Shown piece after piece: positions 1-64,000 of a DNA stretch of 64,000 nucleotides (positions within the stretch are counted from its first letter, which is position 1; every line of letters starts with the position of its first letter). Under the pieces are notes generated by a model. The model did not search any database and was not told the DNA's origin. It saw only the letters and a program-made list of their open reading frames with translations. The stretch comes from Eledone cirrhosa. Taxonomy: Eukaryota. The translations under genes and the position numbers were made by a program. The DNA lies in assembly GCA_964016885.1 (NCBI GenBank), contig OZ024743.1, positions 108,066,001 through 108,130,000 of the forward strand, read 5' to 3'.

Positions 1-121
1 ACAATCGGTACAGTACATGGAAGTCATATATTAGGTTAACGCTTGATATAGCAGGAAGAGGGTCTCAATGTTTCGGACGCTAGTCCTTCATCAGAAGAAA
101 GAATGAGAAATAGATTGAGGG
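1..121 (-). mobile_element. Penelope-like pseudo-LTR fragment carrying a hammerhead motif; runs off the window start
   Basis: Reverse complement of 1-121 aligns with 9523-9648 with scattered substitutions; contains CTGATGA-A-GGAC-tagc-GTCC-GAAA. Confidence 0.7.
63..98 (-). ncRNA. Minimal type I hammerhead ribozyme motif (partly degenerate)
   Basis: Minus strand TCTT-CTGATGA-A-GGAC tagc GTCC-GAAA-CATT-GAGA: core boxes intact, 4-bp stem II, stem I with a G-U pair, stem III palindrome ACGT mutated to ACAT. Confidence 0.7.
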
Positions 122-631
122 CACGGCAGGGTTGGATTGGAACAAATGTCTTTAGATAAAAATAACAGGTCCATTCATGTTGACATCTTTTGCAAAACTG
201 TTGGTGCTGGCGTTTTGTGTATGATTTATTTTTTTAGAAAAGTGGATGATGGAGCGCGTCCTCCTAGAATGGAAAAAAAAAACACCGTTAAATACATATA
301 TATATATATGGGGGGGGGGGGGTATATATGTGTGTGTGTGTGTGTGTTTGTGTGTGTGTTTAAAACAAGAGACAAGAGACATGGAAAGAAAGAAAGAGGA
401 AGTTCCTATATGTAGCTTTGTATGTTTCAATATCGAAGTTGAAAGGGCAGGCTTCAGATCTTAGTCCGTGATAATTGATAAATTCCTTAAGTGACTAAAA
501 GCAATTATATATAGAGCAAGCTACATTTTTCTGTATTCTGACTGTCGAACTAACACATGTGAAGTACAAAATAGCAGATAGAGATGGAATAGTGAAAACA
601 CACGAGACAAGAAGACAATACACACACACAG

Positions 632-711
<80 letters not shown>

Positions 712-907
712 TGTTCTTGTGTACGTGTGTCTATATATACAATGTATATATACAAATTACAACATATTCTCATTGACATTTGATCCAACGATTACGTAAG
801 TCTTTACGAGTTTGTATATACACACACACGCACACAAACGCGTGCACACATCTTTCTTTGTCCTTTATGTTTCACTCTTTCTGTATGTTTGTATATATGT
901 ATAAATA

Positions 908-942
<35 letters not shown>

Positions 943-947
<5 letters not shown>

Positions 948-1131
948 AACCAGTAAGACCCCGACAGCTGAGCTCAAGCCGTTTCGACGGCTAATTCTCA
1001 GAATTAGCCGTCGAAACGGCTTGAGCTCAGCTGTCGGGGTCTTACTGGTTCCTATTACCCACTCTACTACCTCAAGTATTGAGTACTTTGGTGCGTTATG
1101 GTCCACCTGGTTCCTTACCACATTTCCTTCG

Positions 1132-1133
<2 letters not shown>
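943..1133 (+). mobile_element. Short (TA)n-inserted element with a perfect palindromic head (copy 1); probable Penelope-like 3' terminus
   Basis: 943-998 is the exact reverse complement of 1000-1055; an ~80-nt tail ending CCTTCGTTA is shared with 1791-1983 and 20565-20683; (TA)n on both sides. Confidence 0.75.
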
Positions 1134-1181
<48 letters not shown>

Positions 1182-1388
1182 CAATATGTTGAAAAGGTAA
1201 CACACCAGAGAGAGATATACAGTGCGTTATCAATAAAAAAGGGAAAAAAACCACCAGTGTTATGGAATCTAAAACCTATGAAAGGCAGACTATAGACACG
1301 ATAATTAAAAATATAAATTAAGGCGTAAATAAATACCTCTATAACTATATAACACAGGGAATAGCGAGGGCCTATGCCTCCGTTAATT

Positions 1389-2219
<831 letters not shown>

Positions 2220-2599
2220 AGTCATGCATGTACAAATACGATTGGTTTTGGCGAATGCATGCGATAAATTAAAATAACATGTGGTATTTGTCATACATTT
2301 TGTATCTTGGGTGTCGTTATTATTAGCGCCAAGAATGTACAATTTATATTTCCGACAGATTCGCTATCATAAATCGATTTTCTTTCATTTTTTCGTGTTT
2401 TATATATATTTTTTATCTATCTCTCTTTCTTTGCTTATTTATTTATTTATTTCTCTCACTTTCATTTGTTTTTACTGTTGTGTATCTTTCTTGATCTATG
2501 AAGGGTGAATTGTCAGGACATACTTGTTAGTGCTCAGATAGAATGTTGTAATTTTCTTCTTCTTCTTCTTCTCCGTCTCCTTCTCCTTCTCCTTCTTCT

Positions 2600-2638
<39 letters not shown>

Positions 2639-3183
2639 CGTTCTTCTTTCTTTTATTCCTTATTTTTTCTTCTTTAGTTTTTTTATTTTATCTTGCTCTA
2701 CTTTTTTCTTTTTTTTTACCTTTCTTTTTCTTTACTTCTCCTACTGATAGTTTAGTGTCAACTTCATAGTGAATTTGAATTGACATTGATTTTGTAAGTG
2801 TTATTGGATTTTCGAGTGTTGACAATTTTTAGTTATAGTTATCGATATTTTTAAATTAACCAAATTTAACCTAATACAATATCCCCTTGTCGCCATTTTT
2901 GAAGATCTGGTTTAGTTGAGGTAGCCAGAAAAACCTCTCAAATGAAATGGGCGAATCGGACCCATGATGCCCTCTTTCCATGCATGTTGCCTCCATCAAT
3001 GATACTATAAAAAAAAGACACGAGAGCAGGTAAAACTACCGAAACTATTGTAAGAAATAAAATGGAGATATTTCATCTTCTCTTTTTTCAGTAACAAATA
3101 TATATATATATATAAATAACAGATTAAAGTTTAAGCAAATAATCGCTACTTTCACCCTTAACGGGATCTTCTGAAACTAACAA

Positions 3184-3266
<83 letters not shown>

Positions 3267-3451
3267 CTTATATAAATATATAATGCAGGGGAGCATTTAT
3301 GTATGTTTATATATGTTTCTTGACTAGCTAGCAATCAAGAAATGTCGTAGTTTTCGAAGCAAACATGGTGGCTTTCTCTATAAACAGACATTATCAGAAG
3401 TATAAACAGTATTCGAAAAGTAGACACTCAGACAATCTACAGTTTCTTCAC

Positions 3452-3452
<1 letters not shown>

Positions 3453-3512
<60 letters not shown>

Positions 3513-3562
3513 GTTGTTGTTGTTCTTGTTCTTGTTCTTGTTGTTCTTGTTGTTGCTGTTGC
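3453..3562. repeat. (ATT)n grading into (GTT)n/(GTTCTT)n microsatellite
   Basis: Directly visible. Confidence 0.9.
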
Positions 3563-4059
3563 GTTAATTAAAAAAAGCTTCTAGACGTTCTTAGTTACAG
3601 ATCTAGCTGGCTTTGGCTACTATAGTTAATGGAAAATATTTTAAATACCAAATGTAGTTAGTAGAAAAAAATTACAAAACTTGACAGAATGAACTTCCTG
3701 TAATCTAACCCCGTTCTTTGGTGGAGAAATGATATAACTGTGCTGTGGATGACTAAGTGAATCACCATAGACCAACACAGCGGGCATACACACATATACG
3801 GATGGGAACACATTGATAAACTAAAGCACCCTATAGGCACAATCATATACACAATTGTTTAACCAGAGTATTTAAACAGAGAAGCAATGATATAACAAAA
3901 CGTAAAACCATAAATGACCTCAACCCACCGACTTTACTTGATTTTTTAATACTTGGAGGAATCAGGGGAGATGCATTCAATTACAGGCTTATGGGTCTGA
4001 GATCACATATTAAGAAGATCGTGTGACGAATCATATTACAGGATATTATTACGTTTTAC

Positions 4060-4180
4060 AGCATAGAATTATGCCCCTTTACGGTCTGAGTTCAAATACC
4101 GCCGAGCTTAACTTTGCATTTCATCCTTACGGGGTCGAAAAAATAAAGCACCAGTAAGGCAAAAGTAGAAACAATTATTA
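4060..4180 (+). mobile_element. tRNA-derived SINE, partial copy
   Basis: B box GAGTTCAAATAC followed by the core TTTCATCCTTACGGGGTCGA..AATAAAG.ACCAGT and the tail GTAGAAACAATTATTA, matching 56150-56342. Confidence 0.8.
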
Positions 4181-4574
4181 CCCTTTCAGACGAAAGTAAC
4201 TTGCTAAGTGATATAGCCAACATTAACTCGTTCAGCTGTTGCAGTATTGTAACAGGATGCTGAAGTATATGTTCCACCAACGAAATAGAAATACAATGTA
4301 CTAACAGTTTACATAGATTGTCATCGTTTAATATAACTAACATTTCGTGTGCTCTAACTGGAAAATCCTGGCCATGTTCGATCCAAACAAATATAGATTT
4401 TAATGTCTATCGTGGTAGTTGATATAACCGAGGATGTCAGAGAATGGATCCCTTCTTCCCGTTGGCTTCTTGTGTTGAAATGCATATATATATGGGCTAA
4501 AAATCATTGTAAACAAATTGTGTAACTCCATGTTCGACCAGACCCACACAGATCTACCCATAGCCTCAGATCAT

Positions 4575-4770
4575 ACTCCCCAAACTGTCAATAGGACCTG
4601 GTCAGATGTATGAGTCATGCCCCTAAAGATGCTAATAGGACCAAGCTAGATGTAAAGACATCGTCCCACTCCAGGTAAGATATAAAACACACGCATAACA
4701 AATGTAGAAATAAGCTCTGGTCAGATGCAAATGCACGTCTTCTAAGCTGGTAAATAGACTCAGACCAGAG
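4575..4770. repeat. Degenerate ~43-bp minisatellite
   Basis: Recurring AATAGGACC..GTCAGATGTA-like motif at about 4590, 4635, 4708 and 4753. Confidence 0.5.
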
Positions 4771-5063
4771 GCGAAAGTTAAAAACCATTTCGCATTGATT
4801 ATTTCAGTTATCAGAATGACAGTTATATGCCTGATCCTGTTATATACATGATTTCAATGTAGATCTTGAAGCAATAAGAGCTGCTCCATTTGAAATCATT
4901 AGTCAACGTCAACTATATTACTCCATCTGTCTCACTCTGATTTAGACTCTGTATGATGTAAGAGATAGGCAAAGTAACTGACATCAATAGCTGAGTTAGT
5001 ATTAAATGTGTGATAGTGGAAGCGAAATAATACATTCAGATAGTTTGTTATAGTCATGCGCAC

Positions 5064-5096
<33 letters not shown>

Positions 5097-5242
5097 TTTT
5101 GAGTTTATGTTGGTTGTATACCAACACCTCAGTATGCAGGCTGGAGCACTCGACGAAGTGCGCAGGTTGGTTTGGTTACTCCGGAGTAGTGTAAAATAAA
5201 GTTAAATAAAAGTCAAATGATTAACATTTAGCTTCGTTTATT

Positions 5243-5297
5243 ACTGCTATATATATTTCAGTGACAGCCATCTTTGGCTGTGACCTCTTCAGGCAGT
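5243..5297 (-). ncRNA. Minimal type I hammerhead ribozyme motif
   Basis: Minus strand ACTGC-CTGAAGA-GGTCACAGCCA aaga TGGCTGTCACT-GAAA-TATATA-TA-GCAGT: 5-bp stem I, long stem II with one C-C mismatch, palindromic stem III, AUA triplet. Confidence 0.75.
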
Positions 5298-5874
5298 TTG
5301 AATTAGTATGGTATAGACAAGTACATATGTTGTTTAGGTGTATGATATTGTCAATACTCTGATATGCCCAGTTCCTTGCTGGGTTGTTAATTCACTGGGG
5401 AACTGGAGTCATATGAATTCAAACAAACGAATTTTCGTGTCACAGGTCCCCTTCTCCTCTCATTGGTCAGTTATTAGTGTTGTCATTGTTGGAGTTAGCT
5501 TAAAAATTGATAAAATGGTAGAAGGGACAAGGTGTTGAAGGAACAAAATATCAAAAAATGTGTCAAACTTCCCATTGTTCAGTTCTGAGAGCATTCCTCA
5601 GTCAGAAGTCTATAGAATTCTTTCTGGGGTGAGGCTCCCTGTAGTGTTTATGCCTGCTATTGTTCAGTACATTTGACCTCCACCATTATTTTGGTACTGT
5701 TGTTGTTGTAGTGGTCAGCTTATACCTTGCTGCTGCTAACAATTTAGACGTATTCAGTTTGTGTTTTCTCTTCATCCCACCCGCCAGAGCATTCCTCAGT
5801 TAGAAGTCTATAGAATTCTTTCTGTATGTATGTATATATGTATGTATATATATACATATATGTATATATATATG

Positions 5875-6165
5875 TTTTGCGAGGTTTTTGAAAGATGGCG
5901 TAGATATACAATACAGCAGGAGGAACATAATAGCACCACTGATGATGTTGCAGATGTGCAACGAAAGAACTTTGTTACACTATATATATGTGTTTATATC
6001 TATATTATATCTGTATTTTTGAGCTTTGGCCAGTCAATGGTAAACATTGAGGACCGACTGAATTAAATGATATAAAAGATACAGAAGTGAGCACCAACAA
6101 ACAGTGAGTGTGTTCTGTTATTAATTCTGGCAATATTATTACAACAATATAACCCTCCCTAAGTA

Positions 6166-6170
<5 letters not shown>
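5875..6170 (+). mobile_element. Solo Penelope-like pseudo-LTR related to the 10238-12021 element
   Basis: Contains a hammerhead with the same GAAAGAACT end; terminates ACCCTCCCTAAGTATAAC-(TA)n versus ACCCTCCCAAAGTATAAC-(TA)n at 12002-12019. Confidence 0.7.
5935..5976 (+). ncRNA. Minimal type I hammerhead ribozyme motif (weak stem I)
   Basis: ACCA-CTGATGA-T-GTTGCA gatg TGCAAC-GAAA-GAAC-TT-TGTT: perfect 6-bp stem II, CUU triplet, stem I with one mismatch. Confidence 0.7.
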
Positions 6171-6201
<31 letters not shown>

Positions 6202-6339
6202 ACTATGTTCATTAGTAATACATATATATATATATGCATAACTATGTTCACTAGTTACATACAGTATGTCTTATGCAATGAAGTTACGACGTCTCCGTTG
6301 AAAAATATGTAAATACTGTGAGTATAAGTGTGAATGTGC

Positions 6340-6680
6340 ATGACTTAGTGGTTGGGGTATTTGGCTCATGATTGTAAGTTAGCTAGTTCAATTCCCTGGC
6401 ATGTCAATGCATTGTGTTCTTCAATAAGAGAATTTACTACAGGTTTCTCCAGTTCACTCCGCTTGTACAACCCAGTTGTATATGTACATACAAAGGGCCA
6501 GCCTTATCACAGATGGTGTCACACTAAATCTCTCTTTGAACTACCTTAGGGAGGCATGTATCAGTGGAATTATTTAACATGTAGATATAAATTTCATAAA
6601 CAGTATGTTCCTTTGTTCGAACAACTGGAAGACTTGTCCTCGAAACCAATGCAGATTCAACATGATCAAGTGATACTGTG
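6340..6680 (+). mobile_element. Old tRNA-derived SINE, second family
   Basis: A-box-like TGACTTAGTGG and B-box-like GTTCAATTCC; related decayed pieces near 43060-43330 (-), 55200-55440 (-) and 62780-62950. Confidence 0.5.
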
Positions 6681-7091
6681 TTTCTTTTTATAGGCGTCTG
6701 CATCTGTTTCTAGATACGTGCATGTTTGTGTGCTCGTATGTATGTATATGTGTATGCGTGTACTCATATGTTTATCCGTATAAGTCTGTCTGTCTCTGTC
6801 TGTCGATGTCTGTCTCACTCACTCACTCTCTCCATCTCTCTCCTCCCCCTCCCCCTGTATATCTCTCTATATGTATATTCTGTCTCTATGTCTCTATATC
6901 TCCCTCTCACTGTGTATAGGGGTGCATACCGCCTAACATCACGTACGCTTTTTCACGCACGATTTCAAACTCCTAGGAAAACGATCTTAATACATGTTGC
7001 ATTACAGTTGTTGCTTGATAACAATATGTGAATTGTACTATCTTTGACACAAACATATAACACACGCACGCGTATATACATATACAATTCA

Positions 7092-7197
<106 letters not shown>

Positions 7198-7267
7198 ATA
7201 TATATATATATGAACAAACACTCATATTAGTCATTTGTCATTCCTTCATTATATACACGCACATATA

Positions 7268-7312
<45 letters not shown>

Positions 7313-7519
7313 ATATATGTAAATAGACCCACACACCCTCATAGTAAGGATTTGTCATTTGTAATTCCTCTATTGAGTCGAAGAAATAGCCTCTATTATC
7401 TTACGGGGAAAATGTTACGTGTTCGATCAGCGCGGTAGACATAGCTGCCAATTCTCCCTTAAGCTGTACTACGCCTGAACGTCTTAGAAAATGTCATTCT
7501 TAACCTGATGAAAGGTTAT

Positions 7520-7611
<92 letters not shown>

Positions 7612-7894
7612 ACACACACACACACACAAACACACACGGAGGGAGTGAGATTGATACAATAAAGAAAAAATACAAATGGCCACGGCTAGAATATTTTGGA
7701 TCATACCAGATCTGACCCCAGCCTAAATAACAACATCACCACTAACAACGCTTTCTTAGATACAAAGGCACGTATTGTTCGATTATTTCTCCAGTCAAAA
7801 GTTTATCTGTGAAATTTTGTATAATTTGTTTGAGTGTGTGTTGTGTGTATATGGTCGGATATGCTTGATCACATGTATTAATGACAATGTTTGT

Positions 7895-7977
<83 letters not shown>

Positions 7978-9439
7978 TGTATGTGTGTGTGTGTGTGTGT
8001 GTGTTCGTCTATGTGTGTAACATAGGTTTATGGGTGTGTAGGGAATGTGATTGTAAGAAGGGGAAATGTGTCATCGCGTGTACCAATGTGTCATCGCCTG
8101 TGCGTGCCCGATGGAATAAGCAAAAGCAAATATATATATATATGCGCGTACATTTGTAGACGCGTGTATGTGTAAGTGTCTATTTTAACACATATATGTG
8201 TGTATGAGTTTGTGTATATGAGCACATGCATATGTGAGAGCATTTCTCTGCTTTTGTTTAAATATGTGTGAGCACGCTATGTGTGTGCGCACGTATGTGT
8301 GTGTGTGGCTGAGTACATGTTTGTATGTGTGCGTAAGTGCACACGTTTGTTTGTGTTTCTTTATTATAGTCTCATAAATCCTTCGTTCAACCTTGAAATA
8401 TCTTTTACGCGCATGTAAAGTAATGCATACTTAGACCGCATACTAAAGTACGTGCTTACATACACACTAACATAAACCCACACAAACACACACACATACC
8501 CTCACAGAAACATAGACACACACACACACACACACACGCACATTCTAACACACATCTACATATACGCGCACACAGAAACAATAATAGGCAGAGATGCATG
8601 GGCAGCCACACACAATCATACCGAGGCATAAACGTAGACATATACACGCGTATATAAAAACATATACACATAAGCACTGTCACACGGACATATATATATA
8701 TATATAAACACAGGCATATTCCACATACGAAAACTTATACACTTAATAACCGTCTCATGCAAACAGCAAACATACACGCATTGTTACAAAGACATACACA
8801 CACACACACACACACACAACCACACACGCACTTACATACACATACACACACACATACAGAACCACACACACACACACAGACACATAAAAAAAGCATTAAT
8901 AAATCTGTGATCAATATTATCTTTTAGATTAGGAAGGATTATGGCAGTAATTCGAGAAGACGAAATGACCAAGCTAAACACTTGAATGAACTTTATATAG
9001 CAACATAGGTGTCATGGCAGTGATGTGGGGGTCACAGACCATGAAGCAGAGATTTCATTGCAGGTTCAATTCTTGCTTGAGCTATTTCATTTCGCTTCAG
9101 TTATTCTTGCAATATGAGGGACACGTTTGCAGTTATTAGGATGTCCGATAAGATACCTCAACACTTGTTTTGTGTGCGTGTATGGACTTGAACGTATATT
9201 TTGTATGCGTTAGTATATGTATGCATGTGTGTATGTATGTGTGTGAGTGTATGTTTAATGCTGTATAGCTTATTGTTTTGTCGTGTAACTAAGGTTTATG
9301 TGTATATGTGTATGTATGTGTGTGTATGCATGGGTGTGTATGTGTGTGTATGTATGTGTATGTGTATTTATTATGCGTTGTACTCACACACACACTCTCC
9401 CTCACACTCACTCAATCACACACACACACACAAACACAC

Positions 9440-9484
<45 letters not shown>

Positions 9485-9522
9485 CACGCACACACACACA
9501 CACACATATACATATATATATC

Positions 9523-9669
9523 CCCTCAATCTATCTTATTTCTCATTCTTTCTTCTGATGAAGGACTAGTGTCCGAAACGTTAAGACCCACTTCCTGCTA
9601 TATCAAGAGTTAACCTAATATAACCCTTCCATATACTGTACCAATTGTGTTGTTATTTCTGGTTACCTG

Positions 9670-9672
<3 letters not shown>
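9523..9672 (+). mobile_element. Penelope-like pseudo-LTR fragment with hammerhead, lying between microsatellites
   Basis: Inverted homolog of 1-121; flanked by (TA)n and (ATAC)n. Confidence 0.7.
9551..9586 (+). ncRNA. Minimal type I hammerhead ribozyme motif
   Basis: TCTT-CTGATGA-A-GGAC tagt GTCC-GAAA-CGTT-AAGA: stem I TCTT/AAGA, palindromic AACGTT, GUU triplet. Confidence 0.8.
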
Positions 9673-9734
<62 letters not shown>

Positions 9735-10155
9735 TATATTTAATTAGACATATGTTAATATTGTCTAGGGTGCTGAAATCTTTGGTAATGGAGTAGTTAT
9801 ATATTGTGTTGTTCACTTTCTAATTAAATAGCTCTGTTTTATATATAGAGCACTCATATTCCCCTTGCTTTTATTCGGAAGTCTTAACACACACACAAAC
9901 ACACACATATATATGCAAACTCAACTGTCACCACATATCATGAACCAGAAGATTGCGAAAGCATGAAAGTACATGTTCAATTAACACTTAGAATTTAATA
10001 TTCTATCATACTATTTCATTATAATACCATTATATATACTTTAAAGGATTGTAAATAAAACGAGTAAATCAGACAACGTTGGAATTCCTCTTATTAATAT
10101 AATCTTTTATACACAATCATACACACCCGTGTATATTTACCTATCTATATCTATA

Positions 10156-10203
<48 letters not shown>

Positions 10204-10208
10204 TACAG

Positions 10209-10239
<31 letters not shown>

Positions 10240-10390
10240 CGTTTCTGAATTTGTTATACTTTGGGAGGGTCATGTTGCCAATAAGAAACACACGCACCAG
10301 TTGCTTTCACTTCAATTTAATTTATTAAATATTTATAAATTTCTGGTTGGTTGGTTGGTTCCACAACCAGATAGTTGTTTATATATATAT

Positions 10391-10435
10391 AGTCATAGTT
10401 CTTTCGTCACACACTCTGTGACCTCTTCAGTGACT
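10391..10435 (-). ncRNA. Hammerhead ribozyme in the sense (3') pseudo-LTR
   Basis: AGTCA-CTGAAGA-G-GTCACA gagtg TGTGAC-GAAA-GAAC-TA-TGACT: 5-bp stem I, 6-bp stem II, CUA triplet. Confidence 0.85.
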
Positions 10436-10740
10436 GGGGATTTCTTTCTTCGTTTCTGTGCCTTTCCTTTCTTCTATCCTACGCCATTTTGTTTGTGTGT
10501 GGGTTGCGTGCTCAGTTTGTGCATGCGCCACATCCGGGTGTCTGTGTGTGTTTGTGTTCATTTTTCTATTTTTCTATTTATATTTTTCTATTTGTTTGTT
10601 TATTTATTTATTTATTGTTGGTTGGTTGTTTGTTCTATGTGTGTGTGTGTTTTCATTTTGTCTTGTGTGTGTTTTCATTTTGTGTGTGTTTTCAATTGTA
10701 AGTTGTTTGTTCTATGTGTGTGTGTGTTTTCATTTTGTCC

Positions 10741-11658
10741 TTAATTGTAAGTTGTGATGTTGCTGTTCCACTCATATTTTCTATTTAATTTTGGTTTTAA
10801 TTCTTTTATGCTTACTGCCTCTGTAATTTGCCTAAACATTGCGTCTTTCTTGTGTGTGGATTCTATTTTTATTTCTATGCTCTCTAATTTACCCCTGTGT
10901 TCTATCTTAGCATGTTGGTAGAGCACAGATGATTCTTTACTATCTTGGAGGTCTCGCCAGTGTTCATTTATTCGTTCCCCTATACTACGAGCTGTCTCAC
11001 CTATGTACACTACATTTTTGTTTCTACATTGTCCTTCAGTACATCTTATGCTATATACTACATTTCTAGTTTTACAGTTAATATGGGGGCTTATTTTACA
11101 GGTTATACATTTCTTATCTATACATGAGGGTCTTTGGAACGGGTATGTCTTGCTAATAAGTGTTTTTACGGAGGTACCAGGTATTTCTACTATCTTAATA
11201 TTGAGATTATGTTTCTTTAGGGCCCTTCTAAATTTGTAGGCTAGTTCGCCTCCAGGGGTTGTATTGATGAACATTACACTCTGGTATTTATTGCTATCAT
11301 ACCATGAGTTTATTCTATTGGCCTTGTTCTTAGTACTTTCTATTCTATTCCAAAATTTGCTCCTATACAAGGGGCAGGTCCCATTTATGTCATTATTTAC
11401 CATTTTTTCCCATTTGGTTCTGGCTCCTTTATACACTCTGATTCTATCTCTCTGATTGTAGCCAGAGAACTGCATACGGTGGATGAAGTGTTGTATGTGT
11501 CTCTCTAGTTCTTCGGGGTTGCACATGCGGGACACATTTCTCATCACCCGTACCAAATCCGCAATCAGTATGTTGATTTTGGTATGGTCCGAAATGGCCG
11601 AGTTTCGGTGGATCAGATGTTTGGAAGTCATGGGTTTGGCATAATGGGAATGGAGGAT
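10741..11658 (-). CDS. Truncated Penelope-like polyprotein: RT C-terminal/thumb region, Cys-rich linker, GIY-YIG endonuclease
   Basis: Frame is open from 11658 (ILHSHYAKPMTSK, so the ATG at 11631 is internal); motifs SA..TK.NIL..R..RN, RMQFSGY, CPLYR, C-x4-C-x2-C..C, NVVYSIRC...YIGETARSIGERINEH, EAVSIKELKPKLN; no stops. Confidence 0.9.
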   Translation of the reverse strand: MLHSHYAKPMTSKHLIHRNSAISDHTKINILIADLVRVMRNVSRMCNPEELERHIQHFIHRMQFSGYNQRDRIRVYKGARTKWEKMVNNDINGTCPLYRSKFWNRIESTKNKANRINSWYDSNKYQSVMFINTTPGGELAYKFRRALKKHNLNIKIVEIPGTSVKTLISKTYPFQRPSCIDKKCITCKISPHINCKTRNVVYSIRCTEGQCRNKNVVYIGETARSIGERINEHWRDLQDSKESSVLYQHAKIEHRGKLESIEIKIESTHKKDAMFRQITEAVSIKELKPKLNRKYEWNSNITTYN

Positions 11659-11820
11659 TTAAATAAATAAACAAACAAATAGAAAAATAGCAAAATGAAC
11701 ACAAACACACACAGACACCCGGATGTGGCGCATGCGCAAACTGAGCACGCAACCCACACACAAACAAAATGGCGTAGGATAGAAGAAAGGAAAGGCACAG
11801 AAACGAAGAAAGAAATCCCC

Positions 11821-11865
11821 AGTCACTGAAGAGGTCACAGAGTGTGTGACGAAAGAACTATGACT
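11821..11865 (+). ncRNA. Hammerhead ribozyme in the inverted (5') pseudo-LTR
   Basis: Identical to the 10391-10435 motif on the opposite strand. Confidence 0.85.
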
Positions 11866-12016
11866 ATATATATATAAACAACTATCTGGTTGTGGAACCA
11901 ACCAACCAACCGGAAATTTATAAATTTGTAAATTTATAAATATTTAATAAATTAAATTGAAGTGAAAGCAACTGGTGCGTGTGTTTCTTATTGGCAACAT
12001 GACCCTCCCAAAGTAT

Positions 12017-12077
<61 letters not shown>

Positions 12078-12080
12078 CTC

Positions 12081-12157
12081 TACGGCTCTTATATATTTGA
12101 TATATATTTATCCTTATCGAGCCCTCTTTGGATTTTAGTCTTCAAATTTATTATTAT

Positions 12158-12160
<3 letters not shown>
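12081..12160. repeat. 80-bp dispersed repeat embedded in (TA)n (copy 1)
   Basis: Matches 20280-20359 with one visible substitution; both end TTATTATTAC-(TA)n. Confidence 0.85.
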
Positions 12161-12200
<40 letters not shown>

Positions 12201-12456
12201 TTCGAAGCACCATTTGAGGAATATTCTAAATTTCGACGGCCTTATCGGTCACATTGTTGCCATTGACAACCTAGCAATAGAAATATACACCGAATACGGT
12301 TGTAATTATACGTCTTATGATGTCGTCTTGTTCAGGCGGAATATAGCTTGTGGCGTTTTGGTGAAACTGGACAGCAAGTCTTAAAGAAGAAAAATGGCAT
12401 AGCGGACGGACGCGCATAAACTAATAAAAACACAACCCCACCTCTCTCTATTTCTA

Positions 12457-12505
<49 letters not shown>

Positions 12506-12533
12506 ACATGCATATATATACATGCATGTATGT

Positions 12534-12571
<38 letters not shown>

Positions 12572-12609
12572 GTGTGTGTGTGTACATACATGTATGTATA
12601 TATGCATGT

Positions 12610-12640
<31 letters not shown>

Positions 12641-12663
12641 AACATGTGCATATGCACATATCG

Positions 12664-12737
<74 letters not shown>

Positions 12738-12900
12738 GTGTGTGTGTGTGTCTGATGTATGTTTGAGAATATGCTTCCATCGATATGTGCATATGCACAT
12801 GTTTATATGTATAAAGATATCAGCATAAATATTATCATATATATCTTCATAAAAGTATGTACATTATATGCGTGTGCCATATCCGAATTTATATCTAATG

Positions 12901-12996
<96 letters not shown>

Positions 12997-13015
12997 TATA
13001 TATACACACCCACTC

Positions 13016-13131
<116 letters not shown>

Positions 13132-13852
13132 ACATAAAAATGAAATGCTGGTATTATGGAATGAATCTACATCACTGGTATCGTTGGGTTGGTGGCAGTG
13201 ATACAGTAAAGGTTGTTGAGTATGTGAGTGGTGGCGGTGGTGTTGGTGGTGGTGGTTGTGGTGAACGGTTTTAATATAACGGTTCTGGTGAGGTGAAGAT
13301 GGGGTGCAGTGTGGAATGGATGGTATGGTGTTGCTGATAGACGAGACATATGCAACGTCAGTCGATTAGTATGGAAGATTTGAAGGACCCAGTAGTAGTG
13401 TTCGGAGGAGGGAAGGAATTGTAGGGTGGCAAATTGAGTCGGGCGGTCATCCGTATTGAGAGAACGATAAGCGAAATTTAGCCCCTGAAAGCAGCAATTC
13501 ATGTGTGAGGTGTCTGTTGTAAAATTGCAGAATATGATGAATCGTTTTTGTGGGATGGGTGAGGCTAACTAATAGACTAACAAGATGCTATGACAGTTTT
13601 TCCCTTCGTTAAAACCCATTTACCCTGTGGGCTACTACTGCTTCATGATAACTCACGTCCTTATCTTTAACTTGATGTCACAACGATGGAACCACGTTGT
13701 TACCATCACGCTAACATTTTCTATTGCACTAATATTTTTACATGCTTTTCATTTCATATGTACATTTCTAATATACACGTATACACGTACACACACGCAA
13801 GTTTGCGCAAACATATACATATATATATATATATGCACACACACACACACGC

Positions 13853-13908
<56 letters not shown>

Positions 13909-14739
13909 CACATATACTTAATACACGTACACACGTACACAGACGTGTATATATATATATATATATGTGTGTGTATGTGTATACATACATACATACATAC
14001 ATACATACATACATACATACATACATAAATACATACATACATACTACATGAAACTCACGTACACACAAGAGTATATATATATTCAAATTACATTCATATA
14101 CTAAATGATTTGTTGCAGATAATTTTTTGTCCTTTTTTTCTTTCTTTTTTCCCTTCTTCCTTTGTTTGGTTCTTCTTTTACACTCACATCTTTGCAAAAT
14201 ATTTTATATGTTAATATCAACCATTTCCAATTCCAATTTGATAACTCTATTGAAAATGGCTATTTTGTTTTTGTCATTTGTTTTGCTGCTCTGGTTGTTT
14301 TCATGGGATTTGTTTTTCTTATTACTTTTTCTGTTTCTTTTGTTGTTGTTGTTTGTTGTGAATACCTATCTTTCTGTTCGCGATTTGTATATAAAAGACT
14401 GGAGGAAAAAGCGAAATAACAAAAAGGATTAAAAGAGATAAATGGAAATGATGATGATGATATATGAAAAAATTGGCGTATGATGTATGGAAGAAAAGAT
14501 AAAATGATAGAAATAGAGAAAGAAACGGAGAGAGATTGGAGGAGAGAAGCAGCATGTAAATGATGAGTGTGGGAGATAGTGAGAGAGAGAAAAAAAAAGA
14601 GACAGGAAGATGCTAAAAGAAAGTGAGGAGTAAAAACGAGGTGTCAATGAGTTAGTGTGAATGAGAGAGAGAGATTGATAGACAGACTTAGATGTGACAA
14701 CATGACTTTATTCTTGTTGGTGGAGTGTGCCTGTGTGTC

Positions 14740-14796
<57 letters not shown>

Positions 14797-15013
14797 TGCC
14801 AGATAGACAGAGAGGGGAGGGAGAAAAGGAGATAAAGGCAAAGAGACAGAGAGAGAGAAAAGGAGAGTATAAGCGGTCATCAATATGGCAGAATTGTTTT
14901 CTGACAGAGATAACGCATCGGCGTATTTGATAATTAAAGCGTCTTCCATAAGAACTAAATTTCCCGCTTGTCCCACTGATATATAAAAGATAAAAAGTAT
15001 ACATGCATATATT

Positions 15014-15066
<53 letters not shown>

Positions 15067-15879
15067 TGGTATTCATTAGAACTCAATGCAGCCTTGAAGA
15101 GTTTATTTCAACAAGATCATGCAGTGAGATCTATAGTTTGTGTGTGTGTGTATGTGAGTAAGTGTATGTGAGTATGGTTACTTGTTACATGTGACTATAC
15201 GCGATATATTCAAATGAATGCGAATTAGTGAGTGTATGTATCGTTACTTTTTACATATAATTGCTTATACACGAAATATTCAAATTTCTAAATTCATAAT
15301 TATCGTTGCGTTTTCCAGCCCTGAATAGCATATTTTGTTTGTTTTTTGTCATATGTATTTAGGGCTATATTATTTCACATGGTTCTTTCTACTTTTTGTG
15401 ATATTAGGGTTGTGTAATTTGAAGATGAATTAGCTATTTCTAGCAGTTCTAATGACAACATAAAGGCAGTACTGGTTTATGTGTCACATTTGCAACTGTA
15501 TTACCTCAATTGCTAAAACAATTACCGCGTAAATGCACCATTTCATTTAACCGTTAATAGGACATACGTTTAGATAATAGTTTGTTTCAGCTATATATTT
15601 TTCATTGTATTGCAGTTTCTAGTTATATATAGAGCCGAGACATTTAACACCCACTGAATCAGTTTACATAGTACATTGATAAGTTAGAATGAAATATGAT
15701 CCCCGCACTTCGAAGGCATTCGAATGTCGAGATACAATGTTTTTGACGAGTTATTTTTGTCATCGGATTTGTCTTGCTCTATTAACATTTGTAGTGACTT
15801 TATCATTATTATAGTTATCATTCTCTAATGATTTAGTAGTAAATGTCTAAAAACATGTTTGTTAATTTACTTATTTATA

Positions 15880-16130
15880 GTATCTTTTAAAGTGGTCATT
15901 GTACAGAATATTTGCAGTATTAAAAACTAATTTGTCTTATGATGTAGTCATAACGCTTTCAAGAATATCTTTAACTGGTTTCATGTGATTTTTTAATCCA
16001 AATGTTTATCTTATCTTACTAGTGCACAGATTGTTGTGAATATTCTTCGGAGGGAATGTTTATTTAAATGAGAGTTAGTGATAGTGCTGTTTTGTACTTT
16101 TCAAGAATGAATTGCCAATGTGGTATCATC
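15880..16130. repeat. Diverged copies of the ~150-bp repeat unit seen at 32130-32600
   Basis: Shared words TTTGCAGTATTAAA, TTTCAAGAAT, GGTTTCATGTGATT, CAAATGTTTAT, CTAGTG.A.AGATT. Confidence 0.6.
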
Positions 16131-16974
16131 AAGCTGTAGAAGACATTAATAGTGACAGATTGGCAAAAATCATGAGTGTTGAACATCATGATTTATGCTG
16201 ATTTCGGCAGATCCCAACTATGTCAATATGATGTTTGACCTTCATCATTTAACGGCGGCTGCAATGAAGAACTAATCATATACAGGGTCGATATAATCGA
16301 CTGACACAGCGTCAACACAAGTTGTTGGCATTGTACCTTAATTATATTATATTATGATATCTGAGTCACCAGAACTGATAGAAATATTACCCAAATCTAA
16401 TACATTTCATATATACAGCATGAAAGAATTGTCATAATGATTAATGTTGTGTTTAGATATTATGAGGAAAAAACAATGGTCGGGTAATGAAGTGAGTCGA
16501 AACAAGAGCAGTAATGAATATACATATTAAAACTTCATGGTCGTTGTAAGGAACGTATTTCATCAGTGATCTGCTCAATCGGGTGTAATCTGTATTTTAG
16601 TAAGAAAAGCAGCATATTTAAACAAGGAAATAAGGAAAAGTCAAAAAAGGAAAACAACCCATCGAAACTATACAATATGGTGATATCGTATAAGTTTAAC
16701 GCATAATATAGTTTGAAAAGACTTTGAATGTATTGGGCGCCAGTCGTATATAGAAAGATAGAAAAAACAGAGAAGAAAGGATCTTTAGAACAGGAAGACA
16801 GACGAGTGTAAACAATAAAACAGTGAAACATGTAGGGACGTGAATAATAACGTGTTCTTTTTAGTCAATTCAAATATACGGCTAAGGACAAATTATATAG
16901 TCAACAAGAAATATTACACTTTACTAGTGTTTTCTTTTCTATTTTCATTGGGAAGGACTTGCGGAAGTTTCTAC

Positions 16975-17290
16975 TGCGTAGCTCAGAGATCAGGGAGTTA
17001 CTCCAGCTAGAGCTGCTACTTCGCTGATTTGAGAGATCACATCTCCGATATTAAGGACATGTCAGAATGTCTAAGGAAAGAATCACTAGACACATTTTAT
17101 GGGTAATCCCAACCGGTAGGACATTCTGGCTTAAATCCCGAGCCACATGGTTGAATAACATCCATGATCTCGACTGATTTCGCTTGGGGGTCCGCTCGGA
17201 TTAAGTGGAGGCGGTTGCTTTCAACAGGTCCTTCTAAAAGCTGTGCTTAAGGACTCTGCTCACATCACCCTCCAAAGAATATGTTGAAGT
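16975..17290 (+). mobile_element. RTE-clade LINE 3' fragment (decayed)
   Basis: Translates, with stops and frameshifts, LRSSEIRELLQLE..ERSHLRY*GHV/RMSKERITRHIL..PTGR...ATWLNNIHDL. Confidence 0.7.
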
Positions 17291-18354
17291 AGAACTTGCG
17301 GTCCCTTATATTGACCCATTGATCTCTATTGTAATTCTCAGACAGAATAGCTGTAACACAATATGTGACAATTCTGGACATTTGAATTAATGGGGCAATC
17401 TAGGGGGCGGGCGTTAACAATGGTATGTGTTTAACAAATTTCACTCAGTAGCTAATGGTTCCAATCCCTACCAAGTTGCCCCGGAGTGGAATTAAACGTA
17501 TAACCTCATGATCGCTAAGTGATCTCTTCAACCATTCAGCCATACGTATATATATTTACATATATTTACACATACATATATCCATACACACTTGGCTACG
17601 TATATTCTTACACACATTCCAACATATATTCATATATTCATACACACAATCCTACATAAACATATACACTCAATCCTACATAAATATATACGCACACATG
17701 CCAGGCACACATATCACTCCATAAATATATACACACATATACATACATATACATACATATACATATATACCTACATGCACATACATATATACACATACAC
17801 ATTCACATACGTGCATGTATACAGCAAGATAGACTGGCAGACACATGGGTCATTAGCTGTCGTGTAAATGTAAAAAGAACGCCGCCATATACGAAGGGAA
17901 CGAAAATAACACAATGAAACCGCCACCACCACTACCACTAACATACCTATAAACAACACTATTACAATCATTATTAAAATCGCCACTAATACCACCATCA
18001 ATAGGACTCCTACCAGCGACAACGAAAAGAAGAAAACAAAACAATACAACAAAAACATTACCGTAAGTGTCACGTGATAAACCTACCAACTCACCAACAC
18101 CCTACCCGACTACCTACACATTTTTTTTTCTGACTCGCATTTTATTATTCCTTTCTTTTTATTTGTTTTTGTTTTTAACGTTATAGATTTATTGATAAGG
18201 CTTGGACCGAGGAGTTAATGAGGCTTGAGTAGATGCGTTGAAATGATAGCAATCTACAATCCCAAGAACCGAAGACCTATTATAAAAGTTCACGTAGACC
18301 TTAGGTGCAAAACTATTCAACTAAATATCCTGGTCGAACCGATTTGAATAATTA

Positions 18355-19075
18355 TGGTTTCTGATTAAGCACAAGGAAAATAATTTTGAGGGGAGAAGAA
18401 AGACGATTAAATCGACGCAAATTACTGGTTGTTTATTTATCGACCTCGTAAGCATGAAATGCAAAGCTACTCTTGGCGGGGATTTGAAATTGGAACGTAA
18501 AAGGTCGAAATTTCTATGTAGTAAAGCATGTTTTCCGATGCTCTACCAATTCTGCTAATAATAGTTGTTTCTATTTTTGGCACAAGGCTAGTAATTATTT
18601 CAGTGCATAACTGGTATTTTATCTTATCGACCCCCGTAAGGATGAAAGGCAAAGTTGACCTCTGTGGCATTTGAACTCTGATCATAAAGAGCCGTAACTC
18701 TATGCTGCAAAGCATGGCGTCCGACCTTCTAAGGATGCTGCCAATCCGCCTCCTATTATCCACGGCAAATAATAATTGTTTCTACTTTTGGCACAAGGCC
18801 AGCAATTACCCAGTGTATTACTGATACTTTATTTTATCGACTCCGGCGGGATTTGAAGTAAGAATGGCAGGGCCGTAACTCTATGCGTCAAAGCATGGCG
18901 TCCGACGCCTCTACCTCTACTGCCAACAATTCTTTTCTAGGGAGGGAAGTTAGATTAAATCGACCCCAAGCGTTACAGGTACTTTAATTTATCGACCCCG
19001 CAAGGATGAAAGTCAAAGTTAACCTCAGCGGGGTTTTGAAATCTGAATGTAAAGGGCCGTAACTCTATGCCTTTA
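18355..19075 (-). mobile_element. Head-to-tail array of about four tRNA-derived SINE copies
   Basis: The core TTTATCGAC..CGTAAGGATGAAAGGCAAAG....GGCGGGATTTGAA recurs at about 18435, 18625, 18833 and 18988, with AATAAT linkers. Confidence 0.85.
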
Positions 19076-19520
19076 AGCTTATAATATTTATATTGGAAAC
19101 AACACAATATGGCTAAGCTGATCGTTCTAGTATTTGATGCATTCTTTATTGTGGATTATTTCTTTTTTTTTGTGGTTGTGCTTGTTGTGAGTGTTATAGT
19201 AATCATATTATAGGTGTGGTTGTTATGATTGTTGTTGTTACCCACGTTGTTGCTATTGCAGCTGCTGTTATCGAAGTCATAATCGTAGCAGCTGTTGCTG
19301 TCGCTGTCGTAGATGTGTTAATTGTTGCAGTCATTGTCTTAGATGTTGTTGGTTTGTTGTAGTTGTTGCTGTCGTTGTAGTGTTTGTAGTTGTAATTACT
19401 GATGTACTGTCTACGTGTTTACTTATCTATTTATCTATTCATTTATTTATTAATCTGTCTCTATGTTTCTTCCCATTTATCAACTGGCTTATCTATAAAT
19501 ATATTAAATGTGCGTGTAAA

Positions 19521-19577
<57 letters not shown>

Positions 19578-20279
19578 AATAGAGAGAGAGGGAGAGAGAG
19601 AGTGTGTGTGTGTGTGTGTAAACACTTATTTCTAGAAGAGTTGCGGGAAAGGAAATTTTTGAAATTTGAAAGTAGGAAGCATCGACGTCGTTTGACTATG
19701 AAAAATAATCAAAGTGTGGGTATATAAACCCTGGAAATGGGAAAAAATATACACCACTTTAGTGTAATAGTAGAATGATTGCATGTGTTTTAGAGTATAA
19801 TATTGAAGCGACTATGCAATGCTGGATTTTTTAGTAAAGCTTTCCATGCTATGTGATAAGAATAATAGACCCGTAACGCTGAAACTTTGTAATATAAGAA
19901 CTATATTCCATTAAATACCCTCCAAACGCAAGGTTTATTTGACTTCCATCTTCAAGAAGACATTGTTTTTATCGATATTTTATATGTGCATATGAGTGAC
20001 GTCCTACCGAGTATTCTCTAACTCAAACAAACTTACCCACTGCCTCGGAGAAGATATTGCCTCGGTGGATGGCGAAGGAAACGCGCTGGAACAACCACTT
20101 CACCTGGCGTAACACGGCGAAACGGTATATTGCAGTTGTGCGTTCATTACACGGATGGTGCTGTACAATTCTTTTCTGTCTCCAATTTTTATATCCCTAA
20201 CTTAGTAGACTATATTTCATAGTCAAACGATATGTTTTTTAACACTCAAATGCAATAAATATATATATATATATATATA

Positions 20280-20359
20280 TACGGTTCTTATATATTTGAT
20301 ATATATTTATCCTTATCGAGCCCTCTTTGGATTTTAGTCTTCAAATTTATTATTATTAC
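20280..20359. repeat. 80-bp dispersed repeat embedded in (TA)n (copy 2)
   Basis: Matches 12081-12160. Confidence 0.85.
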
Positions 20360-20369
20360 TATATATATA

Positions 20370-20468
<99 letters not shown>

Positions 20469-20564
20469 CAATTTATTTAAATACATATGTTTATATGTAT
20501 GTATAAATATATATATATATCTATATATATATATCGGGAATTTTTCCCGCCTTATATATATATA

Positions 20565-20683
20565 TAGGAGAAAGTATGACGTCGGGGTCATACTTTCTCC
20601 TATTACCCACTCTCCTACCCTAAGTATTGAATACTCTGGTGCGTTAAGGTCCATCTGGTTCCTTACCACAACTCCTTCGTTAT
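20565..20683 (+). mobile_element. Palindrome-headed (TA)n-inserted element (copy 3, short hairpin)
   Basis: TAGGAGAAAGTATGAC-gtcggg-GTCATACTTTCTCCTA followed by the shared tail ending CCTTCGTTA. Confidence 0.75.
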
Positions 20684-20808
20684 ATATATTTATATATATA
20701 TATTTGTGTGTGTGTAAATACTTCACATAATGCTCACACACACGTAGGTTTCTATGAATTTGAATATATTTTCGATATACGTACTTGTGTGTGTTTGTAT
20801 ATATATAC

Positions 20809-20882
<74 letters not shown>

Positions 20883-21171
20883 CATGTGTGCGCGCGCATA
20901 AATAATTGCGTGTACGTGGTGGGACATTGATGATCACAAAGAGATTAGTAAATACAAAAATGGTATTTTTACCACGTACATTTGGTACAAAAATATTAAA
21001 AACTCGTAATTCATTCGCTGTCAAACCTGAGTACTTTTATTGTCTTGCTGCATTATATTCAGTACACAACATACTTACTGGTTTGACCCAAAATCCTAAG
21101 AGGCCAAACTTAATCGCTCTCCTCATTGAAGAATATGTGGTTGAGGACAAAATAAGTGTATACATACATAC

Positions 21172-21243
<72 letters not shown>

Positions 21244-21279
21244 AATATATATATATCCATACGTGTGTGTGTGGTTCGT

Positions 21280-21960
21280 TTCAATTTATTTCGCACATCG
21301 TCACTTTTTGAGAGACTCTGGGTGTCGACGAAATCGAACTGTCGACGAAATCGAACCGTTTCCGAGGTATTTTGAGTCGTGGTCTATGGATAACTTCCAG
21401 AAATTCCTCACTTAGCAGTACTACCGGGGGCCACGTCCGATTAGAGATAAATTCAACAGGCAAGGAAGTGCGCAGAAAACATTCTGTATGCACTTGTCCA
21501 TTGCCTATGTATTGGTGACTTGCGAATTTATGTCGAACAGTTGTTATCGCGTGTGGGACGGCTCCGTATATCGACCGAGTCCATTGTGAAAATCGCCCCG
21601 CCTCCTTCTTTTAGTGGAGAATGACAGGCCATTGTCCTCTGCTTGGTGGCTCTAGCAGAAAAAGAAAATTAAAGACAGACACGTCAGCCAATCCCTCTTC
21701 AGCTAATCCCTCATAAACGTTTTTCACTTAGAAAAGAAGATGAGGGTGGGGAGATAAGTGCTGCCCCCAGTTAATTTTCTAAAAGGTGGGTGAATGTTGC
21801 CATGACGCCCGTATGTATGGGTCTACTCTGACCATGTCCCTATAAGCTGACTGATTTTGAGAGGAAAGGAGCACCCCTTCGGGTGCTCTCAGAGCAGCAG
21901 TTGTTTAATTTTGGTTGTGTTCCTGAGTCGCTCCTCGTTGTCATCCCCCTACTGATATAA
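21280..21960 (+). mobile_element. L1/Tx1-like LINE 3' fragment (decayed ORF2 C-terminus and 3' UTR)
   Basis: GC-richer island; broken translation YRG..PIRDK...VGRLRISTESIVKIAPPPSF...VLCLVALA...KKMRVGR..FSKRWVNVA. Confidence 0.55.
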
Positions 21961-24900
21961 TTATATTATTTATTGTTATTATTTTTCATATTGTCTACTT
22001 GATTTTTCTGTAAAACCCCCACTGTTCTTGTCTTTTGTAGTGACCCCTTTATGTTGGCTCTTGTGGCCAATAAAGTAACTATTATTATTATTATATATTT
22101 TGTTGTTGTCATTTTTGTTGTTGTTGTTGTTGTTGTTAATGTGTGTGTTTTGAAAAAGCGAATTCAACTTAAAAAATATGTGCAGGATATAAAGACAATG
22201 CACTAACGTTAGATTACTGTAACGCTTATTAGAATTGGAAATAAGCCTTACAATGTTGGGCACTAGTTCTTGATTAGAATATAGAAACAAGGAAAAGAGC
22301 TGATATTTGGGAGAAAGAATAAAAGGGCAAAACGAGAGGAGTGAAGTAAGGAGAAACGCGTGTAGGTAATAGTGTGTGTGTATGTATCTATGTATATATG
22401 TGGGTGAGAGTCTATTTGTAAGGTTGTTTCATTCGCCCACTTTGTAGACATGTTTCTCTTTTAATAAAAATTATATATAGAGTGCCAAACATTCCCGCAA
22501 CCTATATCGTTTTCGTCTATTTTTGTTGTGTAGTTCCTATACGAATTATGACCCTTTACTCTCTTTCTCACACTGAATTATAAGAGAAACATAGCGACGT
22601 ATTTTAGTTGCAGGTATGTTATCGATTAGCTTAACCTCATCACATGATTGTAGGAGGAATTGAACTCAGAACAGAAATGTTTTCTCTCCAGATTTTAGCA
22701 TTCCCTCTAATATAGAGTATACGGGATTATATGAAATATTTAAATACGTATGAAATATATAGGTGAACTGATTGAAGTTAAAATTTCAGCTTCACAACAA
22801 TGTGAACTCAAGAAAGGTAGAGAAAGAAATGGATTAAACCAATATAGTGAATATCATATAGATTTCCGTATACAAATATCACTTTAAAATATTTTTTCCT
22901 GTTTTTTGTTCAGATAGTGTTAAACCTGAGACAATAATAGGAAACACTTGCTCAAGGAGACATTTATTAAGAATGATCCCGAGACCCCATGGTTGTGAAT
23001 TGAACTCATTAATCAGGAGCATTCAGAGTGAATTGTCAGTACACTCACACGTACACACAAACAAACATACAAACACTCACACACTCTAGCACACAAAAAC
23101 CCGTGCACACGCACACACAGAGGAAAGAGATAAGTTTAGCACTATTCCCTCCGGTATGGGTCTGTCCAAATCACACTGAGAGAATGTAGATTTAACTACT
23201 TCGATGTAGGTTTGGCAGTAATGGAGATGTTATTCTTCCCTGTTGGAACCTGTAAACAGGAAATTCACTAAATTGCTGTTGCAATTTTAATAGCTGTGGA
23301 ATATTTATGTTGACATGTTATCTATAGTCAGGAAAAGAAAGATGAAAAGAAAAGTGGTATTCACAAAACCACTTAAATTTAAACAACTGCAATCCTTGTT
23401 GACATTGAAATAGTTGGGGTATTTATGAAACTTCAAAAACTGACCAGCGATTGTAAACAGTTAATTGATATAGTGTGGGCCCCGCCTAAGAAAATAGCGT
23501 TTTGTAGCTTATATTTAACCAGAAAGAATTACGTTCTCTCGAGAACATTCAAATTATTCAGTTTAAAGAGAAAAACAAACTGAAAAACATTTGCGGGTGG
23601 GTTTATTTACATGGAGTAAAATCTTAGATTTCTCGAGATGCTTGTGCGATTAGAATTGGAGTTAATCTGAATTAAAAACAAAAAAAACTGTGAAAATGTT
23701 ACTTTAAACAGAACTCGATCTATGTTGACGCTGAGTTCTATTCTAGTCCTCTGAGCATCGTTGATTCAAAATATGCTGTGCTGGTATTGAAATATCACGT
23801 TAAAACTCAAATCTACTATTTATATATCTGTAAGGAAATTTATTTAATTCTTGATTGTTTCTCAGAAATATTCTGAGAATGTTGCCTGCAATATATACTG
23901 CTGAACTTGCCAAGAGATTTATGCCTCTTCCGCTTGACGAATTAAATCCTGAACTAAGCTCCATTGCTTCTGAGTCCCTCGAGTCCTCTAGATGCATTTA
24001 AGTTTACATTACATTTAAAATCAGTGAGATATAAATGCACATCTGAGAGAAATGGTCAGGAATATATATAAACAGGAAACACATTTGTTCATGGTATATG
24101 TTACCGAACTATCTTTTTTTTTCACATTCTCCTCTTCTGGTAATTTATTTTAATTTAAGGTAAATGAGATAACGTGTGGATTATCTTCATGTCTTTGTCA
24201 ACCGCTCGAAACAGAGAGCCAATACTTTCTTAATTATCGCCTTTAAAAACAAGAAAAGCTGGTTAAATTATATGGTTGTACATGAAAAATACAGCTTTCA
24301 TTTGCAACTGAGCATGACTTGGTAGTATATACCTTGTTTTCGCTAAAGGAATTTGCTGCCCATACAATCGGGACCTGTGACAGGCCCCCTCTAAACCCTC
24401 CCTTCTTCGAGGAACATCCAATATATGACAGCTGGAATAAGAAAGAGCTATATAAGCACGGGTAATATCCGTATCGACACCAAACGGCTAAAAGTCAATG
24501 TGATCCTCGGTGGCATTTGAATACAGTACACAGTGACCAACACTCAAACCATCCTGCCAAAAAGACAGCGTCACCGTCAAGCATATTAAGTCAATCCACA
24601 TGATAATAGTATATGAAACCTACTTTAAAATAGCTCTTTTAGTAATAACTTACTCTTTGAGGTAAAGATGAAAATCTATAAAAACAAAACGTTGAGAAAT
24701 ACTAACTGCCTGGTAACAGCTAAACACTAAACATTTCGGTTGTAATTTTCATCGTTTATCGATTTGTAAGTGTATATGTGTGTGAGTTTGTGTTATTTAT
24801 TTATTTATGTATTTATTTATTATTCTAAACTCAATAAACGGTGTTCAGAAGCAAATGTAGAATAGAATCAAGGACGACAGATTTATGACCGAACAACATT

Positions 24901-25510
24901 AAACCAAGGTATAAATATTTAAAACTAAAGAAGAGTCAGAATGAATTAGGAAACGAAACGAAATATAATAAATTACATAAATAACAAAACAAAACAAAGA
25001 GAAAACACAAATTGAAATAAAAAATAAAAGAATCAAACCAATAAGAAGGAAGAAGGTGTTTAAGAAGGAAAGGTGGTGGAAGATTGTTGAGGGTGGTTGG
25101 GAAGGTGATGGATGAAGAGAATAAGAGAAAAAGACAAGGAAGATGATAATTAAAACGCAACCACAGGAAAATGAAGGGAATAAAAGATAGCCAGTTATTG
25201 AATCGAGAGAACGTTTAAATCTTTGAACAAAAACCCATAAAAATTTAATAAAACCCGTGGAAGAAGGTAAAATTAGAAAGGTGTGTCGAGGAGGGAGAAA
25301 AGATGTAAAATAAACAAAGAAGAACCAATTTGAGCTAAGACATTATTAATGAGGAAAGAAAGGTGATAGATACTGATCAATAACAGGTGTGTGTATGACT
25401 ATAACACACTTACATACATGCGTAAATATATATGTCTGTGGGTTTGCTTATATGTATATATGTATGTATGTGTGTATATATATATATATATATGTATGAA
25501 TATATGTGCA

Positions 25511-25604
<94 letters not shown>

Positions 25605-25637
25605 TATATATATATATATATGCTTATATATACACAC

Positions 25638-25720
<83 letters not shown>

Positions 25721-25788
25721 ATTATGTATGTATGTATATGTATGGATATACTGTATATATATGTGTATATATATATATGTGTATATAT

Positions 25789-25822
<34 letters not shown>

Positions 25823-26707
25823 GTACATTTTTATGTAAATACAAACATTCGTACGTCCTCGTGTGTCCTGTTCCTGTTGTCCGATCAGGTATTTAAGGAA
25901 GAACATTTCCCCCTTCTCTGTCCTTTTATTTTCTTATTGCCTTGCAACCTGAAATGCTCCTCAGTTGTGTCATAACAAAACAACCTCCTTAGTGCTGGTG
26001 CAACTATAACATGAACTCGCTAGACATTGGGACAGTATTTAAGTGAGCGGCGGTTTCCCGGCCTGACCGTGATGTGTCCAGACCAATGTCTGTCGTTTCT
26101 CGGTGTTTGAAGACGCAATTAACCCTTGCTAGCAGGTAAGGCAAACGTTAAATGATGATTATATACGGGTGTATGAGTGTGTGTGCATACCTACATTTAT
26201 ACATGGGTTTGTATGTCTGAAATGCTTAGGCACTTGTAAGTTGATGTTGCAAATGTTCTGTCTCATTAGTGAAATAAGTGGAACACTCATTGTCTGAACT
26301 GAAGGATATCCAACTTCAACAACATAAATACTCTCCAAGCACTTTAACCTTATTAATATAACAATACAAATGTGTTCACACTTGCAATGTGTTTGTAAGC
26401 CATAACTGTCGCAAACTATATGTGGAAATAGATTAAGAGTTTTTCCCGATTCACCGGAGTTCTAATTTAGATAAATGTAAATGACACGTAGCGCCATCTG
26501 TATGTACCCAGTACACAATTATGAAGCATCGCAGGAAATTGAAGTGACCGCTCATAATTATGTCCTCATTAAAAGAGGAGTCAGACGATCAGTTGACAGA
26601 TGGTGATACTTAGATAATTAGTTAAGTAAATAATTAGAAAAAATAGTTAACTAGATATTTGCAACATTTACACATGTATGTCTGTTTTTGGGTTTTCTGT
26701 TATACCA

Positions 26708-26786
<79 letters not shown>

Positions 26787-27367
26787 TAAATTTAGCGAGA
26801 ATCGCATTTCGGCGAGTAGAAATTAGCGAAGCGCAACTTCCGAATTGTGTTGGCGAGCGCTCAATGGATATGAAGATACCAGAGCTATAAACATAAGTTA
26901 AAAAGGCCATACAAAACTGAGACGATGGTTAAGAAACCATTAACTACCTAAGCCAAAAAAGCGAACAAGCTAAGCGGGTCAAACAAAATAAGATATTATT
27001 GAAATATTTACCCGGACCCCGGGAATGATGGTAAAATCCGATATAGGGTTTCTGCGACACCTAAATCAATAATAGTGTCTGCTTATAAAAAATAATAAGC
27101 TTTTGGTATAATGATCGAACAAGGATATCACTTTCTCAACATGCATTTTGTTCTGCGTGCGCCAGGATCTCACAGTGTTCGAAAGCACATGTGAACTCCA
27201 AAGGGGAGAACACCCCTAGTTTTGGCAAATTAGTGTGTAGTCATTGCACAAATTTGCAAAAATAGCACAAAACGAATTAAGCTCTTGACCGGGTAGTTTT
27301 TAAAATAAACTTAAGCGATTAATCAGTCAATAGAATTAACTAAAACAATAAAAAAAATTAACTGGTT

Positions 27368-27486
27368 AATTACGGCCATATCACGCTGAAAACACCGGTT
27401 TTCCTCCGATCACTGAAGTTAAGCAACGTCGAGCCTAGTTAGTACTTAGATGGGTGACCGCTTGGGAACCCTATGTGCCGTAAGCA
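27368..27486 (+). rRNA. 5S rRNA gene copy, probably an orphon or pseudogene
   Basis: TTACGGCCATATCACGCTGAAAACACCGGTT...CCGATCACTGAAGTTAAGC...TTAGTACTTAGATGGGTGACCGCTTGGGAA...GTGCCGTAAGCA; box A and box C recognisable; first two bases (AA rather than GC) do not pair with the 3' end; only three T follow. Confidence 0.9.
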
Positions 27487-27494
27487 TTTACTGC

Positions 27495-27527
<33 letters not shown>

Positions 27528-27564
27528 ATAGTTCGGAATAACAGAAAACTCTTTCTCTCTCTCG

Positions 27565-27631
<67 letters not shown>

Positions 27632-28339
27632 GAGAGAGAGATGTAAAAAGAAGTAGTTGGATGGGTGGATGCATGAATAACAAAAAATAAGTACGTAGAT
27701 AGATATCTATGATGTATGTACGCCGATATGGTATTACATAACATATTTTTCTATTTAGTCTAATCATGAAGTGATATGTCCATATCAAAATACAATTGAC
27801 GGAAAGAGACACTTGTAGATCGGTGTTTATTGTATCACAGAATGTTAGAAAGTGTTATCTGATATTATGGCCAGGCGGCCAGGCTGACACTATGTGTGTA
27901 AGTGTGTATGTTTTTCTTTTTGTGTTGTGTTAATGGCTGTTGCACGAAACAAGAAATATATATATATTCATACCTATATATATATATATAAGTGTGTGTA
28001 TATGTGTGTGTGTGTTCGTGTGTGTGTGTGTGTATGTGTGTGTGTGTGTGTGAGTATTTGTGTGCGTGTATATATATATATTACTGGACTATAGTTGGTG
28101 ATGAAATGCATTAGATAGTATTTACCGCCAGTTACTCTCGAACACCCTCCAGATCTATGGTGTTCCCGATCGCTATATTGAAACCTAAGTGAGCTTATCA
28201 AGACTTAAGATGATGTGTAGCAAGAGAACAAGGATTGACTGAGATCATTTCAATCTTATCGGGAGTGCAGCAGGGCTGAATCCTATCCCCTTTCTTTTTC
28301 TTCATAATTTTGAATTTCATTCTGAGAATGTCCCTCTAT

Positions 28340-29010
28340 ACAAGTAGACATGGCTTAAAATGAGGAATATTAAAACTGGCCGATTTAGATGTTGCTGATG
28401 AATTAGCCGTTCTGATGGCTAACGCCCTTCTTGAAACAGCTAAAAAGATTGACTTGAACGAAAATATATCAAAATCGAAAATATAGAAAGATGCATGCAG
28501 TGAAGCAGTTACAAATTCAGTCAATGGGAAAAAGATAGATGAGGTACAGCTCTTCACATAACATGGTACCATTATATACAGCGAATGACAATACTGATGC
28601 TGGATAGCCAAAAATGCAACCGAAATTCCTGGGTATTCGATGGCAAGACACGATTACAACCGGTGTCCTTCGAAGAGCCAATGCTACAAGCCTGAGTTTT
28701 TTCATCAAGATCGGAAAAATGCATGTGGGATGACGTGTACTAAGAATGCGAGACAATATACCAGCAAGAACTGCCATGTCATAGCTGCTATTTTGTGGAA
28801 AAAAGACAAAAGTGTAATCCCAAAAAATATGGAGATACACCCTAAAGCATGATCTACAAATGTATAGCACGAAATGGTTTCAATCACCAGCACTTGCCAA
28901 GGACATAGACAAAAGGAAGAGCATAGTGGCTCGTTACTATGAAGCTGTAAGAACCACATGAACAGAGACGTGATAATACTCGGTTTGGTGCCAGTTGAAG
29001 AGCTTTTAAG
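28340..29010 (+). mobile_element. RTE-clade LINE remnant (RT core and C-terminus, internally deleted)
   Basis: LADLDVADELAVL (cf. DLDFADDIAL), AKKIDLNENISKSKI, VNGKKIDEVQLFT*HGTII, then RVLRMRDNIPARTAM..KIWRYTLKHDL; many stops. Confidence 0.75.
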
Positions 29011-29028
29011 GTAGTTATATATGAACAC

Positions 29029-29096
<68 letters not shown>

Positions 29097-29208
29097 AGGT
29101 GTGTGTGTGTGTGTGTTTGTGTATGAGTGAATATATATATATATAAATATACAGAGACAGAGAGAGAGAGAGCGAAAGAGAGAGAGAGATAGAGGGTGAG
29201 TGAGAGGT

Positions 29209-29281
<73 letters not shown>

Positions 29282-29506
29282 GAGTGAGAGGGAATATAGG
29301 CTGTGATCAAGGTACAATATACAGTTATGTCTGTGGGTGCATATGAATAGGTGCATGTGTCTTTGTGCATATAAATTCATAGCCTGCCTGCCATTTGCGT
29401 ATACATGCAACGACCCACACACACAGACATGTGTGTACGCAAGTCTCAATACGAGTGTGTACTTAATATATTCAAGTAGACATATATATATCAATGTAAT
29501 TATACC

Positions 29507-29681
<175 letters not shown>

Positions 29682-29836
29682 TTTTTATCCCTCACCAATT
29701 TTGTTAGGAACGTTGAGTATGGGTCTCTTAAGAGAGCAGGTGAATTCACTGACAGAGAACGCAATAATATAGGTAGAAAAAATGCAATATAATGAGACAA
29801 ATGGGAACGTATATATATATATATATATATATATAT

Positions 29837-30070
29837 TTCGATGTCTTCCCCGTTCTCTCCTGCCACCTTCTGGTACCCAATCCATGGCAATATGAGCAGG
29901 TCGATCTGCCGGCAAACGAAGGATTTGGCCCGCACATTCAGGGAGGACCTGCGGGAGATGGGAATTACCTGGAGAGGTGCTAGAAGGGCCTCCAGTGATA
30001 GGATCAAGTGGAGGAAGATCGTCGCCCCATGTTCCACAAGGGACTGGCTGAACTAAGACTAAGACTAAGA
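29837..30070 (+). mobile_element. RTE LINE 3' end with an inverted 5' segment and (TAAGAC)n tail
   Basis: Plus 29931-30056 [41 protein letters not shown]; minus 29935-29838 [32 protein letters not shown]; tail 30054-30070; TA flanks. Confidence 0.85.
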
Positions 30071-30115
30071 TATATATATATATATCATAGCAGCACACAT
30101 GTATGTAAGTGTGTA

Positions 30116-30185
<70 letters not shown>

Positions 30186-30907
30186 TATGAATGTGTGTGT
30201 GTGTTTGTGTTTGTGTACATAGCTATTTCTATGTTATACACACATGACATAGCGAATATATGTTCATATAAACACATATTTATTGATAAATATTGTCTCA
30301 CACACATAAAATACAATAACATAAAAAAACAAAACATCATGCATATGAAATAGAAGCACGACATCAACAACAACAATAAGAATATCCACAATATCAACGA
30401 AAACAACAAATGCAAGAATATAAAGCAACGAAATGGAGAACTGAAACACCATGCCTCATTAAATGTACATTTAGAGCGAAGCAGTGTCTATGTGTTTGTT
30501 GAACGATGGTGTGTGGATTTAGATAGAAGAGACAGGGGGAGAGGGAGAAACAGGGATAGATGTAGAGATACAAAGTGTTACAAAGGGTGTGTGTGACAAG
30601 GTAGGTCCGTAATGAATAGATAAAAAATATTAAATCTATCTATTCTTAATATATATTGTCATTATAATATCATTATTGCGATGTGATAAAGCAATGACAA
30701 AAGCGATGGCAACAACAACAACAACACGTACAGTGCGACACAAAAAAGGTGATGAAAACAACATCAAAATCCTGAATATTGTTCTTGTCGTTGATGGCTA
30801 CTAAAAGTCTAAAAGTTGAAAGATTGAGATTTTATATACATACGCACGCACACACACACTCACACTCACACACACGCACACACGTGTATATATGTATAAT
30901 TATGTTT

Positions 30908-31019
<112 letters not shown>

Positions 31020-31125
31020 AAACATAATTATACATATACACACGGAACCCGGTCATTGAAATGATCATAGTATAATAAACCTTTCAAGGATTTACACAAA
31101 TCCAGCCTCCTGTCATTTCATTATA

Positions 31126-31205
<80 letters not shown>

Positions 31206-31261
31206 AACTAATAAACCTGCGTACTCCCTCTCTGTTTTGTTCCCGTTCCCGTTCCATGTTT

Positions 31262-31300
<39 letters not shown>

Positions 31301-32032
31301 TATACACATGCATACATTCATACATATATTGATTATGATGGCTTCGAATTTGCGGCCAGGTCCAATAATATATATATATACTGTATATATATATATTTAA
31401 TATAGAAATGGCTTCCACGGTGCTAGAAGTGTTCCATTCGGGAGAAATCATCCTATATATATATATATATATATATACATATTTTATTTTATTTTATTTA
31501 TTTATTTTTTATTTTTTAGTATGATTCAATCCACCCTCAACAGTTGTCTAGTACTTTATTTTACCGACGTTATCTGTAGGAGGTAAGGCATACCTGACAT
31601 GAGAATAATTTGAACTGAGAACTTAGAGTCGTAATTAAATACCGCAAAGCATTCATCCGAAGCTCTAACGATTCTGCAATTCCACCACCTTCACTGTTAT
31701 TACTAACAGTAATTTTCTTGTGAATTAACATTTGTATTTAACGCTAGGCCGGGATGACCATTCCGATTTAATTTTTTCACTAAACTACATTATATATAGA
31801 TTTCTTCATTTCATGTCAAATGTGATATAGGACAGTGTGTGATTTACCAGAGATAGTGGTTGGGGAAGTGTGGTTTCCATCTCTAGCACGTCAAGCATCC
31901 ACATAGATGCTCGCATTTAGAACATCTGATGCGACATGTTTTCCTTCAAGTTTGTGGAATATAATCTGTTTCAGAATTAGTTATTATTTGTTGTAGGGTG
32001 AACACCAGTGTACAAGCTCTGTTGTTGACGAG

Positions 32033-32617
32033 TTAATTCACTGTAGAATTCACTGTAGATCCATGATTCTAAACACATAAGTTGATGGAAGTTTTGGTTA
32101 GGGAAACCACAATTCAGTTATTAACTTATTTAATAGAAAATAACTATGATTATTTGTTAATTGAAATGCTTTTATTTTCTTTAGTAGTGGACAAAATGTT
32201 GTCAAAATTTATAGTATTAAAGTAAAGGTGTAGATTTTATTGTGAAAGAATCATTGTGCTTTTCAGAAATTTTCAAGAATTACTAGCTAATGGGTTTCAT
32301 GTGTTTTGTTCATTCAAATGTTTATAGTTTCTTTAGTGGTGGACACATTGTTGTCAAAATGTGTAGTATTAAAGTAAAGGTGGAGATGTTTTTGTGAAAG
32401 AATCATTGTGCTTTTCAGAAATTTTCAAGAATTACTAGTTAATGGGGTTTCATGTGATTTGTTCATTCAAATATTTATAGTCTCTTCACTAGTGGATAGA
32501 TTTATGTGAAATTTGCAGTGTGAAAGACTTCAATGATTAATGTGACCGTTCATAACGCCGTTTCATACGTTTCAAGAATCGCTTGCTAATGTGGATTCAT
32601 ACGGTACAGGGAGTTAA
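32033..32617. repeat. About three tandem ~151-bp units, possibly inside a TTAA-flanked non-autonomous DNA element
   Basis: Units start at about 32178, 32329 and 32483; ends TTAA-TTCACTGTA... and ...TACAGGGAG-TTAA resemble degenerate TIRs. Confidence 0.7.
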
Positions 32618-33892
32618 TATTTAAAATACATCTGGCCCAAAAGCCAGCTATGGTATATCTTTTATGGGATGCTATAGCATGACACATTAATGCGACAGAT
32701 AGATCTTTATGTACGTATCACACAGTATGTGTATGCCAGGAAGCAATTGATATTCATGGAAATCAAATGGTCAACCATTCATGATATCATGTATCCGTTC
32801 GTATTTAAATATGCCACTCATGACAAATGTTATCTTTACATATGTCACGACGTACAGTCCTTTCTACGCATATGCCAACTTATATTTTCATACACACAGA
32901 CACACACGCACACACATATATATGCACACGCACAAACACACACCCACACACACACATACATATATATATATATCGACATTGTATATACATATAATTGAGA
33001 GAGAGAGAGAGAGAGAGAAAAGTTATCTTGATAGATAAATACATACGTGTGTGTGTATCTATCTGTAAAAAGGCATTTGTTTACGAATATAAATAGCCCA
33101 TTAGACACGCAAACATACATACGCTCAGAGACACGGTCACACACACACACACACACAAACACTGAAAAGCACGCACAAATGCCATAGTTTTCTGACGTAA
33201 AATAATGTAAATATACATACATTTTATAAGTATGTGTGTTTTTCAATGCATGTGTAAGCATATGCATTCAGGCGTGGATGCGTTGGTGCGTGAGTCTGTG
33301 TGTGAGTGTGTGGGTATGTTTGTGTAGGTGTGTGTACTTGCGTTCATGTGCTTTTATGCATACGTGTGTATGACCGACATCTACGTGTTTCAGCTGATTA
33401 ATTATACGACCAATATGTGTCATTAATTCCAGAGTTAATGAGACGAATCTAATGTACTACTGATAAGTGGCGTACACCCTTGCTGTCACTGGGTAAGACA
33501 TAGAACAGAAAAAGAAGAGGAAGAGAGAGAGAGGGGGTGGGGGAGAAGGAGAACGTGATACAGTGGCCGAAGATGTGATTGGATGACGGAAAAGGGGTGG
33601 CGGAGTCGACAATTAAGGCCAGAGTTCGTGTCACCCTATGTATTCGCGTAGGAAAGAATGAGAGAGAGAGGAGACCAGAGCATACATATGCCTAGGATAC
33701 AATTATCATCTCTTTCTCACTCTCTGTCTCACTCTCCTCCCCTCTCCCGCCTTCTCTCTCTCTCTATATATATATATATGTTTCATACATTTAACATGTA
33801 TGTGCAACGATTGGTTGGGGGTCCAATTATGGCCACCACTGTATATTCGAGGAGGCCCTTCTAAACTGTCCCTTAATCGGACAAGCAGATAG

Positions 33893-34017
<125 letters not shown>

Positions 34018-34044
34018 TTTGTATATGTGTGTGTGTGTGTGTGT

Positions 34045-34081
<37 letters not shown>

Positions 34082-34347
34082 CGTGCGTGCATTCATGCGT
34101 GCATGGGGTCGTATGTGTTCTACAACGCCGCATGTAAAATATGTAGCTCCTCGTGCATCGGAAGTACCCTCCGGATGCTGTATATACGGATTAAAGAGTA
34201 CATTGTGACCAGACCTTCTGTTAAAACACATTTTGACAGATTCCACAGTTAAGACATTGAGCTCACTATATAGGCGATGGAAAGGAATGCAGGCAATTCA
34301 TGATTCAAAGAGCCTATTATCATGAACCAGAAAAAAACACAGATAAA

Positions 34348-34530
34348 TAATTGTTTCTACTTTAGGCACAAGACCAGCAATTACCCAGTACATTACTGGT
34401 ACTTTATTTTATCGACCCCGTAAGGATGAAAGGCAAAGTTAACGTCGGCGGGATTTGAACTCAGACTGTAAAGGGACGTATCTATGCTAGAAAGCATGGC
34501 GTCCAACCCTCTACCGATACTGCCAAAATA
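34348..34530 (-). mobile_element. tRNA-derived SINE, near full length
   Basis: Reverse complement of the 56150-56342 consensus, including A and B boxes. Confidence 0.85.
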
Positions 34531-34834
34531 ATATATTGTAAATACACAAAGCAGATACCGTCTAATAATACCACTTGACACCTATGTATTTGAGGCACAT
34601 AGGCCAGTTAAGGAAGACTACAACGATCGTTTGATTTTGTTTTGAACTATTTCTACCCTAAAATATCAAATTTAGATATACTGGGTAAAACTTTACTTCA
34701 CTTTGTTTTGTTTTATTTCTCATTCTTTACTTTTTAAATATTGCTACAGCATTGTACCAGCATTGTTAATCTTATATATATATTTTAGTACATATATATG
34801 TATTTATTTATGTATGTGTGTATGTACGTGTGTA

Positions 34835-34872
<38 letters not shown>

Positions 34873-34882
34873 TACACATACA

Positions 34883-35157
34883 CATATGTATATATGTATG
34901 TAAATATGTATGTGTATATGTGCGTGTGTATTGTATACATATTCATACCATATTTCCAACTATATCTTATGTGTGTATATGTGAAATTGATGTTTTTTTT
35001 TCTTTCTTTTGCAGGTAAGTACACCAAAAAAGGTTGCCAAAAAAAACATCAACATTTCACATATACACACATAGATATCAGTTGGAATATTGGTTATGAA
35101 TAAGTATACAAACACGCACATATACACATACATATTTAACATACATATATACATATG
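34883..35157. repeat. ~120-bp imperfect inverted repeat with a ~37-nt loop
   Basis: 34883-35001 pairs with 35039-35157, including non-microsatellite words (ATTCATA, TTCCAACT, GTGAAAT, TTGATGTTTTTTTT). Confidence 0.9.
34987..35020 (+). promoter_or_regulatory. Candidate recursive splice site (zero-length exon), AG|GT at 35014/35015
   Basis: TTGAT branch-like motif, 18-nt pure pyrimidine tract, GCAG, then the consensus donor GTAAGT. Confidence 0.55.
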
Positions 35158-35779
35158 ATGCTATGCTGTACTATTCATACTATACATATCATACATACAT
35201 TCATACATACATACATACATACATACATACATACATACATACATACATACATACATACATGAATGCATACATACATGATGGACTCCCTCATATTATCTCT
35301 AAATATGAGGGCCCCCCAATATTCTCACTTCGTATTTTATGGTTATGCCTGAAGTGGCACTTCTGTCCAGCTGCTGATTTACACGTCAAGCTGCATTTAT
35401 AGTATATGACAGGAATATGTGCGTAGCAGAATGGAATATTTGGTCGAATCTTAGAGTTAGTTCTTTGATCACGAAGATAGACCGGATGAGATTTTTCAAA
35501 GTTCTTTATACCTTTATGTCAGACTGTTCTTCGTTTTCTACGTTCAGCAGTTAGAGCCTGAAAAGTAGTTACATGTATGTTCACAGATTTAACATCATTT
35601 TGGCTTTATATTAGAGTAACGGTCTGCCTACATTACGTCCACCATTATGGTGTAGACGGTATAATGGTACCTTGGATGTACGTTTCTCAGGCATCAACAA
35701 GACATGATCAACCAAGTTGAGGTTGCATCAGAAATGACTATAACATGGGTGTTGCACTTCCTGAACAGATCGGCTAAGG

Positions 35780-35985
35780 AGATTCTTTCTGAAAGTGCAT
35801 AATCACAGATAGAACGAAGACAGTGTGGAAGACATCACAATTATAAATGTAGGTGCGATAAAGTGTCCATGACTCCACATAGACAATGATGTTTGCCAAA
35901 AACATTAGTTGCTTTGAAGACGCGATTGACAATCTCATCATCCAGAGATACAGTGATGTTCACCTCAGATCCTTTCCATCAGCAG
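35780..35985 (+). mobile_element. Possible highly decayed LINE RT fragment
   Basis: MMFAKNI resembles MLFADDI; weak support only. Confidence 0.25.
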
Positions 35986-36089
35986 TGATATATATATACA
36001 CACACACACATACATACACACACACACACACTAACACACACAACCAGACACACACACACATACTCACACACACACACACAGACACACGA

Positions 36090-36143
<54 letters not shown>

Positions 36144-36809
36144 GTGTTTGCGTTCTAATTGTGTCATAATGGTAACACAACTGGTGTTTTTATATTTCTG
36201 TTTGATATTATTACATTCAGAATTTTGACCCATTTTACACCGATATTGGAAGTAGCAGATTTTCCAAACTCGCAGAGTGAATTAAAAAAATATGTCAGAG
36301 ATGTTGAAACGTGCTTCCCGATATAATTTTGTTTTGCTCGCTACAGTAATGCTTCAAAATATACCCGCTATTCCTGTATAATGGCTCCCTTATGGCTTTT
36401 CAAATTCTCGCATTCTGCTTCCAGTAACATTATAGTCTTATTTTATTCCGATGTCACATATTTTGCCTAACTCCCAATGACTCATTCACTACACACACAC
36501 TAAAGTTAGAACGTATTACATTTTTATGAGGATTTATTGGTTGTGTCGTTTGAGCGTCGGATTAAATGCCTCGACACTCTTGGTACAAAGTTTGTTCAAG
36601 CTGTCTATAACCTTCTTTTTGGGTCTTCACATAACGTACCCGTCAACGGGCGATGGATTGGCGGAATAAGTAAAGCGTCTGATAAGATGCATTGCGGTAT
36701 CTCTTCAAGGCTCAGTGCTTTCTGTTTTTAAATCCCATGACCTGTCACTGCAAAAACGCTGATGTTTCTATCTGTAATTGCGATTGGCAGAGAGTAAATA
36801 CAAGTTCTG

Positions 36810-37020
36810 TAGGAGTTGGTGCAGTAAAGCACCAGCTTGATCATTCCAAAAGAAGGGAGGTACGTATAAAAGCCAATCTCATTATCTCCAATTTAGTATT
36901 TGTTCCATTATATTTGGTCATGAATCTTGGGTAATGACCGAAAAAATACGAAGGGTCTTGGGAGTAATGTTACTCGATAACGTGCGTGGCTCGGAGATCA
37001 GAGAGTCACTCAAGGTAGTT
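36810..37020 (+). mobile_element. RTE-clade LINE fragment, same family as 16975-17290
   Basis: AVKHQL..KRREVRIKANLII..VFVP, GHESWVMTEKIR, VLGVMLLDNVRGSEIRESL. Confidence 0.7.
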
Positions 37021-37143
37021 AACTTTGGGCAAAATCAATATGCCTTACTCTTCTTTACCGTTATAAGCTTAAGCCATCACTTACACAAAATGGATGTATA
37101 TGGTAGTGTTTGAATGCACATATATAAAATATAGGCCTGTATG

Positions 37144-37184
<41 letters not shown>

Positions 37185-37689
37185 ATAATTTTCAATATGG
37201 GCCATGTGTTACGATATATACATATGTTCATGTCACCATGGATGTATTTTCTGACATGCCATGAATCTCAATGCTTTATAGCAACACTATATTTATTTAT
37301 ATAGCTATTTATTTGTTTTATATATGTAAATACTTATTTTAGATTTGCTTTGAGTGCGCCGTTTTGCTTTACTTCTCTTTAAATATCTTCGACATAGAAA
37401 AACCAAAACAGGGCTAGAGGAGTGTGAGTATAAATATATAAATATATATTAAATGTATATATATTTTTTTCTATTAGAGAAGAACGGATGGATAGATAGG
37501 GGAAGGTACCACATAATGCTTTTGTTTGCCTGTCTTGCTTGCAAAATACAAAGGAAACACTTCCATATATAAATACTTACATTGAAGTGTTTTCTCTGTA
37601 TTCAGCAGTCATTGTAGGCAAAAAAACATGTATTATTTGGTTATCTGCCCCTATCTATCCACCCATGCTTCTCTAATACTCTCATAGAG

Positions 37690-37785
<96 letters not shown>

Positions 37786-38245
37786 ACATATATATAGATG
37801 TATATATATATATATATATGTGTGTGTTTGTGTGTGTGTGTGTGTTTGTGTGTGTGTTCAAATATGTCTTCTGTATATGTTTACATGTGTGTTTGAGTAC
37901 TTTATTTTGCACACACACACATTAAATCCCGTATGGTCGGGCATGTTACTTGGGCAGTTTCAGATATCAAAAGGATCATACACTAAAACATACACTCAAA
38001 TATTTCAACCATCCACCAGCAATGAATGGCTTTTTGCTTGGGCGGGTGAGTTTTCTGAAGAGACACTCAGGGTTACGCAACGTATAATTCCAAATATCCA
38101 GGAAACGTTTACATTTACTCAAATGACGACCTGGATGCACAAACGTGATAGTATGAAGTATTTCAGCGGAAAAAAAGGTTTTTTGTTCTTCATTTCTTAT
38201 TTGTGACAAGAAAAAGTAGGGGAAAATATAAAATATTAAAAACAT

Positions 38246-38282
<37 letters not shown>

Positions 38283-38530
38283 GAAAAAAGAAAGGAATGA
38301 AAATAGAAGTGTTAGTTGGAAAGTATTGCGAAAACTAGAACAGAAAGGTTTTGTACATTTGTTGTGGTTTTTTTTTCAAAGCACGAACAGAATGATCAGA
38401 AGACAAAAGGTAGTGTGAAATGTGAAAACGGCATGCGGTAAATGGTTACGTAATAACATTAGGTGAAATGTTTGGGACTATTCAGATAGAAGAGCGGTAA
38501 ATCTGCTGGCAAATGTGCTATATGCTATAA

Positions 38531-38565
<35 letters not shown>

Positions 38566-39039
38566 CACACACACAGACACACAGACACAGACACAGACAC
38601 ACACACACACACGCGCACACACACACACACACGCACACACCTATATAAATGTGTGCGTTTGTTTGTGTAAGCCAGCGATATATAAGCCTACAAAGGATAT
38701 TTAGCACCCGTTATCAACATCTGCGTAACATTTTTGCATTTATAAATCAATAAGAAAAAATATAATCAACATCATAATCATCAACAATGCTACCACTTTC
38801 CATACGACCATATACACCACTACCATCATGGCCACCACAATAAGCAACACGAATAATCACACCAGTAGTATGAACAAAAGCCAACCTACATTGACACCAC
38901 CCCGTCGTAAGCATCAACCAAACAATACCCACAATAGGATCCTTATATCATCATTTAGAAAGGATCAAAACCTATCAACTATGTCATTATCGACTCATCG
39001 TCATTCACCCCTCCCTCACATATACATGTGTATATATGA

Positions 39040-39172
<133 letters not shown>

Positions 39173-39812
39173 CATTTATATATGTATGTTTATATGTGGT
39201 TATATATATATATATTAGAGAAGTGATTGTAGTCAAGACCACTGCACACTTTGTTATCAGTGATGCATAATGCAAGCAGCACATCATATATAATATATAA
39301 CAAATAACAAAATATACGACAAAAATACAATAATATAACAAACTTGGATATAATAAAGCTGTATCTATTTAACATGTGACGTTACTGCCAACATATAAAT
39401 GGCCGATACGTTGTCAAGATAAATATTGAAACTTAGATGTTCGACGCATCTGAGAGCACCGCACAAATAGAGAATAATAATATAAAAAATAATAATAATA
39501 ATAATAATAATGATAGTAAAATTTGATAGCTTCATATGCTGTCTTCTTCCAAGCTGTTAAATATTAGTTGTGTGACTGTGGTTGTCCTTGTTGTTATTAT
39601 TGCAAACGAGTTTTATGAAATACAGAGAGAGAGTGAAATGGAAAAGGAATGAGAATTCGAGGTGTGAATGATATGATGTATTTGTTGGTCATTAACACAC
39701 AACCTTCTCCCCACTGGAATAAACCGAACTCTATATTGCTGTAATAATTCATCACCACATATCTATCCTGTTCTGTCTCTCTCCCTCTCTGTCGTTTCGT
39801 CTCTGTCCTTCG

Positions 39813-39861
<49 letters not shown>

Positions 39862-39865
39862 AAAA

Positions 39866-39907
39866 TAACGGCTTGAGCTCTGCGTCGGCGTCTTGACTCA
39901 TTTCCTA
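39866..39907 (+). mobile_element. Fragment of the palindrome-headed family (single arm)
   Basis: AACGGCTTGAGCTCTGCGTCGGCGTCTTGACTCATTTCCTA ends at the same CCTA-(TA)n point as the other copies' arms. Confidence 0.55.
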
Positions 39908-39916
39908 TATATATAT

Positions 39917-40245
<329 letters not shown>

Positions 40246-40506
40246 ATATATTTGAGATGTTTCCCGTCCAGTTTAAGAGATTGAATTTCGTATATATTCT
40301 TCTCCAATTTAAGTTTATTTTTTTTTTATTCATCCATCCAAAAGTAGAGGAGTACAAACAATCTCTATATCATTGTGCATGTATAGATTTCATTATACGG
40401 ATTTACACCTGATATAATTCGAATAATTTGATGTACAGTTCTCTTGTAACACGTGTAAGGAATTGAAATTGATTTAAAACCTATTTTTTACATCTATACG
40501 TTTATA

Positions 40507-40547
<41 letters not shown>

Positions 40548-40595
40548 TTTTACCTGTTCCAGCCATCCTGCTGAGTCCATGCTGGGGCACCGCCG

Positions 40596-40637
<42 letters not shown>

Positions 40638-42450
40638 CGCAAGTGACTATAAGTAAAAGAAAAAACAAGAAAGTAAGATACCGTATGAAAAATGTAATCC
40701 ATTTAATTATTGGTGGGGGGAGAAGAAAGTACACGTATGTCACAGATTAATAATAATACAATTAGGAAAATAAAGAGAAGACAACGCACGAAAACAAGAC
40801 AGAACGAATCGTTTGTCTCTCTGTCATTATATCTCTTCCCGGTTGGCTATCTTGCTCTCAGCCACTCGCTCTTTATGTCTCTATTTATATTTCTCTCTCA
40901 GTGCTACCCTTCCTTTTCACTCACTCTATCTACCCATACTCTCTGAGCTTTACGATGCAATATTTGCCTATTCACTATTAATTGAAGTCGATTCATTCCC
41001 AATTTATTTCCTACCTACACTATACATTGAACTCATTTTACAATTATACGAAATCTTCATAATTGTCATCGACATTGTCATCAACATCAGCAGCCTTTAG
41101 TCATGTTTGTGTACTTTGGCACATTACCAAAGTCTGTTTCCATTTGTACCTTAAATTCCCGAAACCTAAGCGAACTGTCACCTCATTTACGCCTCCCTTA
41201 ATTTCAATAATTTGTTTATTTAAATTAAGTTTTCCTTTCAATTTTCATTAATATAATTTCTGTATTGTAAAAACACCCCCAGTAACAAGAGCACCTACTA
41301 TTGACATGACTCCAGGTGTGACCATCTCGCTTTTCTCCAAGTCAAAATAAAATCATGGTCATATTATCCATTAAGAAATAGTTGTTTATAATTGCAGTTT
41401 GAGAGTGAATCGATTGTTATTTCTAGCAGATATAGCAACTATTATTTATTCAAAACTTCAATGTACAGTCTCTAACCAATTGAAATGCTTTTCAGTATAT
41501 AGTTTCATTTTCATTTCTGGGTTCAAATCTATGAGCAATTTAAAATAAAAATACGAGACAGGTACTTATTGAAGTTAATTCATTTGCCATTATTCTACTC
41601 ATTAGTATCGTTATTGTCGTCGTCAATTTAAACGAATATTTGGGATTTTTGATTTACTAAGGACACATTCTTTGCAAAAATGTTTGCTAATCCCTTTCAG
41701 GGCTTCATTTAACTGCAATTAATTCTCACAATTTTTTTTTTAAATAAAAGAAAAGTAAAGATAAAAATGGAAACAATTATTTTTCTCTTTAATTTATTTA
41801 TGAGAAAGTCATTGCGAACGAGAGGTGCCAAATGTCTCGACCCACGAGACTCACATCGAACTATTTAGCTTAAAACCCATGTTTTTTTTTGTTTTTTTAC
41901 TGCGACTATTTTCGCGCTATAACTAACTCGCACGCTATTCTGCATGTGCCTTGTGTGTAATGTAAGTATGTGTAACATATAGCCGTATTATAGTACATGT
42001 CTCTTTTGTTCTGATCTGTATGTGTGTAGGTGTGTGTGTGTAAGTGTGTATTACTCTCTGTTGTATGGGATTTTAACTAAAATGACATTTAAATGTCCCC
42101 ATAAAATACGCATTTACACGTAAAAGTAATAAAGAAAAAAATACATCGTGTTTTGTTGTCCAATCCTCGATAGATGTCCCATAGGAATTCTGCAGATTGC
42201 ATGACACTCGTTATAATTTGTTGAGGTCTTTCAATAATAATAATAAAAAATAATAATGTGTTTAATAAATAAATAAATAAACAAACAACTAAAAACGAAA
42301 TGGCGTTTGTCCTCTTGTCGCTTCTCCCGCTGTTCTCGTTTATGTTGGTGGTTTGGTGGTTTAATGGTCGTGTTTGTAATAGCGCTCATGCAATAAGAAT
42401 TTTGGTTGTGATTGTAGCATTAGTTGAAAACGTGGTGATGGTGATGGTGA

Positions 42451-42512
42451 TACTACTACTACTACTACTACTACTACTACAACTACTACTACTACTAGTA
42501 GTAGTAGTAGTT

Positions 42513-42550
<38 letters not shown>
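42451..42550. repeat. Palindromic (CTA)n/(TAG)n microsatellite
   Basis: Centre at 42496/42497; the CAA interruption is mirrored as TTG. Confidence 0.9.
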
Positions 42551-44125
42551 TTTGGTGGTTTTGATTGGATCCATATTCGAAGTCGTCGTGATGGTGTTTG
42601 TCGTTGTGGCGTTTGGGTTTGGCGAGGAAGATGACAAAGATGATGATAGTGGTGGTGGTTTTAATCCGATGTAATGATCATGGTAGTGATGTTGGTGTTG
42701 GTGGTGTGAGCATTGTTTGTGATTAATGTACTCGTGCGGTGGTGTGATGTTAATTCGGAGATGTGCTGGCGACGAAGTACTATAGATAGTAGTAGTGGTG
42801 GCGTTTGAATTAACAGCAGTGGCCTTCTGATAGTTTTATCTTTGCTGTTTCGAGTAATTGTTAGCAGTTTGACTAAACGAGGATGATGGTGTTGGTGATA
42901 TTTGGGTTAGTGCTATTAGTGATGTCAGCGGTGATCATTCACGTTGTAATCATTTGTGATGTCGTTGTTGGTCATTATAATGATAGTAAAATTGGTAGTT
43001 CTAGTTGTGGTGGTGTTGTAGGTGGTAGCTCTGGGGACCTATGAATATATAACTGACAACCTACGAGGTTCCATATAATGTGTGGTTTCTTTTATGTTTA
43101 AGAGTTAGGTGCTCTAAACCTTACTTGTTACCGCTCACATCTTTGCATTATTAGCTGCCTTCCTACGAGCTTGCATCTTGTATGGGTTTTCTCGGATATT
43201 GTATTGATAGAGAATATATTCTTATAAAAAGGCAATATGAAATAAAGCGTCTTGCTTAAGAACACAACAAGACGTCTGATCCGTGAATTGAACCCCAAAA
43301 CTTATGTTCATGAGACTCACACACCAACAACTACTCTAATGTTGCTATGTGTTTCTACATAATCATTTCGCTTTCTGTATTTTGAAAGTACAGTACTGTA
43401 TTCCATTTCGTTTCATTAGGATAACTTCATTAGTATTAAAACAATTGTGGAATTGCCATAAGGTTGAAAGTGTTACCCTTTGCCAGTCAGTCAGCAATTT
43501 TGTGGTAGTGCTAATCATAGTATTGGTAGTGACGATGATAGGATTAATGGTGCTGCCGGCTGAGTTGATGATGATGACGATAATGATAATGAGGGTTGTG
43601 ATTGGCATGGGTTGTTGCAGGTGACGATTGTCATAGTGGTAGTGGTGGTCGGTGGGGGTCTGTGTTTGAAGCAGTGGTGGTGGCGGTTGTTGTAGTGGTG
43701 ATGTTGATGGTGACGATAATAATAATAATAATCGAATAGGTGTTGGTGGTGGCTGTGGTGGTGATAGAAGGTAGTATAGAATTGGAGAAACTGAGTGTGC
43801 ACTTTGTTAATTAGGATAAATCTGTCTTTGAGTACTTACCAACTCCACACAAGCACCAACACAACCAATTGTCACTAAACCGAACTAATTAGAAATACTG
43901 AAATGTAATTGGTATTGAGAAATGCATGCCACCGGCTCAAATTGAACCTGATGTCCTTTGCTTCAGACAAACAGAGATCCACACCCTACCACCCCCATTC
44001 AGCTGCGGGGATTTCCACAACCCTCAATGTGAGGTGAAATCAAGTTTTGAGGCCAAATTTTAAGTGCTACAGAAATGGGAGAAATTGTTAGGAGGGATAC
44101 TATAAAATGGGATAACATACATATC

Positions 44126-44229
44126 TCTTCTTCTTCTTCTTCTTCTTCTTCTTCTTCTTCTTCTTCTTCTTCTTCTTCTTCTTCTTCTTCTTCTTCTTCT
44201 TCTTCTTCTTCTTCTTCATCATCATCATC
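44126..44229. repeat. (TTC)n then (ATC)n microsatellite
   Basis: Directly visible. Confidence 0.95.
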
Positions 44230-44315
44230 CGTTTATATCTCTATATATTTGTCCCACTCACATCTCTATACTTACAAGTACACATATACTATCTCACCAC
44301 TTTCCTGCTCTCACT

Positions 44316-44384
<69 letters not shown>

Positions 44385-44827
44385 TTCTCTATCTCTCTCT
44401 CTCACTATATCTCTCTCTATCCATCTCTCTCCATCTCTCCTTCCCCTATACCCTCCGCTCTCCAACTCCCAAACCATTATATCATTACTGAATGTCATAA
44501 ATAGATATTTTTGCCTCAAGGTCAGACAGAATACAACGTAATTCTTACTTAATTCTCCTGCAGGTCTACCATGGTTTTCCTGTGGGTCAGGACACTTAAG
44601 TTCTTGTCCTCCGGTCTACTTACCTAATTAATCCATTCTCATTTCTACATTTTTTATTGCTCGTTGTTGTTGTTGTTGTCGCTGTCCATGTTACACGAAT
44701 TCACATCCCGCTGCAAGCATTGCATCTTGTCTTTAGTGACCGTCATTTTGCTCAGTCTTTGCTAAACTAACGACGAGAGAATTTCACAACAACCACTACT
44801 AGAGATGGTGGTGGTGGTTCTGGTGGC

Positions 44828-44899
<72 letters not shown>
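44828..44899. repeat. (AGT)n microsatellite
   Basis: Directly visible. Confidence 0.95.
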
Positions 44900-44900
<1 letters not shown>

Positions 44901-47477
44901 TTTTCTGCTTTAGAAACAAGGCAAGCATTTTATGGAAAAGGGCATGCCGATTAAATCTAACCTAATACATAACTGGTACTTTATATTTTCATCCACAAAC
45001 GGATGACAAGCAGAGCTGTAGCCTAATTACTAGTACAACTCACGTTCCCAAGCCGAATGCACAGGAATAACTTGAAATTAATTCATTTGTTCATAGAGAA
45101 AACGCCCAACCAGAAATCTCACACCCGACTAGACGATCGAGTTTCGAACACCCTAACGTCAAAGGATCTCATTTTGACAAAGTTCAAATAATTACTACTA
45201 TATTTGTTTCCTTCTATTATATAGTTACTTTAAATTCTGCGGGCATTTCCATTTGACAAAAAAAAAAACAAGTCAAACCAAATATGTGTAATCGAATGTG
45301 CATCATTTTATTGGTTGTTGGACAAAATACATTGCTATACTTACTTAGGACTTTCTACAATCTGAATTCATATACCGACGAGATTGATTTTGCATTTCAC
45401 CACTCTGGTGACAATAAAATAAAATGAAATGGCAGTAAAATACTGTGTTTGATATATATAATATGGCCCAACCCTACGCTAAAAAAAAAAAAAAACTACC
45501 TCGCCTTTTGCCTCAATTAGGAACCATTATCCGCGCATCTCTAGAAGAAAAATGGTGATGATGGGTATATAATGCTTGTGTGTACTGGTAAATGGTAACA
45601 ACACGAACCAGACAATGAAATGTTGGCACGTTCTTTCGTTCACTCGGTCTAAGGTCGGTGAAAAAAGCATATGTTTATTTATCCCCATGAAAGAGTTTAA
45701 TAATGAATCATGTCTATAATAAAAAAATAAATAGATAAAAAGATGGAAAAACTAAAAAATGACAATAACAGCCAAATGACCCAAACAACTTTAAGTACAA
45801 CGATTTGGGTGAAAATATCAAATATCAACATCAAGCGTTTAAAAGATTTAAATATTTATTCATCACGTGCACCTTTATGTGTAAATACATACAGCAAATC
45901 ACTTCTGTTTTATTGTATTTCATCCTGCTACCCAGTGAATTGGCAGAGTCGTAAGAATGTTGGACATAATACTTTTAGATTTTCATTCTGGCTCTCTGCG
46001 CTCTGAGTTCAAAACCCACCGTGGTAGAAAAAAGAAAATGTACCAGTCAAGTGCTGGGGTCGATTCTTCTTCCTCTCTCACACACTCGCTCACACTCACA
46101 AAAAAAAAAAAATCAGTTGTTTTCAGACCTGGAAATGGATTGGGCAAAGTCAGGTTTTAAATGATCGGCGGCCCTACCATTTCATCGGGATATATGTGTC
46201 CATACCTACATTATACCCTGACATTTGCTATCCATTCGTGGCTGACCAGCAACTGTATATGATTGTTTGTTTTTAACGACATTAATGTACAATTAAATGG
46301 GGGAATTGTGGTGTTTTGTCATTCATACGTTTCCCAGTCATCCTTTTAGCCCTATCAAAAATATATGTATGTTCCACTGATAATGATCCACTTCCTCGCG
46401 CAATGGAACACTCTGCTCATGCAAGTAGCTAGATATTCCACAGACTAGTGTATAATTAAGGTTTTTCTCAGGAAGACTCAGTGTAACATACCGTGTAGTA
46501 AGGCTAGCTTTTTGAATTACTGTTAGAAAACATTTTGCCAGGTGCGTAGATTGAATTATGGGAAATGACCTACTTTGCTGGTCTGGGAAACAAACCACCC
46601 CAACCTAGAGGCAACGCCTCTTCATACATCAGTTAATAAACATGGAATCAGTATTTATCACTTGTTCTAGAGCAATCAATATAAATTCAGTTTTATTTCA
46701 TCATTCTTATTGTTGTACATCAATATGTGATCAAGAACCGTACTTTGCTGTTTGTGTTTGAACAATATCGATTTCATGAGATGGAATAATTAGGCGGATG
46801 GGTTAAAGTGATCGGTTTCTAGCTATTATGTTCTGAGAAGTGCAAAGGAAAATAGCTGCAGTTGGGCATTCAAAATGACTCCTATTTTCTATATAAATTC
46901 GTGGTGGCGGTAGTAATAGTAGTAGTAGCAATATGAGCAGTACTATTAGTAGCAGCAGTATTAGTAGCAGCAGCAGCAGCAGTATTAGTAGCAGCAGCAG
47001 CAGCATTATAGGCAGCAGTCCAAAGAGGTCACAAATGGCTAACTTTTAGTCGGTGGCAAATTGTCTTGCAGAATTCCAAACCTATAAAAGATAAAGTAAA
47101 AAAATAGGGAGCTGATACATTTGTATGTATGTTGTTATGGTTGTGGTTACGCTTCTTATCAGAATAGTTGTTGTTGTTGTTATATAATTGCTAGGAAATA
47201 ATAAAAATATCTATTCTTTATTCATCTATGATTTGATTCCCGTCCAATTTTCTTGACATATTTTTTCTTGTTTCCTCTCCATTTGTTTGCTTGTTTGATT
47301 CGTTCTTTTTAATTTTTCATTCTCTCTTACTCTCTCCCCTCTTTCATGTTTTGCCTTTTTATATCTCTCCTTCTTTCATTCTCATATTTAAATATTTGTT
47401 CTATCATTTAGTCTTCATTCATTCTTCACGCTTTCTACCATTCGTTTTATTTGTTTTCATTCTTTTCGTTCTTGCCA

Positions 47478-47938
47478 ATTATTATTATTATTTGAAACTT
47501 CTTTGAATCCTACTTTTTTCCATATGTTGCCGAGTGTCAACCTGAGGCAAAATTGTGTAATACACAAATTTAACAATCAATTGGCATACACAATATATCA
47601 TAAAGGCATGAAAAAAACAATAAATGTCTATACAAGTTATTTAAATTGATAATGCCCTTCTCTAGGCATGGAGAGTGCCAGTCAGCAACATTTTCTGTAT
47701 TTCTTGCAGTGATGGCTTTCCAAATATGTTTTTGTTTATTTTTTTTTATCATTCCATATCCACCGACAATCATTGGGATAGTACAATCTCCAAGATGCTA
47801 CATTTTCTCAATTTCAGTTGTTAGATCTTTATATTTCCTGACCTTTCGGAACTCTTTCGAAATGTTACAATCTGTTGGAATGCTCATTTCAATTAGGCAT
47901 ATTTTCTTATTGTTATTATTTGCCTTTACTGCCAGTCG
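47478..47938 (-). mobile_element. R4/Dong-clade non-LTR retrotransposon 3' fragment (restriction-like endonuclease domain)
   Basis: KKICLIEMSIPTDCNISKEFRKVRKYKDLTTEIEKM*HL..TIPMIVGGYGMIKK matches the R4/Dong RLE pattern; the 3' end runs into (TAA)n. Confidence 0.8.
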
Positions 47939-48355
47939 TTTATATATATATATATATGATGTAATATGTTCGTGTATGCATATATTTATACAGACTAATC
48001 CATCGCTCACCATTAATTTATATATTTTTGCGTATCATTTTACACGATTTTAATTCTTTCTATCATTTATGCACATTCATACACACATACTACACTAGAG
48101 GTTTTCTCTCTCTCCAACCCCCTCTATCCCTCGCCCTCTCTCATTCTCTCTGTCTTTTTCTCTCAACCATTCTTTCTCTGAATCTATCTCTCACTGCTCT
48201 CTCATTGCTTCCTTCTTGTTCACCTTTTTTACTTCATTAAAACTTTTTTTCTCATTTTCTCCATCCCCTTCACATACTCAGTCTCTCGGCCTTCCTTTGT
48301 TCACATATCTGTATTTCATTAGAAATATTTCTCTCTCGTTCTCCCAACTCTCTCG

Positions 48356-48455
<100 letters not shown>

Positions 48456-49092
48456 TTCCATTTCTCTCATACTCCCCCCTCATCCCCCATACACTATCCA
48501 TTCCTTCTCAAGCATGCTTTGACCTAATGTTTTCGCTTGCCTCCAAGGGAAACAATTCACGCCTGAAGGCATATTTTCGAAATTCGATTCTTCCTACTTT
48601 GCACAACAAAAACTCCACAAACACACTAACCACTAACATACCACATCACTAAATTACACTTCTGCTTACATTCACACACACCTATACATGTATACGTACA
48701 AACAAGCATACATGAGCATAGACACATACATCATTACACACATACACATAGAAATACATACATACACATAGAAGCACACACACACACGCACACATACACA
48801 CACACACGCACACATACACACACACACACACACATGCATATACACACACACACACACACGCATACACATGTATCATATACATATATATGTATATATATAT
48901 ATACAATGGGCCCTGCAATTATAAACACAGGCATATATACATATATAAATATGTAGACACACACAACCATACAGATATTTATACATTTTCACTTATAAAC
49001 GCAGTATATATAACAAACAGATGGAAATACACACACACACACATCTTAGTTTCTATTACTTTCAAGAATGGATCTTCCTCATTGTCTCTCTC

Positions 49093-49167
<75 letters not shown>

Positions 49168-49557
49168 ATACATATATGGTGGTAACTGTATATATATACA
49201 TGTGTGCGCGTGTAGTGAAGAAGGAATTAATAAACAAAACAGAAACATAAAAACTTTGAAAAAATAATCCATGACATAAAAAAGATATAACACACTCTCA
49301 TACAATCATATCTACACACACATATAGACACACACACATGCAGAAAAATACAGGAAATTTAATAAAGAAATTCTACAATAAATTTGATAAAATGCTAAAA
49401 TACTATGAACAGAAATAAAAGGAACGGTGTCAGCAAATTTCATTTTCTAACAAAAGCACGTTCTCTCTTCACTGTTGTTACCGTCCCTTTGTAGATACCC
49501 ACCCCAACACCGGTTGTGTGTGTGTGTATATATACACACACACACATATATATATAC

Positions 49558-49703
<146 letters not shown>

Positions 49704-50145
49704 ATATATATATATATATACTGTTTGTGTGCCTGCGTCAACTTTATTTACATATATCTATACATATTTCTATATGTGAATATGTATAGGTACAACGTGT
49801 GTGTGTTGGTGCCTATGTATGAATACACACTTTTAACTTAATTTCTAGTTTTCCTGATTCAAACACCAGCAATTGCAAAGACAACTGAAAGTTGGCAAAT
49901 AAAAATAAAAATGTATATGTTTAAGAAAAGGGCCCAAAAATGCTTCAAAATAGTATGAGCAAAATAATTACAAAAATATGTATGAATGAATAAATAAATA
50001 AAAAATAAATAAATAGAGACTAGGAATTAAAGGGAACCCAATTAAAAAGGATAATAATAATAGTAGTCACGACTTAAATAACGTAACGCACATACACACA
50101 CACACACATACTCACACACACCCACCCACACGCACACATATACAT

Positions 50146-50209
<64 letters not shown>

Positions 50210-50779
50210 CCACTCACAATACTGATGTCAGATTTTATTTCATTTGTAAAAATACATTTTTGCAATTCCAATTGAAGTTTTCAAAATGGCGCGGGTTTCC
50301 CTTCTTTCTATATTCGTTACACTTTCGCCATTATTATTAAATACAAACTACTGCCGAGAATAAAAAGCAATTAAATATTGGAATGATTAAAAAAGGGTCT
50401 GGTGCTTTCGTTGTTTTTGCTGAAGGTGTAGGTACTGGTGTTGTTGGCGTTCAATTGCTTTTGTGTTTGATGTTTTTGTTGGTGGTTTTGTTGTTTGTGT
50501 TGTTGCTGTTGTCTTGTGGTTGTTGTTGGTGGCGATGTTCTTTACGGCGTTACTGGTATTGGTTTTGTTGTTTTGTACTCGTTGTTTTATTTGATGTTGT
50601 TTGTTGTGGTACTGATATTGGTTTTATTGTTGGTGGTGGTAAAGAATGTTCAGAAACACAGGGAACGGCAACAATGTACATTTCTCTTTCAATTTCTGCT
50701 TTAATCCACCGCCACCATGACCCAGCAGGACGACTAAAAGAAACACTGTTGAGGGGAGCAACTTTTGATGTTTTGACCG

Positions 50780-50960
50780 ATTAAAACTAGCTGTCGTATC
50801 TCCATCAAATCAGCCCGCCTTAGAAAAGTTACACGTTGCATAATGTGATCTTAGTTTCTCTGAACATAAGAAAAAAGAACGGTGGGTAATGTTTGGAATG
50901 TCGTTGGTTATAGGTCTGCTCGGTCAGGAATGACCTGCGGCTAAGTAAAATAATAACGGT
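50780..50960 (+). repeat. Old dispersed repeat (SINE/LINE 3'-end-like) with decayed relatives near 7440, 15330-15460, 24200-24300 and 41300-41430
   Basis: Shared TAGC.GCCAA.TCTCC..CAAAT..CC..CTTA.AAAA-type words; ends in an (AAC/AAT)n-like tail. Confidence 0.4.
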
Positions 50961-51444
50961 GCAGTCTATTTGGAATTGATGAATATGCAAAAAATAACAC
51001 AACATATCCCATAGTAACCATCCTACTATCTTCAGTTGTGAAGTTACATGGGATGTATTCTCGTAGTGGGATGGGGTAGGGTTTGTCTAAACAACACTAA
51101 CATAAAGGACATGAGCGACAAGAATAACAAAAGCAACATTATCGATAACACAGCCTTTCTAAATCCATGTTCATTATCACCCCAACCCTATGGATATCAT
51201 CACCACCAACATTAACACCAAAAGCAACAACTACAGCAAAGCAAGACCAGAGAAAAACATTATCAATGGCACAGCCTCACTCTAAATGGTTATTCACCTC
51301 AACTACCATAGCAACCATCAACCACATTCACCATTACCAACAAGAACAAGAATAAAAACAAACCAACGGCAACAAGACAAATATTGGTGTATTGATATTG
51401 ATTTGTAATTTCTTTTTTTTTATTTTAATAACAATAACAATAAT

Positions 51445-51985
51445 AGTTTCTAATTTTGGGACAGGGCCAGACATTTGGTAATTAGACCCATCCCAATTAT
51501 TAAAAAAATTAAATAATTGTTTCCAATTTATACTACTACTATTAATAGTGGTTTCTGATTTAGGAACAAGGCCAATACATTTTGGGGGAAGGGAAAGTTG
51601 ATTAAATCGACCCCAATAAGTTACTGGTACTTTATTTTATTGACCTCGTAAAGATGAAAGGCAAAGCTAACTTCGGTGGGATTTAAACGCAGAATGTAAA
51701 TGGCCATAACTATATGCTGCGAAGCACGGTGTTCGAGTCTCTATCGATTCTGCCAATCCAGCGCCATAATAATGAATTCTAGTAAAGGCACAAGGCCAGC
51801 AATTTGGGGGAGGGGAAAGTCGATTAAATGGACCCCAGTACGGTATTTATTTTATCGACCCCGTAAGGATGGAAGGCAAAGTTAAACTCGGCGGGATTTG
51901 AACTCAGACCGTAAAGTGCCGTAAATCTATGCTACAAAAAGCATGGCATCCGACCCTCTACCGATACTGCCAATCCATGGCCTAA
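51445..51985 (-). mobile_element. Tandem array of two full tRNA-derived SINEs plus a tail fragment
   Basis: Core at about 51625-51695 and 51842-51910; AAT-repeat linkers. Confidence 0.85.
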
Positions 51986-52202
51986 TAATTATAATAATAA
52001 TGATAATAATAATAATGTTATTATTCATGAAAAGGGGTCGGTTGAACCGAAATATTTGAAACAAATATAATTAACAAAAAAACAAAATTCAAAAACAGTG
52101 TTGATGGAAAGTTCAAGTAAGTGTAAAACCAGATTATGACATTGTGAATATTATCAAGAACAGGAACTGACGTAATTCCTCTGTTTGTGTGTGTGTGTGT
52201 GT

Positions 52203-52296
<94 letters not shown>

Positions 52297-52999
52297 CATT
52301 GTGGGTGTTTCTCTGTTTGCGACTGTATTTTGGTTTGTGTCTGTTGTGTGTGAATGTGGAGAGATAATCTTGTACAGTCCCTATCTGAAATAGTTTTGTA
52401 CGCATTGGAGCGAATGTATGTGTGTGAAAGAGAATATATAGTGTGAGTGCGTGAGAGACAGCGAGTGTCGTCATTGTGATTGTGTGTGTGTACTCTGTAT
52501 GAGTGTACTGATAAAACATGCATACTTTCTAAACAATTATGTATGCACTGGATTGAGTGCATAAGTGTGTAACATGTGTAGCGTTTGAATGTCTGTTTGC
52601 AAGTGTATGTAAGCTTTATTTTATTGTAAGCTCATGCATGTATTGTGTGAATTAGTGCATGTTTATTGGACAATCTGTATGTTTATGTTTGCATTGCTAT
52701 ACACTTTCTGTTGGTGGTGTAATCATATGTGTCTGTGTGTATTTAGCTCCGTCTGTGTATGTGGACATACGCATATATAAATATATGTGTATGTATGTAT
52801 GTGTATGTATGCTGCTGTGTATTTGTATGCCCGTTAGGTATTATGAACTGTATTTTCCCTTTACATAATATCAGAATTTAATATAGATAGATGGAACCGG
52901 AGAATTGCATTATGGGTGTACAATATACCTGTACAATGGACTGCTTAGGCACTTTCTCGTATATTCACAAAATAAAGCAACCCCCCATCTCTATCTCAC

Positions 53000-53065
<66 letters not shown>

Positions 53066-53569
53066 GAAATATAAATTTCATGCGTTTTAAATTTGATTTC
53101 CTTCCCAAGTATGTTCTGATCACTTTATATTCAACTGCATCTACTTTCCTTAAGCTTATCAACACCAATGTCATCATAATCATCATCAACATCATCGTTA
53201 ACACCGACGCTGGTACCACGCATAATGCTTCTACTGCAATCGTCATCATCCACAATGACAGGTAGAGACTCTACCTACAGTACCACATCTACACAGACCT
53301 CTTATCCATAAATTTGACTTCCTGGCAATGGTAATATCACAGACAATATCACAGCAACCACATAAAGAAATACTACCATCACGAGACGTCCCCTCAACAC
53401 ACACCAACAACACTTTAGCCACAACCAGCAACTCAGTCACTCCTACTACCACCCCACAAACAACAACCACCACCATTATCTTTTCCCATTCACATCCCTC
53501 CAACTTATTGCTATCTCTATGTTGACAGCTCCATCTTTAGGGGTGCTACTTAAAGGCAACCATGAGATT

Positions 53570-54150
53570 ACCACCTAGTTCACAGACATCAGGACATCCA
53601 CATATTCATTAACATTACCACTACACACACAACCACCACCGCCACCAGTGCCACAGCAATATTATACTAATACTTTCACCACCACCATAACCACCACCTA
53701 GTTCACAGACATCAGGAGAGTTACACATCCGCCAATAGTACAACAAAACACGGAACGACAACCACCATAACAATGCACAACTGCTACATGCACCAACACA
53801 AGACCCGCCAGATTTACTGATATCGGAACATCCAGACATCTACTAACAGTACCACTACACGCACAACAAAAATACACTACACTAACACCAACGCCACAAC
53901 ATCCCACTATTGCTTCATCCACCACCATAGCCAACACTAAGTCTACAGATATCAGTACATCCATACATACACGAAATGTACCACTACACACGCGACCACT
54001 ACTCCCATCCTAACAACAAACCACTACTACTACCACCACCACTGAAATCAGCGTCCAGTTTAGAGACATCAGGTCATCCATACATATACCAACAATTCCT
54101 CTACACACGACACGACCAATATCTACCACCACAACCACTCTACCACTATC
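53570..54150. repeat. Degenerate ~120-bp minisatellite, about five units
   Basis: Motif AGTT.ACAGA.ATCAGGACATCCA.ACAT...ACCACTACAC at about 53576, 53698, 53810, 53938 and 54056. Confidence 0.75.
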
Positions 54151-55989
54151 AATGCCACATCAGTTAATATTCTCATCATCTTAGATAATTCAACCCTCAA
54201 CTACTGCTTTAGTTTCTGTTAGTCCACCCTAGTGTCTCTTACAGGCACTAGTACGATATACTACAACTCCTGCTACTGGACACAGCCGCCACCGCCACCT
54301 TCAAGATTACACACTCACAGCAATCTTAGTACTATTTCCCTCATTACTTTGTTCAGTATCTTTCTCTGGAGGCCATTGACTGCTAGCCACCTACGGCGCT
54401 CCAACACCACATCATAGACCGAACCCCCTCTTCAATTCGCGTCTCCCACTTTGAACAGTATAACAACAACAACAACTACAGCCATCATCACCATTTTCAC
54501 ATCTACTGTCAGTTTTTCCCCATTTTATCTCTGACTGCGATATCTCTAAATCCCTACCAATATTATAGCTCCTCCACTGCCTCCATCTTCACCACATCCA
54601 ACGCAATCACCACCACCACTGCCACTATATCCAACAGTATCACATCCACTTCTTCCTCTACCTACCTCATGAATTTACACTCTCACCCCATCATTTTAAC
54701 CGTCTCCACAATACAACCATCATTTCTACCACCATCGTCGCTGCCACTACTGCCACCAGCATCACTACCTACGTTAACATGTTCACCCCCTTTCTGTTAA
54801 CACCCACACTCCCATAAGCTGTGTCATCGTGCGTTCACACATAGCATCTTAACTGTTTCCTTATTCAATCTGTTTTTCGCTAATTAGGCCATAGTGTAGC
54901 CCCTGGCCGTAAATATATCCAGTTGAAACCAAGCATGTTGTTCGTAGAGGCACTTTTCAACTGTTGTTGCTGTTGTTGTTGTTGCTGCTGATGTCGTTGC
55001 TGTTGTTGATGGTGGCGATGGTGGTAGAGATGGTGGCATTGTCCATGCTGGATTGGATTCGGCATTGCCAAATGTTTAAGAAGTTTGCTTCACAATCGTT
55101 AGGTTCCGGGTTTAATCCCATTACGGGGCATCGTGGTCAAATGCCATTTACCATAGATTCAGGTTGACCATGTCACGTGGGTGAAAAGCCTGTTGAACGA
55201 AGCGTACTGTAACTGGAATTGAAAGAGCCAGCCAACTATGAAATAATTTATATAGTGGGAATTGTGAGATTCAGTGTGAAACACGGTGCGACAAGGCTGG
55301 CTATTTGAATTACAAGTACAATTCATTTTTGATAGTTGAGTTGACTGGAGCAAAATGAAATAACGTGTCTTGTTGAAAGAGAACGCACAAATGGGAATTG
55401 AAATCACGAACTTACGATCGTGAGCCGAACACCCTAACAAGTACATTGCACATTATATATCACACAACTACACACTAATATACATAGAAAATAGTTATCT
55501 ATGCGTAGCGCTAGAAGGCCATCACTAACTCATAAATCATGCTTGGGAGTCAAACACCTACCTCCCGTGTACTGTGGTTGTGCTACAATTATTTCTAAAT
55601 GAAATTGACTTCTCTTACCAATTTTCTAAGACCTTTATCAGTCAGCCAGAAATGTGAAGGCATAAAATACGGAAATCTATGTGTGACCCTATTTACGTTT
55701 TTTCCGCCTCCAGGATCTTATATGCCCAACTTATTAGACTATTCTTTATTGCAAGAAAACGCGAGTTGTAGCCATTAATTGTGAGTTAACTGGATTAAAA
55801 AAATTATTCGGAATTCGCTCAATATTTCTAAAAATATACTGCTTATATATGAGAGTTAGGACAAGTTATTTGGTGAAACTGTTATTGTAACTGCCACGTG
55901 TATTAAATAAATTATTACATTCTACTTTACGTATGAAGTTCTGTGGCATATAACGTTACCCTGTTAAACGTACACCTAAATCAGTTTTA

Positions 55990-56342
55990 CACATAGAGTT
56001 ACGGCCCTTTACCTTCTGAGTTTAGCATTGCCTTTCAACCTTACGGGGTCGATAAAATAAAGTACCAGTAAATACTGGGGTCGATTAATCGTCGTTACCC
56101 TCCCCTTCAAATTGGTGGCCCTGTGCTTCAAGTAGAAACAATTATTATTGGTGGATTGGCAGTATCGGTAGAGGGTCGGACGCCATGCTTTGACGCATAG
56201 AGTTACGCCTCTTGCCATTCTGAGTTCAAATCCCGCCGAGGTTAACTTTGCCTTTCATCCTTACGGGGTCGATAAAATAAAGTACCAGTAATACACTGAG
56301 TATTTTCTGGCCTTGTGCCAAACGTAGAAACAATTATTATTA
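55990..56342 (+). mobile_element. Two tandem tRNA-derived SINEs (Meta/MESC-like central domain, tentative)
   Basis: Second copy 56150-56342: A box TGGCAGTATCGG, B box GAGTTCAAATCC, core GCCTTTCATCCTTACGGGGTCGATAAAATAAAGTACCAG, (ATT)n tail. Confidence 0.85.
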
Positions 56343-56945
56343 GTGGTATTGTTTGTTTGTGAGAGAAAAAGAGAGAGTGAGTGCGAGAGGGAGAGAGATA
56401 CTGTTGGGAGGGCAGCAGCACCAACATATTCAATATCACAATCAGTTTTGCCACGGACAACAACATCAGGAGCAACAAAATCTTCAATAAAAAACAACAA
56501 CATGACAGCCCCAACACTACTGCCGTTACCTCCATTCACCACAACTGCCACGGCCAACATCACCACCATCATTGCTATCGCCGACACCGGCGCCACTGCT
56601 ACTACATCCATTACATACTGCCAGGACTCTTCATAAGGTATAACCGCAAGAACCACTTTTGTGTTCTTAAACGACAACAGCAACCCATAATTACATTCTA
56701 CCCTCACCCATCACCACCACTATCACTACCACCATCACGTCACCACAACCCCACCACCACCACTTTTTTTTCTATTCCTATTCTTTTCTGCCTTTTGTCC
56801 ATAGCTTCCAGTTGAATAATCCACTGCACACTCGTCTAACGTCTGAAAACTCCTGCTAGCCTACCACACACTTACACGTTTACACCGACATAGTCACCAT
56901 AAACAGCATATCCACCTTATCACTCTCTTTATCCATCAATCCGGC

Positions 56946-57014
<69 letters not shown>

Positions 57015-57425
57015 TTACGTCCATCCATTATTAACTAATTCAAACCTCTATCCAGCTGTACATCGAAACATCCATTCATTCATACAACGACCCATACATG
57101 TACGCACCATTCATACAACTACGCACCAAAACATCTGTCTATCTATTCTACTATATTTCTATGTCTCTATCTATCTATCAAACTATCATTCTAAATGTCG
57201 TCTCGAAAACGAGCGTCCCACCCCAACATACACATACATACACACATGCACACATAGCTACAACTCTCGGTCCAAGAATCTGAGACTTGTTATTGGTCGA
57301 TATTCAGTTCTAACGCGGTAATGTCAATACACTTTTTTTAGAGTAGGGAGTACCTCATCACTTCATTCCAGTTCCTCTATACGTGAAACATAACGCATAA
57401 TATATCTATCTATGTATCTATCTAT

Positions 57426-57552
<127 letters not shown>

Positions 57553-57570
57553 CATACATACATATATATA

Positions 57571-57974
57571 CGCGCTACACTCAACAGGTATTGAGGCTTT
57601 TATCACCGATACATTTATTTATCTCAGGTAAACACATAATTCTGCTCCCCCTCAAGTAAGGAGCCTCCAAATTCATTGCACTTGTAGAGCTCCACCCATT
57701 TCTGGAAAGCCCACTTGGATAATATCAGTAGACCCACCTCTCGTCACAGGTTACCATAGACTCAAGGACATTTGGTTTCGAAGCAATCCGTTTAGCAATC
57801 CTCAAAAACTTGTGAATATCGTCGACCAATCTTTTTTTTTTGTTGATTCCTCTATGTCCCTCTCACTGCCACACTTCCGTCGACCCTCACCTGCACCCTA
57901 GCCACCTGAAACCACCTGAAATAGTCATCCGCCTCATGAAAGTTAGTCCATAAGCATTTTTGACCATTTCATAA
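57571..57974 (-). mobile_element. Internally deleted mariner transposon relic
   Basis: Minus strand gives YEMVKNAY, MVTCDERWVY (first catalytic D motif) and AFQKWVELYKC; TIR-like CGCGCTACACTCAACAGGTATTGAGGCTTTT follows TA. Confidence 0.75.
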
Positions 57975-59756
57975 TCATCATGGACACCATCATCAGCACC
58001 CACCATCGTTTTCATCATATGCATCAACAAAACCCTCATCATCATCATGATCTACAGCATCGTCTTCATTCTTTTCATCTTCTTCTTCGACACCTTCAAC
58101 ATTGTCAACCTATATCTAACGCCCAGCCAGTGCTATGACGTGTATTTTCTATTTTGAATAGCTCTCGTAGTGTTCATTACACATACTAGCAGAAAAAACA
58201 CCCGGCGGGTGGTTTTCTGCTAGCATGTGTAGTGTGTATATTGATATTATACGCAAGTATATATACATGTAGATATGATACATCAAATAAGATCGTAATT
58301 GACAATATAAACATAAATTGAACGAAGACTGTGTTACACTGTCTTATGTAATCAGTAACGTAATCCACGATACATTAAAAAAAGACGATATAATTTATAA
58401 ACTGCATTAGGAGAAAATAGTATGTTTATTTAAGTGATCGCCACCGGAGTGTTGACATCACACACTCTCTCTTTCTATATATATGGTAGGTGAAGTGGTG
58501 GTGGTGGTGGCAACGATATACAGGAAGTGCAACTTTGAAACGAAGTCAATTTTAAATTATTTATTTTTACGAAATTCTTTTTGTTTACGAAATTTAGTAG
58601 ATGAATTATGTAATATTCATTCATTATTTATTCAAAGTAATCCAACTTATTTTACTAACGGGATAAAAAAGAAGAAAAAAAATGTACGCAGTCCCGCTGT
58701 CCCGCAGACCTTCCTTTATTATAGTTTAGATTATTTGGACCATTTAACACAGTAAGAAGAAACATGTTATTCATCATCACCAATGAATTTTGAAGAGCAT
58801 GTATGTGTTCTCTAGTAATGCTTCCTATCCAGTCTTTTGGTGTGTCATGTAGCGCATTACTCCTTGAACTACATGATGAATTCATAGATATGAAATCTGT
58901 AGAATATGTCTGCATTCTCTACCAATGTTTTGCTACCTAGTTATGAGCTGTGCTGTGCTGCGCATTATTCATTGTCATCAGTGTATAGAAATCCGGCAGC
59001 ATAGTGTCGTACATATATGGCCATTTCACCGATTGGCGTTGTTGACATTACAACTTTTACATTTGTAATCGACTTTATAAATCAGATATTCATTGTAACA
59101 TATTCATGGTCTTACATGCTTGATGGTTTTGCGTTTCGTATTTATTTGTGCCAATTTTCGTTTTAGTTTCGGCTTTTGATAGGAAAACGCCAGAACCACC
59201 CTTTGATATATGATGCAGAGATGTTTATATGTAGTTTAAAACTTTCCATTATAACTTTATGTGTGGTCAATTGTGAAGTAATGTTCCAAACTCAAGTTTA
59301 ATAATGAGAACTTCTGTGAAATAATTCTCCAAACTCCAGTTTAATAATGAGAAAGCTAGTTATATTACCAAATTCTTCCATATTCTTGATTATTTAAAAG
59401 TAATAAAATAATAGTTAGAATCTTTAATTTGAAATAAGATAACTTAAGTTTAATGAACTTTTAGATAATGTGTTATCAGTTCTAGAGTAAGTAAAAAGTT
59501 GGTTCATATAATATAAATCAAATGCAGTTTGCATATATATTAATAGGTGTGTGATCTAATGTACATGGTACGATGTATTTCTTCGTGTATCGTTCTATGT
59601 CTTGGTCTATTAGTTCGCTGAATATTAGTTGGATAATGTTTGTTTAATTTAGTGCATTACTTCATTTGGTGCCTCGTTTTTGGAGGAGAATCACAGACAT
59701 TTTACATAATGACGCCCTATTCTATATGTATCACGAATGTATATATGTGCGTGTAC

Positions 59757-59835
<79 letters not shown>

Positions 59836-60704
59836 CTCACTTACAACGAGACACACGAATAAGCAAATATTTTTATATATGTATGCCTAATTTTATTAAG
59901 CCAGTCAAGAAAATAGATGAGTGTGTTTGTGTGTCTCTTTGTATGCATATTCATATTACAAACGCACACATACACACGCTGACATATATATAGGTGTGTG
60001 TATGTGTATGTACTTTACAAATAAAAACAGCTTACGTATACATACGTACAATTAAAATTTTTAAGCGCAAAACAATGTAACCTACCATAAACATGAAGAA
60101 TAGATAGATGTAAGCAAGCAAGCTCTCATCAACTTCGCAGTGGGAGGGTGCCAAACATTTTCAGCTCAATACCCCATCCCATTTGTATTTACAAACTGCT
60201 CTCGCTTACTGTCTGTGCGTGTGTATTATAATCAAGTATGCACACATATATCCATGCATACGTAAACCATTCACACGAACAGACATATTTTTAAACAGAA
60301 AAATAATTATATATATACGCGCGTAAACTCGCACGAATTGAGTCATTCCACTCAGCAGGGTACTATATTACATATCTATCATCTTTGTTGTTGATAGTAT
60401 TTATTTATTTATTTATTTTTTTAATGTATTTGTAGTTGTTGCTATCGTCATCGTTTAGTTGTTGTTGATGTTGTTCATGAAGTATTTGTTGATGTTGCAA
60501 TCGTCATTGCTTAGTTGTTGTTTTTCTTGTAGTTGTGCTTGATGACGTTATTCCTGGTTCTGGATCAGACTTAGACTTGAGGCATGGGGAATCATGAGAT
60601 TTGACCTTCCATACCTCTCTCGCTTTATCTTTCTCTATTCCTCTCATATTCCCTCTCTCTCGTATATATATATATATATATATATATACACGTATATATG
60701 TATG

Positions 60705-60742
<38 letters not shown>

Positions 60743-60930
60743 CATGCATACATATACATATATACAACTGAGTAAATTTTAATACAAACTGCTTTTCCCT
60801 TGTTGTTTGGAATATTTATTTTCAGTTCTCAAACGTACGTCTTCTAAAATTGGCCTTGGCAATCAATTCTTCATCGAAAACATGTCTACTTTTGCCGTCT
60901 GCTTCTGTAATCTTTGCTTTATTTATAAAC

Positions 60931-62088
60931 ACACGAGGAACAGTAAAGACATTTTTGAGACTTTTTCTTTTTATGCACTTTTAATTGACCAGTGTAATTG
61001 TTACTGTAATGAATCATTTATGCAGGTATAATAAGCTTAACAGCTGACTGTTTCAATAATGGTGTTGGGACGTGAGGACAGCTTGGAGTCTCGATATTCC
61101 ATTAAGTCTTGTGTCTCGCTCGGCATAAACGCTGCAGAAACCTATGAAATGGTCAAAACCGCTTACCGACTAACTTTCATTAGGAGCTGGTGAGCGATGA
61201 CGAGAGCTGGGACAGCGAGAGGGACACCAGGAATAAGGACGCAAAATTAGCTCAACAAAATTTGGCAACTTCTGGACGAGGGCCGTCGTGCATCTCTTCC
61301 GGCGATTACTAAATAATTTGGTGTAGCTGAGGATGCAGTAACAGCGTAAAGTTTGTCCACTGGATTCTCACTGAAAATCAGAGGTAAGTCAATAACAGCA
61401 GAGACATAGTCGAGTGGATCACTTCTAAACCAAGTCTCCTTGGGTCTCTCGTAACCCGTGAAGAGAGTTGCGTCTACTGTTATGATCCAGAGACCAAGAG
61501 ACAAAGTGCCCAGTGGAAACATTCTGACTCCACTAGATCAAAGTAAGTCAGGTGAAACAGGTCCACTGAAAATTTCATGATGATCCCATTCTTTTTTAGC
61601 TAGGGCATTATCTACATTCACTGGGTGTCCCACGACCAGGCAGTCAAGAAAGAACATTTTGAGGCAGTTCAGAAAGAGATTTTGTCGCAAGAGATTTGAA
61701 CAGTTCAAGTCTAGTCAGTGGCATCTGCACCGACAATGCCCGCTGACACAAATCCATCCTGGTGAGCAACTACTTCCCCGATATGGGAACCAGACTGTCC
61801 CTCATCTTCTCCACAGTCCATAGGTAGCCCGGTGCGATTCCTGGATGTTCCGAAGCTGAAGGAGAAGCGCATGATTATCCGCTTCGAAGGAGTCTCTCTA
61901 ACAAGTGCCCTGGAACCTTCACTTTGGAGGACTCCAAGGTAGCCTTCCAGAAGGGGCTCGAGCGCTACAACAAGTGCATTGGAGTTGGAGGCTGCTACCT
62001 TGAGGGACACAATAATGTTGTGTTGATCTGAGTTAAATAAATGTCTCTGTGTCAAAAGTCAAAATATTTCTTGAGTTTACGTTGATTA
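60931..62088 (+). mobile_element. Decayed mariner (Tc1/mariner) transposon with transposase pseudogene
   Basis: SRYSIKSCVSLGINAAETYEMVKTAY, YCYDPETKRQSAQWKH, WHLH.DNA, PKLKEK, AFQKGLERYNKCIGVGGCYLEG; degenerate TIRs near 60931-60965 and 62055-62088; many frameshifts. Confidence 0.85.
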
Positions 62089-62145
62089 TATATATGTAAT
62101 TAAATATGAATATATATATATATATATATATACATATATATATAC

Positions 62146-62176
<31 letters not shown>

Positions 62177-62193
62177 CACACACTTATATATAA

Positions 62194-62287
<94 letters not shown>

Positions 62288-62400
62288 GACGTAAAATAAA
62301 AAAAAATTAAAATTAACTTACTTACTAAGATTTACATACTTACTAACACATATATTTGCTAGCATGGGTATACATCTGTATACATATGTTGGTAGATATA

Positions 62401-62532
<132 letters not shown>

Positions 62533-63060
62533 CAGATCAAACAAAACCAGACAAGGCTATATATATATATTTATATTCATGTCTGCATGTTTGGGGAAAA
62601 CTCGACCACGTACGTGTAAATTCACACGAAGCCTATTTTAATGATTTTATTCTTTTAATGTCAGTGTATTACGAAGATCTTATTGCTATTTCATTAGGGA
62701 TATTTCATATAGGTTCAATAATTGACTCCTTTGTAACATTTAATCTTCACGTGGTAGAATTAGCTACTGACTCTCTATCAGACTAGACACTAGGTCCTTT
62801 AAAGCGAGAAGACAGTAATTCATGACGTTGGTATAAGTGGTGAATTTTGGATTGTACTTGAGCAAGGTAATTTATTTTGCGTTCCTATAGTCCATGGTTG
62901 AAATGTATTGTACCTGTAATTCAAAGGTGTTACAATGAATCGGCTCTAGAAGCACTATCTCATAAAATTAAAACCCACTGCCTGTGGGTTTTAATTTTAT
63001 GAGATAGGGCGTTCTTCTAATCGTATCAAGGGGAACACTCGTCGTCGTAACCGTAAGGAC

Positions 63061-63201
<141 letters not shown>

Positions 63202-63708
63202 ACAAAAATGTTTAATGCGATACAGAGTTAGATGTAGGTACGCATACCTAAACACACACACAAACACATTTATATATCAGCAACCATATATACGCATAAG
63301 TATTAAACACACACATACTTAAGGATATTGGCTGTAGATACATACAGCCGACGTCTGTAGTCGATATTGGTCTTTCATGTTTCACTAAACAACGTCTTGG
63401 TTCGATGATTATATCCATTTTCGTTATTACTTCCCATATTTCCATAGAACTCAAACTCGTGTTGATTGAGTGGAGGCCATTTTGATAGTGTTTACTCTTT
63501 CACTTTACTATTCTTTATATTTCTTTTTTATTACCTTTTCTTCGTCTTCAGAAGTCTTTTGTTTTTGTGGGTGATTATTTTATTTTACTCTGTGTTATTT
63601 CTTTGCTTTGTTTTATTTGCCGGAATTGTCCCTTCATATTTCTGTCCTCATTTATCTATTGCTTTATTCTACTTGTCTATTTACGAAACTATATCGATTC
63701 CTACACAC

Positions 63709-63743
<35 letters not shown>

Positions 63744-63770
63744 ATTATGTGTGTATATATATATACCATC

Positions 63771-63818
<48 letters not shown>

Positions 63819-63821
63819 CAT

Positions 63822-63909
<88 letters not shown>

Positions 63910-63926
63910 CATACATATATATATAC

Positions 63927-64000
<74 letters not shown>

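Follow-up and report, generated by a model that had tools for sequence, protein, structure and literature searches.

A likely ratchet point enclosed in a long hairpin within the 497-kb first intron of an octopus gene

In a stretch of 64,000 nt from Eledone cirrhosa (contig OZ024743.1, here C4, positions 108,066,001-108,130,000 of the forward strand; hereafter the window), a splice acceptor and a splice donor stand back to back in the loop of a long predicted RNA hairpin. Recursive splicing, in which such tandem sites act as ratchet points, is an established process in flies and in a few genes of vertebrates; for other insects and for sea urchin it is predicted. The locus raises the question of whether this site is a ratchet point of the known kind, and whether the hairpin around it is a device, an accident or an artefact.

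The initial annotation had described the motif as TTGAT, a G, a pyrimidine tract and GCAG/GTAAGT (the slash marking the junction of acceptor and donor), and this sequence is indeed found at 34987-35020. It had also been called the strongest back-to-back acceptor and donor in the window, which agrees with our count: among six YAGGTRAG matches on both strands it is preceded by 18 pyrimidines in 20 positions, versus 5-11 for the others. A single match to the tight motif is present in the window, and none in any of 100 shuffles; the 226 nt 5' of the site are free of AG. The features of the locus are as follows, with offsets counted from the junction.

34883 to 35000, plus strand: 5' arm of the hairpin, 118 nt long and likely the original sequence; AG-free, and bearing the branch-point motif and the first 8 bases of the tract.
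34987 to 34991, plus strand: putative branch-point motif TTGAT, followed by G at 34992; its A, at 34990, precedes the end of the AG by 24 nt, and its role is assigned from the consensus. Predicted to be fully paired after the 3' arm is transcribed.
34993 to 35010, plus strand: polypyrimidine tract of 18 nt, with 34993-35000 in the stem and the remainder in the loop.
35012 to 35022, plus strand: back-to-back acceptor and donor CAG/GTAAGTAC, preceded by a G (CAG at 35012-35014, GTAAGT at 35015-35020, junction 35014/35015); candidate ratchet point no. 2 of 5 in intron 1.
35001 to 35038, plus strand: loop of 38 nt, including a weak donor AAG/GTTGCC at 35033 (+18; 5/9 U1 matches, a simple custom measure built on the consensus).
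35039 to 35157, plus strand: 3' arm of the hairpin (119 nt), an inverted copy of 34883-35000 that begins at a run of eight A (A8).
35093 (+78), plus strand: best GT within the 3' arm, TTG/GTTATG (4/9 U1 matches).
35158 to 35260, plus strand: zone of transition, where the inverted copy apparently goes on with a C inserted every 4-5 nt, merging into a (CATA)n repeat.
35270 to 35970, plus strand: old dispersed repeat in the 3' flank, outside the hairpin, with 39 other scored candidates at about 69-75% identity.
1 to 64000, plus strand: the whole window, part of the predicted intron 1 (497,210 nt as assembled).

The inverted arms of about 120 bp reported earlier thus measure 118 and 119 nt. Across 113 aligned columns they form 112 Watson-Crick pairs, with 8 indel events, one substitution (A·A) and no G·U pair, and the RNA has a minimum free energy of -154.9 kcal/mol (z -20.4), equalled by none of 100 shuffles. 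The division of the site between stem and loop also stands as first described: the predicted fold pairs the A of the branch motif and 8 tract bases out of 18, and CAG/GTAAGT sits in the loop. An Rfam scan of the window gave no match at the hairpin, and a known RNA family, miRNA or other, was rejected as its identity on that ground; the sole hit was a solitary, full-length 5S rRNA match within the intron (window 27368-27486, plus strand, 94.4 bits). A scan for bacterial promoters and terminators, irrelevant to a eukaryote, found nothing above shuffles.

No exon of the host appears among the open reading frames listed to a distance of 100 kb from the window; the gene was located by a splice-site scan of the flanking DNA. 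A plus-strand exon about 307 kb downstream matches DUF7044 (E 7e-9). Its two database relatives are the 580-aa Octopus sinensis protein LOC115218431 (96% identity), which has domains DUF7042, DUF7043, DUF7044 and DUF7045, and a protein of Argonauta (89%). Compared with the genome, the LOC115218431 protein gives 14 matches, of which 13 are ordered on the plus strand within C4:108.41-108.68 Mb and the remaining one is weak and on C1. Residues 1-18 match at 18 of 18 positions about 190 kb upstream of the focal site (exon 1, coding part C4:107910432-107910486), and exon 2, which starts downstream at C4:108407697, matches at 46 of 48 residues. Since residues of one protein flank it in this way, the window lies inside intron 1 of a plus-strand gene model, and the giant plus-strand intron that had been postulated is this one, 497,210 nt long if the assembly is taken as it stands, with a 200-N gap downstream of the focal site, between sites 4 and 5 of the series described below. 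The predicted host is thus the plus-strand ortholog of LOC115218431 of Octopus sinensis, whose protein passes from exon 1 to exon 2 with no residue in between. Farther upstream, on the plus strand, lies an open frame (C4:107680924-107681116; window-relative -385077 to -384885) that reads like the beginning of elongation factor 1-alpha, possibly a retrocopy.

A scan of 864 kb on both strands with a single acceptor score found nine acceptor-donor sites, all nine on the plus strand. Six fall in intron 1, namely five of the form YAG/GTAAGTAC and the second donor of the third of these; the remaining three are weaker and lie upstream of exon 1. The five junctions, at window-relative positions -34436, 35015, 122562, 162117 and 283378, are these:

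C4: 108031564, 108101015 (the focal site), 108188562, 108228117 and 108349378, plus strand: five ratchet-like junctions, YAG/GTAAGTAC.

Within intron 1 this motif therefore occurs five times on the plus strand and never on the minus strand, about once per 100 kb, and divides the intron into pieces of 121, 69, 88, 40, 121 and 58 kb. The bias does not extend to plain strong acceptors, which number 949 and 897 on the two strands of 664 kb, or 52 and 51 where a GT follows. A sense-strand bias of (y)n ncag/gtaagt in large introns is likewise what the computational survey PMC2773006 describes, with sense/antisense enrichments of 21.7 in fly, far above 10 in mosquito, 4.0 in bee, 8.0 in beetle and 8.2 in sea urchin.

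At three of the four sibling sites a second donor follows, at +46, +54 and +51. The last of the five lacks a good one and runs into a (TA)n repeat. The focal site matches the acceptor and donor consensus in full (Y18-G-CAG/GTAAGT, branch motif at -25), and it too is without a good second donor, the best GT in +20 to +90 being the one with 4/9 U1 matches; in fly ratchet points a second donor some 30-90 nt downstream, which closes the cryptic RS-exon, is a defining feature. The donors of exon 1 (C4:107910487) and exon 2 (C4:108407839) also read GTAAGTAC, and positions +7 and +8 are AC in all four siblings versus 8 of 68 other sites (p 5e-4). Exon 1 ends in a weak TCG, which each regenerated donor would inherit, and this may favour A at +7. 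Sharing of donor positions +7 and +8 within a gene was rejected as a general rule: it is seen here and, for +7 only, in a cluster of four sites on C4, not in most other pairs. The latter four, on the minus strand at C4:227.98-229.16 Mb (L155-L158), all have A at +7, and two of them share about 17 nt after the junction. The RS-exon of the third intron-1 site (C4:108188562-108188615) is 54 nt long, keeps the frame, is free of stops and encodes a hydrophobic stretch; its terminal donor is strong and is itself preceded by CAG, and the segment is a candidate for being included now and then downstream of exon 1, which is signal-peptide-like.

Similar sites are found across the genome. Y14-N-CAG/GTAAGT has 38 matches versus 5 for the reversed pattern, and it takes 38 of the 240 matches spread over 27 possible tails. 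The reversed pattern is unreliable as a control for loose patterns (80 versus 148; 269 versus 240), and for these we therefore used a permuted donor, against which Y10-N-YAG/GTAAGT is enriched 3.5-fold (148 versus 42). Neighbours no more than 750 kb apart share a strand in 16 of 16 pairs among the first 100 of the 148 sites listed, and in 13 of 13 once the host-gene pair and two pairs of duplicated copies (L058 with L059, L150 with L151) are removed; the 42 permuted sites include no pair within 3 Mb. Sequence was fetched around 70 of the 148 sites, of which the focal site and one duplicate were left out (n = 68), and around 20 of the 42 permuted sites. A second donor at +20 to +90 is present at 53 of 68 sites, compared with 117 of the 340 control windows and with 4 of the 20 permuted sites, by a rule that was fixed after the donors of the focal site had been scored; an earlier, stricter rule (at least 7/9 U1 matches) gave 33 of 68, 49 of 340 and 3 of 20. 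The branch motif accompanies 44 of the 68 sites and none of the 20 permuted ones, and the median spacing from junction to second donor is 51-55 nt in three sets.

Because motif enrichment, co-orientation, second donors and branch motifs all point the same way, recursive splicing is likely to occur in Eledone cirrhosa, and co-oriented clusters of ratchet-like sites probably mark other giant introns. The sense-strand orientation of the focal site, the five-site chain and the genome-wide signature lend good support to its initial reading as a ratchet point, made from sequence. Given the duplicated copies mentioned above (L150 and L151, 52 kb apart on C3; L058 and L059, 330 kb apart on C2), local duplication may be an origin of new ratchet points. 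A comparison of the inner hairpin with contigs of four sequencing runs listed only pieces of 30-41 nt, none spanning it and, in two runs of other organisms, of low complexity; such a gap is not evidence of absence. The best piece in two runs belongs to a different ratchet-like site of this genome, with flanks matching L150, and a 31/32 match in another run has unlike flanks and was not counted as an ortholog.

Is the hairpin, then, part of what makes such a site work? None of the 68 other sites genome-wide, nor any of the four siblings, lies in a comparable hairpin. Within 290 nt none of the 68 folds below -100 kcal/mol and the siblings reach -46 to -87, compared with -149 for the focal site. 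With no case among 72 others, the hairpin was rejected as a general design of ratchet points. Nor is it a multicopy element, because in the 3.0-Gb genome its inner 186 nt have no match but themselves, although such a result is not proof of rarity; the full 275 nt find matches elsewhere only through their low-complexity ends, in stretches no longer than about 105 nt and 72-93% identical. The suggestion of a high-copy MITE or other multicopy foldback element was discarded on this evidence.

Long hairpins as such are not unusual in this region. Defined by non-microsatellite arms of at least 80 nt, a loop of at most 100 nt and at least 85% identity, 36 occur in 864 kb, or about one per 24 kb; 21 of them have copies within the 864 kb and 15, the focal one included, do not. 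Many begin at (TA)n repeats, and together they amount to a large potential pool of double-stranded RNA inside one intron. The local long hairpins may be linked to Penelope-like elements. A 305-aa open frame on the minus strand of the window (10741-11658) presumably resembles the end of a Penelope-like reverse transcriptase with a GIY-YIG endonuclease. Assuming 100-500 ratchet points, and depending on the set of hairpins taken, the probability that some ratchet point lies within the span of a hairpin is 0.5-1.0, and that one lies in a loop about 0.04-0.4. The latter figure is low, and an accidental hairpin therefore leans on the geometry of a fold-back event: if copying were primed by the T tract of the site itself, the figure would rise, since the A run that pairs with the tract must lie past the AG/GT.

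The arms themselves give no indication of selection. If a duplex had long been under selection as RNA, G·U pairs would be expected to accumulate in it on the strand that is transcribed. In 113 aligned arm columns there are no compensatory or G·U pairs favouring one strand, and the minus strand folds as well as the plus strand (-154.6 versus -152.2). Judged from their sequence, the arms carry no apparent sign of selection at the RNA level; a very young or gene-converted duplex would look alike.

The explanation that we consider slightly better than even is that the site is a ratchet point of the Drosophila type and that the single-copy hairpin is an accidental fold-back that weakens it. In the splicing path so envisaged, the donor of exon 1 would be joined to each AG in turn, each join regenerating GTAAGTAC, and intron 1 would be removed as six pieces of the sizes given above. 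The hairpin would have arisen when a nascent DNA strand folded back and the A8 run, 24 nt past the junction, paired with the T tract of the site; copying would then have run about 120 nt backwards before the strand rejoined at the downstream (CATA)n repeat. The zone at 35158-35260 is a candidate point of re-entry, or else noisy consensus. By this geometry alone the tract would end up in the stem and AG/GT in the loop, and the second (RS-exon) donor would be lost by overwriting: the 3' arm starts at +24 and occupies the zone in which other sites have theirs. Inverted duplications made by fold-back or template switching, as in quasi-palindrome conversion and snap-back synthesis, are known, and the locus resembles them: some 120 nt are copied in inverted form right next to the original, the spacer is short, and there is A/T-run microhomology on the inside and a microsatellite on the outside. 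It differs from them in its indel-rich arms, which are atypical even among the local hairpins.

As to effect, folds of truncated transcripts leave the branch A 55-69% unpaired up to +30 (0.69 at +30) and 0.0 at +38. Once about 38 nt past the junction had been transcribed, the branch point and half of the tract would thus be paired, and the focal site would often be skipped, so that a single piece of 157 kb, reaching from site 1 to site 3, would be removed in place of 69 and 88 kb. We expect less use of it than of its siblings because the branch A pairs from +38 and the 3' arm covers the second-donor zone, and we file it as a likely damaged ratchet point because a good second donor is absent. 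As 15 of the 68 other sites likewise lack one, that loss need not be the work of the hairpin. The perfect consensus at the site would fit a recent origin of the hairpin, and also continued use. Of the alternative put forward at the outset, a cryptic site silenced by the hairpin, the silencing comes close to this explanation; the word cryptic does not, as the site is likely a true ratchet point.

A different account, unlikely in our judgement though the first to be reckoned with, accepts the ratchet point and attributes all or part of the 3' arm to an error of assembly, either a fold-back read or two alleles merged into one consensus; in reality the locus would then have an ordinary RS-exon, or a cleaner hairpin on one allele only. 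It draws on the differences between the arms. Indels and substitutions stand at 8:1 in the core and 14:15 in an extended alignment, versus 48:293 in the 35 other hairpins (Fisher p 2e-6 for the core, which was delimited after inspection, and 4e-5 for the extended alignment); five of the eight indels change a homopolymer by one base; and 35158-35200 resembles two interleaved sequences. Such arms are not expected from plain ageing, and would fit error-prone copying or slippage as well as a noisy or merged consensus. Against an artefact, natural slippage is frequent in microsatellite-like sequence such as that of the arms, and other hairpins of the assembly are clean, one having 298 matches with no substitution, from which it follows that hairpins as such are well assembled.

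That the hairpin is accidental but harmless seems to us rather unlikely. The acceptor would be engaged co-transcriptionally before the 3' arm emerged, and the site would be used like its siblings, with the weak donors at +18 and +78 standing in for exon definition and the 18- or 78-nt segment a possible rare, frame-preserving cassette exon. The branch A is predicted to be mostly open until +30, both segments are stop-free multiples of three, and the consensus shows no decay. However, the open phase lasts only about 40 nt of transcription, the donors are weak (5/9 and 4/9 U1 matches), and the O. sinensis protein, as noted, goes directly from exon 1 to exon 2.

We regard as distinctly unlikely the structural gate with which the locus was first credited, a selected stem that hides branch point and tract while displaying AG/GTAAGT. 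It would be opened by a helicase, or by A-to-I editing in the A8 run that faces the tract, allowing the cutting of the 497-kb intron to be tuned by tissue or temperature. Coleoid cephalopods have high ADAR activity, the geometry is exact, the consensus is intact, and positions -30 to -17 are predicted to be unpaired at only 0.02, compared with 0.27-0.68 at the four siblings. The gate nevertheless lacks support as a selected arrangement, because it recurs at none of the 72 other sites, because long hairpins are common here and because the arms hold no G·U or compensatory pairs; the equal folding of the minus strand speaks against it too. The more specific proposal of fly-style recursive splicing in octopus with, at this site, a duplex gate sensitive to ADAR editing we hold to be decidedly improbable. 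A gate, if true, would connect the A-to-I editing of cephalopods with the piecewise excision of an intron of half a megabase, and site use that tracked editing would be a new mode of splicing regulation; nothing found here points there.

Finally, a chance match of the motif, or a piece of a mobile element such as a MITE, unrelated to splicing, is very improbable, for although the permuted-donor count implies that roughly a quarter of the looser matches may be chance and 21 of the 36 local hairpins have copies nearby, the inner 186 nt are unique in the genome search, the site is co-oriented with its host gene, and its GTAAGTAC recurs at all four siblings and in the donors of exon 1 and exon 2.

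How does the octopus arrangement compare with systems already described? According to PMC8605326, intronic ratchet points of Drosophila are tandem acceptor/donor sites in very long introns, several per intron and skipped from the mRNA, and they comprise cryptic RS-exons with about 50 nt to the second donor. The octopus sites share this layout, and their median spacings match the Drosophila figure. Unlike those of Drosophila, the focal site has no strong second donor and is enclosed in a hairpin of 112 pairs, and it is identified here from DNA sequence. Vertebrate recursive sites consist of AG/GT followed by an RS-exon in long introns, and for mammals only nine fully suppressed long-intron sites are cited (PMC8605326, PMC10156609), the scope of PMC10156609 being fly and human. 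With 148 matches to one tight motif, about 100 above the permuted control, the octopus is nearer to the fly situation than to the mammalian one. The hairpins discussed in PMC2773006 are long-loop inverted-repeat stems of vertebrates, not a stem enclosing a ratchet point, and its main text contains no term beginning mollus-, nor Aplysia or Lottia. Searches of open full-text literature, a collection in which subscription journals mostly fall outside coverage, found no paper joining 'recursive splicing' with octopus or mollusc, and no report of a hairpin-enclosed ratchet point or of recursive splicing in molluscs. The term occurs in passing together with 'cephalopod' in PMC8797185 and with 'squid' in PMC11701258.

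What the locus offers is thus likely a ratchet point of a known kind, probably impaired, in a lineage for which we found no report. The weight of the finding lies mainly in the chain of five sites and the genome-wide signature, and less in the hairpin. Together, the chain and the signature extend the case for recursive splicing to molluscs, with exact junctions at which it can be tested. The focal site may in turn serve as a natural experiment, in which four intact siblings in the same transcript are internal controls for the effects of burying a branch point and losing a second donor.
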